In this document: positions 1 to 64,000 of the stretch, piece by piece | How positions within the stretch are numbered: the stretch's first letter is position 1 | How the letters are laid out: each line of letters opens with the position of its first letter | DNA from: Planctomycetota bacterium | GTDB lineage: Bacteria; Planctomycetota; PLA2; JAEUHO01 | Assembly (NCBI GenBank): GCA_965223505.1 | Contig: CBDCWP010000024.1 | Coordinates: 95,094 to 159,093, forward strand | Length of the DNA stretch: 64,000 nt | Direction of reading: 5' to 3' | The notes under the pieces: model-generated | Told to the model about the DNA's origin: nothing | Seen by the model: the letters and a program-made list of their open reading frames with translations, nothing else | Databases searched by the model: none | Made by a program: the position numbers and the translations under genes

Positions 1-225
1 GCCCTCCTCGGTCAACCGGGACGCCAGACGCTTCTCGAGCAACGCGCGGTCGTCGTCATTGAGCGCCGTTGACGAGAGCGCGTTCCAGCGCAGGACGACC
101 TTGCTCTCGGTCTTGTTCACGTGCTGTCCGCCCGGGCCGCCGGAGCGCGCAAAGGACATGGAAACCTCCGACGCGGGGATCTGCACCCGCTGCGTGACGT
201 GGATGGTGGCGGGAAGACGCGGCAT
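1..225 (-). CDS. arfB: Alternative ribosome-rescue peptidyl-tRNA hydrolase ArfB/YaeJ (3' end outside window)
   Basis: Manual translation from ATG at 225: MPRLPATIHVTQRVQIPASEVSMSFARSGGPGGQHVNKTESKVVLRW...; contains the RSGGPGGQHVNKTESKV GGQ motif. Not in the ORF track. Confidence 0.92.
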   Translation of the reverse strand, partial: MPRLPATIHVTQRVQIPASEVSMSFARSGGPGGQHVNKTESKVVLRWNALSSTALNDDDRALLEKRLASRLTEEG

Positions 226-258
226 GAGCGAAGTGGGAAGTGTAGTGTGACGCCCGGC

Positions 259-999
259 ATGCAGGACCTCAACGACCCCCGCCGGCTCGCGGCGCGCCGC
301 AAGCTCATCCGCCGCGGCGTCCCCGTCCTGTTCGAGGACAACCATCTCCTGTGCATCTCGAAGCCGGCAGGGCTGCTCTCGCAAGGCGGGCCCCAAGGGG
401 AAGAGGCGCTCACCGACGTGCTCGACGGCTATCGCCGAGAGGCCGAGGACAAGCCGGGCAGGGCCTACATCGGCCTGGTGCACCGGCTCGATCGCAACGT
501 GTCGGGCGCGATGGTGGTCGCCAAGACGTCGAAGGCGGCGGCACGACTGTCGGCGATGTTCCGCGACCGGAGCGACGACCTGCGCAAGACGTACCTGGCG
601 TGGGTCGACCACACACCCCGTGACGACGGCGCGACGCTCGTCCATCGGCTGCGGCGCGAGCGCGGCGTGACGATGCTCGCCGCCGAGGGCGACCCGGACG
701 CCAGGGAGGCCCGCCTCGAGTACGTCGTCGAGGGTCGCAGCCACCGCGCGGGACGGTTGCGTGTGACGCTCCACACCGGCCTCCCCCACCAGATCCGGTG
801 CCAGCTCAGTCTCGTGGGTCATCCGATCGTCGGCGATCTCAAGTACCAGGGCTCCGGGGGCAAGCGGCCCGGTCTGCACGCGGTCGGATTGTCGTTCCTG
901 CATCCGGTCAAGAAGACCGTGGTCGAGCTGGCGGCGCCTGTGCCCGACGACCTGCGCAAGATGGACGCGCGCCTCGGGATCGATCCGCCCGTGGAATAG
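259..999 (+). CDS. RluA-family RNA pseudouridine synthase
   Basis: Motifs SKPAG, VHRLDRNVSG (catalytic Asp), TGLPHQIR, HPIVGDLKY. Start taken at MQDLND. Confidence 0.9.
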   Translation: MQDLNDPRRLAARRKLIRRGVPVLFEDNHLLCISKPAGLLSQGGPQGEEALTDVLDGYRREAEDKPGRAYIGLVHRLDRNVSGAMVVAKTSKAAARLSAMFRDRSDDLRKTYLAWVDHTPRDDGATLVHRLRRERGVTMLAAEGDPDAREARLEYVVEGRSHRAGRLRVTLHTGLPHQIRCQLSLVGHPIVGDLKYQGSGGKRPGLHAVGLSFLHPVKKTVVELAAPVPDDLRKMDARLGIDPPVE

Positions 1000-1031
1000 C
1001 GCCGGCGCCCGATCGTCATAGGGTGGTGTCC

Positions 1032-3104
1032 GTGACCTGGCTCAAGCGCATCGGCAAGATCGGCGGCGCCCTGCTCCTGCTGCCGTTGGTCGGCATCGGC
1101 GTGCACTACGCCGTGAAGCACTTCACGCACGCGGCGCCGCGCGGTCCGGCCTACGGCGGGATGACGGTCACCGAGTGGATCGGCGAGCTCGAGCGCCCCG
1201 TCGAGGAGAGTGGCGAGGGCTGGGGGCACGTCCGCGAGTACCTGGAGCAGCCGGATCGCAAGACGGCGAAGAAGGTGCTCGAGGTCATGGGACCCGCGGC
1301 CGTTCCGTACCTCGTCGAGGCGCTGGACGACGAGCGCACGAGCGTGCGCCGGAGCGCAGCGAGAACGCTCGCGAAGCTCGGCCCGGATGCGCACGCCGCG
1401 ATTCCCAAGCTCACCGAGCTCCTCCGAACCGACGAGCCGATTCGGGACCGTGTTGCCTACACGCTCAAGGATCTGGGCGAGCCGGGGATCGACGCACTGG
1501 TCGATGCCCTGGAGTTCGAGGCGTCGAGGGACTCCGCACTGAACGCGCTCTCGCTGGCGCCGATGATCCCCGATCGCGGCGTGGCGGTCATCCTCCGGCT
1601 ACCGGAAGAAGTCGAAGTTCCGTCCCCGGTTCTGTTCCGAGCGCTCACGTACGAGAGCGTCCCGCACGAACGTGCCGTCGCAGTTGCCGTGCGATGCCTG
1701 GAACGGAACGACCGGCGCAACGACGCGGCTGCCGTTCTCGCGAACCTGCACGCGGAGAAGATCGAGGTGCCGGTGGAACGGGTCGCGCAGGTTCTCGCGG
1801 AGGTCCTTCGTGAGCGCGACGACGGTCAGGCCGTCTTCGCACTGGGGCGGCTCGGAACGCACGCGGCGCCGGCGGTACCAGAGCTGGTCAAGCTCGTCGA
1901 CCATCAGGCCTGGCACATCTCGAGCTGGGCGCAGCAAGCCCTGCGAGGCGTCGGACCGGCCGTGGCGCCGTACGAGGCGGTGTTCCTCGAACGCGCGAGA
2001 AAGAGCGACGTGCGAGCTCGTGGGATGGCGCTCAGCGTGCTCGGAACCATGGGACCCGAAGCGGAGAACGCGCTCTACGCGCTCCTGGGCGCACTCGAAG
2101 ATCCCGTGCTCGACGTGCGCATGACCGCGTCCCAGGCCTTGGGAGGTCGACCGGATGCAGCCGACGTCGTCATCCCCGCCCTCGTGCGTGCCATCGAGCA
2201 GCCCGACCTCGGAGGCCATGCGGCGCGGGCGCTCGCCGAGCTGGGGAAGCGCGCACCCGCTGCGAGCGAAGAGCTGCAGCGAGTCCTCACGCGGCATCCT
2301 GAGGCCGAGGTGCGCCAACGCATCGTCGGCGCGATCATGGGACAAGAGCACACGTCGGTCTACGTCGCGGCCGTGCGAGACGCCGACGAGAAGATCCGGC
2401 GAATCGCGGCCTCACGGCTGAGCCGGCACCCGGACCCGCAGCTGATACCGCTGTACATCGAGCTTCTCGAGGACCCTGCGACTCGGTTCCAGGCGATGTC
2501 GACGCTCGGCGACCTGGGCGAACCGGCGCGAATCGCCGTCAATAGACTCGAAGCGATGCGAGATGACGTTGGAAACGAATCGAAGACGCGCGTTCGCGCA
2601 GCGGTCGCCGTGCTACGGGTCGATCCCGAGCGTGCGAACGCGGCGCAGGCCCTCGTGGCGTTCATCGACACGAACGACCCTACCGTGCGCGTCCTCGCCG
2701 TCCACGCGTGCTGGCGCCTCGATCTGCTTCCGGACGCGGTGGTCGCGGCACTTCGAAATGCGGCGAGAGGGGACTGGGGTTCGGAGTACGCGGTCATTCA
2801 GTTGATCGAATCCGGCGCGGCGAACGAACACGAGCTGCTCGCTTTCCTGGATCAGCTCGGCCGCCCGCGTGATCCAACGGGCAGTCAGATCGCCGTCGAT
2901 CAATGTCGTGACGATCTGGTTCAGCTCGCGCGACGCGGGTCGTTCGACCCGGTTCCCGTCCTCGAGCGAGAGCTTGCTCGGCTCGACCGGCCTCTCGACG
3001 TCTTGCTCGTCGCGCGGCGCGCCGTCACCGAGATTCGTTGGGAGCGGTTGTACGGCGAGGGATGGCGCGAACCGACGGAGCGTCCCCGTCGCGGGCGGCG
3101 CTGA
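1032..3104 (+). CDS. Membrane-anchored HEAT-repeat protein
   Basis: N-terminal hydrophobic helix, then repeated AVPxLxxAL.D....VR..AA..L..LG units. Start is uncertain (GTG at 1023 or 1032). Confidence 0.8.
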   Translation: MTWLKRIGKIGGALLLLPLVGIGVHYAVKHFTHAAPRGPAYGGMTVTEWIGELERPVEESGEGWGHVREYLEQPDRKTAKKVLEVMGPAAVPYLVEALDDERTSVRRSAARTLAKLGPDAHAAIPKLTELLRTDEPIRDRVAYTLKDLGEPGIDALVDALEFEASRDSALNALSLAPMIPDRGVAVILRLPEEVEVPSPVLFRALTYESVPHERAVAVAVRCLERNDRRNDAAAVLANLHAEKIEVPVERVAQVLAEVLRERDDGQAVFALGRLGTHAAPAVPELVKLVDHQAWHISSWAQQALRGVGPAVAPYEAVFLERARKSDVRARGMALSVLGTMGPEAENALYALLGALEDPVLDVRMTASQALGGRPDAADVVIPALVRAIEQPDLGGHAARALAELGKRAPAASEELQRVLTRHPEAEVRQRIVGAIMGQEHTSVYVAAVRDADEKIRRIAASRLSRHPDPQLIPLYIELLEDPATRFQAMSTLGDLGEPARIAVNRLEAMRDDVGNESKTRVRAAVAVLRVDPERANAAQALVAFIDTNDPTVRVLAVHACWRLDLLPDAVVAALRNAARGDWGSEYAVIQLIESGAANEHELLAFLDQLGRPRDPTGSQIAVDQCRDDLVQLARRGSFDPVPVLERELARLDRPLDVLLVARRAVTEIRWERLYGEGWREPTERPRRGRR

Positions 3105-3125
3105 CGCACGCCGACCCGCGCGCGG

Positions 3126-3950
3126 TCACAGATCGAAGCTGTCGCCTTCCCGGGCGACCCCGAAGCCGTCGGGAAGTGTCGTGCTCATGCCCGGGCGCAA
3201 CAGCAGATTCGTGTGGTTGATGTGGATGAAGCGCACGTCGCCCTTCGCGTTCGCCAGCTGCTTCACGCTCTCCTGCACGAACGGATGCTTGACCGTCAGG
3301 ATCTCGCGGTGCGGCAGCTCGTCGCGTCCGTAGAACGTCCCGTCCACGAGCGCCACGTCCGCTTCGCACACGCGCTCGATCAACGAGGGCGAGAACGTGT
3401 CCGTGTCCGGCATGTAGATCAGCGTTCGGTCGCGCCCGGTGAGCTCGAGCCCGATCGTGTCCGAGTCTTCGGCCCGATGCGGGGTGAGGAACACGTTGAT
3501 CGTCACACCGCCGAACTCAATCGGACTGCCGGGCGCCACCGTTTCGATCTCGATCTCGTTGCGGTCCACCAGATGCGACCAGGGTCGGTTCGACCGCAGA
3601 AACGCCGCCATGCTCGGCGTGCAACGGACCGGCACCCGATCGGCGCTGACGACCTCGCGCCCGAGCAGCGCCAGCCCGAGATAGTGCCCGATGTGCGCGT
3701 GCGTGAGAACGAGCTCGTCCACGCTGGGTGACGGCCGGCCGGCGGCCTTGGACAGTGCCGCCATCTGCTCGCCGAAGTCCGGCGTCGCGTCCACCATCAG
3801 GCACTCGCCTCGATCCCCGACCACGCCGATGCAGGCCACGCGCCGGCGCAGCGAGGGATCGTCACGGGCAGCGGCACACGACGCACAGCCGCAGCCGGCG
3901 TGCGGGAACCCCCCGTCTTGCGCAGTGCCGAGGACGTGAACGGTAGGCAC
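3126..3950 (-). CDS. PqqB-like metallo-beta-lactamase-fold hydrolase
   Basis: LGTAQDGGFPHAGCGCASC, THAHIGHYLG, DGTF, HINHTN motifs. Confidence 0.85.
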   Translation of the reverse strand: MPTVHVLGTAQDGGFPHAGCGCASCAAARDDPSLRRRVACIGVVGDRGECLMVDATPDFGEQMAALSKAAGRPSPSVDELVLTHAHIGHYLGLALLGREVVSADRVPVRCTPSMAAFLRSNRPWSHLVDRNEIEIETVAPGSPIEFGGVTINVFLTPHRAEDSDTIGLELTGRDRTLIYMPDTDTFSPSLIERVCEADVALVDGTFYGRDELPHREILTVKHPFVQESVKQLANAKGDVRFIHINHTNLLLRPGMSTTLPDGFGVAREGDSFDL

Positions 3951-4013
3951 GCGGCGATCTTAGAACGCGTCCATCCCTTCTCGACGGGGCAAACCGAGGT
4001 CGTTAGCGAATCT

Positions 4014-4994
4014 TCATTGTTCGGGGCACGGGCCTCCCGCGACCCCGTCGGACTCGAGATAGGGGTACGGGTCGGCGTGGACGTGCACCTCGGCGCCTTC
4101 GACCGCGCCGGCCACCGCCGCACGCACCTCCTCGGACAATCGATGCGCCTTGACGAAGGACAGGTCGCGGTCGAACGACACGTGCAGCTCGACGAAGCAG
4201 GTCGGCCCGGAGCGCCGGGTACGGAAGCGGTGCACCTCCTTGGCGTCGGGGACCTGCTCTCGAATCGCTGCGAGGATGCGTTGCTGCTCTTCGTCCGGAA
4301 GACCGGTGTCCATCAGCTCCGCGACCGCGTGCCGCATCACCTTGAGCGCCGCGTGCAAGACGATCAGCGAGACGAAGCACGCGACCGCGCCGTCGATCCA
4401 CGTCCATTCGGTCAGCTGGATCACGACGAGCGCGACCAACACACCGAGGTTCATCCAAACGTCGCTGGTGTAGTGCGCGGCGTCGGCCTTCAAGGCGACC
4501 GATTGCGTCTTCTTCGCGGTGCGCGTGAGCAGCCAGCCGATCCAGGCGCTGCCCACGAGCGAGAGCACCATGACGCCGATGCCGACCTCGGTGAACGCGA
4601 TCGGCGCCTCCTGGGTGATGAGCCGGCGGGTGCCCTCGAACAGCAGGAACAGGCCCGTGAATCCGACGACAATGCCCTGGACGAGACCCGCCAGACCTTC
4701 GGCCTTTCCGTGCCCGTAGCGATGCTCTTCGTCGGCCGGCCGGCCGGCGAAGCGAACGGCGAACATGTTCACCGTCGACGCGATGAGGTCCATGAACGAG
4801 TCCATGAGCGCCGCCGCGATGCTCAGCGAGCCGGTCATCACGACGGCGCCGAGCTTCGAGAGGCCCAGCACCGCCGCGGTGAGGACGCTGAGCCGCGCGA
4901 CGCGCAGGTTCAGTCCCGCGTGCACGTTGACGAGCTCCGGATCCGCGCCCAGTCCCGGCGCCGGCCCGCTGTGGTGGTGGTGATGGAGGCCCAT
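4014..4994 (-). CDS. Cation diffusion facilitator (FieF-like)
   Basis: DSFMD and HYTSD metal-site motifs, PADEEHRYGHGKAE, C-terminal dimerisation domain. His-rich N-terminus MGLHHHHH. Confidence 0.9.
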   Translation of the reverse strand: MGLHHHHHSGPAPGLGADPELVNVHAGLNLRVARLSVLTAAVLGLSKLGAVVMTGSLSIAAALMDSFMDLIASTVNMFAVRFAGRPADEEHRYGHGKAEGLAGLVQGIVVGFTGLFLLFEGTRRLITQEAPIAFTEVGIGVMVLSLVGSAWIGWLLTRTAKKTQSVALKADAAHYTSDVWMNLGVLVALVVIQLTEWTWIDGAVACFVSLIVLHAALKVMRHAVAELMDTGLPDEEQQRILAAIREQVPDAKEVHRFRTRRSGPTCFVELHVSFDRDLSFVKAHRLSEEVRAAVAGAVEGAEVHVHADPYPYLESDGVAGGPCPEQ

Positions 4995-5005
4995 CGGGCC
5001 CCATC

Positions 5006-5827
5006 TTAGTCGTGCGAGTGACTGTGACCGGCGCCGCCGCCGCAGTGGGAGCAGTGCGAGTGGGCGATGTCGAGCTCGTGCACCAGCCAGATGAGACCGA
5101 TGCCGGCCGCCAACGCGAGACCGCTCAGCATCAGCGCCATGCCCTTGGCGCCCCGGCGAAGCGCCGGCACCAGATCCGAGCAGGCGATGTAGATGAATCC
5201 ACCGGCCGCCACGGGAACGAGAACGTGCTCCACGCCGAGCTCGTCCGGGACGAGCAACACGAGCATCGCGCCGGCAACCGCGGTCAGTCCGGACAAGAGG
5301 TTGAAGAACGCCGCCTTCTTCACGGAGAAACCGGCGTGAAGCAGCACGCCGAAGTCGCCGAACTCCTGCGGGATCTCGTGCAGCAAGACGGCGATCGTGG
5401 TGGCGACGCCGGTCTCCGGGCTCACGCGCCACGCGGCGGCGATCAGGATGCCGTCGATGAAGTTGTGCAAGCCGTCGCCGATGAGGTTCATCCAGCCGTA
5501 GCTGTGAACGCCCTCAGGACCGTGGTCGTGCACGTCTTCGCCGTGGTGGTGCCAGTGCAGCAGGTTCTCGATGAGGAAGAAACCCACCAAGCCGCCCAGC
5601 ACCGACCACGTGATCGTCTGGGAAAACTGGCCGCCGTTCTGCGCGACGGCCTGCGGCAGAAGATGCAGGAACGTGTCGCCGAGCAACGCCCCGGCGGCGA
5701 CGGCGACCAGGATCGGCAGCCCGGCCTTGATGCGCTTGCTCTTCAGAAAGAGCAGCACCGCGCCGATCAGGGAGACCAGTGAGATCCCGACGACGGACAG
5801 CAGAACGTGGAGGGTTTCGGGGGGCAT
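5006..5827 (-). CDS. ZIP-family metal transporter
   Basis: GDGLHNFIDG and LHEIPQEFGDF signatures, His-rich loop and tail. Confidence 0.93.
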   Translation of the reverse strand: MPPETLHVLLSVVGISLVSLIGAVLLFLKSKRIKAGLPILVAVAAGALLGDTFLHLLPQAVAQNGGQFSQTITWSVLGGLVGFFLIENLLHWHHHGEDVHDHGPEGVHSYGWMNLIGDGLHNFIDGILIAAAWRVSPETGVATTIAVLLHEIPQEFGDFGVLLHAGFSVKKAAFFNLLSGLTAVAGAMLVLLVPDELGVEHVLVPVAAGGFIYIACSDLVPALRRGAKGMALMLSGLALAAGIGLIWLVHELDIAHSHCSHCGGGAGHSHSHD

Positions 5828-5862
5828 GGGGCGTCAGGTTGTAGCCCGGATCCAACGAGCCA

Positions 5863-8800
5863 CTAGAGATTGCGCCGGTACTTGCCGCCCACTTCGTACA
5901 GGGCGTTCGTGATCTGGCCCAGCGAAGCGCAGCGAACGGTTGACATCAGCTCGGCGAACACGTTGCCGCCCGTACGGGCGACCTGCTTGAGGCGCTCCAG
6001 CGCCTCGTCGGTGCGGCCGGCGTGCACCTCCTGGAAGGTGCGCAGATTGTCGAGCTGCGTGCGCTTCTCCTCGGTGGAGGCGCGCGTCAGCTCGGCGACG
6101 TGGGGCGTGAGATCGTCCCGGCTCTCGGGCAGGAACGTGTTGACGCCGACGATGGGCAGCTCGCCGCTGTGCTTGAGCATCTCGTAGTGAAGGCTCTGCT
6201 CCTGGATCTGACCGCGCTGGTACTGGGTCTCCATCGCGCCCAGGACGCCGCCGCGATCGTTGATGCGCTTGAATTCCTCGAGCACCGCCTCCTCGACGAG
6301 ATCGGTGAGGTGCGCGACGAAGTACGAGCCCTGCAGCGGATTCTCGTTCTTCAGCCAGCCGAGCTCCTTGGTGTTGATCAGCTGGATCGCCATCGCGCGC
6401 CGCACGCTCTCTTCGGTCGGCGTGGTGATCGCCTCGTCGTAGGCGTTCGTGTGCAGCGAGTTGCAGTTGTCCTGGAGCGCCAGAAGCGCCTGCAGCGTCG
6501 TGCGGATGTCGTTGAACTGGATCTCCTGCGCGTGCAGCGACCGCCCGCTGGTCTGTACGTGGTACTTGAGCTTCTGGCTGCGCGCGTTCGCGTGATAGCG
6601 CTCGCGCATCGTGACGGCCCAGATGCGTCGGGCAACGCGGCCGATGACCGTGTATTCGGGGTCCAGGCCGTTGCTGAAGAAGAAGGAGAGGTTCGGCGCG
6701 AAGTCGTCGATGCTCATGCCGCGCGCCAGGTAGTACTCGACCAGCGTGAATCCGTTGGCCAGCGTGAAGGCGAGCTGCGAGATCGGGTTCGCGCCCGCTT
6801 CCGCGATGTGATACCCGCTGATCGAGACGCTGTAGTAGTTGCGGACCTCGTTCTCGATGAAGTAGGCCTGGATGTCGCCCATCATCCGCAGCGCGAAGCT
6901 CGTGTTGAAGATGCACGTGTTCTGCGCCTGGTCTTCCTTGAGGATGTCGGCCTGCACCGTGCCGCGCACGCGTCGAAGCGTCTCGTCCGCGATGGCGCTG
7001 CGCTCGCCCTCGTCCGGCTCGCGGCCCTGGTCCATGCGGAAGCGGTCCACCTGTTGGTCGATGGCCGCGTTCAGGAACATCGCCAGGATGATCGGCGCGG
7101 GGCCGTTGATGGTCATCGAAACCGACGTGTTGGGGTCGCAGAGGTCGAAGCCGCGGTAGAGGATTCGCATGTCCTCGAGCGTGCAGATCGAGACGCCGCT
7201 CTCCCCCACCTTCCCGTAGATGTCGGGCCGAAGATCCGGGTCCTCGCCGTACAGCGTGACGGAGTCGAACGCGGTGGAGAGGCGCTTGGCCGTGTCGTTA
7301 CGGCTCAGGTAGTGAAAGCGCCGATTGGTGCGCGCCGGCGTGCCCTCGCCCGCGAACTGACGCTTGGGATCCTCGTCGACGCGCTTGAAGGGAAAGACGC
7401 CGCCGGTATACGGGAAGTGGCCCGGCACGTTCTCGAGCAGGAGGAAGCGCAAGACGGCGCCGGCCTCGTCGGTCGTCGGCAGGGCGACCTTCGGGATCCG
7501 CATCCCGGACAGGGACGCCGTGCCGCCGGGCGTGTCGTGCGATCGGCCGCGAACGGTGTAGGTGATGGTGTCCGACGCGTACTGCGCCTTCAGCGCGGGC
7601 CAGGCCGACAACAGCTCCTGGGCCGCCGCATCGACACGCTTGCGTGCTCGCTCCAGCGCGGTTTCCACGCCTGCGCGAGCGTCGTCGTCGACGAGCTCGA
7701 GCGCCCCTTCCAGGTGCGCCACGTCGCGCGCGGCCGCGACCTGCGACTCGGCCCACGCTCGGTAGTCGCGTACCGTCCGCACGATCTCGGCCATGTAGCT
7801 CACACGCTCGGAGGGAATGATGCCCGTCGGGGCGTGGCCGTTGCGCTCGGCGGCGGACGGCGGCAGTCGCAGCGAGGTGGTGCGGCGGTTCAGCGTTCCG
7901 CAACGGGTAGCGATGGCGCGGAAGAGGTCGTCGACGCCGGTGTCGCAAAACCGGCTCGCGACCGTTCCAAAGACGCCCAGATCCTCTTCGGACACCTCGA
8001 ACGCCTTGCGATTGCGACGAACCTGCTTGCGGACGTCTCGTACCGCGTCCTCGCCGCCGCGCCGCTCGAACTTGTTGACCGCGATGAGATCGGCGTAGTC
8101 GAGCATGCCGATCTTCTCGAGCTGTGACGCAGCGCCGTACTCGGGCGTCATGACGTAGAGCGAGAGATCCGAGAATTCGGTGATTTCGGTGTCGCCCTGC
8201 CCGATGCCGGACGTCTCGACGATGATCCAGTCGAACCCGGCGAGCTGGCAGAAGCGGATCGCATCGGACGTCGCGTTCGACAGCTCTCCACCGGCGCCGC
8301 GCGTCGCGAAGCTGCGCATGTACGCGCGCGGGTGCGGCAGCGAGTTCATGCGAATGCGATCCCCGAGGAGACCCCCTCCGGTCTTGCGCCGCGAAGGATC
8401 GACACTGAGCACGGCGACAGTCGCGTCGTCCGAGCCCTCGAGAAACCGCAGGACGAGCTCGTCGACGAGCGACGACTTGCCGGCGCCGCCGGTGCCGGTT
8501 ACGCCGATGATGGGCGCGCGCTCGTTCTCGGGAATCGCGTCGGCCTTCGCTACGAGCTTGCCGAGCGCGGTCTCGGCGAAGCCCTCGCGCTCGGTGGCGG
8601 TGAGGCACTGCGCGAGCAAGCGATGGTTCATGGGCGTCAGCTTGGGCAGGGAGCCGTTCGAGCCGACGTCGTTCGGCGGCGAGAAGTCGGCCGCCTCGAG
8701 CATCAGGTCGATCATGCCCTGCAGGCCGAGTTTGCGTCCGTCCTCCGGCGTGAAGATGCGGTCCACGCCGTACTCGTGCAACGCCGCCACCTCTTCGGGC

Positions 8801-9114
8801 ACGATCACGCCGCCGCCGCCGCCGAAGACACGTACGTGCTCCGCGCCGCGCTCCTTGAGGAGATCCCGGACATAGCGGAAGTACTCGTTGTGACCGCCTT
8901 GATAGGAGGAGATCGCGATGCCCTGCGCGTCCTCCTGAACGGCCGCGTCCACGATCTCGAGCACGGAGCGGTTGTGGCCGAGATGGATCACCTCGGCGCC
9001 CGAATCCTGGAGGATCCGGCGGATGATGTTGATCGCCGCGTCATGCCCGTCGAACAGCGACGCGGCAGTCACGAAGCGGACCGGGTTCCGGCACTGGTAG
9101 ACCGTCTCGCTCAT
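5863..9114 (-). CDS. icmF: Fused isobutyryl-CoA mutase / MeaB GTPase IcmF
   Basis: B12-binding FDGHDAAIN domain, GTGGAGKSS GTPase domain, mutase barrel (RQFAGEG, RGTVQADILKEDQAQ); 1083 aa. Confidence 0.95.
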   Translation of the reverse strand: MSETVYQCRNPVRFVTAASLFDGHDAAINIIRRILQDSGAEVIHLGHNRSVLEIVDAAVQEDAQGIAISSYQGGHNEYFRYVRDLLKERGAEHVRVFGGGGGVIVPEEVAALHEYGVDRIFTPEDGRKLGLQGMIDLMLEAADFSPPNDVGSNGSLPKLTPMNHRLLAQCLTATEREGFAETALGKLVAKADAIPENERAPIIGVTGTGGAGKSSLVDELVLRFLEGSDDATVAVLSVDPSRRKTGGGLLGDRIRMNSLPHPRAYMRSFATRGAGGELSNATSDAIRFCQLAGFDWIIVETSGIGQGDTEITEFSDLSLYVMTPEYGAASQLEKIGMLDYADLIAVNKFERRGGEDAVRDVRKQVRRNRKAFEVSEEDLGVFGTVASRFCDTGVDDLFRAIATRCGTLNRRTTSLRLPPSAAERNGHAPTGIIPSERVSYMAEIVRTVRDYRAWAESQVAAARDVAHLEGALELVDDDARAGVETALERARKRVDAAAQELLSAWPALKAQYASDTITYTVRGRSHDTPGGTASLSGMRIPKVALPTTDEAGAVLRFLLLENVPGHFPYTGGVFPFKRVDEDPKRQFAGEGTPARTNRRFHYLSRNDTAKRLSTAFDSVTLYGEDPDLRPDIYGKVGESGVSICTLEDMRILYRGFDLCDPNTSVSMTINGPAPIILAMFLNAAIDQQVDRFRMDQGREPDEGERSAIADETLRRVRGTVQADILKEDQAQNTCIFNTSFALRMMGDIQAYFIENEVRNYYSVSISGYHIAEAGANPISQLAFTLANGFTLVEYYLARGMSIDDFAPNLSFFFSNGLDPEYTVIGRVARRIWAVTMRERYHANARSQKLKYHVQTSGRSLHAQEIQFNDIRTTLQALLALQDNCNSLHTNAYDEAITTPTEESVRRAMAIQLINTKELGWLKNENPLQGSYFVAHLTDLVEEAVLEEFKRINDRGGVLGAMETQYQRGQIQEQSLHYEMLKHSGELPIVGVNTFLPESRDDLTPHVAELTRASTEEKRTQLDNLRTFQEVHAGRTDEALERLKQVARTGGNVFAELMSTVRCASLGQITNALYEVGGKYRRNL

Positions 9115-9191
9115 CGCAAGCAGTCAACGTACCCGCGTCGGATCAGCCGCTCAACCGGGGGCGGGGCGCCCGCCCTTTCAAAACCCGACGC

Positions 9192-11081
9192 TCAGCGAAT
9201 CTGGCTTCGGCGCATGCCCGGCGTGGTCCGCACCGAGAACAGGTAGCGGGCATTGGTGAGGGTCAGGCCGAGGGCCGTGTCGACGTGGGTGATGTTCGTC
9301 CCCAGAGGGTCGGACACACACAAGCCGCTCGGGAACAGCGCGTTCGCATCGCCGTCGCCGGGCTTCCCGCTGGTCTGGAATGCAGGCAGCGTCATGAGCA
9401 GCTGGCCGCTCTTGTTGCTGATGTCGAGGCTCGTCAAGTCCACGATCGGCAGCGGCGGATGCTCGACGATCATCGGCTGAGACTGGCTGTCGGGACGCAG
9501 CTCGAACGGGACGACTTCGATCGGGAATCCGCGTTGGATGTACAGCACTTCTCCGTTCGGGTGCATGTACACCTCGTCGTAGAAGAACTCCTGCCCCATG
9601 TTGTAGACGTCGAGCACCTGTCCGGCGCCGCCCGGCCCGTTGAAGTCACCGAGGTAGATGAAGTCGTCGAACTGGAAGGTCTCGTCGACGGTGATGTCGC
9701 GGCGCACGATGGCGGCAAAGTGACCACCGTCCGGGCTGACGATGAAGTCGAGGAGCTCTTCGACGAAACCGTTGTCACCGATGTCGAACAGCGTCGTCGG
9801 CGACGAGACGCCGTCCCAATTCAGCGGGTACGCCCGAGCGCGCCGTTGATCGTTGTCCACGACGTACACGGACATGCCGTCCGGCATGAAACGCGGCGTG
9901 AAGAGCCCGTTGCCGGTGGGGATCATTCCCGCCGAGAGTACGACCTCCGAGTCCGACTCGATGACGTCGAGGAGGTCGGCGAAGCCCTGGCTGAAGTCCT
10001 CGTAGCGAATGAGCATGTGCCGCCCGTCCGGCGACTGCCGGAGGTCCGTCGTGAACGCGGTCGCGGCGTTGATCCCGTGCAACGGCACGCCCGGCATGGA
10101 GCCGTCGCCGATGACGCGTGAGTACGCCGCCTGGTCGGCGTTGGGAATGACCAGCTGGTTGTTCTGGGAGTTGAACAGGAACTGCTCGAAGTATGCGAAC
10201 TGCCCGCCGGCGTTCCGCAACCAACCCCAGAACGGATCACCCGTGAAGGTGAGCTGCTCGTTGCCCCCGCCCGCGATCGGAATCGGCAGGCCCGACTGGA
10301 TCGGCACGCTCATGAGCGTGAGCCCGAAGCTCGTCTCTCCGTCGATCGAGCTGGGCGTGAACTCCTCGTACAGGACGTGCCTACCGTTCGTCGCGGGCAC
10401 GAACTCGAGCGGCGGGAACGCGACCGGAAGCGGCTGCGGCGGCGGCACGCCCGGAAGGACCGAGTGCGTGTACAGGCCGCTTTGCGGCTCGCTGCCTTCC
10501 ACCTCTGCGCCGTCCGCGAGCACAGGGAAGCCGCCGAACGCGCCGAACACGATCAGTGCCGCCGAGCAGTCGCGAATGCCTACGGCGACGTGCCCCAGCT
10601 CGTCGTAGGTGGTCAGCGTGAACGTGTTCGCGTCGGTATCCAGCACCGCGGCGAAGTTGGGCTCGAGCGCCATGAACGACTCGACCCACGTCAGGAGCAC
10701 CAGATCGTCCTCCGTGAACCCGGCGGGCACCAGCGTGTCGTCGTAGACGACCGTGATGGTGCCGTCGACGGCCAACGGTTGTCCCACGGGCCCGCAACAC
10801 CAGAGCGGACCGAGGTAGGTGTAGGTGCACGGGTCGGGGGCCAAGATCGGGAACGGATCGAGCTGCGGCAAGATGGAGACCACGGTATCGGTCGCGAGCG
10901 AGCCGGGCGGGATGACGAGGCTCACGTCGCCACCCTGGACGACACCGCCCTCGGGGCCCACGCCCTTGATCTGGAACAGCGGGAACTCGACGACCTCGCC
11001 GACACCGCAGCCGCCCAGCAGGACGAACAGCCCCAGAAGCGGTAGCAGGGTGCGGGCCCCAGGTGTGCGCGCGGTGCTCAT
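9192..11081 (-). CDS. Lipoprotein with ZU5-like N-terminal domain and probable beta-propeller
   Basis: Lipobox LLGGC; GPEGG...SLVIPPGSL ZU5-like start; SPDG/MPDG/HPNG repeats; GGAAGG RBS before ATG 11081. Confidence 0.65.
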   Translation of the reverse strand: MSTARTPGARTLLPLLGLFVLLGGCGVGEVVEFPLFQIKGVGPEGGVVQGGDVSLVIPPGSLATDTVVSILPQLDPFPILAPDPCTYTYLGPLWCCGPVGQPLAVDGTITVVYDDTLVPAGFTEDDLVLLTWVESFMALEPNFAAVLDTDANTFTLTTYDELGHVAVGIRDCSAALIVFGAFGGFPVLADGAEVEGSEPQSGLYTHSVLPGVPPPQPLPVAFPPLEFVPATNGRHVLYEEFTPSSIDGETSFGLTLMSVPIQSGLPIPIAGGGNEQLTFTGDPFWGWLRNAGGQFAYFEQFLFNSQNNQLVIPNADQAAYSRVIGDGSMPGVPLHGINAATAFTTDLRQSPDGRHMLIRYEDFSQGFADLLDVIESDSEVVLSAGMIPTGNGLFTPRFMPDGMSVYVVDNDQRRARAYPLNWDGVSSPTTLFDIGDNGFVEELLDFIVSPDGGHFAAIVRRDITVDETFQFDDFIYLGDFNGPGGAGQVLDVYNMGQEFFYDEVYMHPNGEVLYIQRGFPIEVVPFELRPDSQSQPMIVEHPPLPIVDLTSLDISNKSGQLLMTLPAFQTSGKPGDGDANALFPSGLCVSDPLGTNITHVDTALGLTLTNARYLFSVRTTPGMRRSQIR

Positions 11082-11194
11082 TGCCTTCCTCCAGCCGGAG
11101 CGCAGATGATAGCCCCAGGCCGCTCCAACTGGGATCCAAAGGTCTCCGGCGACGCCTTTCGGGAGCCTACGCCGGCATGGGAACCGGCCCGCGC

Positions 11195-12547
11195 CTACCG
11201 CGTGACGACCTTCCCCGGGGGGGGCCGCAGGGGCGGCACGCCCCTCGGCGGCGCTCGGTCCAGCGCGAGGATGAGCGAGTGGATCGCGGTCACGTAGACG
11301 CGGCCCCCATCGACCCAGCCGGGCATCTTCATGCCGGGCAGCTCCCCGGTGTCGTTCGTCACGCCCGGAAGGTCGTTGCCCACACAGTCGCAGCCGCCGT
11401 TCTCGCGCTGCTTCGCCAGGATCTTCGGGAAGTAGATGCGGCGAAACGTCGCCCACGCCTCGTTGCCGCGCGCCGCGGCCAGGACGGCGCCGAAGCCGAG
11501 CGCCATGCCGGCCGACCCGTGACCGTCGCCGAGGTGCTGCGGGTTGGCGTCCAGCGCCTTCAGCGCGCGTTGGATCACCTCGTCGCCGCCGTCCATCCCG
11601 GCGAGATGAAGGGAGAGCACCGAACCGGACGTGCGCGCGATCGCGATCGCCCCGCCCAGGCCGCCGCCGCCGCGACCGCGCATGCCGTGCTTCTGCGTCG
11701 GGTCGTACGGCCAGGTGCCGTCCCCGTTCTGATACTCGACGAAGTACGCCCGACCGCGCGTGATCGTGTCCGTCGGTTTCTTGCCACCAAGCTGTCGATG
11801 CGCCGCGCCGAGACCGGAGAGCGCACAGTTCGACGCGCCCAGCAACGTAGGCGGGTACGTCATCGGGTCACCACCGGGCTTGGGGATCCTGATCGGCGGC
11901 AGGCCCATGCCTTCACGCTGCGCGTCGTCGTGGCCCCACCCACCATTCTCCTGCTGTGCGGCGGCGAGCACCTTCGTGATCACGCGCAACGTCTTCTTCG
12001 AGGCGCCCTTCGACTTGCCGCGCGCGACGCTCTCGGCGAAATAGTGGGCGGCGACGCCGAGGTTCCACACGTACTGCGCGTTGCCGAGGCCCATCCTGCC
12101 GAAGCCCGGCGGTCCCTTCGGCTCGTCCTTCTTCTTCTTGGGTTCCTTCTCCAAGCGCTCGTCGTCGCGGTCGTAGCCGCGCTCGATCGTCTCGGCGTAG
12201 CGCGTGAGGAAGTCATGGATGCGCTGAAGCTCCTTCTTCCGCGACGGGAGCTTCTTGAGGCCCTTGACCTTCTCGCCGCAGATCAGATACGCCCATCCCG
12301 CCATCGCGGCGGCGTAGTGCTTGCGACTCGAACCATGCTCCCCGAGCTTCCAGAGGTGGTCGTCCAGGAACGCGAACATCTTCTTGAGCGCCGCGTCGCG
12401 CTGTTCCGCGGTCACCTCGGCCGGGTCGGGTTCGACCTTGGCAGCGCCGCCGCCGTCAACGCCGCCGTTCTCGTCGGCGCGCACCGCGGCCGCGGGCACG
12501 AAGAGGACGAACAACGCGACGACGATCCGGAGCCGACCGATACCCAT
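11195..12547 (-). CDS. Secreted prenyltransferase/squalene-cyclase-repeat (alpha-alpha toroid) protein
   Basis: Signal peptide; QW-like repeats QQENGGWG, QNGDGTWPY, QRENGG. Confidence 0.7.
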   Translation of the reverse strand: MGIGRLRIVVALFVLFVPAAAVRADENGGVDGGGAAKVEPDPAEVTAEQRDAALKKMFAFLDDHLWKLGEHGSSRKHYAAAMAGWAYLICGEKVKGLKKLPSRKKELQRIHDFLTRYAETIERGYDRDDERLEKEPKKKKDEPKGPPGFGRMGLGNAQYVWNLGVAAHYFAESVARGKSKGASKKTLRVITKVLAAAQQENGGWGHDDAQREGMGLPPIRIPKPGGDPMTYPPTLLGASNCALSGLGAAHRQLGGKKPTDTITRGRAYFVEYQNGDGTWPYDPTQKHGMRGRGGGGLGGAIAIARTSGSVLSLHLAGMDGGDEVIQRALKALDANPQHLGDGHGSAGMALGFGAVLAAARGNEAWATFRRIYFPKILAKQRENGGCDCVGNDLPGVTNDTGELPGMKMPGWVDGGRVYVTAIHSLILALDRAPPRGVPPLRPPPGKVVTR

Positions 12548-12556
12548 GGCGAGAGT

Positions 12557-13063
12557 CTATTCGTTGCCGGGGGCGGTCGCGTGCGAATCGTCGTCGACGG
12601 CGCACTGCCGAAGCGCGACGAGATGCGGCAGTACGGGCGCCAGGAATCCGAAGCACTCGACGGCGCCCTGCGGCCTGCCCGGCAGGTTGACGATGACGGC
12701 CCTGCCGCGAACGCCGGCCAGCGCGCGGCTGCCGAGCGCGTGCAAGGTGACCTTCGCGCTTCGGCGGCGCATCTCCTCGGCGAGACCGGGCACCTCGAGC
12801 TCGATCACGTCGCGCGTCGCCTCCGGCGTGACGTCGCGGGGCGCGACGCCGGTGCCGCCCGTCGTGAGCACCAAACCGGACCGTTCGCAGGCGGTGCGTA
12901 ACGCGTCGGCAATCTGCGTCCGTTCGTCGGGCACGACCTGCACGTCGATCGGCTCGAACCCGGCTTCGGACAGCACGGGCCGCAGCAGGTCGGCGGTGGC
13001 GTCCGCGCGGTCACCCGCAGCAGCCCGGTCGCTCACAACGATGAGCGTCGTCGCGATCGTCAT
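12557..13063 (-). CDS. mog: MogA/MoaB molybdopterin adenylyltransferase
   Basis: VSDR, TTGGTGVAPRDVTPEAT, NLPG motifs. Confidence 0.9.
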   Translation of the reverse strand: MTIATTLIVVSDRAAAGDRADATADLLRPVLSEAGFEPIDVQVVPDERTQIADALRTACERSGLVLTTGGTGVAPRDVTPEATRDVIELEVPGLAEEMRRRSAKVTLHALGSRALAGVRGRAVIVNLPGRPQGAVECFGFLAPVLPHLVALRQCAVDDDSHATAPGNE

Positions 13064-14268
13064 GCGCCCTCCGGTTCCACGCCCTCGTCACGCAGCACGT
13101 CCAACACGTACGCGTACTCCTTCGCCAGCGCGTCGACGAGCGTGAGCCCGGCGCGCTCCGACTCGGGCAACACGTCCCACGTATAGGTCTCGATCTCGAC
13201 GTGCGTCGTAAGCGGACTCCGCGCGATCTCGCGCAGCGTTCGCTCGAGCTCCGGCTGCGTCGTTCGCAGCGGCGAGGCGGCCTCCCTGCAGTAGACCGGC
13301 ACGTGGTAGTGCACGCGCCACGGCTTGCACTGCTTCCAACGTCCGCTGCGGTCGCCAAGCACCTCGGGCAGGTCGTTGGCCACGTGCACGCGCTGACCGT
13401 CCGCGTCGGGCGCACCGACTTGATGCAGGTACACGGGTTCGTCGAATCCCGCAAGCGCCTCCGAAGCGCCGGCCGCCGCGGGGTCGCCAAGCTCCAGTGC
13501 GCACGACGCCTGCAGCTTGGCGATCGGGATCTCGTCGTCGGCGATCGCCGCAATGGACGCGGCGCAGTCTTCGTGCATGACGGCCTGATGGCAGGTGTCG
13601 AAGCAGACCCCGATGTACGCCGTGAGCTCCTCGTCGTCCTCGACCGCCTGCGCGAACGGACCGGCGAAGAAGGCCCGGAGCTCCGCCGTGGTCTCGATGG
13701 TGCAGCGCGGCTCTGGTTCGAGGCCCAGCACGACGTGCGTCCCCGTCTCCTCGTGCAGCTCGCGCAGGCCTTCGGCACAGACCCTGATGTTCCGAAGCGC
13801 GGCCTGCGTCTCGCTCGGATGCTCGCTCCATCCGCGCCAGGAACCGGGCGCCGTGGAGAGCGACACCATGCGCTCGGTTCCACTCAGCGCGGCCAGGAGC
13901 GCGGCGAACCCGAGCGTGTACTTCACGCGTCGCTTGTGCGCCCACGAGGGTTCGTAAACGCGGTCCTTGAGCGGCGTGCCGTGAAACTCATCCAGCACGA
14001 AAGCGTTCCCGCTGAAGACGAGCAGATCGTGCGCCTCGAGCGCGGCCTGAAGCGCTGCCAGCTGCTCGACGTCGTCACGCAATTCGCGTACGGCGTCGGC
14101 GTTCCACCGCACGGCCAGCCCGAAGGTCCCCTGCACCCCGAGACGCTCGCGCAGCGGCACGACCGTCGATTCGATGGCGTCGAGGGTCGCGGCCGCCGTG
14201 CCGCCCGGATGGACATTCATGCCGTAGCCCAGCCAAAGCGTTCGGCCGTCGGCGGTCTTCAAGCGCAT
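13060..14268 (-). CDS. eboE: EboE-like TIM-barrel protein
   Basis: NVHP, FH...K..VY.P.W, LEPEP, DTCH, WRVHYHVP, EIETYTW motifs. Overlaps mog by ATGA. Confidence 0.85.
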   Translation of the reverse strand: MRLKTADGRTLWLGYGMNVHPGGTAAATLDAIESTVVPLRERLGVQGTFGLAVRWNADAVRELRDDVEQLAALQAALEAHDLLVFSGNAFVLDEFHGTPLKDRVYEPSWAHKRRVKYTLGFAALLAALSGTERMVSLSTAPGSWRGWSEHPSETQAALRNIRVCAEGLRELHEETGTHVVLGLEPEPRCTIETTAELRAFFAGPFAQAVEDDEELTAYIGVCFDTCHQAVMHEDCAASIAAIADDEIPIAKLQASCALELGDPAAAGASEALAGFDEPVYLHQVGAPDADGQRVHVANDLPEVLGDRSGRWKQCKPWRVHYHVPVYCREAASPLRTTQPELERTLREIARSPLTTHVEIETYTWDVLPESERAGLTLVDALAKEYAYVLDVLRDEGVEPEGA

Positions 14269-14290
14269 GGCGGGAAGGTAGCATCCGTCC

Positions 14291-15250
14291 ATGCGCCGTC
14301 GCGTCTTCCTTCTCGCCCTCGCGCTGCTGGCAGGCTGCGGCGAGGAGCCCGCACCGACGTCGCGCGTGCCGCGCGACCCCGACGCGGCGCTGGCATGGGT
14401 GCGCGAGGCGGCGGAAGCGGACGACGATCGCGAGCTACGAGCGCGTCTGGCGGAGTGGCCCGTCGACGCCCCCGCGTTTCGCGCGCAACAGAGCACGCGC
14501 GTCGTTCTCACATGGCGGCTGCGGCATGCGCTGGGCGACGACGACACGATTCGAGCGCTGGAAGACTACCGGCGTTTGAAGGAGCGATTCGGGGGGGCAG
14601 GCCTGACGCCGGAGGGCGTGACGCTCGAGGCGGATTGGACGGCCGCGGCCATGTTCGACGCGTTGCTGGATGCGGCGCGCGGCCACGTGGAGGGCGCGAA
14701 CGCGAACCAGGCGTCCGCGAACGACATGTTGGGCCGAGCCAACGCGATGCTGGACGGGGTGTCCGACGACGCGCGCGCGAAGCTCGAGGCGGCGCAACGG
14801 TGGGTCCTGCTGCGGCGCATCCAGGATGCGCGACTGGGCGTGCCGTCTTCGGGTCCGCCGCAGATCGTCTTGCTGACCGACGACTTCGCGCTCGGGGAGG
14901 CGGTACTCCCGGGGGTGTTGAAGCGCTGGGCGCGTGACGGCAAGTCCTATGGGCTCGAGATCAGAATCGTCCCGCTGTGGCGCGACTTCGTGCGGCTGCG
15001 AACACGGCGCATTCCGGCGACGACGCAGGAAGAGGGCGCCGCGATTCAACGCCGGGCGAAGGAGATCGGCGCAACCGTGATGCCGACAGCCGAGCGCAGC
15101 GAGGCGCTGGAGCGCGAGCTCGGACTGCGGCCGAAACAGAATGCGCTATTCGTCGTCGACCGCGACGGCATCATCGTGGCCCGGATGACGGGATTCACGA
15201 TCGATCCCCGGGAGCTCGAGGCGGTCGTCCAGCGCGTGCTGTCCCGGTGA
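14291..15250 (+). CDS. Hypothetical lipoprotein, possible degenerate thioredoxin-like C-terminus
   Basis: Lipobox LLAGC; C-terminal FVVDRDGII; no CxxC motif. Confidence 0.6.
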   Translation: MRRRVFLLALALLAGCGEEPAPTSRVPRDPDAALAWVREAAEADDDRELRARLAEWPVDAPAFRAQQSTRVVLTWRLRHALGDDDTIRALEDYRRLKERFGGAGLTPEGVTLEADWTAAAMFDALLDAARGHVEGANANQASANDMLGRANAMLDGVSDDARAKLEAAQRWVLLRRIQDARLGVPSSGPPQIVLLTDDFALGEAVLPGVLKRWARDGKSYGLEIRIVPLWRDFVRLRTRRIPATTQEEGAAIQRRAKEIGATVMPTAERSEALERELGLRPKQNALFVVDRDGIIVARMTGFTIDPRELEAVVQRVLSR

Positions 15251-15256
15251 CTGCCG

Positions 15257-18040
15257 CTACGCGACGCCGATGGAGAGCGGGGCGCGGTCGTCGCGCATGC
15301 CCGGATCGACGCGCCACTGCGCGCGTGCCAGCCGGCGGCCTTCGCGCGGATCGGCCGCGGCGCGAATGAGCGCCCTGAGCTGCCGGCGCGCGGCGAAGCG
15401 GTGACCGACGGCGCGCCCGGCGTCCCCGACCCGCGCGAACACCCGCGCCAGGATCCGATGAATGCGCAGGTCGTCCATGTGTCCGCGATCGCGCACTTCC
15501 ATGAGCGCGGCGGCGGCGACGGCGGCCTCCCTGGCTTCGACCAACTGCTCCTGGCGGCGAAGGGCGTCCGCCAGGTGCGTGTACGCCAGCGCTCGTTGAT
15601 CGGCAGACAGCGAGATGTCCGCGCCGAGCTGCGCCAAGACGGAGCCGGCTTGCGCGGGCGACTTGCCCGTCGCCAGGTCGAGCCGGGCACGACCCAGGCG
15701 CACGTACGGCACCTTGCGAGCGCCCTCGAGCGTGCGTTGCGCGGCCTCGACGTTTCCGGCGCGGAGTCGCGCATCGAAGAGCACGGCGCGGGCGATGTCG
15801 GCGTCGAGCTCGAGACCCGCTGCGCGTAGATCGCGCTCCGCGCGCTCCAGCAGACGCAGCGCCCCCGGTGCGCCCGCGCGCAGATCGGCCTCGGCGAGCA
15901 TCGCCGCGGCCCGTACGCGAACTCGTGCGGAACCCCGCAATGCCGCCGCGGCCGTAGCGTGCTCGCGCTCGAGCGCGAGGTCTCCGCGCCCCCGATGGGC
16001 GACCGCGAGCGCGACATGGACGCGCGGGCGCATCGCGTGAAGGTCGTGCGCCGTCACGATCCGCAGCACCTCTTCGAGCTGTTCGGCGGCGCGGTCGTAC
16101 GCGTACTGGCGAATGTACGCGGTTCCCATCGCGTAGCGAACGCGCGCTTCGGCTTCGGTGTCGCCGAGTAGCGCGTGCGCCTGGGCGGCGGTCGACATGG
16201 CTTCCTGCGCGCGGTGCTCCCGTCCGAGGGTCTGCGACGTCTCTCCGACGGTCGCCCACGCCGTCGCGGCATCTCGCACGAGCCCGCAGGCCTCGAACAA
16301 GCGGGCTGCGCGGCGCATGTGAGCGGCGACTGCGCGGGTCCGCCCGTCGTGCGCCGCGCACGTAGCGACACCGCGATGGAAGCGCGCGCGACGCCGAACG
16401 TCCGACGTCGAAAGCGACCGTCCTGCGCAGCGCCACGCCCGCCGTGCGCCGTCGGAGTCGCCCTCATGGGTGCAGAGCGCGGCGAGCAGCTCCCACGCAT
16501 CGAACTGCTCGTGATCCACGCCCTTCATGCGCGGGCGCAACACGCCCTCCAGCAGCGCACGCGCTTCGTCGATGCGTCCCTTGCAGGCGTGCATTTCCGC
16601 GCGAACGTGGGCCTCACGGAGACACGGCTCCTCGTCACCGCTGACGGGCAAGAGATCGCGAGCGAGATCGAGGCGGCCCGAGCGCACCAGGTGCTGCGCG
16701 CATTGGGCGAACAAGGTGCGCTCGGCGCCGTTCTCGGCACGGCCGAGACGATCGGAGATCTCGACGAGACGTTGCAGGTCGTGACGCTCGATGCCGTCGT
16801 ACGGGTGCACGAGATCGAGTCCGTGCTGTAGGGCCGCCAGCGCGTCAGCGCGTCGACCGGCGCACAGCATCGCGAGGCAGCGGGAGAACGCCGCCGCGCA
16901 GCCGTTCTGGTCGAGCGCGGTCGCGTGATCCCAGGTATCGGCGAGCCGGGACGCGACGCGCTGCTGGTGGGCGGGGACCATGCCGTCGAGGAACGCAGTC
17001 CGTTCTTCAGCGTCGGCGAAGAAGGTCCCGGGCTCCACGCCGTCTCGGGCTGCCGCTGCTTCTGCGAGCACGCCGTCGACGAAGCTGCGCTTCACACCGG
17101 CGGCGTCCGCGATGACCGAGAAGTCGACGGGCTCCCCCTGAACCGCGACGAGCTCGAGTACGCGCTGCGCCGGCGCGCCGAGCGCCTTCGCGAATCGGAA
17201 GAAGGCGTCGCAGGCGCGGCGACCGTCGGGCCATTGCCGCGGCGGACGCTTGAGGATGATGCCGCGAGGCTCCTTGACGAGGTTACCGGCTCGGGCGAGC
17301 GTGCGTACGGCCTCGACGATTCGTCCAGGCCAACCGGCGTACCGTTCGTGCATCTGCGGGGCCAGCCGGCGCGCCGTCGCGACGTGACGAAGCCAGCGGC
17401 GCAACATGAGCTCCACCTGCGATTCCGAGAGCGCGTCGAGGGTCCACAGGGTGCCTGCCGGCGCGACGGACGTGTCCGCGCTGACGCCCGCGATGACGCC
17501 GGGGCCCTGATGATCGGCGCTCGGCAGAAGGATCGCTCTCGCATTCGCGTGCAAGCGATCGAACTCATCGACGATGACGGGCCCGATCGGCACGAGGCGT
17601 TCGAGCAACAGCCGAATCACATGCGGCACGGGGGTCGCGTCGCAGCGCGCACCGACGCCGCCGAACAACCAGCACGCCAGCGTGTCGACTTCCCACGACG
17701 GACGATGAAGCAGCGCGCGTAGGAACCTCGCGCCGGCGTGGACGTCATGATCGGCGAGACGGGTGCGAAGGGCTCGGCGAAGCGGCTCGTACGGTTCACT
17801 GCCCTGCGCGACCGGGCGAATCCAGATCGGCGGCGGTGCGTTGTCCTCCGCGACGATGTCGGCAGCCTCTTGAAGCACGCGCGTCACCCCCGATCCCCAG
17901 GGACCGGTGATGGTGACCCAGCCCCAACCGGCGCCTCGGCGGCGGAGACGGTTGCGCAAGCGTCCGAGAACCGGCTCTCGGCCCGTCAAGGGAGCCGGAG
18001 CTCGGTATCCGTACCAGTCTGCTTCGCCCAGGGATCGCAC
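15257..18040 (-). CDS. STAND-like P-loop domain plus TPR-like helical repeats, degenerate Walker A
   Basis: LTGRE, GPWGSGVTR (no Lys), VIVDE, GWP motifs, followed by long Ala/Arg-rich helical repeats. Confidence 0.65.
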   Translation of the reverse strand: MRSLGEADWYGYRAPAPLTGREPVLGRLRNRLRRRGAGWGWVTITGPWGSGVTRVLQEAADIVAEDNAPPPIWIRPVAQGSEPYEPLRRALRTRLADHDVHAGARFLRALLHRPSWEVDTLACWLFGGVGARCDATPVPHVIRLLLERLVPIGPVIVDEFDRLHANARAILLPSADHQGPGVIAGVSADTSVAPAGTLWTLDALSESQVELMLRRWLRHVATARRLAPQMHERYAGWPGRIVEAVRTLARAGNLVKEPRGIILKRPPRQWPDGRRACDAFFRFAKALGAPAQRVLELVAVQGEPVDFSVIADAAGVKRSFVDGVLAEAAAARDGVEPGTFFADAEERTAFLDGMVPAHQQRVASRLADTWDHATALDQNGCAAAFSRCLAMLCAGRRADALAALQHGLDLVHPYDGIERHDLQRLVEISDRLGRAENGAERTLFAQCAQHLVRSGRLDLARDLLPVSGDEEPCLREAHVRAEMHACKGRIDEARALLEGVLRPRMKGVDHEQFDAWELLAALCTHEGDSDGARRAWRCAGRSLSTSDVRRRARFHRGVATCAAHDGRTRAVAAHMRRAARLFEACGLVRDAATAWATVGETSQTLGREHRAQEAMSTAAQAHALLGDTEAEARVRYAMGTAYIRQYAYDRAAEQLEEVLRIVTAHDLHAMRPRVHVALAVAHRGRGDLALEREHATAAAALRGSARVRVRAAAMLAEADLRAGAPGALRLLERAERDLRAAGLELDADIARAVLFDARLRAGNVEAAQRTLEGARKVPYVRLGRARLDLATGKSPAQAGSVLAQLGADISLSADQRALAYTHLADALRRQEQLVEAREAAVAAAALMEVRDRGHMDDLRIHRILARVFARVGDAGRAVGHRFAARRQLRALIRAAADPREGRRLARAQWRVDPGMRDDRAPLSIGVA

Positions 18041-18227
18041 GAGAGACTATCGACCGATCCGCGGTCAAAACCGAAGGCGACGTTGCGATGGGTGGACACG
18101 TCCGGTTAGGCGGCCATTTGTAGGGGCTGGGTGCTTCGAACCGCCGATACGAAATGACGTAGTGTCGAGATTGGCGCTGCGCCTGTCGAATGCAGGTCGA
18201 AGGGGCTGCGGCCCTCCCCGCTCGCCC

Positions 18228-19409
18228 CTATGCGCGTGCGGCGGTGTGCGACGGCGCGCCGTGATACGTCGGCCCGCGCATGGGGGCCTCGACGCGCAAC
18301 GAACGGGCTACGTGATCGGCGACGTCTGCCGCCGCGTCGGGCCGACCGAACGCGCGCGCCCGCTTGGCCATGGCGTTGCGGCGCTTCGCATCGCGCAGAA
18401 GCCGGCCGGCGTTCCAGCGGATCTCTTCCGACGTGGGCGCCCAGACGCCGGCGCCGGCCTCCACGACCGCCAGCGCGTTGCGCTCCTCCTGACCGGCAAT
18501 CGCACCCGAGATCAGCATCGGCTTTCCGGCCGCCATGCATTCGGACGTCGAGATGCCCCCGCTCTTGCTCACGACGAAGTCGGCGATGGACATGAGCTCG
18601 GCGACGTTCTCCGTGAAACCGAGCGCGTGCAACGTGGCGCCGGTCGGACGGGCCAGGCGGGCGACGCGCCGACGCAACCGCGCGTTGCGTCCGCACACGG
18701 CGATCACCTGGGCATCCCGGCGTTCGATCCAAACGCCCTGGATCGCGCGCAGCATCGGCCCCGCGGCGAATCCCCCGGAGAGGAACAGCACCGTTGGACG
18801 GTCCGGATCGAGGCCGAGATTGGCGCGTGCGGACCGAGCATCGTGCTCACGCGTGAACTGCTCGCGAACGGGAATGCCCGTGATGGTGATCTTGTCCTCC
18901 GAGATGCCGTAGGTGAGCGCGAGCCGCGCCTCGACGGCCTCGGACGAGACGTAGTAGTGCTCCACCCGCGGCCACGCCCAGAGACGGTGCGTGTCGTGAT
19001 CGGTCACGACCGCATGCAACCTCGTTCGGATCTTGTTCTTCCGCATCGCTCGATCGAGCAGCTCGGGCGCCAGGAAATGTGTGCAGACGATCAGATCGGG
19101 CGCGAACTTCCGGCAGGCACGAATGAACCCGTGCCCCCCGACGATGGTGAGGAAGTGGCCGAGCGTGGACACGCGCGCATTCGTCGCGTCGTACAGCGCC
19201 CGCCAGAGAAGGGGGTGGCGGTCGACGAGCCGCACGTACCCCCAGCGGTAGATTCGACCGTAGGTCCGGTTCATGCGCGCGACCGCGTCCCAGTGGGCAA
19301 CCTCCAGCGAGGGGTGTCGAGCACGCAAGGCGGACGTCACCGCGTTCCCGGCCATCACATGACCGTGACCGGCGGATCCGCTGACGACGAGGACACGGCC
19401 TGAAGACAC
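18228..19409 (-). CDS. MGDG-synthase/UgtP-like GT28 glycosyltransferase
   Basis: SAGHGH, CTHF, VVTD, TGIPV, SKSGG, GQEERNA motifs. Start GTG uncertain. Confidence 0.88.
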   Translation of the reverse strand: MSSGRVLVVSGSAGHGHVMAGNAVTSALRARHPSLEVAHWDAVARMNRTYGRIYRWGYVRLVDRHPLLWRALYDATNARVSTLGHFLTIVGGHGFIRACRKFAPDLIVCTHFLAPELLDRAMRKNKIRTRLHAVVTDHDTHRLWAWPRVEHYYVSSEAVEARLALTYGISEDKITITGIPVREQFTREHDARSARANLGLDPDRPTVLFLSGGFAAGPMLRAIQGVWIERRDAQVIAVCGRNARLRRRVARLARPTGATLHALGFTENVAELMSIADFVVSKSGGISTSECMAAGKPMLISGAIAGQEERNALAVVEAGAGVWAPTSEEIRWNAGRLLRDAKRRNAMAKRARAFGRPDAAADVADHVARSLRVEAPMRGPTYHGAPSHTAARA

Positions 19410-19548
19410 GCTCGAACTGCACTCCGCGCACACACGAAGGGGGACGCACTCGAATCGTAGCACGCACCCGAAGTGCGTCCTCGAAGGGCGGACCGCCTCG
19501 ACGCGGGTTCATCCCGTTCGCTTGATGGTCGTGTGGGGCCGGACGCGC

Positions 19549-22500
19549 CTAGCTGCAACCACTCGTCGCGCCACAGGTGTCGCACTTGAGGCAGGAGCCG
19601 TTGCGCGTCATCGTGAACGAACCACACTCACCGCACGCGTCGCCGGTGTAGCCCTGCAGGCGCGCCGTCTCCGCCATGGAGAGTTGCCCACTGCGCACCC
19701 GGACCTCGCGCGTCTCGGTCACGCGCGCTTGCACCTCGAGCTTGGGAGAAAGGCCGATCCCGCCCTTGCCCTCCGCACCGCCGCTCCCGGCGCCGTTCCC
19801 GCCGCCGTTCGTTCCCAGGCCGACGACCCGCGGTCGCAGCGCCTCGTCGTCGAACACGCCCTTGCCTCCGGAACCGTTCCCGTTTCCGTTTCCGTTCGCG
19901 AGGCCCTTCGTCTCCTCGACCACCTCTTCGTCCTCGTACTCCGGCTCATCGCGCCGAACGGCGTCGGGCTGCAGATCTTCCTGTGTGACCTGGGCCAGGT
20001 CCTGGCGGTCCAGGTAGGTGATGGCGAGCTCGCGGAACACGTAGTCGATGATCGACGTGCTCATCTTGATGCGATCGTTGCCGGCGACCACACCGTTGGG
20101 CTCGAAGCGCGTGAAGACGAACGCGTCGACGAATTCCTCGAGCGGAACCCCGTGCTGCAAGCCGAGCGAGATCGCGATGGAGAAGCAGTTCATCAAGCTC
20201 CGGAAGGCCGCGCCCTCCTTGTGCATGTCGATGAAGATCTCTCCGAGCTGGCAGTCGCGCTCCGTGTTCGGGTACTCGCCCGTGCGCAGATACACCTTGT
20301 GGCCACCGACGATCGCCTTCTGCGTGTACCCGCCTCGACGCTGCGGCAGCCGGCGGCGCTTCGCGAGGTACCGAACGACCTTCACGACCCGTTCGGCAGG
20401 GCTGTCGGCATCCAACGGAAGCAAGCCCTCGGCCTCGGTCGCCGCCGCTTCCAAGGCGTCGGGCGCGACATCGTCATCGGCGTCGGACAACGTGGCATCG
20501 AGCATCTCCTCGATCTCGTCGGTCATGGCGCTGAGCGGTTGGCTGAGCTTGCTGCCGTCACGGTAGAGCGCGAGCGCCTTGAGCATCAGCCGCCAGGACG
20601 ACCAGTAGGCCTCCTTGACGTCCTCTACGTTGACCTCGTGCGGCATGTTGATCGTCTTGCTGATCGCGCCCGAGATGAACGGCTGCGCGGCCGCCATCAT
20701 CCGGATGTGCCCCATGTAGTGGATCGTGCGCGTACCGGTGCGCCCGCACTTGTTGGCGCAGTCGAAAACCGGCAGGTGCTCGTCGCGCAGATGCGGCGCG
20801 CCTTCGATCGTCATGGTGCCGCAGATGTAGTCGTTCGCCTCACGCACCTGCTCCGCGCTGAAGCCGAGGTGCCGCAGGAGATCGAACGACTCCTGGTTCA
20901 GAACGTGCTCGGGGATGTTCAGGTCGTCCACGAGGCACTCGTCGCCGAGCGTCCAGCGATTGAGCACGAACGAGATGTCGAACGCGGACGGCAGCTGCGC
21001 TTCGATCTTCTCGATCATCTCGGACGTGAATCCCTTGGTGCGCAGGGTGACGGCATTGATGTGCGGACTCTCCTTCAAGGAGCCGCTGCCCTTGATGTAG
21101 CGCACGATGTCCTCGATCTCGTCCTGCGCGTATCCGAGCTTCTTCAAGGCGGGCGGGACGGACGCGTTGATGATGCGGAAGTAGCCGCCGCCAGCGAGCT
21201 TCTTGAACTTGACGAGCGCGAAGTCCGGCTCGATCCCGGTCGTGTCGCAGTCCATCACGAGCCCGATCGTGCCGGTCGGCGCGAGGACCGTAGACTGCGC
21301 ATTCCGGTACCCGTGCGCCTCTCCGAGCTTCACGGCGCGATCCCAGACCTCGCGCGCCGCCTCGACCAGGTACGAGGGGCAGTCGTCGGCCGCGATCCCC
21401 TGCGGCGTGATCGTCAGTCCTTCGTACTCCTTCGCCGGCGCGTTGTAGGCCGCGCGCCGGTGGTTGCGCATGACGCGCAGCATCGACTTGCGATTGCGGC
21501 GGTAGCGCGGGAAGGGACCGTGCTCGGCGGCGAGGTCCGCCGACGTGGCGTAGGACTCGCCCGTCAGCATCGACGTCAGCGCGCCGGCGTAGGCGCGGCC
21601 CTCGTCGGAGTCGTACGGAATCCCGAGACGCATCAGCAGCGACCCCAGGTTGGCGTAGCCGAGGCCCAACGTGCGAAAGTCGTACGAGAGCTTCGCGATC
21701 TGCCGGCTCGGGAACTGCGCCATCAAGACGGAGATCTCGAGCACGATCGTCCACAGCCGCACTGTGTGCAGGTAGTCCTCGACCTGGAACGTGCCCGTTT
21801 CTTCGTCCAGGAACTTCACCAGATTGAGACTGGCGAGGTTGCACGCCGTGTCGTCGAGGAACATGTACTCGGAACACGGATTGGACGCGTTGATGCGGCC
21901 GTCGGCCGGACAGGTGTGCCACTCGTTGATCGTCGTGTCGAACTGCACGCCCGGGTCGGCGCACGCCCACGCGCTGTAGGAGATCTTCTCCCAGAGGTCG
22001 CCGGCGCGGACCTGCTTGGCGACCTCTCCGTCCGTGCGGCGGATGAGCTTCCAGCTCCGGCCGTCCTCGACCGCGTCCATGAACCCGTTCGACAAGCGCA
22101 GCGAATTGTTGGAGTTCTGCCCCGAGACGGTCAGGTACGACTCGCTGTCCCAGTCGGTGCTGTAGGTCGGCACCTCCATGCTCGTGAAGCCCTGGGACGC
22201 CAACGCGATCGCTCGCATCGCGTAGTTCGTCGGAATGAGGCTGCGGCGCGCGTTGCGCATCGCCTTGCGCAGCTCGAGGTTCTTGACGATGTCGAAGCGC
22301 GTCTCCTGCTCCGGCCAGCCGTGGCAGGCTTGCATGATCTCGTTCAGGCAACGCTCGAGGAGGCGCGACCCCGCGACGAGCGCGGCGACCTTCTGCTCTT
22401 CGAGCACTTTCCAATCGATGAACTCTTCGACGTCCGGGTGATCGACGTCGAGGCAGACCATCTTGGCCGCCCGCCGGGTCGTCCCGCCGGACTTGATCGC

Positions 22501-23250
22501 GCCGGCCGCCCGGTCGCCGATCTTGAGGAACGACATCAAGCCCGACGACTTTCCGCCGCCCGAGAGCGGCTCGCCCTCGCCTCGAATCGCGCTGAAGTTC
22601 GAACCCGTCCCGGAGCCGTACTTGAACAGGCGCGCCTCGCGCACCCAGAGATCCATGATGCCGGTCTCGCCGACCAGGTCGTCGTCGACCTTCTGGATGA
22701 AGCAGGCGTGAGGCTGCGGACGCTCGTACGCCGACCGGCTCTTGTTCAGTCGTCCCGTCTTCGGATCGACGAAGTGATGGCCCTGGGGCGGTCCGTCGAT
22801 GCCGTACGCGAAGTGCAAGCCCGTGTTGAACCACTGGGGGCTGTTGGGCGCCGTACGCTGATCCGCAAGCGTCCGACACAGTTCGTCGTAGAACGCCTGC
22901 GCGTCGTCGTCGGTGTCGAAGTACCCGTGCTGCTTGCCCCAATGGGTCCAGCAACCCGCCAGTCGGTGAAACACCTGGCGCGCATCCGTCTCACCGCCCA
23001 GCACCGGGTTTCCGTCGTCATCCAGGACGGGACGGCCGTCGGCATCGACCTGGGGCACGCCGGCGCGGCGGAAGTACTTCTGCGCCAGCACGTCCGTCGC
23101 CACCGACGACCAGCCCGCGGGGACGCGTACGTCGTCGAGATGGAAGACGACGGTGCCGTCGGGGTTCCGAATCTCCGAGGTTCGTGAAACCCACTCGAGG
23201 CCCTCGTACGGATCCTGCCCAGCCACCGTGAAACGACGAGAAACCTTCAT
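19549..23250 (-). CDS. nrdJ: Adenosylcobalamin-dependent (class II) ribonucleotide reductase
   Basis: [21 protein letters not shown] (thiyl Cys), APTGTI motifs; C-terminal domain ending CGECG...[21 protein letters not shown] before ATG 23250. Confidence 0.97.
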
Positions 23251-23446
23251 GAACGCCCTCCCTGCCCCGATCGACGTCACGTCGCCCGGCGCTGCCTACG
23301 CTTGTCATCACCCGCTGTCTCGGTGCGCCGCCCGAGCACTCGGATCGCACACCCCGGACTCACGTCCACCCGAACTTCGTTCGCCCGATCTAACGCCGTC
23401 CGCGTGCCGCACCCGGTCCTTCCATCCACCCGGCCGTCACACGACC

Positions 23447-23546
23447 GCCCTCCTCGAGGCGGCCCTCCTCGAGGGCCCTATCGAGGCGGCCCGACGAGAC
23501 AGCTCCCTCCGGGGGAGCCCCCTCCGACGGCCGCCCCTCCGATGGA
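23447..23546. repeat. Degenerate ~15-bp tandem repeat (GCCCTCCTCGAGGCG-like, about 7 units) in the nrdJ leader
   Basis: Units read directly, e.g. gccctcctcgaggcg, gccctcctcgagg, gccctatcgaggcg, gctccctccggggga, gccccctccgacggcc, gcccctccgatgga. Confidence 0.7.
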
Positions 23547-23750
23547 GCATCGCGGACGGAACGGCGGACACGAACCGGACCGGCGCTTGCCCATCGACAG
23601 GCACCGGACCGACAACGAACGACCACGGTGACGGTCCCGAGCCATCCGAGAAGCCGTGCCCTGCCCTGGCGCCGCCTTCCGGACGTTCCCTGGACGGCCT
23701 CGGACCGCCTTGGAACCACGTGACCGCCCACGCACGGTCGACACTGTGAA

Positions 23751-23797
23751 CCACAACGGATTGTGGTGTCTCAGAGCCGAACCACGACATGTCGTAT
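23751..23797. promoter_or_regulatory. Tandem NrdR boxes
   Basis: 16-bp imperfect palindromes CCACAACGGATTGTGG (23751) and CCACGACATGTCGTAT (23782), starts 31 bp apart, upstream of nrdJ; fits the known NrdR box shape and spacing. Confidence 0.8.
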
Positions 23798-24047
23798 CAC
23801 AGGCCGATCGCCAACGCACGAACCAACTTCGGCCGTTCGGGGCCGCCACCTGGATCGAAACCCAAGACACTTCCCGTCTTGGGAGCGAGAAATTACGCCT
23901 GGCGGGGGACAGTGCCCCGGGCCCCATTCCTTGGGCCGGCGCCAACGCTCGCGTGCACCGGGTTGGGGTCTTCGGTGCCCAGCCCGCGGGCCTGCATCGG
24001 GTGGACGTGCCATCGCCGCGGACGCGCAGCCGCCCGCCGGATGCCCC

Positions 24048-24155
24048 GAAATTAGGAACGGGCCGGACCCTTACGGGTCCGGCCCATCGCCGCGAAGTGA
24101 ACCAGAGGGAGGGTTGGGCAGGAGGAGGGAGTTGGTTCGGCCTCCGCGTTGTCCC
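24048..24155 (-). ncRNA. Candidate small RNA with C/U-rich anti-SD loop and terminal hairpin
   Basis: Nested stems CGCGGAG/CUUCGCG and GAACCA/UGGUUC around a CUCCCUCCUCC loop; 11-bp hairpin with GUAA loop; upstream GCCAAC-N16-CGTATA. Confidence 0.5.
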
Positions 24156-24160
24156 TGTTG

Positions 24161-24188
24161 TATACGCCCGCACCCCCGCTGTGTTGGC
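24161..24188 (-). promoter_or_regulatory. Putative ECF-type promoter (GCCAAC-N16-CGTATA)
   Basis: AAC at -35 and CGT at -10 with a 16-nt spacer, directly upstream of the sRNA candidate. Confidence 0.4.
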
Positions 24189-24618
24189 ACTGACAACGGG
24201 ATTGTCCACAAATCTTTACAACTACGCCGGATAGAGCGGGAATCCGCGTTCTCGCCGGCGTCGCAGCCGTGCCCCGTCCGGGCGCCCGTTTCGCTCGGCG
24301 CAACGCGGACACGACTGCGCCCCACGCCGCCACCTCGGCTTCGATCGACACGGGCCGCAGGCGACACCACCGCGCGCCCGATCGTGCACGCGGATTCGAA
24401 CGCGGGATGCCGACAACGCTTCAACGTCGCCAAAACCCGGGCTGGTTTTGCTTCTCGGCGCACTTGATTCCAGTGGTAGCTTTTCGCCGGAATCACGCCA
24501 GAAGGGTGATTCCTTTCGCAATTCAGGGTTGTGCGCATCAATGCAATCGGCGTTTGGTGTTGCACGACACGGTTCAGTTTCTTCACCACAATTCGTAGGT
24601 AGGAAGCAGGAGAGTTTC

Positions 24619-24846
24619 ATGGCTGCCAGGAAGAAGAAGAAGAAGCGCGCAACGCGCGCGAAGAAGGCCCCGGCTCTTAACCTCGTGGTCGGTTCGAAGG
24701 TCAAGGAAGCGATCAAGGGTTCGGGCTACCGTTGCTCGGGCGACCTGGTCGACGCCCTGAACTCGCACGTCCACCAGATCCTGAACGGTGCGGTCACGCG
24801 CTGCCAGGCGAACAACCGCGGTACGGTTCGCCCGCAGGACCTGTAG
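24619..24846 (+). CDS. Bacterial histone-fold protein with basic N-terminal tail
   Basis: 75 aa: MAARKKKKKRATRAKKAPA then LNLVVGSKVKEAIK...DALN...AVTRCQANNRGTVRPQDL (R-x-T-x4-D histone clamp). AGGAGA RBS at 24608; own terminator. Confidence 0.9.
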   Translation: MAARKKKKKRATRAKKAPALNLVVGSKVKEAIKGSGYRCSGDLVDALNSHVHQILNGAVTRCQANNRGTVRPQDL

Positions 24847-24890
24847 GCGACGAGCTCCGGAGAACGCTCCGGACGATTTCGCAGTCGTTG

Positions 24891-24928
24891 GGGCGTCACG
24901 TTTCGTACGTGGCGCCCTTTCTTTCTTT
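24891..24928 (+). terminator. Intrinsic terminator of the histone gene
   Basis: GGGCGTCACG/CGTGGCGCCC stem followed by TTTCTTTCTTT. Confidence 0.85.
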
Positions 24929-24942
24929 CAGCGAGTGAGAGC

Positions 24943-25464
24943 ATGTCGGCCGACGCGACGCAGATTCTTACGATCCTTCAAGAGAAGGCGACCGACACGA
25001 GCGATCCCGACGTGCTCGGCGACGCGATGATCGAAGCGCTGAGCAAGGCGTTCGACAAGGCCAGCTGGGTCGGGATCTATTGGTTGCGCGGCACGGAGCT
25101 CGTTCTGGGCCCCTATCGCGGACCGGAAACGGACCACACGACGATCGCCGTCGGTGTCGGCGTGTGCGGAACCGCGATCGAGAAGGACGAGGATCAGATC
25201 ATCCCGGACGTCCGCGAGCTGGAGAACTACCTCGCGTGCTCTGCAACGGTGCGAAGCGAGATCGTCGTCCTGATTCGTTCGCGCGGCGAAGTGATCGGTC
25301 AGATCGACATGGACGCCGAGGAGGTCGCGGCGTTCGACGAGACGGATCACGCGGTGCTGCGCGCCGTTGCCGACAGCTTCGGAGGGCTCGTGGAGCCGAA
25401 GCCGCTCGACGCCGAGACGCACGAGCGGCAGACCGGCAAGGCGAACGGCGACGACCCCTCGTAG
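24943..25464 (+). CDS. GAF-domain protein, free methionine-R-sulfoxide reductase-like
   Basis: WVGIY, LGPY.G, GVCG, YLACS...SEIVV, IDMD motifs. Confidence 0.8.
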   Translation: MSADATQILTILQEKATDTSDPDVLGDAMIEALSKAFDKASWVGIYWLRGTELVLGPYRGPETDHTTIAVGVGVCGTAIEKDEDQIIPDVRELENYLACSATVRSEIVVLIRSRGEVIGQIDMDAEEVAAFDETDHAVLRAVADSFGGLVEPKPLDAETHERQTGKANGDDPS

Positions 25465-25495
25465 CGCGACGTGCGCGCTCGGCGCGGTCCGGACC

Positions 25496-26464
25496 CTAGC
25501 GGGGCGCCGAGGCCGTCGAAGCGAGGACGTCGCGAATCGCGTCGTCGAGGTCGTGGCGCGGCGCGAAGTCGATGAGTTCGTGCAGCACCGCGAGGTTGGG
25601 CTTGCGACTGACCGGATCCCGAAAGCCCGGACCGTAGACGCGCTCGAACGGAATGTGCTCGATGCCGGCATTCCGGCCTGCGGCCGCGGCGACACGCCGG
25701 GCCAGCTCGAGGATGGTGATCTCGTCCTCGCTGCCGATGTTGACGATGCGGCCCTCCGCCGCCGAACAGCCCGCGAGGCCGCGCAACGCCGCCACGGCGT
25801 CACGCACATGCAGGAAGCAGCGCGTCTGCGTACCGTCGCCGTAGACCGGCAGCGGACGACCGGCACGCGCGGCGGCGGCAAACCGCGCCAGGACCATGCC
25901 GTATCGGTCGGACTGCCCGGGTCCGACGACGTTGAAGAATCGCACGACGGTCACGGGCAGCAGGCGCGAGCGATGGAGCGCGAGCGCGTAGGCTTCGCCC
26001 GCGACCTTCGAAAGCGCGTAGACGTCGCGACGCCCGGCGGGATCGAGCGCGATCGGATCGGTCTCGGACATGAACGCGGGCTTCTGATGACGAACCGGAT
26101 CCCCGCAGCCGTACACCTCACTCGAGGACGCGATGATCACGCGCGCTCCGTGCCGCACGCACGCGTCCAACACCGCGGCGGTGCCGTCGACGTTGCGCGT
26201 CCAGGTCTCGATCGGCTCCTCCGCGACCATGCGCGGACCGACGGCAGCCGCGAGATGAATGACGAGATCGCAGCCCGCGACGGCGGTGGACACGACTTCG
26301 CGATCGCGCACGTCGGCCCGGATGAGCTCCGCTTCACGGGGCACGCGATGGGCGAACCCGGTCGAGCAGTCGTCGAGGACACGGATCCGATGCGCGTCGG
26401 AGCGTAGCTCCGAGACAAGATGGCTTCCGATGAAGCCCGCGCCGCCGGTGACGAGAACACGCAT
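25496..26464 (-). CDS. NAD-dependent epimerase/dehydratase
   Basis: TGGAGFIGSH, SSSEVYG, YALSK, RFFNVVGP motifs. Confidence 0.92.
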   Translation of the reverse strand: MRVLVTGGAGFIGSHLVSELRSDAHRIRVLDDCSTGFAHRVPREAELIRADVRDREVVSTAVAGCDLVIHLAAAVGPRMVAEEPIETWTRNVDGTAAVLDACVRHGARVIIASSSEVYGCGDPVRHQKPAFMSETDPIALDPAGRRDVYALSKVAGEAYALALHRSRLLPVTVVRFFNVVGPGQSDRYGMVLARFAAAARAGRPLPVYGDGTQTRCFLHVRDAVAALRGLAGCSAAEGRIVNIGSEDEITILELARRVAAAAGRNAGIEHIPFERVYGPGFRDPVSRKPNLAVLHELIDFAPRHDLDDAIRDVLASTASAPR

Positions 26465-26553
26465 CTTGGCAAGGTACCCCGATCGAACACGGCGCGCACG
26501 CCATGGTCATGGACGACGCGCAGGCTGCTCGACTTGCTATTCTGACGGCTCGC

Positions 26554-27612
26554 ATGAGATACGCGCCGCACCTGCTGCTCGGGACGTCCTGGACGATCCT
26601 GTCGATCGCGCTCGTTCTCTGGCCGTCGCTGTCGCCGGCACAGGCAGACGAAGGCGCGCTCACCTTCGACCGCACGCTGCAGGACTGGGGACCGGTCGCG
26701 CAACACGACGAGCTCGAAGCGACCTTCCAGATGCGCAACGGCGGCAAGAGCACCGTGACCGATATCGTCGCGAAGGCCGACTGCGGTTGCTACGCGCTCG
26801 TGCTCTCCGACACGCAGCTGGCGCCGGGCGAGAGCGGCACGCTGAAGGTCCGCTTCCGGACCCTGAGCTTCAGCGGCCCCGTCTCGAAACGCATTCGCGT
26901 TTCGTACCTGGACGACGCGCGCCGGCGCGCGGCGCTCGATCTGAAGATGAAGGTCGTGGCAGGTGTCGTCCTGGACCCGGGACGGATGCACTTCGGGGAG
27001 GTCCTCGTCGGCACCAAGCCCGAGGGGTCGATCACCGCGAAGTGGTACGACGGGGTGGGCAAGCCGTTCGACGTCACCGCCGTGGAGCTGCCGGACGGCA
27101 TGTTCGCCGCCAGCAGGCCGGCCCCGTACCAGGACCCCGACGACAGGCGTTGGAAGGGCTGGCGGATCCCCTTCGCGTTCGTGCAGGCGCCGCCGAAGGG
27201 CGTGTATCAGGCCGAGGCCGTCATCGTGACGAACCACCCGGAGGCGAAGCGTCTCCCCGTCTCGCTGACCGCATTCGTCACGGGCAAGGTCTGGGTGCAG
27301 CAGTCGCGCATCTACATCGGCATGGTGCCGCGCGGTCGGCTGCGTAGCGCGAGCATGGTGTTCCGGCCCTTCGACGAGACGATCCGGCTCGGCAAGGTCT
27401 CCGCGAAGTCCCGCAAGGGGATGTTGCAGGTGCGCACCCGCCGGGAGGACCTCTTCGGCAACAAGGTTTGGCGCCTCACGGTGATCGTTCCGCGCACGGC
27501 GCCGACGGGGAAGATCGACGACGTCGTCGAGATTCACACCGAGGTGGAGGGCGAGGAGGTCACGGAGATCGAGGTGCGGGGACGGGTGTTCGAGAAGCGC
27601 GCGCCCAAGTAA
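26554..27612 (+). CDS. Secreted DUF1573 (Ig-like) domain protein
   Basis: Signal peptide; DWG...ADCGC...LAPGESG motif. Confidence 0.8.
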   Translation: MRYAPHLLLGTSWTILSIALVLWPSLSPAQADEGALTFDRTLQDWGPVAQHDELEATFQMRNGGKSTVTDIVAKADCGCYALVLSDTQLAPGESGTLKVRFRTLSFSGPVSKRIRVSYLDDARRRAALDLKMKVVAGVVLDPGRMHFGEVLVGTKPEGSITAKWYDGVGKPFDVTAVELPDGMFAASRPAPYQDPDDRRWKGWRIPFAFVQAPPKGVYQAEAVIVTNHPEAKRLPVSLTAFVTGKVWVQQSRIYIGMVPRGRLRSASMVFRPFDETIRLGKVSAKSRKGMLQVRTRREDLFGNKVWRLTVIVPRTAPTGKIDDVVEIHTEVEGEEVTEIEVRGRVFEKRAPK

Positions 27613-27648
27613 GCCCGCGAACGGCGATTCCGGCGCTACCATCGGCGC

Positions 27649-28785
27649 ATGCTTCGCGCGCTTCCGTTGCTGGTGCTCGTCCTGGCCGCTCCCGCGTGGG
27701 CGGACGGCGAGGAACCGAAGGACGAGCCGTCGGAGCCGCCGGCCGTCGTCAGCGCCGGCCATCGCTTCCTCTCGGTCGACCGCGTGGAGCACGACTTCGG
27801 CATCGCGAAGCAGCGCGAGCAGCTCGATACCGAGTTCACGCTGACGAACACGTCGACGGAGAGGCTCGAGCGCATCCGGGTGCGGGCCGACTGCGGCTGC
27901 AACGCGGTCGAGCTCGCCGACACGGCGCTCGAGCCGGACGCATCGACGACGCTGAAGGTCGGGTTCGCGACGGGCACGCTCAGCGGCACGCTTCTGAAGA
28001 AGGTGCGCATCGAAGCCGGCGACCCTGACCTGGGCACGGCGATCCTGCGATTGCGGATCTCCGTCGTCGCGGGCGTGGTGCTGGCCCCCGGCGCGGCGAT
28101 GTTCGGGGACGTGCTGCATGGCACGCTGCCGGAGAAGACGGTCGCGGTGAAGTGGCGCCACGGTGTCGGCGAGCCCTTCGAGATCACGGAGGTCGTCGTC
28201 CCGGGCCACGAGGACGGCTTCGACGTCGCGGTCAGCAAGCTCGCCCCGTCTGCCGACAGCCCGTGGCGCGGCTGGAACGTCTCGCTGCGGTTCAAGCAAC
28301 CACCGCCGATCGGGGTGTTTTCCGCGGAGGTGCTGGTGCGAACGTCGCACCCGGACGAGGCGTTTCGACGCCTCACCTTCGCGTTGAACGCAAATGTCTG
28401 CGGGAAGGTATGGATGCAGGCGCGCACGCTCACGTTTCACAACGTGGTGCGGGGCAAGGAGCGCTCGGCCAGCTTGACCTTCCGGCCCTTCGACGCGTCG
28501 ATCCGGTTCGGCGAGGTCTCGGCGCGCTCACGTCGCATCGTCGAGGTCGAGCGTGAAGACGGAACCGTCGTCGAGAACGTCGTCGCCGGCCGCACGCGGG
28601 TGAAGGTCGAGCCGGATCCGCATCACGCGGAGAAGCGCTACTGGCGGCTCACGGTGACGGTTCCCGCCGACGCGGAGCCCGGCCGGCTCAACGGCGAGTG
28701 GGTCGAGCTCCGGACGGGCATTCCGGATCAAGAGGAGATTCGCGTCGCGATCAAGGGCCGTGTGCGAGAGGCTCGCGATGGCTAA
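27649..28785 (+). CDS. Secreted DUF1573 domain protein, paralog of the upstream gene
   Basis: HDFG...ADCGC...LEP motif; collinear similarity to 26554-27612. Confidence 0.8.
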   Translation: MLRALPLLVLVLAAPAWADGEEPKDEPSEPPAVVSAGHRFLSVDRVEHDFGIAKQREQLDTEFTLTNTSTERLERIRVRADCGCNAVELADTALEPDASTTLKVGFATGTLSGTLLKKVRIEAGDPDLGTAILRLRISVVAGVVLAPGAAMFGDVLHGTLPEKTVAVKWRHGVGEPFEITEVVVPGHEDGFDVAVSKLAPSADSPWRGWNVSLRFKQPPPIGVFSAEVLVRTSHPDEAFRRLTFALNANVCGKVWMQARTLTFHNVVRGKERSASLTFRPFDASIRFGEVSARSRRIVEVEREDGTVVENVVAGRTRVKVEPDPHHAEKRYWRLTVTVPADAEPGRLNGEWVELRTGIPDQEEIRVAIKGRVREARDG

Positions 28786-29281
28786 GGGCGCCGTCCCCGA
28801 GAGCAGCGCGCGACGCAAGCGCGAACGCAAGAAGAGCAACGCCAAGCTCTGGGCGTTCATCTGGGTCAACGGGCTGCTGTTGGGCGCCGGCATCTGGTTC
28901 TACATGCAGCCGCAGCACGTCAAGGACAACGTGCTCGGGCTGTTCGGCGAAGGCTGGGAGGGCCGGGCGGCACGCGTCGGCGTCTGCGTGGTCCTGCTCT
29001 TCGTGCTGGCCAAGCTCGTCCTCCCCGGCATCTACGGAACGAAGGGCGGCCTCGAGCGCCTCCTGCATCGCATGCAGTCGCGCAAGCTGCCTGTGCGCAT
29101 CGCGCTGTTTCCCTTGGAAGCGATCGTGTGGTTGTTCTGGTTCGGATTCTGGATCCTCTTCGCACTCGACGCCGTGTTGATCCTCGCCACGTGTGCGCTG
29201 TTGATCCTGCTCGTCGTCCGGATCGTGAATCCGGCGTTCATGGCGGAGTTCGCCGAGAAGTATCCGTGGCTGACGGGCTGA
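28778..29281 (+). CDS. Hypothetical multi-TM membrane protein
   Basis: Basic N-terminus and 3-4 hydrophobic segments; overlaps the upstream stop. Confidence 0.7.
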   Translation: MAKGAVPESSARRKRERKKSNAKLWAFIWVNGLLLGAGIWFYMQPQHVKDNVLGLFGEGWEGRAARVGVCVVLLFVLAKLVLPGIYGTKGGLERLLHRMQSRKLPVRIALFPLEAIVWLFWFGFWILFALDAVLILATCALLILLVVRIVNPAFMAEFAEKYPWLTG

Positions 29282-29294
29282 CGGGAATGGGCGC

Positions 29295-30162
29295 ATGAGC
29301 AACACGATCCGCATCGGAGTGGTCCAGACCCACGCGTCTTCGGACCCCGGCGACAACCTCGATCGCAACGTGGCCCTCGTCGAGGAGGCGGCGGGCAACG
29401 GAGCGAACGTGGTCTGTCTGCAGGAGCTCTTTCGCTCCCACTACTTCCCGCAAGCCGAAGACGACGCCAATTTCGCGCTCGCGGAAGCGCTGCCGGGCCC
29501 GACGACGAAGCGGCTCGCTTCGGTCGCGCGGGCGAACGGCATCGTGCTCGTCGCCAGCGTGTTCGAAAAGCGCGCGCCGGGCCTGTTCCACAACAGCGCG
29601 GCCGTGCTCGACGCCGACGGATCGTTCAAGGGCTGCTACCGCAAGATGCACATTCCCGACGACCCGCGCTTCTACGAGAAGTTCTACTTCACGCCGGGAG
29701 ACCTCGGCTTTCGCGCGTTCGACACTCGTTTCGGTCGCATCGGTGTGTTGATCTGTTGGGACCAGTGGTATCCGGAGGCCGCGCGGCTGACCGCGTTGGC
29801 CGGCGCGCAAGTATTGTTCTATCCGACGGCCATCGGCACCTGGACCGGCGAGATGGACCTGCTCGAACGACAGCACGACGCGTGGCGCACCGTGCAGCGC
29901 GGCCACGCCGTCGCCAACGGCGTGTTCGTCGCGGCGGCGAATCGCATCGGCGAGGAAGGGCAGATCCACTTCTGGGGACGCTCGTTCTTGGCGGCCCCGG
30001 ACGGGCGCGTGCTCACCGAGGCCGACGAGCACGAGACCGTCCTGGTCGCCGAGTGCGACCTCGGCGAGATCGACGCCGCGCGCGAGGGCTGGCCGTTCCT
30101 GCGCGACCGGCGCATCGACGCCTACGACGACCTCTCGAAGCGCTACCTCGATTCGGAGCCCC

Positions 30163-30170
<8 letters not shown>
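29295..30170 (+). CDS. aguB: N-carbamoylputrescine amidase (carbon-nitrogen hydrolase)
   Basis: LQELF, YRKMHIP, ICWDQWYPE catalytic triad; adjacent to aguA. Confidence 0.88.
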
Positions 30171-31176
<1,006 letters not shown>

Positions 31177-31301
31177 CGCCGCCGACGCGCGGTCAATCGA
31201 AAGAGGCGCTCGATCCGCAGGAACGGCGCTCCGAGGCCGCGAGCAACGTCGACGAGCGCGGACTGTACCTGTAGAACGAGGCGAACGGCCGCCCGGCTGC
31301 G

Positions 31302-31661
31302 TCAGCGCCAGCTCGTGTGCTTGACCGGCCGCGGCTCGTCGGACTTCGACGGGTCGCCGCCCAGGTAGGCAACGGCCTCGTCCACGGTCTCGAACGCGGG
31401 GAAGACCGTGTCGAGCTCGGTCATCTCGAGCAGCTGCACGAGCGCGGGCTGCAGACGGCACAGCGCGAGCTCGCCGTCCTGTTTCTCCATGCTCTGGTAC
31501 GCCTTGATCAAGTACCCCAGCGCGGCGGAGTTGATGAAGGGCAATGCATGCAGATCGATGGCGAGACGGCGCGTGCCGTCGGCGATGAGGTTGTCGACCG
31601 TCTGGATGAGTACCGGGAAGTCCTCGATGGTCCCGTCGAAGCTGATTACGTGCACGTCCAT
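31302..31661 (-). CDS. STAS-domain anti-sigma-factor antagonist
   Basis: IDLHALPFINSAALG with the conserved Ser. Confidence 0.85.
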   Translation of the reverse strand: MDVHVISFDGTIEDFPVLIQTVDNLIADGTRRLAIDLHALPFINSAALGYLIKAYQSMEKQDGELALCRLQPALVQLLEMTELDTVFPAFETVDEAVAYLGGDPSKSDEPRPVKHTSWR

Positions 31662-31712
31662 GGGCGCCAATTCTAGTCGAGACGTGTCATCGAATGCACG
31701 CCCTCCTGCCGT

Positions 31713-32504
31713 TTATGAACGGGGTCTTTGGAGGAGGTCCACGAGCGCCGCGTGCACCGTGTCCGTCGCGACGATCAGCGTGTCGCGCGCCTGCAGCGGA
31801 TCCCCGCCGGCACCGTCGGACACCGCGCCCCCCGCTTCGCGGACCAGCAGCACGCCGGGCGCCAGATCGTGCAACGGCGAGGCGTACCCGCGGCCGCCGA
31901 GGTAGCCGTCGGCGGTGCCCGCCGCGACGTCGCGCAGCTGGAGCGCTATCGTGCCGAAGGAGCGCACCTTGTAGGTGGCCCGCCGAAGCCGTGTGATCAG
32001 ATCGGCGTCGTCGACGAAGATCCCGGTGTTCGCGAGGTCGACGTAGACGATCGCCTCCTCGACCGGCCGGCTGCTCAGCTCGAGGCGCTTGCCGTCGCGC
32101 CACGCGCCGGCGCCGGCGGCCGCCCACGTGAAGTCGTCGCGCAGCGGCTCGTACACCGCCGAGAACAGCGGGTCGATCCCGTCGAGCAACGCGACCTGGC
32201 TGCCGAAGAGGGGACTGCGTCGCGCGAAGTTGGCGGTCCCGTCCAGGGGGTCGAGCACCCACGTCGGCGTGCCTTCGCGAATCACGCCGCTCTCTTCGCC
32301 GATGAGCCCGTAGTCCGGTTCCAAGGCCAGGAGGGCATCACCGAGCAGCCCTTCGAGCTCGTGGTCGAGCGCGGTCACCACGCTGCCGTCGTGCTTCAGC
32401 CGACGTTGCTCGGGCTCACGCTCGAACGCCTCCACCACGCGCGACCGAATCCCACGGAACGCCGCCTCCACGTCCCCTGCGTAACGGGCCGGGTCCTTGC
32501 GCAT
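31713..32504 (-). CDS. Inositol monophosphatase-family protein
   Basis: GEE, WVLDPLDGTANF, HDLAPG..LVREAGG motifs. Confidence 0.9.
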   Translation of the reverse strand: MRKDPARYAGDVEAAFRGIRSRVVEAFEREPEQRRLKHDGSVVTALDHELEGLLGDALLALEPDYGLIGEESGVIREGTPTWVLDPLDGTANFARRSPLFGSQVALLDGIDPLFSAVYEPLRDDFTWAAAGAGAWRDGKRLELSSRPVEEAIVYVDLANTGIFVDDADLITRLRRATYKVRSFGTIALQLRDVAAGTADGYLGGRGYASPLHDLAPGVLLVREAGGAVSDGAGGDPLQARDTLIVATDTVHAALVDLLQRPRS

Positions 32505-34141
32505 CAGTCGCTACCGCATTGCGCTTCGAGCACGTCGAGAAGGCACATCACCATCGGTTCGACGGCTTCGCCGGACTCGTGCCGCACGACGAACGACGCT
32601 TCGTCGTCGCCGAGCGGCTCGGCCTCCCGCATCTGTTGCTCGTAGATCGTGAAGTCGGCGTCACTGGCGTCGTCGCCGCGCGCGCCGCGCGCGGCGAGCC
32701 GCTCGCGGATGACGGCGGACGCCGCGGTCACGTCGACGATCGCAAACGGGACGCGGAGCGCTTGCGCGAGCGCGCGCGCACGGCCGCGGCTGTCCGCGCG
32801 CAGGTACGTCGCGTCGAGGATCGCCGCATGTCCCCGCCCCACCGCCTCGCGCGCGCGGTCGAGCAACGCTGCGTACGTACGCCCGGACATGTCGGCGCCG
32901 TAGACGTCGGACTTCGCGGCCGCGTCGGGCCGGTCCGTGGGCGCCATGCCCAGCAGCGCCTTGCGCACGACGTCGCTGCGGATGATCTCGGCGCGCAACC
33001 ACGGGCCGAAGAGCGAGGCGAGGGTCGACTTTCCGGTGCCGGACGGCCCGCGCATGACGAGGATCGGCGGGTTGCCGCCGGCGAACGACTCCGCCCAGGC
33101 CAACGCGAAGTGGCGGCGCCCGGACGCCTCGCTCGCGGCTCGCTGCGCGTCGTCGATCTCGGTCTCCTCGCTGGTCACGAATCCGACCATGGCGCGGACG
33201 TGAGCGCGGTACGCGCGGAACAACGGCAGCAGCCGGTCGGCATCGAGTTCGTCCGCGGCTTCCACGTAGCTCGTTTCCAGCCGCCGGCCGAGATCGCGCC
33301 GCCCGGCGGCGGTCAGACCCATCGACAGGAAGGCCAGGTCGGAGAGCGGATCGATGCGACGCAGCCGGGGCGTGAACTCGACGCAGTCGATGATGCCCCA
33401 GCGCCCGTTGTGCAAGACGACGTGATCGGGACGGAGGTCGCCGTGCCCGTCCACAGCGCGGCCGCGCGCGACGCGTCGTTCGAGGACGGACCGGCAGGCT
33501 TCGAGCTGCGCATGGATGCGCGCCACCGCCCGATCGTGCGGACGCGCCGGGAACAGCCCCCCCGCGGCGCGCTTCGTCGACGCGAAGTTGCGGCCCAGAA
33601 CGTCCTCGAACAAGGCGACGGGATCGTCCTCGAGCGCGGCGTCGTCGAGGCGATGCCGCGCGTGAAAGCGCGCGATCTTGCGCGCGACGTCGTCGACGTC
33701 GTCGGACGTAACGGTGTCGGTTCGCAGCCGCTCCGCCCACGTCGATCCGCGTTCGAGGCGCACCATCACGACGGCGTGATCGACGACGTCGCCGGCGCCG
33801 CCCACGTGCAGACGGCCGTCGCGGCGTACGACCGGCTCGACGCCGAGGTAGACGTCGGGCGCAAGCCGCCGATTGAGGCGGACCTCTTCCTCGCACCAGT
33901 GCTTGCGTTTCTCGAAGGTCGTGTAGTCGACGAGCCCCCAGAACGTCGCCGGCTTCTTGAGCTTGTACGCGCGATCACCGGCGAGGAAGACGACGCTGAT
34001 GTGCGTCTGCACGACCTCGACGGTTTCGTCCTCGCCGAGGCCGAAGGCGGCCGGATCGCGTAGATCGCGCAGCAGCTCGTCCAGCGTCGCGCGCACGTCG
34101 ACCTCGACCGGCGGGGGCGGCTCGGGTCGTTGTGTCGACAT
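32504..34141 (-). CDS. Bifunctional aminoglycoside-phosphotransferase-like / AAA kinase protein
   Basis: QTHIS, YKLKKP, HGDL, DCVEF motifs; C-terminal GPSGTGKST, RSD..RK, SDAD. Confidence 0.88.
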   Translation of the reverse strand: MSTQRPEPPPPVEVDVRATLDELLRDLRDPAAFGLGEDETVEVVQTHISVVFLAGDRAYKLKKPATFWGLVDYTTFEKRKHWCEEEVRLNRRLAPDVYLGVEPVVRRDGRLHVGGAGDVVDHAVVMVRLERGSTWAERLRTDTVTSDDVDDVARKIARFHARHRLDDAALEDDPVALFEDVLGRNFASTKRAAGGLFPARPHDRAVARIHAQLEACRSVLERRVARGRAVDGHGDLRPDHVVLHNGRWGIIDCVEFTPRLRRIDPLSDLAFLSMGLTAAGRRDLGRRLETSYVEAADELDADRLLPLFRAYRAHVRAMVGFVTSEETEIDDAQRAASEASGRRHFALAWAESFAGGNPPILVMRGPSGTGKSTLASLFGPWLRAEIIRSDVVRKALLGMAPTDRPDAAAKSDVYGADMSGRTYAALLDRAREAVGRGHAAILDATYLRADSRGRARALAQALRVPFAIVDVTAASAVIRERLAARGARGDDASDADFTIYEQQMREAEPLGDDEASFVVRHESGEAVEPMVMCLLDVLEAQCGSD

Positions 34142-34158
34142 GGTGCTACGGTACCGCG

Positions 34159-34824
34159 ATGGCCCGCAAAGCACGACCCGCCCGGCGGTCTTCGCTCAAG
34201 GAACGCAAGATCGTCATCACGACGGGACCGACACGCGAGTACCTCGACGACGTTCGTTTTCTTTCCAACGCGTCGACGGGACGCATGGGCGTCGAGCTCG
34301 CCCGCGAAGCGCGGCGGCGCGGCGCGCGTGTCGTGCTGATTCACGGTCCGATCCACCTGCCGTTGCCGAAGGGCGTGGACTCCCGCGCGGTGACGTCGAC
34401 GGCCGACTTGTTGAAGGCGACGCGCGACGCTGCGAAGCACGCCGGATGTGTGATCTTCGCCGCGGCGCCGGCCGACTACCGTCCGGCGCGGCGCCGCAAG
34501 GGCAAGCCCGCGCGCGAGGGCGGCGGCGCGTTTCAGCTTGCGCTCGCCCCGACGACGGACGTCGCGGCGACGCTCGGGGCGCGCAAGGGCGGCCGCATTC
34601 ACGTGGGATTCGCGCTCGAGGTCGGCGGCGGCGAGGCGCGCGCACGGCGCAAGCTCGAGCGCAAGAACTTCGACGCGATCGTACTGAACCATCTCGCGAA
34701 TCTGGGCGAGGGCGGCGGCAAGGCGCGATGGGTGCCGGCGAAGGGGAGCAGCAGCAACCTCCCGACGACGTCGAAGCAGGCAATGGCGCGCGCGGTGTTG
34801 AACCAGGTCGCGCGGTTGTTCTAG
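34159..34824 (+). CDS. coaB: Stand-alone phosphopantothenate--cysteine ligase
   Basis: GPTREYLDDVRFLSNASTGRMG, AAAPADY, GFALE motifs; no CoaC domain. Confidence 0.88.
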   Translation: MARKARPARRSSLKERKIVITTGPTREYLDDVRFLSNASTGRMGVELAREARRRGARVVLIHGPIHLPLPKGVDSRAVTSTADLLKATRDAAKHAGCVIFAAAPADYRPARRRKGKPAREGGGAFQLALAPTTDVAATLGARKGGRIHVGFALEVGGGEARARRKLERKNFDAIVLNHLANLGEGGGKARWVPAKGSSSNLPTTSKQAMARAVLNQVARLF

Positions 34825-34921
34825 CCGGGCCCTCTCCTGCCCCGATGGCGGCCGAACGCGCGCGCAGGTCGGACCGTTGCGCCCGCGGGCGCCGCGGTGG
34901 GTGAGGAAGCGTAGCTGAAAG

Positions 34922-36277
34922 CTACCCTTCCTCGGGGACTTGAATCTTCCGGTCGAACACCATCGATCGGTCCAACCGCGCATCCAACGAGTCGAACACC
35001 GTCGCCACGTTCGGCTGCGGCCGGCCGCGGTAGACCTCCTCGCCGTCCACCACCAACACGGTGTCGCGATGCACGTCGATCATCTCGTCGTTCAGATAGA
35101 TCGTGAAGTCCTCCGGAAACGCCGGCTTGCCGACCGTGAGCTCGATCCGATTGGTGGTCTCCGTCTTGCGAATCGTCGCGCGCACGACCATGTAGTCCTC
35201 CGGCCGTTGGCAGTGCAGCCAGTAGAACCACTTCTTGATGTAGCGGTCGACCTTGTCCTCACGGTCCTTCGGGATCCAAGGCGCGTTGTTGTATTCCCAG
35301 ACCAACGTGTCCGGGAACGTGTTGCGCTTCTGCTCGCTGATCCACTTGATGCCCGTGCCGGGCTCGCCGGGCGGGAACGAGTGGGCGATGCCTTCGTGCG
35401 CCTTGAACCGCAGCAGCTGATAGCCCGTCGGATCCTTCTTCTTCAGCTCCTGGATGTGGTTCCACATCTTGATGTAGGTCCACGGCTCACAGTTCACGTC
35501 GAGCAGCCCGGTGTAGATGTAGACGGCCAGGTTGCGCAGGTTCGGCATCGTGCCATGCTCGAGCTCGCCCGTCTCCTCGACGGACTTCGTCTTCACACCG
35601 CCGCGCGCCGACAGGATGCCGTGGGCGGGGATCGCGCCAGCCAGGAGGTCCGGATGGCGCCCTGACATGAACAACGACCCCGTGCCGCCCATGCTGAAGC
35701 CCATGGAGTAGACGCGATCGGGGTCGATCTCGTACCGCGCCTTCGCGAATTCGATGAGCGTCAGCAGGAATCGCTCGCCGTGCACCGAGTTCCACGTGTC
35801 GTGGATGAGCCGGATGCCCTGCGGCGCGATCGTCATGTTGCCCGCGACCTTCCACTTGCCGAAGGCCTCGCTCTTGTTGCCGGCCCCGACGCCGCCGCCG
35901 TGCAGCGCCAGCACGAGGCCCGACTTCTTGCCGCCGGCGCCCGACTGGTCCCAGATCGCCTCGCCGTACGGCGTGTCCATCTTCTTCTTGAACTTCGGTG
36001 CGTTCTTCTTGACGCCCTTCTTCCACAGCAGCTCGACGACCTCGGCGAGACCGCCTTCCGGCATGGCGCCGAGCGCGCGCGCCTCGTCCATGAGCGCCTT
36101 GCGCTTGTCGCGATCCCACGACTCGAAATACGTCTTGGGACGGGCCGCGAACCAACGCGCGGCCAGATCCTGGATCTCCTTGATCGTCTTCTTGTCGAGC
36201 TTCTCGGCGGCCGAGACGTCACGCGTCACGCCCGGAATGAGCAGGAACACGAGCAAGATCGGCACGAGACGGATCAC
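34922..36277 (-). CDS. Secreted alpha/beta hydrolase
   Basis: Signal peptide; LHGGG, IDPDRVYSMGFSMGG nucleophile elbow, later Asp and His. Confidence 0.8.
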   Translation of the reverse strand: MIRLVPILLVFLLIPGVTRDVSAAEKLDKKTIKEIQDLAARWFAARPKTYFESWDRDKRKALMDEARALGAMPEGGLAEVVELLWKKGVKKNAPKFKKKMDTPYGEAIWDQSGAGGKKSGLVLALHGGGVGAGNKSEAFGKWKVAGNMTIAPQGIRLIHDTWNSVHGERFLLTLIEFAKARYEIDPDRVYSMGFSMGGTGSLFMSGRHPDLLAGAIPAHGILSARGGVKTKSVEETGELEHGTMPNLRNLAVYIYTGLLDVNCEPWTYIKMWNHIQELKKKDPTGYQLLRFKAHEGIAHSFPPGEPGTGIKWISEQKRNTFPDTLVWEYNNAPWIPKDREDKVDRYIKKWFYWLHCQRPEDYMVVRATIRKTETTNRIELTVGKPAFPEDFTIYLNDEMIDVHRDTVLVVDGEEVYRGRPQPNVATVFDSLDARLDRSMVFDRKIQVPEEG

Positions 36278-36314
36278 GCGCGGGAGTATACGCCGTCGGG
36301 ACGGGGCTCCGGCC

Positions 36315-37415
36315 CTAGGACAGCCGGCCGTAGGCCGCGAGGGTGAGCCGCGCGGTGTTGCGATAGCCGAAGCGCGACGTGGCGCGGGAACGCGCCGCGG
36401 CGCCCAGGCCGCGGGCGCCGCCCGGGTCGTTCAACAACGACTCGATGGCGATCGCCAGCTCCGGGACGTCGCCGGGCTCGACCAGCAGTGCCTCTTGGTT
36501 GTCGCGCACCAGCTCCGGGATGCCGCCGGCACGCGTCGCGACGATCGGGCACGCCGAGGCCATGGCCTCGAGCACCGCGAGCGAGAAGCCCTCGGAGATG
36601 CTGGGGCAGCAGAACAGATCGAAGAACGCCAGCAGGGACGGGACGTCGTCGCGCACGCCGGCGAATCGAACGCGATCGCCGCAACCGGCGTCGGCCGCCT
36701 GCGCGGTGAGCGCCGCGCGCTCGGGGCCGTCGCCGACGAAGAGGCAGTACAGCTTCGGATGCGCGGGATAGAGGCGGGCGAACGCCGCCAGCAGGTTGCG
36801 TTGCGCCTTCTCGGGCGTGTGCGCCCCGACGTTGCCGAGCACGAACGCGTCATCGGGGAGCTTCCACTCCTTCCGATACGTGCGCGAGAGATCCAAGGGG
36901 TTCGCAAAGAGCGCCGTCTCGATCCCGTTGTGAACGACCGTGAGCTTGTCGTCCGACACACCGTCCTCGAGCAGCTGCTTCTTCACGGCGTTGGAGATGC
37001 AGACGATCAGATCGGCCCGGTTGTACTTCCACCGGTTCAACCCCATGAACGAGTGTCGGAAGATCGAGTACGCCACGTGACGCGTCACCACGATCCTCGG
37101 CTTGCGCTTGCCGCAGCGGCGCTTCGCCTTGAGACAAATGGAGTGCGCGTGAGCCGTGTGCGCGTGCAGGATGTCCGCCGGGTCTTCGCGCAACATGCGG
37201 CCGATGTGCAGCGGCGCGACCCAGTCGAGCCCGGCGCCCATCGGCATCTCGGTCACGTCGAATCCGGCGTCGAACGCGCGCTTGGCCATGGCGCCGCCGC
37301 GCTGCGCGACGAGCCGCTGATCGACACCGAGCTCGCGCAAGCCGCGCATGAGCAAGAGCGCCTGATTCTCCCCGCCGCGCCAGGCGCGCTCGGTGTTGAC
37401 GTGAACGACCTGCAC
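36315..37415 (-). CDS. GT4 glycosyltransferase
   Basis: GGENQ, HNGI, EGFSLAVLEAMA, GGIPE motifs. Confidence 0.92.
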   Translation of the reverse strand: MQVVHVNTERAWRGGENQALLLMRGLRELGVDQRLVAQRGGAMAKRAFDAGFDVTEMPMGAGLDWVAPLHIGRMLREDPADILHAHTAHAHSICLKAKRRCGKRKPRIVVTRHVAYSIFRHSFMGLNRWKYNRADLIVCISNAVKKQLLEDGVSDDKLTVVHNGIETALFANPLDLSRTYRKEWKLPDDAFVLGNVGAHTPEKAQRNLLAAFARLYPAHPKLYCLFVGDGPERAALTAQAADAGCGDRVRFAGVRDDVPSLLAFFDLFCCPSISEGFSLAVLEAMASACPIVATRAGGIPELVRDNQEALLVEPGDVPELAIAIESLLNDPGGARGLGAAARSRATSRFGYRNTARLTLAAYGRLS

Positions 37416-37425
37416 GCGGCAGAGC

Positions 37426-38877
37426 CTACAGGTACGAGACCTGCTGGCCCTCCTTGGCGTCCTTCACGGCGATCCCGGCCTCGGCCAGCTCGTCACGCAG
37501 CCGGTCGGCCTCGGCCCAGTCCTTCTCCGCCCGCGCGGTCGCGCGCGCGTCCACCAGCGCCTGCTGCGCGGGCGTGAGCGCGACCTCGTCCGAAGCGCCC
37601 AGCTTCAGCCCCAGGACGCGATCCGCGCGCTCGAGCAGCCGCACCACCGACGCGGCGTCGCGGTCCGAGAGCTCGCCCGCCTGCAGGCGGCGGTTGCCCT
37701 CCCCCACCAGCGACTGCACCACGGCAATCGCCTCGCTCGTCTGGAGGTCGTTGTTCATGGCGCGTTCGAATTCTTCGAACGCGGCGTGTGCGAACTCGGA
37801 AGGTTCGCTGTTCCCGGCGACCTGCCGGAGACGGCCGTAGGCCTCGTCCAGGTTCTTGAGCGTCTTGCGCGCTTCCTCGAGCCCGTGCCAGCTGAAGTCC
37901 ATCTGCGTGCGGTAGTGCGAACGCACGGCCATGAAGCGGAAGGCGCGCGCACCGAAGGGACCGGCGCGCTCCAGCACGTCCTGCAACGTGTAGAAGTTGC
38001 CCTTGCTCTTCGACATCTTCGCGCCGTCCACCAGCAGGTGGCGGTTGTGCATCCAGTACTTCACGAATGGGGCCTTGCCGGTCGTGGCCTCGCTCTGCGC
38101 GATCTCGTTCTGGTGGTGCGGGAAGATCAGGTCCTCGCCGCCCAGGTGCAGATCAATCTGCTCGCCCAGCTCGGCCGACGACATGACGGAACACTCGATG
38201 TGCCATCCGGGACGGCCCTTCACGACGCGAGATTCGCCGTCGATCCGGAACTCCGGCTCCCAGAAGACGTCGCCGTCTTCCGGCACGAACGCCTTCCAGA
38301 GCGCGAAGTCCGCGACCGCGTCCTTCTCGTACTCGTCGGCGGAGACGCGGCCGCTGGCGCCCGCCTGGAGCTTCTCCATGTCGAGGTGCGCGAGCTCGCC
38401 GTACGTCTCGAACGACGCGACGCGGTAGTAGATCGACCCGTCGTCGGCCTGGTACGCGTGCTCCTTGTCGAGCAGGACCTGGATCGCCTCGACCATGCCG
38501 AGGTTGCCCTCGCGTCCGAAGACGTGGTGGGTCGCGCGCGGGTACGCGTCGGCCGCCTCGATGCCGAGGGCCTTCACCCCGTCGAAGAACACCTCGGTCC
38601 AGCGGTCCGTGAAGGTCTTGCGGTCTTCGCCGGCTGCGATCGAGTCACGAATGATCTTGTCCTCGACGTCCGTGATGTTCATCACGTACCGGACGGTGTA
38701 TCCGGACTCGCGCAGCCAGCGCACCAACACGTCGGTGAAGAGGAACGCGTACCAGTTTCCGATGTGAACGTGGCTGTAGACCGTCGGGCCACAGGAGTAG
38801 AGCGCTACCGCGGGCGGATGCAGAGGTTCGAAAAGCTCGACCCTTCGGGTGAGGCTGTTGTAGACGGAGAGGGGCAT
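37426..38877 (-). CDS. cysS: Cysteine--tRNA ligase
   Basis: CGPTVY, HIGN, GRPGWHIECS, FPHHQNE, KMSKS motifs. Confidence 0.97.
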   Translation of the reverse strand: MPLSVYNSLTRRVELFEPLHPPAVALYSCGPTVYSHVHIGNWYAFLFTDVLVRWLRESGYTVRYVMNITDVEDKIIRDSIAAGEDRKTFTDRWTEVFFDGVKALGIEAADAYPRATHHVFGREGNLGMVEAIQVLLDKEHAYQADDGSIYYRVASFETYGELAHLDMEKLQAGASGRVSADEYEKDAVADFALWKAFVPEDGDVFWEPEFRIDGESRVVKGRPGWHIECSVMSSAELGEQIDLHLGGEDLIFPHHQNEIAQSEATTGKAPFVKYWMHNRHLLVDGAKMSKSKGNFYTLQDVLERAGPFGARAFRFMAVRSHYRTQMDFSWHGLEEARKTLKNLDEAYGRLRQVAGNSEPSEFAHAAFEEFERAMNNDLQTSEAIAVVQSLVGEGNRRLQAGELSDRDAASVVRLLERADRVLGLKLGASDEVALTPAQQALVDARATARAEKDWAEADRLRDELAEAGIAVKDAKEGQQVSYL

Positions 38878-38952
38878 GGGCGGCTGTGCATCGCGTTTCG
38901 GTTTCGAGCGGGGAATGGTATCCGATCCGTCGGGAAACCGGACGGAATCCGC

Positions 38953-41088
38953 TCAGGACCCCAATGGCTTCAGCGGATGGCGGTCGATCCCGCCTTTCGA
39001 CGGCGCCTCGAGCTCCAAGGTTCCTTGCGGATAGGGCCCCAACACGATGCCGGCCGGCGGAAACACCTCCATGTAGATCTGCGAGCCGCTGGGGCGCACG
39101 AAGAACACCGGCAGCTCGCCCCATTCGTGCAGGAGTCGCGCACCCCGCATGTCGCGCGTCTCGACCTCGGGCATCTTGCGCATGGTTCCCTTCGCGAGCC
39201 GGATCGTCACGTCGGTGCGCTCCCCGTCGCGCACCCAGCTCCCGTGGGCGGCGCCGCACTCCGACGTCGCGCTCCGGAAGGGGACGACGTACACGTCGTG
39301 CTCGCCTTGCGAGAGCGAGATGATCGAGACGTGGCCGTCCGCGACGCGGTGGCGTCCGCGCGTTCGCCAGACCGGAATGCGGTGCGTGTGCGATCGCCAG
39401 AACACGAAGACCTCGGTGCCGTCGGGGAGACGCGTCCCGTCGGTCGCGACGATCTCGAGGCGCATCGACCCGATGCCTTCCTTGGGCCGAAGTGTCGCGG
39501 TGAGCTCGAGCTCTTCTCCGAAGTCCGTGACGCGCACGCCCTCGATCGTGGCCGTCTCGTGCGCAGGCGAGTGCAGTTGGACGTCGTACACGCCGGGTGG
39601 CAGGCGCCGATCGACGACGATGGTGCCGTCCAACTGCATGCCGGCATGAACGGGCAGCGCCGCGAACGGATCTTCCGTCTGCACCATGGCCGAGACGGGC
39701 ATGTCGCCGGGTTTCCAGTTCTCGATGCGAATGCGGATCACGGCCGAGCGGTCGAGGTGCAGGTCGATCTCGCGCTCGTGAGGTTGCACGACACGCTCGG
39801 CCGCGACGAGACGTTCGGCGTTCGCCCGCACGCGGAAGGCGCGTCGTGTCGCAAGTCGGAACCGGCATACGCCGTTGGCGTCCGTCCGGAGCGAACGCGG
39901 GTAGAACGACGCGTCCTCCGGACGGGGCCACGCCCGAATCGACTCAGGGTCCATCGGCATGATCGCGACCTGAACGCGTTCCTTCGCATGTCCTTCCGGC
40001 ACGTGGACGCGGATCACGCGCTCGGGTGCCTTACGCAGCACGAGCTCGATGTCCTTGCCGGGCACGAGTGCGTCGCCGTCCACGAACGCCCTGTGCCACT
40101 GCGGATGCGTCGGTGCGCGCGCGGCGACCCAGTGCCCCTCGATCGACGCCATCTCGAAGGCGAAGGCGCCGGTCTCGTCTGCGCTCACCCGCCGCTCGGG
40201 CGGAAGGTGCATCGGAGCGTCCTTCGCGACGACGTACACGCTCACCGGCCGTGGCAGCGTGCCCTCGGCGGCGACGACGCGTCCACGCCACCTGCCGGTC
40301 GCGGTCGCGCTCGCGGCGGCGACATCCACGGTCGACGACGCCGCGTCGATTCGCGTGCGCCCTTCGAGCTGCGCGGCCGGTGCGTCCTCGTCCGCCGCTT
40401 CGGTCTCGCCCTCGGCGTGAAGCTGCGGCGCGGGTTCGCGGTCCGTTGTGTCATCTCTTGCGGTGAGCTGCCAGCCGACGAACGCACCGCCGCCGACCAG
40501 CGCCAGCAGCACCGCCGCCCAACCCAGCTTCCATTTCGACGCGGCCATGCCACCTCCCAGCACACTCTGCGGAACGAACGGCAAGAGGAGCAGTCGCCAC
40601 GTGCGCCCGTCGCCGTGTGCGCGGTCGAGCTCCGTGCGTAGCAGCTCCAGCCCGCGGTGCACGCGCGTGCGAACCGTCGCGATCGCGATGCCTTGCTCGC
40701 GCGCGATCGCCGCCGCGCTGCGGCCCGCGAAGTAGCGCAGCCACAGCGTCGTGCGAAACGGTTCCCCCACGCGCTTCAGTGCCTCGGCAACGCGCCGTTG
40801 TTCGTCGATGTGCGCCGCCGTCTCGTCGGGACGCGGCGCGGGCGAAGGCGACAACGCGCGCTCTTCGCGCCGCTGTCGACGCGACTCGGCTCGGTTGCGC
40901 TCGCGCGCGCGGTTGCGCAGTACGCCGCGCAGCCACGCCATCGCCGGAAGCCCGCCATTCCTCAGGGCCACCACGAAGGTGTCCTGGACCAGATCGTCGG
41001 CGGCGTGAGGATCGCGTACGAGCGCGCGAGCCAGTCGCCGCAGGCCCTGGGCCTGTCGATCCAAGCGGGCGGCGTCGTACGCGTTCAC
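38953..41088 (-). CDS. ECF sigma factor fused to TM helix and extracytoplasmic beta-sandwich (carboxypeptidase-regulatory-like) repeats
   Basis: Sigma2 ADDLVQDTF...WL; sigma4 IAREQGIAIATVRTRVHRG; TM LLALVGGGAFVGW; GGAGG RBS. Confidence 0.88.
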   Translation of the reverse strand: MNAYDAARLDRQAQGLRRLARALVRDPHAADDLVQDTFVVALRNGGLPAMAWLRGVLRNRARERNRAESRRQRREERALSPSPAPRPDETAAHIDEQRRVAEALKRVGEPFRTTLWLRYFAGRSAAAIAREQGIAIATVRTRVHRGLELLRTELDRAHGDGRTWRLLLLPFVPQSVLGGGMAASKWKLGWAAVLLALVGGGAFVGWQLTARDDTTDREPAPQLHAEGETEAADEDAPAAQLEGRTRIDAASSTVDVAAASATATGRWRGRVVAAEGTLPRPVSVYVVAKDAPMHLPPERRVSADETGAFAFEMASIEGHWVAARAPTHPQWHRAFVDGDALVPGKDIELVLRKAPERVIRVHVPEGHAKERVQVAIMPMDPESIRAWPRPEDASFYPRSLRTDANGVCRFRLATRRAFRVRANAERLVAAERVVQPHEREIDLHLDRSAVIRIRIENWKPGDMPVSAMVQTEDPFAALPVHAGMQLDGTIVVDRRLPPGVYDVQLHSPAHETATIEGVRVTDFGEELELTATLRPKEGIGSMRLEIVATDGTRLPDGTEVFVFWRSHTHRIPVWRTRGRHRVADGHVSIISLSQGEHDVYVVPFRSATSECGAAHGSWVRDGERTDVTIRLAKGTMRKMPEVETRDMRGARLLHEWGELPVFFVRPSGSQIYMEVFPPAGIVLGPYPQGTLELEAPSKGGIDRHPLKPLGS

Positions 41089-41208
41089 GGCTCCTCCACC
41101 CTACCCATGGCCGCCGGGCGCCGATCCGTTCCCGGAAGCACCCCGGAAATCGCCGCTACCCTACCTGCCCTCGATCCACGGCTTCGTGACACGTACAGGT
41201 GGAGGTTC

Positions 41209-43638
41209 ATGTCCCTGGATCCGGCCCGCTACGACGCCGACACGCTCGAACGCCATCGCGACAGCATCCGGCGCGTCGCGCGGGGGCTCGTGCGCGACTA
41301 CGACCGCACGGAGGACGTCGCGCAGGAGACCGCGTTGCGTGCCCTGTCCGGCGAGGTCCGACCGCGCAAGAACGTGGGCGCGTGTCTCGCGGGGGTCGCC
41401 CGCAACGTCGCGTGCCGGCTGCTTCGCCGCGAAGCGGCGCGCCCGCGTGTCGAGTCCGCCGCCGCGCGTGACGAACCGCAGCCGTCGGTGCTCGACGCGC
41501 TGGCGCGGCTCGACGAGCAACGTCTCGTACTCGACGCCGTACGCAAGCTCCCGGATCCGTACCGATCCGCCGTCCTTCTGCGCTACATCGACGGACTGCC
41601 GCCGCGCGCGATCGCGCGCCGCCTGGGTTGTCCGGTCGAGACCGTGAAGAGCCACCTCAAGCGCGGGCTCGCGCGACTGCGCGAGACACTGGACGCACGC
41701 CACCACGGCAATCGTCGAGCCTGGCTCGCCGTCATGTTGCCGCTGGCCGACTGGGGACCGCTCGCCTCCTTGTCCACATCGTTCGGAGGCGTCATGGCAC
41801 AGGAAACAACCCGGAAGTTCGCACTCTCGACACTCGCGCTGCTGCTACTGGCGGGCGGCGCAACCTGGGGCGGATATGCGCTGTTCGGCGCGGACACGCC
41901 GTCGAAGAACGGGGCAGCGCCGCTGACGTCCGACCTCACGGGCGGCGCCGCGAGCGACGCCGAGCCCGCGCCGACGCTCTCGCGCCGCGACGGCGCCGGC
42001 GACATCGACACGTCGACCGGCGCGGCGACATCGCCCGGGGCGCAAACGGGCGCAGGCGCGGCCGGCGGCGACACGAGTGCGACGGGCGCGGCCGCGTCGT
42101 CGGGGGACGAAGAGAGCGCCCCGCCGCTCAAGCGGTTCGCGTACGTGCCGCCCGTGCGGCGCGCCCCGTTCAGCCTGCCGAGCGGCGATCAGGGCGGCGG
42201 CGGCATGGGCGCGACCGGGCATTGGCTGAAGTTCGGCCGCGGCGCCCCGCCGAAAGGCGACGCGACACTCGTCGTCACCGTTCGCGACGAGGAAGGCCTG
42301 CCGCTCGCGAATGCCCTCGTGCTGATCGGGCTGCGCGACATCATCGGCACGACGGGCGTGTCGTTCGGCGACCTGCGCAGGTTGGGCCGCACCGACGAGA
42401 ACGGCGTCGTGCGCGCGGAAGCGCTCACGGGCGGCGAGGTCGCGCTGGGCGCGGACTGGCACGGTCTGTTCTCGCCCCAGGGCTTCGACGCCCGCCACGC
42501 CGTGCCTGTCGCGATCCCCCATCGGGGGGAGCACGCCGTGACGTTGACGCTGCCGGTGCGCCGCAAACAGATGGCCACGGTGAAGGGCGTCGTCCGTGAC
42601 ACCGAGGGCGCGCCGATCTTCTCCGCAACGGCGTTCCTGGGAACACTGCAGGCGGGCACGCGGCGCGACGGCAGCTACACGATCACCGGACCGGTGGAAG
42701 GCGCGTTCGAACTGCGCTTCTCGTCGTGGGAGCACGCGACGAAGACCGTCGACGTCAAGGTCGAGCCGGGCGGGGTCGTCACGCAGGACGTCACGCTCGA
42801 GCACAAGAACGCAGGCGAGATCACGCTCAGCGGCGTCATCGTCGGCCCCGAAGGCGAGACGGTGCCGCACGCGACCGTGTACATCGGCATCGACTCGACG
42901 CACTCGACGCTTCGAACGATCAAGGCCGACGAGGAGGGTCGCTTCGTCTTCGAGAAGTTACCGGAGCGCGTGACGAAGGAGAGCATCACGATCATCGGGG
43001 ACGGCTGGCAGCAGGGGTACTCGCAGAAGCGCGCGACGTACGCCGAGGGGTTGCCGGACGGTTCCGACGTGCGCGTGCAGCTGATCTACGGCTACACGAA
43101 GGTCGTGATCGACGTGCGCGACGCCGACACGGACGATCCCGTCGAGCGCGTCGATCTGACGCTCGAGCGGCCGGATCCGACCGACTACCAGCGCGGGCAC
43201 CTCTTCTACGATCCGCGCATGCGCAAGCTGCGAGGCACGCTGGCGCCGGGCAGCTACCACGTCGTCCTGGACGCGCTGCATCACGCGTCGACCGAGTTCG
43301 ACCTCGACGTGCCGCGCCAGAAGGAGTACACGCACGTCGTCAAGCTCGCGCGCGTGTCGCCGGACTCGATCGACATCGCCCTCAACCTGATCGCGCGGGA
43401 GAGCGGGACCAAGAAACCGGTCACGCGCTGCAAGATCGTGGTCTCCGACGTCGTCGGCGACCGCGCGCTCTCGCGCCTCGAGCAACCGCGCGCGGACGGA
43501 CGCTACCGTCTGCCCGTGCCGTCGGGTCGGCGTCGCGTGCAGGTGACCGCGGAGGGCTACGCGCCGTACGACGAGATCGTCGACTTCGACCCGCTGGAGA
43601 TCGAGAAGGACCTCGTCGTGGAGCTCGTGCCGCGCTGA
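41209..43638 (+). CDS. ECF sigma factor fused to TM helix and carboxypeptidase-regulatory-like repeats
   Basis: EDVAQET; IARRLGCPVETVKSHLKRG; TM; GxVxDxxGxP repeats; GGAGG RBS at 41201. Confidence 0.9.
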   Translation: MSLDPARYDADTLERHRDSIRRVARGLVRDYDRTEDVAQETALRALSGEVRPRKNVGACLAGVARNVACRLLRREAARPRVESAAARDEPQPSVLDALARLDEQRLVLDAVRKLPDPYRSAVLLRYIDGLPPRAIARRLGCPVETVKSHLKRGLARLRETLDARHHGNRRAWLAVMLPLADWGPLASLSTSFGGVMAQETTRKFALSTLALLLLAGGATWGGYALFGADTPSKNGAAPLTSDLTGGAASDAEPAPTLSRRDGAGDIDTSTGAATSPGAQTGAGAAGGDTSATGAAASSGDEESAPPLKRFAYVPPVRRAPFSLPSGDQGGGGMGATGHWLKFGRGAPPKGDATLVVTVRDEEGLPLANALVLIGLRDIIGTTGVSFGDLRRLGRTDENGVVRAEALTGGEVALGADWHGLFSPQGFDARHAVPVAIPHRGEHAVTLTLPVRRKQMATVKGVVRDTEGAPIFSATAFLGTLQAGTRRDGSYTITGPVEGAFELRFSSWEHATKTVDVKVEPGGVVTQDVTLEHKNAGEITLSGVIVGPEGETVPHATVYIGIDSTHSTLRTIKADEEGRFVFEKLPERVTKESITIIGDGWQQGYSQKRATYAEGLPDGSDVRVQLIYGYTKVVIDVRDADTDDPVERVDLTLERPDPTDYQRGHLFYDPRMRKLRGTLAPGSYHVVLDALHHASTEFDLDVPRQKEYTHVVKLARVSPDSIDIALNLIARESGTKKPVTRCKIVVSDVVGDRALSRLEQPRADGRYRLPVPSGRRRVQVTAEGYAPYDEIVDFDPLEIEKDLVVELVPR

Positions 43639-43641
43639 CCG

Positions 43642-44916
43642 CTAGCGATCGCCCTTGGGGTCCTCGTTCGGCGGTTGGGCTTTTGGGTCGCTGCGCGAAG
43701 GCGTGATGGCGCCGGATGACGTGGGGAGACCGTCCACGGGGCTCGGCGTGGTCGGGTGATACGCCTTCGAGCCGCGCAACAGGAAAAGCAGCGCGAACGA
43801 CGTGCAGACCTGACGGTTCTCGAGGTCGATCTCGAAGAGCTTGTTCCGGCTGCTCGACTGCGTGCTCACCGGCCCCCAACCGCCGTCCTTCTTCTGCTTC
43901 CTCAGCAGCGTGCGCGCCCCCCGCTCGTACCAACGCACACCGCCGATCTCCTCGACGTTCGCGAAGATGCAGACCTTCTCGAGCGCGTAGAGGCCGTAGT
44001 AGGGGTTCCGGAAGTCGAACGTCAGCCCTTTCGCATCTTCGGTCGCGTCGAACTCCGCAAGGAATGCGGGCACATCGACCGCGAGCTTCTCCATGGCGGA
44101 CGCGCGCGCCTTGGCGATCCGCTTCAGCAGCGATTTCTTCGCCTTCGGATCGCGTTTCAGCGCCGCTTCCGCCAACAGCAGATTGGCGAGGCCCATGAAC
44201 GTGCCTTGCGGGTAGTGCCGCCCCGCGCCGCCCTTGCGCGGACCGTAGCCCCAACGCCCTCGGCTCTGCATCTTGGTGAAGCGCGTGCCGAGCCGCGTCC
44301 ACGCCTCGAGCGGGATCTCGGCGCCCGCGCGCTCCGACGCCCACAGCCCGAGCGCGCCGAACTGCGCGGTCGAGATGTTCACGGGCGGGCTCGCACCCGA
44401 TGACGACGTCTCGTACCCCCAGGAGCCCGCGCGCGACTGTCCGCGAACGAGCGCCGCCCCGAGCTGTTGGGCCGCGCGCTTCGGACCTGCGTCCGCCATG
44501 ATCAACATGGCGCCGATGCCGGCTTCGTAGGTTCGACTCGCCAGCTCGCGCCTGCGGTCGGATCCCGACTCGAACAGGAACGCCTTCGCCTTGGCGAAAG
44601 CGCGCGTGGCGGTCGGGGTGCCTGCATGACGCAGGGCCAACCCACAGAGCGCCGTGTACTCGACGCGACTCGGCCAGCCCTCGGCGGCTTTCGGGCTCGC
44701 CCCCCAACTCGACGCGTCGGGCGCGAACCCGCCGTCGGGGCGCTGCTGAGAAACCAGCCAGAGCACGCCGCGATCGATCGCGGTGTGGATCCGCTTGCGC
44801 AGCGCCGCGTCGATCCCCGCGGTCTTCAGCCGCGCCTCGGTGGCCTCGTAGTCGGCGCTCGCGGGCGCGCTGAGAAGCGCCAGCAACACGAGGATGAGGA
44901 GCAGCGGGCGAGCCAT
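43642..44916 (-). CDS. Secreted prenyltransferase/squalene-cyclase-repeat protein
   Basis: Signal peptide; AIDRGVLWL..QQRPDGGF, GSWGY, YGLYALEK, QKKDGGW, TSFALLFL motifs. Confidence 0.75.
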   Translation of the reverse strand: MARPLLLILVLLALLSAPASADYEATEARLKTAGIDAALRKRIHTAIDRGVLWLVSQQRPDGGFAPDASSWGASPKAAEGWPSRVEYTALCGLALRHAGTPTATRAFAKAKAFLFESGSDRRRELASRTYEAGIGAMLIMADAGPKRAAQQLGAALVRGQSRAGSWGYETSSSGASPPVNISTAQFGALGLWASERAGAEIPLEAWTRLGTRFTKMQSRGRWGYGPRKGGAGRHYPQGTFMGLANLLLAEAALKRDPKAKKSLLKRIAKARASAMEKLAVDVPAFLAEFDATEDAKGLTFDFRNPYYGLYALEKVCIFANVEEIGGVRWYERGARTLLRKQKKDGGWGPVSTQSSSRNKLFEIDLENRQVCTSFALLFLLRGSKAYHPTTPSPVDGLPTSSGAITPSRSDPKAQPPNEDPKGDR

Positions 44917-45025
44917 GGCTGCTAGGAACGCCGCCTGGACCTCTCCTAGACCCCCATTTCCAGGGGCCTGGGCCCCGCGCACGGGCCTTTTGTCCATTTC
45001 GTCGTTTTTTGTCCTGATTTTTATC

Positions 45026-45054
45026 TGGACGATTATCACATGTTCGTCCATATT
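45026..45054 (+). promoter_or_regulatory. Sigma70-type promoter overlapped by a dyad operator
   Basis: TGGACG-N17-CATATT; inverted repeat TGGACGA-N11-TCGTCCA (45026-45050) in an AT-rich island. Confidence 0.6.
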
Positions 45055-45095
45055 CTTTTCTCAACAACGGAATCGGAACCAAGGAGTCCCAACCG

Positions 45096-46028
45096 ATGAA
45101 GTCTCCCCTCTTCTTCTCCCTCGCTCTTCTCGCCGCGTTCGGCCTGGCCCTTCCGACGGCCGTCGCCGACGACTGCGGCTCGTCCTGCACCGGCGACAAG
45201 GCCAAGAGGGCTTCCGCCGACATCGTCGACACCGCCGTCAGTGCGGGCTCGTTCAAGACGCTCGTCGCCGCGGTCAAGGCCGCCGGCCTCGTCGACACGC
45301 TCAAGGGTGACGGCCCGTTCACGGTCTTCGCGCCCACGGACGAGGCCTTCGCGAAGCTGCCCGACGGCACCGTCGAAGCGCTCCTGAAGGACAAGGAAGC
45401 ACTGACCAAGGTGCTGACCTACCACGTCGTGGCCGGCAAGGTCCCCGCTTCGGCCGTCGTGAACCTCGACTGGGCCGAGACCGTCCAGGGTCAGAGCCTG
45501 CACGTGCGCACCGAGAACGGCGCGGTCATGATCGACGACGCGAAGGTCGTCAAGGCCGACATCGAGACCTCGAACGGCATCATTCACGTGGTCGACACGG
45601 TGATCCTGCCCCGCAAGGACATCGTCGACACGGCGGTGAGCGCACGCTCGTTCGGTACGCTCGTCACGGCCGTGAAGGCTGCCGACCTCGTCGAGACGCT
45701 CAAGGGCAAGGGCCCGTTCACGGTGTTCGCGCCGACGGATGCCGCGTTCGCGAAGCTGCCTGCCGGCACCGTCGAGAGCCTGGTCGAGGACAAGCCGGCG
45801 CTGACGAACATCCTCACCTACCACGTCGTCCCCGGACGCGTCCTGAGCAAGGACCTCAAGGTCGGCACGACGCACGCCAAGACCGTGCAGGGCACCGACA
45901 TCACGATCGTTCGCACCAAGAGCGGTGAGGTCACGGTCAACGGCGCCAAGGTCACGAGCGCAGATGTGCTGGCGGGTAACGGAATCATCCACGTCATCGA
46001 CGCGGTGATTCTCCCCAGCCAGGAGTAG
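45096..46028 (+). CDS. Secreted double fasciclin (FAS1) domain protein
   Basis: Two copies of [15 protein letters not shown]...LTYHVV...NGIIHV.D; AAGGAG RBS. Confidence 0.95.
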
Positions 46029-46099
46029 TCGTTCTCCCCTCCCTCCCTCCCATCGCTACTCGGGGGCGGTCCTGGACCGCCCCCCTCATCCCCGCTGAC

Positions 46100-46139
46100 G
46101 GCGGCGGCCCTCCAACCGGGCCGCCGCCCTTTTTGGTTT
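46100..46139 (+). terminator. Intrinsic terminator
   Basis: GGCGGCGGCCC/GGGCCGCCGCC stem followed by CTTTTTGGTTT. Confidence 0.85.
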
Positions 46140-46164
46140 GAAGCCGGGAACTGAAACCGAAACG

Positions 46165-47646
46165 ATGATGAACGAAGTGACCGCGCAACGAACCGTCCTC
46201 GTCACCGGCGCGACCGGCTACATCGGCGGCCGGCTCGTCCCGCTCCTGCTCGAGCGGGGTTGGAAGGTGCGCTGCCTCGCGCGCTCCGCACGCAAGCTCG
46301 AGGACCGCCCCTGGATCGGCGACCCCGACCTCGAGGTCGCCGAGGGCGACGCGAACGACGCCACCTTCATGGAAGCGACGCTCGAGGGATGCGACGCCGC
46401 CTACTACCTCATCCACTCGATGATCGCGGCCGGAGGCTCGTACCGCGAACGCGACCGAAATCTGGCATCGACGTTCGCGCAGGCGGCGGCGAAGGCCGGC
46501 GTCGGGCGCATCGTCTACCTCGGTGGCCTGGGCGAGACGGGCGAAGACCTGAGTGAGCATCTGGCATCACGCCGCGAGGTCGAACAGGTGCTGCGCGAGG
46601 GCGGCGTGCCGGTCACGATCCTGCGCGCCGCGATGATCATCGGCTCCGGATCCGCCTCCTTCGAGATCCTGCGGTATCTCGTCGAACACCTCCCGGTCAT
46701 GATCACGCCGAAGTGGGTGTCGACGCGCTGCCAGCCGATCGCGATTCGCAACGTCCTCGGCTACCTGACGGACTGCCTCGAGGTCCCCGAGACGGCCGGC
46801 AAGATCCTGGACATCGGCGGTAGCGAGATCGGCACCTACCGGGACCTGATGCGCATCATGGCGGAGGAGCGCGGACTGCCTCGCCGCTGGATCATCCCCG
46901 TCCCGGTCCTCACGCCCCGATTGAGCTCGCTTTGGATCCATCTCGTCACACCGGTCAGCGCCAAGATCGCGCGGCCGTTGGCCGAGGGGTTGCGCAACGA
47001 GGTCATCTGCCGCGACGACGAGGCGCAACGGCTCATGCCGCAGGCGCTGTTGTCGATGCGCGAATCGATCGCCGCCGCGCTGGGCAAGCTGCGCGAGCAC
47101 GACGTCACGACCTCGTGGTCGAGCGCCGGACCGATGCCGCACGATCCGGAGTGGAGCGGCGGGACCGTGTTCGAAGACAGCCGAGACGCCGTGGTCGCCG
47201 CGTCGCCGGCCGCGACCTTCGCGGCGTGTTGCGCACTGGGTGGGGAGCGCGGGTACCACGTCGCCGATGCGCTCTGGCGACTGCGCGGCGCGTTGGACCG
47301 CCTGGTCGGCGGTCCGGGACTTCGGCGAGGCCGGCGCGACCCCGACACGCTGCGCTACGGAGACGCGCTCGACTTCTGGCGCGTGACGCGCATCGAGCCG
47401 AATTGCTGTCTCGAGCTGCGCGCCGAGATGAAGGTGCCCGGCGTCGCGACGCTCACGTTCGACATCGAGCCGACGCCGGATGGCGGCAGCCGGCTCGTGC
47501 AGACGGCGCGCTTCAAGCCGCAGGGATTACTGGGGCTGCTGTACTGGTACGCGGTCCTGCCGATGCACCACTCCGTGTTTCGCGGCATGTTCGCAGGCAT
47601 CGCCCGCCATGCCGAGTGGTTCGAGCGCAACGCCGTGCCTGCGTGA
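46165..47646 (+). CDS. SDR/NAD(P)-binding protein with C-terminal DUF2867 (YbjT-like)
   Basis: TGATGYIGG, YYLIHSM, SEHLASR, GSGSASFE, LDFWRV...LRAEMKVPG motifs. Confidence 0.9.
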   Translation: MMNEVTAQRTVLVTGATGYIGGRLVPLLLERGWKVRCLARSARKLEDRPWIGDPDLEVAEGDANDATFMEATLEGCDAAYYLIHSMIAAGGSYRERDRNLASTFAQAAAKAGVGRIVYLGGLGETGEDLSEHLASRREVEQVLREGGVPVTILRAAMIIGSGSASFEILRYLVEHLPVMITPKWVSTRCQPIAIRNVLGYLTDCLEVPETAGKILDIGGSEIGTYRDLMRIMAEERGLPRRWIIPVPVLTPRLSSLWIHLVTPVSAKIARPLAEGLRNEVICRDDEAQRLMPQALLSMRESIAAALGKLREHDVTTSWSSAGPMPHDPEWSGGTVFEDSRDAVVAASPAATFAACCALGGERGYHVADALWRLRGALDRLVGGPGLRRGRRDPDTLRYGDALDFWRVTRIEPNCCLELRAEMKVPGVATLTFDIEPTPDGGSRLVQTARFKPQGLLGLLYWYAVLPMHHSVFRGMFAGIARHAEWFERNAVPA

Positions 47647-47694
47647 AGCACGGGGCCGGACGTCGTCCCATAGACTGGACGGCCGGGAGGCACC

Positions 47695-50600
47695 GTGCGC
47701 GTCGTCTGGATCGGGATCGTGGTTGCGCTGGCGGCCGTCGCCGTCTGGTGGCTCGGCAGCGGCTCGACTGCCGGCGTCGACGACGATGTCGCTCGCGACG
47801 ACGGAGCGAACGAGACGGCGCGGGCCGGACTCGAAGGACGCGCGGACCCGCTCGTCGCCGACGCCGAAACCGCAACCGGCCCCGGGTCGGAAGCGGTTCG
47901 TGGGATCGTCGAGGACCTGGACGGCAATCCGCTCCCCGGCATGCGCGTCGAGCTTCATCGTCACATCGATCGCACCTTCTTGGAGGACCGCGCGGGCGCC
48001 TGGTTTCGTCCCGACCGCCTGGGGCACCCCGAACCGTACGAGCTTCTGACGACGACCGCGACGGGCGAGGACGGCCAGTTCGCGTTTCCCGGCCTGCCGA
48101 AGAGCGGTGTCGGGTACCAGGTGCGCGTGATCGCGAAGGCGCCCTGGTTCTCCGGCAGGCGTCACGCGAACGTCGGCTGGTACAACCGCTTCCTGCGCAT
48201 TCAGCTCGGCAAGGGCGCGCCGCTTCGCCTGCGCGTCGTCGACGCCGGCGGGCGGGGCCTTCAGGCCTTCGTGTCCGGGTACCGGCAGCGCGAAGGCGCG
48301 GGTTGGTTTCCGGCGAGCTTCGGTGAGATTCGTACGTCTCGCGACGGCCGCGCGTCCGTCGTGTTGCCGGACGGCGTGTTCCAGTGCAGCGTGACCGTGC
48401 CGGGCAAGGTGACGCGCTACGGCGTCATGGTCGAGACGCCCCAGTCGGGCGAGCTGCTCATTCCGGTCGGCATCGAGGGCGGCGCGTCGGTGGAAGGCTC
48501 CATCCGCGACACGTCGGGTGCGCCCGTGGCCGGCGCGCACGTGTACGTCGAGTCGGGCGGGCCGCACGAATCGCTCTCGCTCCTGACCCGGACCGCCGGC
48601 GACGGCAGCTATCGCGTGGACGGACTGCTGCCGATGAGCGTGCAGCGCGTGGCGGTGACCGCCGACGGCTACCTCACGATCGACAACGGCGCGCCCGGGC
48701 TCGCATTGCGACCCGGCCGCACGGCACGCGTGGACCTCACGATGGTGCGCGGCGGCGTGATCGAGGGAACGGTGCGCGGGGCCGACGGCCGCGCCATCGC
48801 GGGCGCACAGGTCCAGGCGCGCGCGGAGCACACGCGACAGGGCTTCGTGGGGATCGATCGCGCCGTCACCGACCGCGACGGCCGGTATCGGATGTCGCAC
48901 GTGCCGTTGGGCGGCGGCCACGTCCTCGCGTCGGCGCTCGGCTACTTCGAACGCGAGACCAAGGGAACCTGGTACGTGATCGACGGCGAGTCGGATCGGA
49001 AGACGATCGACATCACGTTGCTGCGGGGGATTCCCGTCCACGGGCGCGTCGTCGACGCGTACGGCGACCCCGTCGCCCACGCCTCGGTCACCGTCAACGG
49101 TGTCGTGTCGTCGGGCTGGTGGAATCAGGATGCGCGCATGCGCGTCGTCACGACGGACGCGCACGGGCGCTTCGCGTACCCGGGGCTGCCACCCGGCGAC
49201 AGCTGGAAGCTGACGGCCACGACCGCGTCGTCGACGTCCCCGCCGGTGTCCGTACGCACGGCCATGGACACCGAGCCGCCTGCGCCGGTCGAGCTGGTGC
49301 TTCGGAGAACGGCCGTCGTCGAAGGCCGCGTGGCGCTCGAAGCCGATGCATCGCGCCACCGCTTGCGAGCGCATGCGCGGGCCGAGGACGGCGCGAACCA
49401 GACGACGGCCGTCCTCGCGGACGGCACCTTCCGCTTGACCGGCCTCCAACCGGGCGCGTACGAGATCTACGTCGTCGACTGGTACATGGATGCGGTGTCG
49501 GAGAAGCAGGACCTGACCGTCGACTGGGGGCAGGTGGTCAAGGACGTCTCGCTGGACCTGCTCGCGCGGCACGTGATCGCGGGCGTCGTCGTGGACGAGG
49601 ACGGCGAACCGATTCCCGAGCTTCGACTGTCGCTCGACATCAGCACGCCGACGAACGGGCGCTCGCTGTCGGCGGACACCAACCGCCGCGGGCGGTTCGT
49701 CTTCACGAGCGTTCCGGACACGGGATTCTCGTTCACGATCTCGATCGACGACGAGCGCAAGCCGGGTGTGTTCAAGCCTGGCGACACGGACGTTCGGTTG
49801 CAACACCGTTCGCGAAAGCGGTTGCACTTCGAAGGCGAGGTCCATCTGCCCGACGGCTCCCCCGCCGTGTCGGGCAGCGTGACGATCTGGGAGGTCGCGC
49901 CGGCGCGCGGGCCCCATCAGTCCGGGCGTCGCAACGGCCGTGCCGTGCCGGTCTTCAACGGCGCGTTCGGTACGGTGATCGAGCAGCGATCGCCGGACGC
50001 GAGATACCACGCCGAGGTGCGCGAGGTCTTCGACGCGGTCGGGAAGATGATCAGCATCCGGCCCGCCAAGGTCGAGAACGTCGAGCCCGACACGCCGATC
50101 ACGTTCCATCTCGTCGCCGGACACGAGCTGTCTGGCGTCGTCGTCGACGACGAGGGCGCACCGGTGGCCGACGTACGCGTGTCGATCCGGATGAAGGACG
50201 CCGAGACCGACTTCCACCGCAAGAACATGCAGACGCGTCCCGACGGCACGTTCTGGTTCGGATCGATCTCGCCCGGTGCGATCGAGGTCAAGGTCGAGCG
50301 GCTGCGGCCGCCCTGGATCGCGCCGCCGCCCCTGACGGTCGAGGCGGGCGACGAGGACGTGCGCATCACGCTCGTGCGCGGCGGGACCGTTCGCGGCATC
50401 GTGCGCGGGCCGGACGGCAAGCCCGTGCAAGGCGCCGATGTCCGTTGGCACGGGGGCCTGAACACGTCCGTCGGTGCGCAGACGGATGAAGCAGGACGCT
50501 TCGAGCTGTTCCCGATTGCACCGGAGACGGAGAGCTCCGTCACGGTGACCCCGCCGGAGAGCAACCCGCCGATGATGGGCCGGGTCGAACACGGCGTTCG

Positions 50601-51381
50601 CGCCGGCACGGACGATGTCGAGCTGCGACTCGACGTCGGCGCGTACATCGAGGGCGAGATCGCCGGCCCGGACGGAGAGGACGTGCCGCACGTGTGGCTG
50701 TGGGCGCACGCAGCGTCGACGCCGCAACAAGGCGGCTATCACGCACAGGCGCGCGACAAGCGCTTCAAGCTCGGGCCGCTGCCGCCGGGCCGGTATCTCG
50801 TCCGGATGCAAGTGTCGGGCGGCGACTTCGTGGCACCGGACCCGCTCGAGATCGAAGCGCCGGCGAGCGACGTGCGGATCGTCGTCCCGAAGGGGCGCAC
50901 GATCACAGGGACGCTCTCGGGCGCGTCGAACCTGGATCGCTACACGCTGGTGTTCATGCGCCTGACCCCCGACGGCCCGGTCGGGATGGGCGGCGGCGTA
51001 ACCGCGTCCGGTCAGTTCCAGGTGACGCTGAAGGACGATGCGCCCGGCACGCTCTTCGTGATGAGCTACCAGGACGAAGCCGGGCTCTACGCGCTGGCCG
51101 AGAACGTACGTCCGTCCTCGACGCCGTTGACGTTGACGCTGCGGCAAGGCGCGACGATCGAAGGCCGCTTCGACCAATACGAAGCGAGCGAGCAGGGGTA
51201 TGTCTACGTGCAGGCGGCCAACGGCGTGAACGTCGGCGCCACTGCCGCGGAGGACGGTTCCTTCGTCATCCGCAGCCTGCCGCCGGGCGCCTACGACCTG
51301 CATGCGTCGCGCTCGCGTCAGGCGCTTGCCCCCATGCGGGTGAAAGCCGGCACGCGGGACCTCCTGCTCGGAAAGCCCTAG
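47695..51381 (+). CDS. Membrane-anchored protein with many carboxypeptidase-regulatory-like repeats
   Basis: N-terminal TM; about 10 GxVxDxxGxP(V/I)xGAxV...TDxxGxF repeats; GGAGG-N4-GTG start. Confidence 0.88.
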   Translation: MRVVWIGIVVALAAVAVWWLGSGSTAGVDDDVARDDGANETARAGLEGRADPLVADAETATGPGSEAVRGIVEDLDGNPLPGMRVELHRHIDRTFLEDRAGAWFRPDRLGHPEPYELLTTTATGEDGQFAFPGLPKSGVGYQVRVIAKAPWFSGRRHANVGWYNRFLRIQLGKGAPLRLRVVDAGGRGLQAFVSGYRQREGAGWFPASFGEIRTSRDGRASVVLPDGVFQCSVTVPGKVTRYGVMVETPQSGELLIPVGIEGGASVEGSIRDTSGAPVAGAHVYVESGGPHESLSLLTRTAGDGSYRVDGLLPMSVQRVAVTADGYLTIDNGAPGLALRPGRTARVDLTMVRGGVIEGTVRGADGRAIAGAQVQARAEHTRQGFVGIDRAVTDRDGRYRMSHVPLGGGHVLASALGYFERETKGTWYVIDGESDRKTIDITLLRGIPVHGRVVDAYGDPVAHASVTVNGVVSSGWWNQDARMRVVTTDAHGRFAYPGLPPGDSWKLTATTASSTSPPVSVRTAMDTEPPAPVELVLRRTAVVEGRVALEADASRHRLRAHARAEDGANQTTAVLADGTFRLTGLQPGAYEIYVVDWYMDAVSEKQDLTVDWGQVVKDVSLDLLARHVIAGVVVDEDGEPIPELRLSLDISTPTNGRSLSADTNRRGRFVFTSVPDTGFSFTISIDDERKPGVFKPGDTDVRLQHRSRKRLHFEGEVHLPDGSPAVSGSVTIWEVAPARGPHQSGRRNGRAVPVFNGAFGTVIEQRSPDARYHAEVREVFDAVGKMISIRPAKVENVEPDTPITFHLVAGHELSGVVVDDEGAPVADVRVSIRMKDAETDFHRKNMQTRPDGTFWFGSISPGAIEVKVERLRPPWIAPPPLTVEAGDEDVRITLVRGGTVRGIVRGPDGKPVQGADVRWHGGLNTSVGAQTDEAGRFELFPIAPETESSVTVTPPESNPPMMGRVEHGVRAGTDDVELRLDVGAYIEGEIAGPDGEDVPHVWLWAHAASTPQQGGYHAQARDKRFKLGPLPPGRYLVRMQVSGGDFVAPDPLEIEAPASDVRIVVPKGRTITGTLSGASNLDRYTLVFMRLTPDGPVGMGGGVTASGQFQVTLKDDAPGTLFVMSYQDEAGLYALAENVRPSSTPLTLTLRQGATIEGRFDQYEASEQGYVYVQAANGVNVGATAAEDGSFVIRSLPPGAYDLHASRSRQALAPMRVKAGTRDLLLGKP

Positions 51382-51481
51382 CCGCCGGCTCGTCCCTCGG
51401 GAGGGGGTCGTGGGCCTCGATTTTTAGTTGACCCTTTCGTTAACTATTGTTATCCCATGCGCCCCACACGAGAGGTGCCTC

Positions 51482-51925
51482 ATGAGCGCTCAACCCATCC
51501 CCGAGGGCTATCACACGATCACGCCCTATCTGATCGTCGACGACATCAAGGAGCTGCTGGCGTTCCTGCAGGCGGCGTTCGACGCCGATGTAACCGAGAG
51601 GATCGAGATGCCGGACGGCTCGGTCTCACACGCCGAGGCGCGCATCGGCGACTCGCGCGTGATGATGGGACAGGCGCGCGACGAGTGGAAAGCGCAGTCC
51701 GCGATGCTGTACCTCTACGTCGAAGACGCCGACGCGACCTACCAGCGTGCACTCGAAGCCGGCGCGGTCTCCGTGCAGGAGCCCCACGACGAGTTCTACG
51801 GCGACCGCAACGCCGGTGTGAAGGGCCCCCAGGGCAACCACTGGTGGATCGCGACGCACATCGAGGACGTGTCGTCGGAGGAGATCGCCCGCCGCGCGGC
51901 GCAGCTTGGTGCGCCGGCCGAGTGA
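51482..51925 (+). CDS. VOC/PhnB-like glyoxalase-family protein
   Basis: IPEGYHTITPYL, HAEARIGDS, EFYGDR motifs. Confidence 0.9.
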   Translation: MSAQPIPEGYHTITPYLIVDDIKELLAFLQAAFDADVTERIEMPDGSVSHAEARIGDSRVMMGQARDEWKAQSAMLYLYVEDADATYQRALEAGAVSVQEPHDEFYGDRNAGVKGPQGNHWWIATHIEDVSSEEIARRAAQLGAPAE

Positions 51926-52263
51926 AAGCGCCCTCGCTCGATGACGCGCTGAGCGCGCTGGCCGATCCGACGCGGCGCGGTGTCGTCGACCTGCTGCGCC
52001 GGCGCCCGCACACCGCCGGAGAGCTGGCAAAGCGGCTGCGGAAGTCGCCGCCGGCGCTGAGCCGCCATCTGCGCGCGCTGCGAACCGCGGGTCTCACCAC
52101 GGAACGGCGCAGCGAAGAGGACGCCCGCGTGCACGTGATTCGCCTGCGCCGCCGGCCGTTCGTCTCGCTGCAAGCCTGGCTCGATCAGGTGCACGCGTTC
52201 TGGAGCGATCAGCTGCAGTCCTTCAAGGCCCACGCAGAGCGCAAGGCGCGCACGTCGCGATGA
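51922..52263 (+). CDS. ArsR-family transcriptional regulator
   Basis: ALADPTRR...AGELA...LSRHLRALR; GTGA overlap with the upstream gene. Confidence 0.9.
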   Translation: MKAPSLDDALSALADPTRRGVVDLLRRRPHTAGELAKRLRKSPPALSRHLRALRTAGLTTERRSEEDARVHVIRLRRRPFVSLQAWLDQVHAFWSDQLQSFKAHAERKARTSR

Positions 52264-52736
52264 GCACGCCGGACCGGATCCGCACGTCGGTGCAGGTCGC
52301 CGTCGATCCCTTGACCGCGTTCGAGGTCTTCACGGACGACATCGACACGTGGTGGAAGCGAACGCCCATGTTTCGCTTCCGTCCCGGCGTCGATGCCACG
52401 ATGCGCCTGAACCGGGACCGGTTCGTCGCGATCTTCGACGCGGCGACGGGCGCCGCGCACGAGATCGGCAAGGTGCTCGTGTGGGAGCCGGGGGAGCGAC
52501 TCGTGTTCGAGTGGCGCTTGACCAACTTCGCGCCCGACGAGGTCACCGAGGTGGAGGTTCGCTTCGCCGCGACGCCGGGCGGCACCGAGGTCACGCTCGA
52601 GCACCGCGGCTGGGGCGCACTGCGCCCGGACCATCCGGCCCGCCACGGCCTCGACGACGCGCGCTACGCGCCGTTGCTCGGACAGATGTGGTTGGAGGTC
52701 TTGCGCGCCTACCGCGGCGCCGCCACCTCGATGTGA
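52260..52736 (+). CDS. SRPBCC (AHSA1-like) domain protein
   Basis: AFEVFT...WW, WEPG.RL...W, TEVEVRF, LEHRGW motifs; typical ArsR partner. Confidence 0.88.
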   Translation: MSTPDRIRTSVQVAVDPLTAFEVFTDDIDTWWKRTPMFRFRPGVDATMRLNRDRFVAIFDAATGAAHEIGKVLVWEPGERLVFEWRLTNFAPDEVTEVEVRFAATPGGTEVTLEHRGWGALRPDHPARHGLDDARYAPLLGQMWLEVLRAYRGAATSM

Positions 52737-53014
52737 GCGACCCGGTCGTCGAAGTCGATCATGAGCGCCTGCGCGGCCGGCTCGACCACGGCCCTTTCGA
52801 TGTCGTCGCCCGCGAACGCGCGAATCGCGTCGAGCGAGTCCCACCAGGTCACGACCAGGAACTCGACCGCGCCCTCGACGGGCCGGCGGAACACCTCCGC
52901 GCGAACGTGCCCGTCGAGCGCTCGCAGGTGCGGGAACACGTCGTCCTCGAGGTGCCGCACGTAGGCGTCGGCGCCGTCCGCGCGCGCCAGGCCTCGCCAC
53001 ATGCGCGCGATCAC
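52709..53014 (-). CDS. Antibiotic-biosynthesis-monooxygenase-like dimeric barrel protein
   Basis: IARMWRG...EFLVVTWWDSLDAIRAFAG; GTGA overlap with the decarboxylase stop. Confidence 0.8.
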   Translation of the reverse strand: MIARMWRGLARADGADAYVRHLEDDVFPHLRALDGHVRAEVFRRPVEGAVEFLVVTWWDSLDAIRAFAGDDIERAVVEPAAQALMIDFDDRVAHIEVAAPR

Positions 53015-54420
53015 GAGCGCGCGTCCCCGAGGCGCTGCACGGCTTCGATGGCGAGGTCGATGTCGTCGTCTCGCGTGCGGTGATTGACGATGCACGCGCG
53101 CAAGGCGAACCGGCCGTTCACGTGCGTGTGTGTGAGCATGCACACGCCGCTCTCCTGGATGTCCATGAGCAGCTCCGCGTTGAAGGCGTCGAGCGCCTCA
53201 TCGGAGAGACGCGGCACGACGTAGCGAAAGCACACGATGTTGAGGGGAACGGGCGCCATCCGCTCCAGCTGCGGCGCCGCATCCACGAGCGCGGCCATGT
53301 GTCTCGCCTGCGCGACGTTCTTCTCGAAGATCGCGCCGTAGGCGCGGGTACCGGTCGCCTTGAGCATCATCCAGATCTTCAGGGCCCAGAACGGCCGGGA
53401 GAGGTCGGGGCTCAGGTCGCGCCACACGACGGGCCCCGCGCTCAAACCCCGTGCGAGCTGCGTGACGTACGCGCCCTTCGCGCCGAACACGTCGGCGTGC
53501 GCTGCGCCGTCCTTGATCAGCACGGCGCCCGCCGAGAACGGGACGTTCAGCCACTTGTGATAGTCGAACGCGACCGAGTCGGCGCGCTCGACGCCGCGCA
53601 TCAACGGCGCCAGATTCACGGAATAGCGCAGCGGCGCGCCGATCGCGGCGTCGACGTGGAGCCACAACCCCTCCGCCTCGCAGAAGTCCGCGAGGTCCTC
53701 GAGCGGGTCGAACGCGCCCGTGTTCACGGTGCCGGTCGACGCGATCACCGCGGTGGGCGCACGTCCGGCCGCGCGGTCCGCTCGAACGGCCGCGCGCAGG
53801 GCCGCCACGTCGAGTTCGAACTCGTCGTCGACCGCCACGGCGCGAAGCGCCGAGCGCTCGAGCCCCAAGAGGTGCAACGCCTTCGCCATCGCGTAATGCA
53901 CCTCGACCGAGGCATACACGACCGGCGGCCGGCCCGGAGCGCGATCGCGCGTGGCGACGGCGAGCGCAACCAGGCTCGCGACCGAGGCGCCCGTGACGAG
54001 CACGCCGGTCGCGGTCTTCGGGAAGCCGAGCATGTCCTTCGCCCAGTCGAGGACTTGGAGCTCCACCCAGGTCGGCGACTGGTTGCCGCCGATGCCGAGG
54101 CAGTTGAGCGTTCCGGTGAGAAGCTCGGCCAAGGCGCCGAAGCGCGTCCCCGCGCCGGTCACGTAGCCCCACCAGCGCGGGTGCGCGTTGCCGGCGATGT
54201 ACGGACGGATGTTCTCGAGCACCTCTTCGTAGACCGCCTCGGCGCCGACGCCGTGTTCCGGCAGCGAGCCCTCGAAACGACGAGCGACGTCGTCGGGAAC
54301 GGGCTGCCACGCGGGCCGCGCGCCGGGGTCCTTCATCCAGTCGAGCGCGTCGTCGAGACAGCGGTGCGCGAGTGCGCGAAACGCGTCGTCGTCGAGCGTG
54401 TCCAGCGTTTCGCGCGTCAT
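53011..54420 (-). CDS. Group II PLP-dependent amino-acid decarboxylase
   Basis: HPRWWGY, GTVNTGAFD, WLHVDAA, DYHKW (PLP Lys) motifs. Confidence 0.92.
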   Translation of the reverse strand: MTRETLDTLDDDAFRALAHRCLDDALDWMKDPGARPAWQPVPDDVARRFEGSLPEHGVGAEAVYEEVLENIRPYIAGNAHPRWWGYVTGAGTRFGALAELLTGTLNCLGIGGNQSPTWVELQVLDWAKDMLGFPKTATGVLVTGASVASLVALAVATRDRAPGRPPVVYASVEVHYAMAKALHLLGLERSALRAVAVDDEFELDVAALRAAVRADRAAGRAPTAVIASTGTVNTGAFDPLEDLADFCEAEGLWLHVDAAIGAPLRYSVNLAPLMRGVERADSVAFDYHKWLNVPFSAGAVLIKDGAAHADVFGAKGAYVTQLARGLSAGPVVWRDLSPDLSRPFWALKIWMMLKATGTRAYGAIFEKNVAQARHMAALVDAAPQLERMAPVPLNIVCFRYVVPRLSDEALDAFNAELLMDIQESGVCMLTHTHVNGRFALRACIVNHRTRDDDIDLAIEAVQRLGDARS

Positions 54421-55742
54421 TCGTCGAGGTATGCGAGCGGGTCCCTGGCGACGCGTTCGACGACGTCGCAGAAGATCTCGCATTCCTCGAGGGTGTTGTA
54501 GAGGTACACCGACGCGCGCAGGTTGTTCCTCGCGCTGCCGAGCCGGTCGAAGCGGTGGTGCAGGTACGCGTTCAGGCAGAACATGCCCTTGCGCAACATG
54601 ATGTTCGACTCGTCGTCCGCCATCCGCTCGATGGCGTCGATGACCGCGCTGGTGCCGGACGTCATCGTCAGGATCCCGCCGCGTTTCCGCGGGTCCTCGG
54701 GGCCCAACAGCCAGAAGTGCTCGCTCACGAGCGGCGCCAACCGCTCCGTCATGTAGGTGTTGAGCACGAGCTCGTGCGCCCGAATCGCGTCGAGCCCGAC
54801 TGTCTTCGTGACGTAGTCGATGGCGGCTTTCGTCGCCGCGATGCCGGCGTAGTCCTGCAAGCCGGCCTCGAACCGTCCGGGCGGCGGTTTGTACTCGACG
54901 CGATCGAGCCACGTGTCGGCGATCGTGTCGCCGCCGACCACGAACGGCCGCAGAGCCTCCAGCCGATCGAAGCGCCCGTAGAGAACGCCCATCCCGGACG
55001 GCCCGCACATCTTGTGGATCGAGAACGCGAGGAAGTCGACGCCGAGCTCGCGCACGCTCACCTTGCGGTGCGGAACGCTTTGCGCGGCGTCCAACACGAG
55101 CACACCACCGACGTCGTGCACCTTGCGCGCGACCGCCTGGAGGTCCTCGGTGGCGATGCAGGTGCCGTCGAGGTTGCTCGCGTGCCCGAGCGCGACCACC
55201 TTGGTGTTCGACGTGATCGCATCCAGCGCGTTGCGCACGTTGAACGAGCCGTCGTCGTCGAGGTCGAAGTAGCGCCGCACGGTCAGGTTCGGGTCGCCGG
55301 CGCGCTCCCGCAGCGAGCGCTCCACTTCGAGCCACGGCACCAGGTTGCTGTTGTGCTCGCGCTCCGATCCCAGCACCTCGTCGCCGGGCTCGAGGGCGAG
55401 TCCGTGCGCGACGATGTTGATGGACTCCGACGCGTTCTTCGTCCAGACGATCTCGTCGACAAGGTCCGCGCCGAGCAGGTCGCGCACGCTCTCCCGCGCG
55501 GCGCTCTCCTTCTCCTGCAGCTCCGCGAGAAACCAGTTGTGCGGGTTCCTCGCGCCGGCCGTTCGTCCCCCGCCGCACGTCGGGTACTGCTCGTAGTACT
55601 CGGTGATGGCGTCGATGACCGGACGCGGCCGGAGCGTCATGCACGTGTTGTTGAAGTAGATCGGCGGCTTGCCGTTGCGCAGGCGCGACAGCGCCGGGAA
55701 ATCGGCGCGCAAGGCGGTGAGATCGGCGGATCCGACGGACAT
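54417..55742 (-). CDS. Class V aminotransferase / cysteine-desulfurase-like enzyme
   Basis: EHNSN, DAAQS, SIHKM (PLP Lys), FEAG, RKGMFC, RASVYLYNT motifs. Confidence 0.88.
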   Translation of the reverse strand: MSVGSADLTALRADFPALSRLRNGKPPIYFNNTCMTLRPRPVIDAITEYYEQYPTCGGGRTAGARNPHNWFLAELQEKESAARESVRDLLGADLVDEIVWTKNASESINIVAHGLALEPGDEVLGSEREHNSNLVPWLEVERSLRERAGDPNLTVRRYFDLDDDGSFNVRNALDAITSNTKVVALGHASNLDGTCIATEDLQAVARKVHDVGGVLVLDAAQSVPHRKVSVRELGVDFLAFSIHKMCGPSGMGVLYGRFDRLEALRPFVVGGDTIADTWLDRVEYKPPPGRFEAGLQDYAGIAATKAAIDYVTKTVGLDAIRAHELVLNTYMTERLAPLVSEHFWLLGPEDPRKRGGILTMTSGTSAVIDAIERMADDESNIMLRKGMFCLNAYLHHRFDRLGSARNNLRASVYLYNTLEECEIFCDVVERVARDPLAYLDE

Positions 55743-55819
55743 CGCGCGCCAGGATAGCGGGCTTTGGACACCGCCGCCCGCCGGACCCGGCGCCGCGCCC
55801 GGCGAGTATCCTGTGGGCG

Positions 55820-57559
55820 ATGCGCTTCCCCCTTCGACGAACGCGGTACGGGCTCCTCGCACTCCTGTTTCTGTGCGCTGCGGGCACGCCGGCCACGGCC
55901 GCGCCGAGGCCGGACGTCGCGGTCCCGGTCGGCATCCCGATCCAGCTCGACGGCCGCGCCGCGAAGGCCGAGTGGGACGACGCGCTCGCCATGCCCCTCG
56001 GCGACGACGAGGCCGTCCTGCGCCTCAAGCAATTCCGCGGCATGGCCATGATCGCGTTCGAGGCGAACGAGCCGTGGGAGGTCGGGTCGCAGATCTCGAT
56101 CTACGTCACCCCGCACGACGCGAAGAACGGATGGCTCTCCCCGGGCGGCGTGTGGATCAACTTCGAGCCGATCCAGCACGACCGCTCGCACCTCATCGTC
56201 CGGCGTCAGCTCGATACGCACGAAGAGCGCGTGTGGGACCAGGTCGTCGCGCGCGCCGCGTTCACGCCGACGAGCAGCATGATCGAGCTGGCCTTCGGGC
56301 TGGACCTGCTCGGACTGGGGCCGGCGCCGGGCGCGAAGGTGCGCATGGCCGCGCAGTGGATTCGACCCGGCGGAGCGACGCGTTCACCGACCTATCCCGC
56401 CGGGCTCGATCTCGGCGCGCGCGTCGGCACGCCCCCGCCCGACCTCGGCTCCGCCGCGAATTGGGCGGTGTTGCACGGATGGACCGGTGTCGGCGGGCCG
56501 GGCGCGATCGATCGGATCGAGTGGACGCGCCTTCTGGACGAAGCCAAGGAGATCATGCATCGCGCGATGCGCGCCTACGGAACGGTCGGCGAGCACGAAG
56601 AAGAGCAGACGAAGATCCGCAAGGTCGACGCGCGCATCCACGACGACGTGCTGGCGAATTTCGCCTGGATCGCGGAGCGCGAACCTCTTGCCCCGGTCGA
56701 CCACTTCACGATCGCGAAGGCGTACCGGTTCCTGAATCGCTACGACGAAGCGCTGGCGATCCTGCGGGTGCTCGCGACCGGCAAGCGCACGAGCATCACC
56801 GGGCAGGTCGAGTACGAGCTGGCGCGCACGCTCGAGTCGGCGGAGTCGTTCGAGGAGGCCGACGCCGCGTGGCGCGCCGTGGCGCGCGCCAACCCGAGAT
56901 TCGCGGATGCGTACATCAAGCGCGCGGAGGCGGCGGCGGCGGCGGCGGCGGCGCTGGAGAAGGAACGCGCCGCGCGCGAGGCCGACGACGAACGCGGCGA
57001 TCTGCCGGAGGTTCTGCTGCAGACGTCGCGGGGCGCGATCGTGATCCGGCTGTACGCCAAGGACGTTCCCTACTCCGTCAAGCACTTCCTCGAGCTCGCG
57101 CGCTCGGGCTTCTACGACGGCACCCTCTTTCACCGCGTGATCTCGCAGTTCATGGCCCAGGGCGGCGACCCGAAGAGCCGCGAGGACTGCGCGCTGGCCG
57201 GATCGGGCGCGTCGCCCCACATGATCTCGCCCGAGAAGAACGAACGGCACACGTTCTTCGCGGGCGCCGTCGGGTTCGCCCGATCGCCGCGCGACCCGCG
57301 CACGGGCAGCCAGTTCTTCATCATGACCGCGCCCAAGCCGGCCCTGAGCGAGCAGGACTACGTGTGCTTCGGACACGTCATCAGCGGCATGGACGTCGCC
57401 AAGCGCCTCGAGCACTGCGACCGGCTGATCTCGGCCCGCGTGGTGCTCGATGGGGTCACGGACGACGATGCGGCGGACGGCGGCGCGGACGGCGATTCCC
57501 CGCAGGACGACCCGAAGAAGGACGACGGGCAGGCGGATGGGTCGAAAGACGGCAAATAG
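55820..57559 (+). CDS. Secreted multidomain cyclophilin PPIase (beta-rich N-terminus, TPR, cyclophilin)
   Basis: Signal peptide; TPR-like helices; FYDGTLFHRVISQFMAQGGDP, GSQFFI, FGHVISGMD motifs. Confidence 0.88.
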   Translation: MRFPLRRTRYGLLALLFLCAAGTPATAAPRPDVAVPVGIPIQLDGRAAKAEWDDALAMPLGDDEAVLRLKQFRGMAMIAFEANEPWEVGSQISIYVTPHDAKNGWLSPGGVWINFEPIQHDRSHLIVRRQLDTHEERVWDQVVARAAFTPTSSMIELAFGLDLLGLGPAPGAKVRMAAQWIRPGGATRSPTYPAGLDLGARVGTPPPDLGSAANWAVLHGWTGVGGPGAIDRIEWTRLLDEAKEIMHRAMRAYGTVGEHEEEQTKIRKVDARIHDDVLANFAWIAEREPLAPVDHFTIAKAYRFLNRYDEALAILRVLATGKRTSITGQVEYELARTLESAESFEEADAAWRAVARANPRFADAYIKRAEAAAAAAAALEKERAAREADDERGDLPEVLLQTSRGAIVIRLYAKDVPYSVKHFLELARSGFYDGTLFHRVISQFMAQGGDPKSREDCALAGSGASPHMISPEKNERHTFFAGAVGFARSPRDPRTGSQFFIMTAPKPALSEQDYVCFGHVISGMDVAKRLEHCDRLISARVVLDGVTDDDAADGGADGDSPQDDPKKDDGQADGSKDGK

Positions 57560-57605
57560 CGGCGACATCCCGCGGCAGGCGCGCCGGGCGGACGTTTGCA
57601 GGGGG

Positions 57606-59123
57606 GTGAGGGCCCGCATCGTTCCCATGCTGCTGGCGGTTTGCTGTCTCTGGACGGGCGGCGTCTGCGCCGAGAGTGCGGACCTCGACGCGCTCGTCGC
57701 GGAGTACGAGGCGACGCTCGGCCGGCACGACGACCGGGCCTACCGCGAGCAGAGCCGGATCCTCACCGAGATCGCCGACCTGCGCACGGGAAGCGCGCAG
57801 ATGAAGCTGCGGGCGTTGCTCGCGCAGCACGCGAAGATCGACCGGATGCGCACCGCGCACCTCATGCGCGCCGTCCTGCGGTGGGGTACCGCGAAGGACG
57901 TCGACGACATCATCCGCGACGTGGAGCGTCGCCGTGACGACCTGTTGCGCGAGACGCTCGCGACGATCCTGGCCGAGGTGCGCCGGCCTTCGGCGCAGAA
58001 GCACCTGCGCGAGGACGTGCTGCACCGCGCCGCCCCCCCCATCCGCGTCCAGGTCGTGCGCGCCATCGGGCTGATCGGCGGCAAGGAAGCCGTCTTCACG
58101 CTGTTGCCGCTGCTGCGGGAGCAGCCCCTGGAGGTGCTCGTCGAGACGCTCGGGGCGCTCGGCGTGCTGCAGGACGACCGCGCCTTGCGCATGGTCGCGC
58201 TCTTCGTGAAGCACCACGACTCGCGCGTGCGCGACGCGGCGGCGCGCGCACTCGGCATGATCGGCAACGCCGAAGCGCTGCCGACGCTGAACAAGGCGCT
58301 CGAAGACGAAGACCCGCGGGTGGTCGAGTCGGCGGCGACGGCGATCGGGCTGATCGGCGACCCGCAGAGCATCCAGCTGTTGATCGACAAGCTGAAGCTG
58401 GTGGTGGACGACAATCTCCGGCTGGCGGACGCCTACGCGAACGCGCTGCATCGCATCTCGGGCAAGCCGCTCGGCACGGACGCCGAGCACTGGCAACAGT
58501 GGTGGGACGTCGCCAAGGACAAGCCGTTCACGAAGCTGAGCGAAGAAGGCCCGAATGCGACGGTCGCGGGCGTGCGCTACTACGACATCCCGGTGCGCAG
58601 CAGCCGCGTCGTGTTCGTCCTCGACATCAGCCGCAGCATGGGCTGGAACCAGCGTCTGGACTCCGCGCAGCGCGAGCTGAACAAGGCCATCGAGAGGCTG
58701 CCGCGGCGTACGAAGTTCAACATCCTGGTCTACAGCGACGACGTCGGCGCGTTCCGGCCGCGCCTCGCCGAAGCGAAGCCGGGCACGCTGAAGCGCGCGA
58801 ACACCTACATCTCCCGCCAGCGCCCGCTCAACGGCACGAACACGTACGACGCGTTGCGCGTCGCCTTCGACGACGACGAGGTCGACACGATCTACTTCCT
58901 CTCCGACGGTCATCCGAGCGTCGGGCCGCTGGTGGACACGGAGCTGATCCTGGCCGCCGTGCGTGGCTGGAACCGCTATCGCCGCGTGCGCATCCACACG
59001 ATCGCCCTGATGCGCGGCGAGCCGCCGCGCGCCTACGCGGGCCGCGAGAACCCGCAACAGGCCAGGGACTTCATGAAGGCCCTGGCGGAGCAGAACGACG
59101 GCGTGTTCGTGAACATCCGGTAG
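57606..59123 (+). CDS. Secreted HEAT-repeat plus VWA domain protein
   Basis: HEAT repeats; MIDAS DISRSM, GTNT, LSDG. Start at 57606 or 57627. Confidence 0.88.
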   Translation: MRARIVPMLLAVCCLWTGGVCAESADLDALVAEYEATLGRHDDRAYREQSRILTEIADLRTGSAQMKLRALLAQHAKIDRMRTAHLMRAVLRWGTAKDVDDIIRDVERRRDDLLRETLATILAEVRRPSAQKHLREDVLHRAAPPIRVQVVRAIGLIGGKEAVFTLLPLLREQPLEVLVETLGALGVLQDDRALRMVALFVKHHDSRVRDAAARALGMIGNAEALPTLNKALEDEDPRVVESAATAIGLIGDPQSIQLLIDKLKLVVDDNLRLADAYANALHRISGKPLGTDAEHWQQWWDVAKDKPFTKLSEEGPNATVAGVRYYDIPVRSSRVVFVLDISRSMGWNQRLDSAQRELNKAIERLPRRTKFNILVYSDDVGAFRPRLAEAKPGTLKRANTYISRQRPLNGTNTYDALRVAFDDDEVDTIYFLSDGHPSVGPLVDTELILAAVRGWNRYRRVRIHTIALMRGEPPRAYAGRENPQQARDFMKALAEQNDGVFVNIR

Positions 59124-59148
59124 GTAGGGGCAGCCCTCGTGGCTGCCC
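59124..59148 (+). repeat. GTAG-family REP-like palindrome
   Basis: GTAG + GGGCAGCC-CTCGT-GGCTGCCC immediately after a stop codon, between convergent genes. Confidence 0.6.
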
Positions 59149-59213
59149 AACGAAAGACGGCGACGTTTGGGCGACCAGGCGCTCCTGACCCCGCAACCCG
59201 GCCCCGACGCCGG

Positions 59214-60554
59214 TCACGGCGTGCTGTACTTGGTGGGGATCACGGCTGCGAACCCGCCGTCGGTCTCCCGCGACGGGAAAACGCGCTGCGCATCGAACGA
59301 CGCGCCCGGCGCGAAGCGCCCGACGACGTCCTCGTTCTCCTCGCGCTCGAGAGAACACGTGCTGTACACGATCGTGCCGCCCGGCTTCACGACGGCACGG
59401 GCACGTCGTAGCAGGTCGACCTGCAGATCGGCCAACGCCGCAATGTCCTCCGGCGACAAGCGCCAGCGCGCCTCGACCCTGCGGCGCAGGACCCCGGTGT
59501 TCGAGCACGGCGCATCGACCAGGACGGCGTCGAACTCGCCCTGCTCGAACGGGAGCGGGCCTTCGCGCGGGACCTTCACTGCCGCCAGCTCGACGGGCGC
59601 GACGACGTCCTTCAACGCGCGCAGTCCTTCGACCTTCTCCTCGTCCACGTCGCAGGCGACGATCGACCCCGCGCCCATGAGGTCGGCCATGTGCACGGTC
59701 TTGCCGCCCGGCGCGGCGCATAGATCGAGCACGCGCATCCCCGCTTCCAAACCGAGCAACGGAGCGACGCGCTGCGACGACGCATCCTGCACATAGGCGC
59801 GTCCGTCTTCGATCGCTCGACGAACGGCATCGTTCACCGCTGGAACGAGAACGGCCGTGGGCAGCGGACCGTGGCGCGCGTCCGTGCCGGCCTTACGCAA
59901 CGCGTCGATCAAGGCGTCCCGGACCTTGCGCGCGCGCAGACAAACCGCCGGTCGCGTGATCCCCGCGCGCAGGATGTCTTCGGTGCGCTCGCGCTGCCAC
60001 TGATCGAGCCACCGCTCGACGAGCCACGTCGGACACGAGAAGCGACCGCCCAGGTTCTCCGCTTCGCTCTCGGCGGGATCCGCGAACACCGCGGCGCGCA
60101 TGCGCAGACGACTTCCGTCCTCGCGCGGGACGTCGCGCAGCGGATCCTCCGCGCCGCGCGCCACGCCTTCGATCCCGCGTCCGATGTTTCGCAACACACC
60201 GTTCACGAAGCCGGCACGCTTGCGCCCCGCGTGTTCGCGCGCCCAGGTCACCGCGTGATCGACGGCGGCATGGCCGGGAATGCGATCGAGGAACACCATC
60301 TGGTAGAGCCCGAGCCGAAGCGCCGTGCGAACGACGCCGTGCAGCACCTTCAGCGGGCGGCGTGACGCGCCGGCCAGCAGCGCGTCCAGCGTGCCTCGAC
60401 GTCGAATCGTGCCGAGCGCGAGCTCGGTGAGCAGCGCGCGCTCGCGCGGGTCCTCCAGCGCGGCCCTGCGCGCCTCGATATGGGCACGCGCCCAGGTCCC
60501 GGACCGGTCCCAGGCCAGCAGGAGGTCGGCAGCGTGATCGCGCGCAGAGGGCAT
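59214..60554 (-). CDS. rsmB: 16S rRNA m5C967 methyltransferase RsmB/Sun
   Basis: NusB-like N-terminus (GFVNGVLR); QD.SSQ, DLCAAPGGK, DAPCS, YSTCS motifs. Confidence 0.9.
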   Translation of the reverse strand: MPSARDHAADLLLAWDRSGTWARAHIEARRAALEDPRERALLTELALGTIRRRGTLDALLAGASRRPLKVLHGVVRTALRLGLYQMVFLDRIPGHAAVDHAVTWAREHAGRKRAGFVNGVLRNIGRGIEGVARGAEDPLRDVPREDGSRLRMRAAVFADPAESEAENLGGRFSCPTWLVERWLDQWQRERTEDILRAGITRPAVCLRARKVRDALIDALRKAGTDARHGPLPTAVLVPAVNDAVRRAIEDGRAYVQDASSQRVAPLLGLEAGMRVLDLCAAPGGKTVHMADLMGAGSIVACDVDEEKVEGLRALKDVVAPVELAAVKVPREGPLPFEQGEFDAVLVDAPCSNTGVLRRRVEARWRLSPEDIAALADLQVDLLRRARAVVKPGGTIVYSTCSLEREENEDVVGRFAPGASFDAQRVFPSRETDGGFAAVIPTKYSTP

Positions 60555-60641
60555 CAGGGCGCATGGTGCCCGAGGAGGTCGTCCGCGCGGACGCAAGTTC
60601 GCGAGAACGTGGTACAAGTTCCGCCGCTCAGGAGGTTGCTC

Positions 60642-61298
60642 ATGGCGCAGTATTCCCGTTCCCGTTCCGGCGGACGTTCACGAAGCAGCGGCGGGGCCCG
60701 CAGGTCCGGCGGGGGTGGCGCGCGTCGTTCGGGCGGCGGCAGTGGTGGTGGTGGCGGCGGCCAGCGCGGGCGCCGCGGTCCTCCTCCGCGGCAGAGCAGC
60801 AGCGCCGCGCCGATGGCGATCGCCATCCTGGCGGTCGGCGGCATCATCGTGCTGCTGATCGTCCTGAACAGCGGGAAGGACGACAAGGCGAAGGAGACCG
60901 TCGGTCCGAGCACGACCCCGGCGGCGTCCGGTCCGGTCAAGCCGGACGGTCCGGTCGAGAAGCCGCGCCTGCCCGTGCCGAACGTGAGCCCGGCGCTCCA
61001 GGACAAGGGCAACCAGCTCGTCCAGGAGATGGAGAACGTCTACAAGACCGCGGCGGCGTTGGCCGACGAGGCCAAGCAGGCACAGAAAGACGGTCGCCGC
61101 GCGGAGTGGCAAGACAAGCTCCAGAAAGCGCACGACACGTTGAGCGACGCGACGGATCTGTGGAACGAGATCGTCGCCGAGATGCCGAGCAACGCGGACT
61201 GGGACGAAGACCAGGTCGCGGACCACTACTTCGGGAAGATCTGGACGAAGATCGGCAAGCTCAAGGCGACGTTTAAGACGGACCTCACGTCCAAGTAG
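60642..61298 (+). CDS. Bitopic membrane protein with Arg/Ser/Gly low-complexity N-terminus
   Basis: AGGAGG RBS; SRSRSGGRSRSSGG... tract, one TM, Pro-rich linker, helical C-terminal domain. Confidence 0.8.
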   Translation: MAQYSRSRSGGRSRSSGGARRSGGGGARRSGGGSGGGGGGQRGRRGPPPRQSSSAAPMAIAILAVGGIIVLLIVLNSGKDDKAKETVGPSTTPAASGPVKPDGPVEKPRLPVPNVSPALQDKGNQLVQEMENVYKTAAALADEAKQAQKDGRRAEWQDKLQKAHDTLSDATDLWNEIVAEMPSNADWDEDQVADHYFGKIWTKIGKLKATFKTDLTSK

Positions 61299-61313
61299 CG
61301 TCGGACAAGCGCC

Positions 61314-62141
61314 GTGGCGCGCATCTACTACAACACCAACGGGTTCGCGTTCCATCGTCTCGACGACGTGATTCGCATCCTCGCGGAGCTCGGCTACGAC
61401 GGCGTCGCGTTGACGCCCGACGTACATCACCTCGATCCCTTTCACACGACGACCGATGAGGTGCGCGCATTCCGTGTCGCGCTCGAGGCGCATGGGCTCG
61501 GCGTGGTCATCGAGACGGGAGCGCGCTTCGTGCTCGATCCGCGGCGCAAGCATCGACCGAGCCTGCTGGACGAACCCGAAGACGCGGCGCGGCGCGTCGA
61601 CTTCCTGCATCGCTGCGTCGATCTCGCGGCCGACGTCGCCGCGCCGGTCGTGACGCTGTGGTCGGGCAACGGCCCCGACGGACTCACGGACGAGGGGATG
61701 GTGGAGCGGCTGACGTCGGGACTGCGATCGGTTTGCGCGCACGGGGCGCAGCGCGGCGTTCGCATCGGGTTCGAGCCGGAGCCCGGCATGGCCGTCGAGA
61801 CGGCGGCGCAATGGACCGCGGTGCGCGACGCCGTCGATCATCCCGCCCTCGGTCTCACGCTGGACGTCGGACACGTTCTCGCCAATTGCGAGGGCGATCC
61901 GGCAGACGTGATCCGTGAGCATGCCGCCGATCTTCTGGTCCTGCAGGTCGACGACCACCGCGCAGGGGTCCACGAACACCTCGCGTTCGGCGACGGTGAG
62001 GTGGAGTTCCCCGCCGTCGGTGCGGCGGTCCGGGAGAGCGGTTTCACGGGCCCCATCGAGGTCGAATTGTCACGACATTCGGCAACCGCGCCCGCCACGG
62101 CGGCGGATTCCATCGCGTTTCTTCGTGCCTGCTTCACATAG
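61314..62141 (+). CDS. Sugar phosphate isomerase/epimerase (xylose-isomerase-like TIM barrel, ebo-associated type)
   Basis: YNTNGF..HRL, ETGARFVLDP..KH.P, EPEPG, LDVGH, HEHL, VELSRH motifs. Confidence 0.85.
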   Translation: MARIYYNTNGFAFHRLDDVIRILAELGYDGVALTPDVHHLDPFHTTTDEVRAFRVALEAHGLGVVIETGARFVLDPRRKHRPSLLDEPEDAARRVDFLHRCVDLAADVAAPVVTLWSGNGPDGLTDEGMVERLTSGLRSVCAHGAQRGVRIGFEPEPGMAVETAAQWTAVRDAVDHPALGLTLDVGHVLANCEGDPADVIREHAADLLVLQVDDHRAGVHEHLAFGDGEVEFPAVGAAVRESGFTGPIEVELSRHSATAPATAADSIAFLRACFT

Positions 62142-62278
62142 CCGCGTGCGACAGCCCTGGCGGGCGCCTTGAGCGGATCCGGGCCGTGTGGTCCAATCCT
62201 CCCCCTCGTTCGATCCCAAAGCGTGTCGCACCCGCGACTCACGCCTTCACCCCCACCCCCGACCGGACCCGCATCTCC

Positions 62279-64000
62279 ATGGAACCCGAGCCCAACGCGA
62301 CTCCGGAGGAGTCGACTCCGCCTAGCGAACAGGAAGCAACGAAGGCACCGGACGCGGCGTCGGTCGAAGAGCCGACCACCGGCGGCGGCGACGCGCCGAG
62401 TGAAGCCGTGACCGAGCAGACCGAGGCGGCGGCGAAGCGCAGCGGGGACGAGAGCGCGGCGTCGGAGACAGAGGACCCGGCGGCATCCGAGGCGGGCGAC
62501 GAGGGGGCGGACGAGAAGCCCGGCGAAGGCGAGAAGGACGGCGAGGCCGTAGCCGCCAAGGGCAAGAGGAAGAAGAAGAAAGCGAAGAAGCGCGTGGCGA
62601 GGCGACGCCCTCCGCCCAAGGCGCCCGAACCGCCGCTGCCGCCCGAGCTGAAGGCGGAAGCCAGGGAAGCAGCGCTCGCGCGGCTCATCGCCATGTCGAA
62701 GTCCGGCGCCAAGGCGGTCACCGCCGCGCTGGACATGCTCGAGCGTGGTCTCTCGATCCCGTTCATCGCGCGGTTCCGTCGTCGCCAGACGAACGGCTTC
62801 GACGAACGCCGCCTGCGCGGATTGCGCGACGAGGCCGAACACGTCCTGCGTCAAGAAGAGCGCCGCGTCGGCATTCGCGAGCTGCTGAAGCAACGCGGCG
62901 CGCTCACGGACGAGACCGCGGCGAAGCTCGCGAGCGTCGAGACGATTCCGGAGATGGAAGACCTCGCCGCCCCGTATCTGCCCGTCACGGCCAGCCGCGC
63001 CACCGTTGCGCGCGGTCAGGGTCTCGAGCCGCTCGCCGACGCGATCCGCGCCGCGACCGAGACGCAGCCCCTGTCGGAGGTCGGCAGACCCTTCGTCGGG
63101 GAAGGCGCCGACGGCACCGCGATCGACAAGGCGCTCGGCGGCGCACGCGACATCATCGCGGAGGAGTTCTGCCTCGCGCCCAAGCTGCGCGCCCGCCTGC
63201 GCTCCCTGTTCCGGAAAGAGGGCAAGCTCAACGTGACGCTGCGCTCGGAGCGCAAGGGGGACGCGGGCCGGCACGCCAATCTCATCGGGCTCGAAGAGCG
63301 GGTCAGCAAGATCCCGGCGCTCAAGATCCTCGCCGTGCGGCGTGCCGAGAAGGAGCGCGTCGTCGTCAGCACGATCGAGCCGCCGGAAGAGAAGGCGCTG
63401 GCGATCATCCACGAGCTGGCGGCGCCGGAGAGCAACCCGCACGCGGGGTTCCTGCGCGCCGCGGGCGAAGACGGCTACCGGCGGATCCTGAAGCCGCTCC
63501 TGCAGAAGGAGTTGCGCGACCTGCTGAAGCGTCGCGCCGACGCGCTGGCCATGGAGACGTACGAGCGCAACCTGCGCAACCTGCTGCTGGGCCCGCGTGC
63601 GGGCGCCCGACGGACGCTCGGCCTGCGTCCCGACGTGACGAACGGGCATCATTGGTGCGCCGTCGACGAGGGCGGGCTGCCGGTCGGCTGCGGTATGCTG
63701 CCGCACGAGCCGACGGCAGGCCGCGAGGCGTGCATCGCCGAGCTCCAGCAGGTGATGAAGACGTACGAGGTCTCGGCCGTCGCGGTCGGCACGACGGGCG
63801 GCCGCGCCGAGGCGGTCTCGCTCGCCAAGGAAGCGGCCGGCGAAGGCGTGGACGTCGCGGAGGTCGCCGACGGCGGTACGCGCACTCTGGAAGCGCTCGG
63901 CCCGCTCGAGCTCGACGAGCGCCCGACGATCACGCCGGAGTGTCGCGGCGCGATGTCGCTCGCGTGCCGGTTCCAAGATCCGCTCGCCGAGCTGATTCGC
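62279..64000 (+). CDS. tex: Divergent Tex-family (Spt6-like) protein with acidic/basic N-terminal extension (3' end outside window)
   Basis: Manual translation: GLSIPFIARFRRRQTNGFDE, EMEDLAAPY, NLRNLLLGP, RGAMSLACRFQDPLAEL. Not in the ORF track. Confidence 0.85.
   Translation, partial: MEPEPNATPEESTPPSEQEATKAPDAASVEEPTTGGGDAPSEAVTEQTEAAAKRSGDESAASETEDPAASEAGDEGADEKPGEGEKDGEAVAAKGKRKKKKAKKRVARRRPPPKAPEPPLPPELKAEAREAALARLIAMSKSGAKAVTAALDMLERGLSIPFIARFRRRQTNGFDERRLRGLRDEAEHVLRQEERRVGIRELLKQRGALTDETAAKLASVETIPEMEDLAAPYLPVTASRATVARGQGLEPLADAIRAATETQPLSEVGRPFVGEGADGTAIDKALGGARDIIAEEFCLAPKLRARLRSLFRKEGKLNVTLRSERKGDAGRHANLIGLEERVSKIPALKILAVRRAEKERVVVSTIEPPEEKALAIIHELAAPESNPHAGFLRAAGEDGYRRILKPLLQKELRDLLKRRADALAMETYERNLRNLLLGPRAGARRTLGLRPDVTNGHHWCAVDEGGLPVGCGMLPHEPTAGREACIAELQQVMKTYEVSAVAVGTTGGRAEAVSLAKEAAGEGVDVAEVADGGTRTLEALGPLELDERPTITPECRGAMSLACRFQDPLAELIR

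Follow-up and report, generated by a model that had tools for sequence, protein, structure and literature searches.

Two neighbouring genes of the window (the whole stretch of 64,000 nucleotides that was analysed), ECF1 and ECF2, each encode a sigma factor fused to a TM helix and a beta-sandwich region, and their features are collected in Table 1. In Pfam searches ECF1 matched Sigma70_r2 at residues 14-70 (28.0 bits, cut-off 24) and Sigma70_r4_2 at residues 111-150 (29.1 bits, cut-off 25.7), and ECF2 matched the same two families at residues 14-76 (28.5 bits) and 105-157 (57.3 bits) with the same cut-offs; no matches to Sigma70_r1 or Sigma70_r3 were found in either protein at E ≤ 0.01. Both proteins have the domain content of the ECF (group 4) sigma-70 family. 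The sigma domains, the TM helix and the CarboxypepD_reg region lie in one open frame, with a hydropathy maximum after sigma-4 and a helix in the AF2 model. CarboxypepD_reg itself scored 85 bits in ECF2 and 29.5 bits in ECF1, the latter under the 32.3-bit cut-off.

Table 1. Positions of features in ECF1, ECF2 and a related gene of the window.
Feature	Position	Strand	Description and basis
ECF1 gene	38953..41088	-	Sigma-TM-beta-sandwich fusion, 711 aa, GTG start; ORF list and Pfam
ECF1 own-start GGAGG	41093..41097	-	4 nt upstream of GTG at 41086-41088; direct reading
ECF1 post-sigma-4 linker motif	40579..40605	-	R-x-W-x-x-L-L-x-P type, residues 162-170; conserved columns in paralog alignment
ECF1 internal SD GGAGG	40553..40557	-	From Gly178 (GGA) and Gly179 (GGT); direct reading
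ECF1 internal in-frame ATG	40546..40548	-	Met181 (codon 181); proposed start of sigma-less isoform
ECF1 TM helix	40471..40527	-	Residues ~188-206; hydropathy maximum, AF2 model helix 185-212
ECF1 sigma-less product (proposed)	38953..40548	-	531 aa; short Lys-containing N-terminus, TM helix, linker, beta-sandwich region; predicted
ECF2 gene	41209..43638	+	Sigma-TM-CarboxypepD_reg fusion, 809 aa, ATG start; ORF list and Pfam
ECF2 own-start GGAGG	41201..41205	+	3 nt upstream of ATG at 41209; direct reading
ECF2 post-sigma-4 linker motif	41716..41745	+	R-A-W-L-A-V-M-L-P-L, residues 170-179; paralog alignment
ECF2 internal SD GGAGG	41785..41789	+	From Gly193 (GGA) and Gly194 (GGC); direct reading
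ECF2 internal in-frame ATG	41794..41796	+	Met196 (codon 196); proposed start of sigma-less isoform
ECF2 TM helix	41818..41874	+	Residues ~204-222; hydropathy maximum
ECF2 sigma-less product (proposed)	41794..43638	+	614 aa; predicted
Stand-alone gene without sigma part	47695..51381	+	Short N-terminus, TM, acidic linker, 9 CarboxypepD_reg stretches; GGAGG 4 nt upstream of GTG; context

The linker between the Pfam end of sigma-4 and the TM helix is ~37-46 residues long and holds a conserved R-x-W-x-x-A-L-x-P-L motif. No anti-sigma domain of the FecR or zinc-finger/RsrA type was found by Pfam between sigma-4 and the TM helix in ECF1, ECF2 or the 20 scanned paralogs. The stand-alone gene in Table 1 has the architecture of the short isoforms proposed below for ECF1 and ECF2.

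An SD and an in-frame ATG at the sigma/TM junction

A preliminary description of these genes had placed an SD and an ATG at the same site in both, within G-G-x-M between sigma-4 and the TM helix, and the two motifs were found exactly as given: ECF1 reads CTG GGA GGT GGC ATG and ECF2 reads TTC GGA GGC GTC ATG, with a spacer of 4 nt between GGAGG and ATG in both. When each gene was searched for in-frame start codons preceded by GGAGG at 3-10 nt, the junction site was the sole case within ECF1 and likewise within ECF2. The 3' tail of the 16S rRNA contains CCTCC.

Gene calls, TM positions and windows were obtained with simple in-house scripts. In the resulting set of 2967 gene calls, which is crude and from which ECF1 is absent, GGC makes up 63% and GGA 9.3% of the glycine codons, in agreement with the apparent dominance of GGC in the preliminary description. 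The pattern GGA-GGN-NNN-ATG occurred inside these ORFs in 14 cases, most of which were true starts within over-extended ORFs. The junction spacing had also been likened to that of the starts at 41088, 41209 and 47695, and GGAGG does lie 4, 3 and 4 nt, respectively, upstream of these. Across the genome, the distance between GGAGG and the start has its peak at 5-7 nt; a spacer of 4 nt is common (33 candidate starts) and one of 3 nt rare (5 cases). A 4-nt spacer is also found at the 5' starts of tethered-sigma family genes. The 4-nt junction spacer of ECF1 and ECF2 is at the short end of the range of this genome, and the usual junction spacing in the family is longer.

The 40-nt fold at the ECF2 junction (-3.9 kcal/mol) is among the weakest in the gene, at the 99th percentile for lack of structure; the ECF1 site, at the 67th percentile, is not unusually unstructured.

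Conservation of the junction signal

A gene was scored as positive if an SD core was present 4-10 nt before an in-frame start codon inside codons TM-16 to TM+6. In the same genome the signal was found in 17/23 paralogs, compared to 46/864 (5.3%) of the other in-frame ATG/GTG codons of the same genes. In an independent set from 29 related genomes, 83/127 homologs were positive (58 ATG, 22 GTG and 3 TTG), with at least one positive homolog in 26/29 genomes, and in a third set, taken from 22 further Planctomycetota genomes of other families, 13/22 homologs were positive. The out-of-frame controls for the 127 homologs gave 3/127 and 0/127, and random windows of the same size in the homolog set were positive in 3042 of 42654 cases (7.1%). 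The remaining 44/127 homologs and 9/22 of the third set had no signal as scored; the nearest ECF1 relative from another genome (L158) is also without it, and it was absent in 2/2 FGE-sulfatase sigma fusions. A search for fusions between sigma domains and membrane extensions gave up to 70 matches per genome. A single-protein scan of genome contigs for related loci returned just 8 loci, which were generic ECF ones of Proteobacteria MAGs, and was left out of the analysis.

Among other genes of the same genome with a deep first TM helix, only 5/113 carried the signal and GGA was not in excess. The junction signal is not general to TM helices. A chance origin of the signal is ruled out by the paralog, homolog, frame, random-window and deep-TM controls.

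Selection on codons and start-like context

In the homolog set, GGA accounted for 159/400 (40%) of the glycine codons at the junction and for 507/3983 (13%) elsewhere (p = 7e-37). An SD was present in 57/83 of the homologs that have a Met close to the TM helix, compared to 19/480 for other internal Mets. A test for enrichment of GGA at G-G-x-M had been suggested in the preliminary description; it was clearly positive, the glycine at -4 being GGA in 42/52 cases at the junction Met and in 3/34 at other internal Mets, so that glycine codons at this site depart from usage elsewhere.

One explanation of the motif is that G-G-(hydrophobic)-(hydrophobic)-M is only a peptide element, such as a hinge or a protease site of the full protein, with the likeness to an SD as a by-product of Gly-Gly. 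The glycine and hydrophobic residues are indeed conserved in the protein, but selection on the peptide cannot account for the choice of GGA just described, nor for the codons used when ATG is absent, where GTG encodes Val at the start position in 16/18 cases (background 40%, p = 2.5e-5) and TTG encodes Leu in 3/4. Furthermore, GGA is the first codon in only 366 of the 7580 Gly-Gly pairs (4.8%) of the 2967 gene calls, and in one homolog (L034) the same SD is built from Glu-Gly. In an AF2 model, residues 176-187 of the modelled fragment (177-188 of the protein, spanning G-G-G-M) had pLDDT < 50; low confidence over this segment also speaks against a peptide motif and suggests that the junction peptide is without strong structural constraint. 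The peptide-only explanation is disfavoured already by the codon counts and appears very improbable.

An SD core was present at 84 of 441 near-unambiguous gene starts of the genome (19%), so that initiation led by an SD is not the general mode in this genome. Given this low use, a conserved SD-like element could have another purpose. One such purpose would be a programmed pause or another signal at the mRNA level, where GGAG pairs with the anti-SD of elongating ribosomes and slows them before the TM helix, for sigma folding or for the timing of membrane targeting, and no second protein is made. The rare use of SDs by ordinary starts, the action of selection on nucleotides and the fixed distance of the motif from the TM helix (SD-core density in the homologs was highest 6-10 codons upstream) would all fit with a pause. 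A pause needs no start codon, however, and the SD is coupled to ATG, GTG or TTG at 5 or 8 nt: an in-frame GGA-G was followed by a start codon 3 or 4 codons on in 79/97 junction cases, compared to 25/152 elsewhere. The preference for GTG and TTG at the start position is likewise not expected from a pause, and the motif is missing from most of the other proteins with a deep first TM helix. By reasoning only, a targeting pause at this point would also come too early, with the TM helix still unsynthesised. A pause is in our view unlikely.

The SD could also be the scar of a fusion, without present function, in which a sigma-2/sigma-4 cassette was inserted upstream of a signal-anchored gene whose old SD and start are still visible. 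The sequence after the junction ATG resembles a normal signal-anchor N-terminus, the window contains the stand-alone gene of the same architecture, and sigma cassettes of Planctomycetes have been proposed to duplicate and capture adjacent DNA, one scenario being a sequestered in-frame downstream gene (PMC7671368). The position of the SD relative to the reading frame argues against this explanation, since it was in the phase of the glycine codons in 85/87 junctions, whereas genuine starts were distributed 25:23:19 over the three phases (p = 1e-18). The codons between the junction SD and the start have T at the second position and thus encode hydrophobic residues; the single phase and the second-position T together indicate that the element was shaped inside a translated frame. 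In a neutral scar the rare GGA would be expected to drift to GGC, yet after clustering at 60% identity a positive was present in 69/105 clusters, and the signal was kept in ECF2 relatives of just 37-39% full-length identity. A scar with no function is quite unlikely, but an origin as a scar is compatible with present use of the junction start.

The mean 40-nt folding energy was -7.1 at the junction and about -13.5 in the flanks. The A-richness and the weak structure are partly a consequence of the Lys, Thr and Ser codons required by the juxtamembrane segment.

These comparisons show that a junction signal exists, that it is conserved and that it is under selection at the nucleotide level within the translated frame. 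The explanation that we favour, with a probability of roughly 0.7 judged from sequence comparison, is that a selected internal translation start yields a sigma-less membrane isoform alongside the full fusion. Given that the signal is kept in most of the related genes, ECF1 and ECF2 each probably make the shorter protein too. The isoform put forward in the preliminary description thus gains a conserved and codon-selected signal, while two other proposals made there fare less well: a pure non-functional scar is unlikely for the reasons above, and an anti-sigma function is unlikely since just ~7 cytoplasmic residues would precede the TM helix in the short form.

A putative second product and comparison with known systems

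A gene of the tethered-sigma family comprises an ECF sigma (sigma-2 and sigma-4), a short linker, one TM helix and an extracytoplasmic region, usually of CarboxypepD_reg beta-sandwich repeats, and in the proposed mechanism the coding sequence just ahead of the TM helix would double as a translation initiation region. This region consists of GGAG or GGAGG made with the rare GGA, followed at 5 or 8 nt by an in-frame ATG or, less often, GTG or TTG, and then by a Lys-rich, A-rich and weakly structured stretch leading into the TM helix. Initiation at the 5' end would give the membrane-tethered sigma. Initiation at the junction would give a type II membrane protein that lacks sigma, with a length of 531 aa in ECF1 and 614 aa in ECF2. 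Ribosomes elongating from the 5' start would compete with internal loading, which counts against this mechanism.

A search for relatives of the ECF2 short form gave only 2 matches, the window's own protein and P0009 (812 aa, 54% identical), which is a fusion too and has A-G-G-L-M ahead of its TM helix. Sigma-only split forms were looked for with a 235-aa N-terminal query, and none was found among 8000 scored candidates; 7 short proteins were returned, and the 5 inspected all extend beyond sigma-4 and reach the TM region, 2 being marked 'partial' at source. A scan of positions 40300-42100 for promoters and terminators gave 0 and 0 sites, which neither supports nor opposes an internal promoter.

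As to function, it is possible, though we suggest it only tentatively, that the short form serves as the bulk sensor or structural protein, with the sigma form as a minority that has the same TM helix and outer domain, the two competing or co-assembling and sigma being freed by regulated proteolysis. The genome contains Peptidase_M50 genes, but the family also occurs in 14/14 control genomes and gives little information on regulated proteolysis. More speculatively still, each genome of a Planctomycetota clade might hold dozens of 'self-reporting' genes that encode a majority envelope protein, sigma-less and made from the internal start, and a minority copy with an ECF sigma tethered at its cytoplasmic end; the fate of the envelope protein (cleavage, ligand binding or misassembly) would then befall both and free sigma, which would adjust transcription of the gene, and the two ribosome-binding sites in one mRNA would set the ratio. 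Such genes would be a one-gene sensor-plus-effector design that has no separate anti-sigma factor.

In Planctomycetota, ECF sigma factors are commonly fused to membrane-spanning extensions, and the finding bears on how they are regulated without an anti-sigma factor. If the internal start is real, genes that are read as one protein encode two, the mRNA itself specifies the stoichiometry of tethered sigma to free sensor, and the annotation of sigma fusions would change. The family would also offer a clear case for comparative study of dual coding, with a ribosome-binding site kept up within a frame that is translated.

Some ECF proteins are sigma/anti-sigma hybrids that extend at the C-terminus through the membrane, such as IutY from Pseudomonas putida (ECF243) and SCO4117 from Streptomyces coelicolor (ECF52), and such proteins are activated by regulated proteolysis (PMC8999054). 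Like these, ECF1 and ECF2 combine an ECF sigma, a single-pass TM helix and an extracytoplasmic domain in one polypeptide. IutY and SCO4117 differ in having a recognisable anti-sigma domain, of FecR-like or zinc-finger type, between sigma-4 and TM, where ECF1 and ECF2 have a short linker with no such Pfam domain, and their outer domains are unlike the CarboxypepD_reg repeats of the ECF1/ECF2 family. The available sections of the IutY paper (PMC5411451) make no mention of an internal start. A closer likeness in lineage is found in the ECF sigma factors of Planctomycetes, which have acquired diverse C-terminal extensions as a sigma-2/sigma-4 cassette was duplicated and inserted (Pinto and da Fonseca 2020, PMC7671368); the genes described there are of the same phylum and kind, in that each genome has many paralogs whose sigma regions are conserved while the extensions evolve fast. 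That work suggests downstream gene capture as an origin for the junction start, and the portions of its main text at hand describe neither a conserved junction SD and start codon nor a second product. Our literature search found no description of a junction SD and start codon in tethered sigma genes.

In nested in-frame genes, an internal SD and start codon within a longer ORF give rise to a C-terminal isoform. Examples are Cas11b, which is made by internal in-frame translation (PMC11899642), and a case from profiling of E. coli with retapamulin (bioRxiv 10.1101/520783); the examples in the available sections of these sources include none on a sigma factor and none that extends family-wide over dozens of paralogs per genome. 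ECF1 and ECF2 share with such genes an in-frame start with an SD at a working distance, and in their family the SD and start are conserved beyond what the protein sequence needs.

The sigma-4/TM junction of ECF1 and ECF2

ECF1 and ECF2 are divergently transcribed, have a 120 bp intergenic region (41089-41208) in common, and both encode N-terminal Sigma70_r2 and Sigma70_r4_2 domains and C-terminal CarboxypepD_reg repeats, the latter being clear in ECF2 and below the Pfam cut-off in ECF1. The junction between sigma-4 and the TM helix reads CTG GGA GGT GGC ATG in ECF1 and TTC GGA GGC GTC ATG in ECF2, in each case ahead of a hydrophobic helix and with 4 nt between GGAGG and ATG. The internal ribosome binding site and ATG of the preliminary description were thus confirmed in the sequence, matching exactly in both genes. 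This ATG (codon 181 in ECF1 and codon 196 in ECF2) is the one in-frame start codon per gene with a GGAGG 3-10 nt upstream. The own 5' starts of the two genes have GGTGGAGG just 3-4 nt from the start codon, and the same short spacing was seen at the 5' start of three other paralogs of the genome (two on contig C31, one on C14).

Features of the two sigma fusions and of a neighbouring gene (window numbering)
Feature	Position	Strand	Description
ECF1	38953-41088	-	711 aa, GTG start
ECF2	41209-43638	+	809 aa, ATG start
R-x-W-x-x-A-L-x-P-L motif (alignment A1)	40579-40605	-	
R-x-W-x-x-A-L-x-P-L motif (alignment A1)	41716-41745	+	
Stand-alone beta-sandwich gene	47695-51381	+	1228 aa, N-terminal TM, 9 CarboxypepD_reg stretches, without sigma domain

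The R-x-W-x-x-A-L-x-P-L motif lies right after sigma-4 and is conserved in most paralogs (columns ~175-190 of A1, the paralog alignment); the segment is modelled as short helices with middling confidence and could be autoinhibitory or serve in docking. In an AF2 model of the N-terminal 218 residues of ECF1, sigma-2 and sigma-4 were confidently predicted and the G-G-G-M segment had a pLDDT below 50. Two ORFs lie at 43642-46028, in the interval that separates the stand-alone beta-sandwich gene from the sigma fusions, one of 469 aa (minus strand) and one of 310 aa (plus strand). By eye, the first resembles a repeat protein of prenyltransferase-like type and the second a protein with two fasciclin domains.

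Frequency of the junction signal in paralogs and homologs

The window is part of contig C24 of a 5.15 Mb genome (67% G+C, 44 contigs) whose 16S rRNA carries the usual CCTCC in its 3' tail. In a crude gene set of our own (2967 ORFs selected by GC3), GGA made up 9.3% of Gly codons and 4.8% (366/7580) of the first codons of Gly-Gly pairs. There were 14 internal occurrences of G-G-x-M with GGA in these ORFs; the majority were real starts within over-extended ORFs, and one belonged to a third gene of the ECF1/ECF2 family.

The genome contains 23 sigma-TM paralogs and one frameshifted copy. The junction window was defined as codons TM-16 to TM+6, with the TM set by hydropathy, and the signal as an in-frame ATG or GTG preceded at 4-10 nt by GGAG or GAGG. 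The signal was present at the junction in 17/23 paralogs (an eighteenth has the same layout just beyond the window) and at 46/864 (5.3%) of the other in-frame ATG and GTG codons of the same genes. GGA accounted for 26/74 Gly codons in the junction window vs 217/1788 elsewhere (p = 6×10−7). Both fusions in which an FGE-sulfatase domain replaces the CarboxypepD_reg repeats (L174, C30:29944-33843, and L180, C10:41697-44462) were without the junction SD and start, and the extension type may decide whether an internal start is present. The frameshifted copy (C41 minus strand, ORF 28263-29223, strand coordinates) is a pseudogene or else results from an assembly error; its frame changes after sigma-4 and before the linker, the sequence for the TM and beta-sandwich goes on in the +1 frame and no Met precedes the TM.

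Judging by the nearest Atlas clusters and by the source names of homologs, this is a Planctomycetota family. A profile from A1 matched all 41 relative genomes searched, the window's own included, with at most 70 matches per genome. An independent set was taken from 29 other genomes; its 127 homologs comprised 48 of the same family, 59 of the same order and 20 of other families, and were scored by the same criterion except that TTG was also accepted. An in-frame SD and start was found at the junction of 83/127 homologs (58 ATG, 22 GTG and 3 TTG), compared with 3/127 and 0/127 for out-of-frame controls in the same window, 3042/42654 (7.1%) for same-size windows elsewhere and 168/2750 (6.1%) for other in-frame start codons. 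GGA was again enriched (159/400 Gly codons vs 507/3983 elsewhere, p = 7×10−37). At least one positive homolog occurred in 26/29 genomes, and 69/105 clusters at 60% identity held a positive, which indicated that the result is not carried by a few recent duplicates. Across the phylum the family was found at E ≤ 10−45 in 35/151 genomes, and 13/22 new loci from 22 further genomes were positive (GGA 31/78 at the junction vs 233/1352). Against the reading as an internal start, the signal was absent in about a third of the loci (44/127 homologs and 9/22 in the phylum sample), and L158, the best relative of ECF1 in another genome, has the GGAGG with no start codon after it.

Codon choice at the junction and alternative explanations

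Codon choice was also compared at sites chosen independently of the SD. A Met near the TM was present in 83/127 homologs. An SD preceded it in 57 of these 83, compared with 19/480 Mets elsewhere inside the genes (odds ratio 53). Where Gly stands four codons ahead of the near-TM Met, GGA encoded it in 42/52 cases vs 3/34 at control Mets, which is the enrichment that the preliminary description had set as a test. When in-frame GGA-G was used as the anchor, a start codon followed 3 or 4 codons on in 79/97 junction cases vs 25/152 elsewhere. Where the junction has no ATG, Val at the start position was encoded by GTG in 16/18 cases (background 40%, p = 2.5×10−5) and Leu by TTG in 3/4 (background ~10%), and one homolog builds its SD from Glu-Gly (GAG GGG). 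A conserved peptide motif by itself cannot account for the GGA, GTG and TTG choices or for an SD built from Glu-Gly.

A general pause before the TM, with SD-like motifs slowing ribosomes, was not supported, given that among 113 other genes of this genome with a first TM at least 150 residues into the coding-like region just 5 had the signal, no GGA excess was seen (29/217 vs 10% elsewhere) and SD density had no peak. One of the five, on the C39 plus strand (251598-254943, strand coordinates), has a similar segment, G-A-L-L-V-K, before the TM and might represent a further type of fusion that shares this junction.

The junction start could plausibly have originated as a fusion scar, from a captured downstream gene, since Pinto and da Fonseca (PMC7671368) have put forward a model in which the sigma-2/sigma-4 cassettes of planctomycetes are duplicated and take in adjoining DNA, downstream genes included. 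However, GGAG was in the Gly-codon phase at 85/87 junctions, compared with 25:23:19 over the three phases at genuine starts (p = 10−18), the codons between SD and start carry T at the second position and thus encode hydrophobic residues, and two relatives of ECF2 (L162 and L163, 37-39% identical over the full length) still have GGA GGN NNN ATG, a third (L161) having GGA GGA ACG ATC GTG. These observations argue that the element, whatever its origin, is now maintained within the translated frame. We conclude from these comparisons that a conserved, nucleotide-selected candidate SD and start codon is embedded in the fusion frame, directly before a signal-anchor-like segment.

Predicted products and relation to known systems

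The junction consensus is G-G-h-h-M-(S/T)-x-K-x-K followed by the TM. At the site predicted folding per 40 nt weakened from about -13.5 to -7.1 kcal/mol and G+C fell from 0.74 to 0.58, part of which is due to the Lys, Thr and Ser codons; among the least-structured windows of its own gene the ECF2 site was at the 99th percentile and the ECF1 site only at the 67th. An SD core (GGAG or GAGG, 4-10 nt upstream) was found at 84/441 (19%) near-unambiguous starts of the genome, so that the SD is commoner at junctions than at ordinary starts, and only a minority of the genes of this organism appear to be initiated in an SD-led way (by a looser count, 13/23 family genes had an SD-like core near the candidate 5' start). 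The excess at junctions could arise because an SD is needed where the region is structured and translated, or the element could have another role.

The comparative evidence supports the earlier interpretation of two products per gene. Ribosomes probably initiate at the junction (we put the probability at roughly 0.7), in which case the full-length start would give a tethered sigma factor and the junction start a sigma-less type II membrane protein beside it. The stand-alone beta-sandwich protein has the architecture of the proposed short isoforms. The short isoform would expose only some 7 residues to the cytoplasm, which makes the anti-sigma role that had also been suggested for it unlikely. 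Tentatively, the short form might be the main envelope or sensor protein, with the tethered form sharing its fate and reporting on it, and sigma being freed by regulated proteolysis; M50 proteases are encoded in the genome, yet also in 14/14 control genomes.

In-frame internal initiation is already established as a form of gene organisation, and so are sigma fusions tethered to the membrane, namely IutY and the ECF48, ECF52 and ECF53 groups. These fusions carry an anti-sigma-like domain (PMC8999054, PMC7826278), whereas Pfam found none in ECF1, ECF2 or the 20 paralogs scanned. No description of an internal start in sigma fusions was found in searches of full-text papers; as read from the sequence, the putative junction start is a variation on these known kinds, tethered sigma fusions and internal in-frame initiation.
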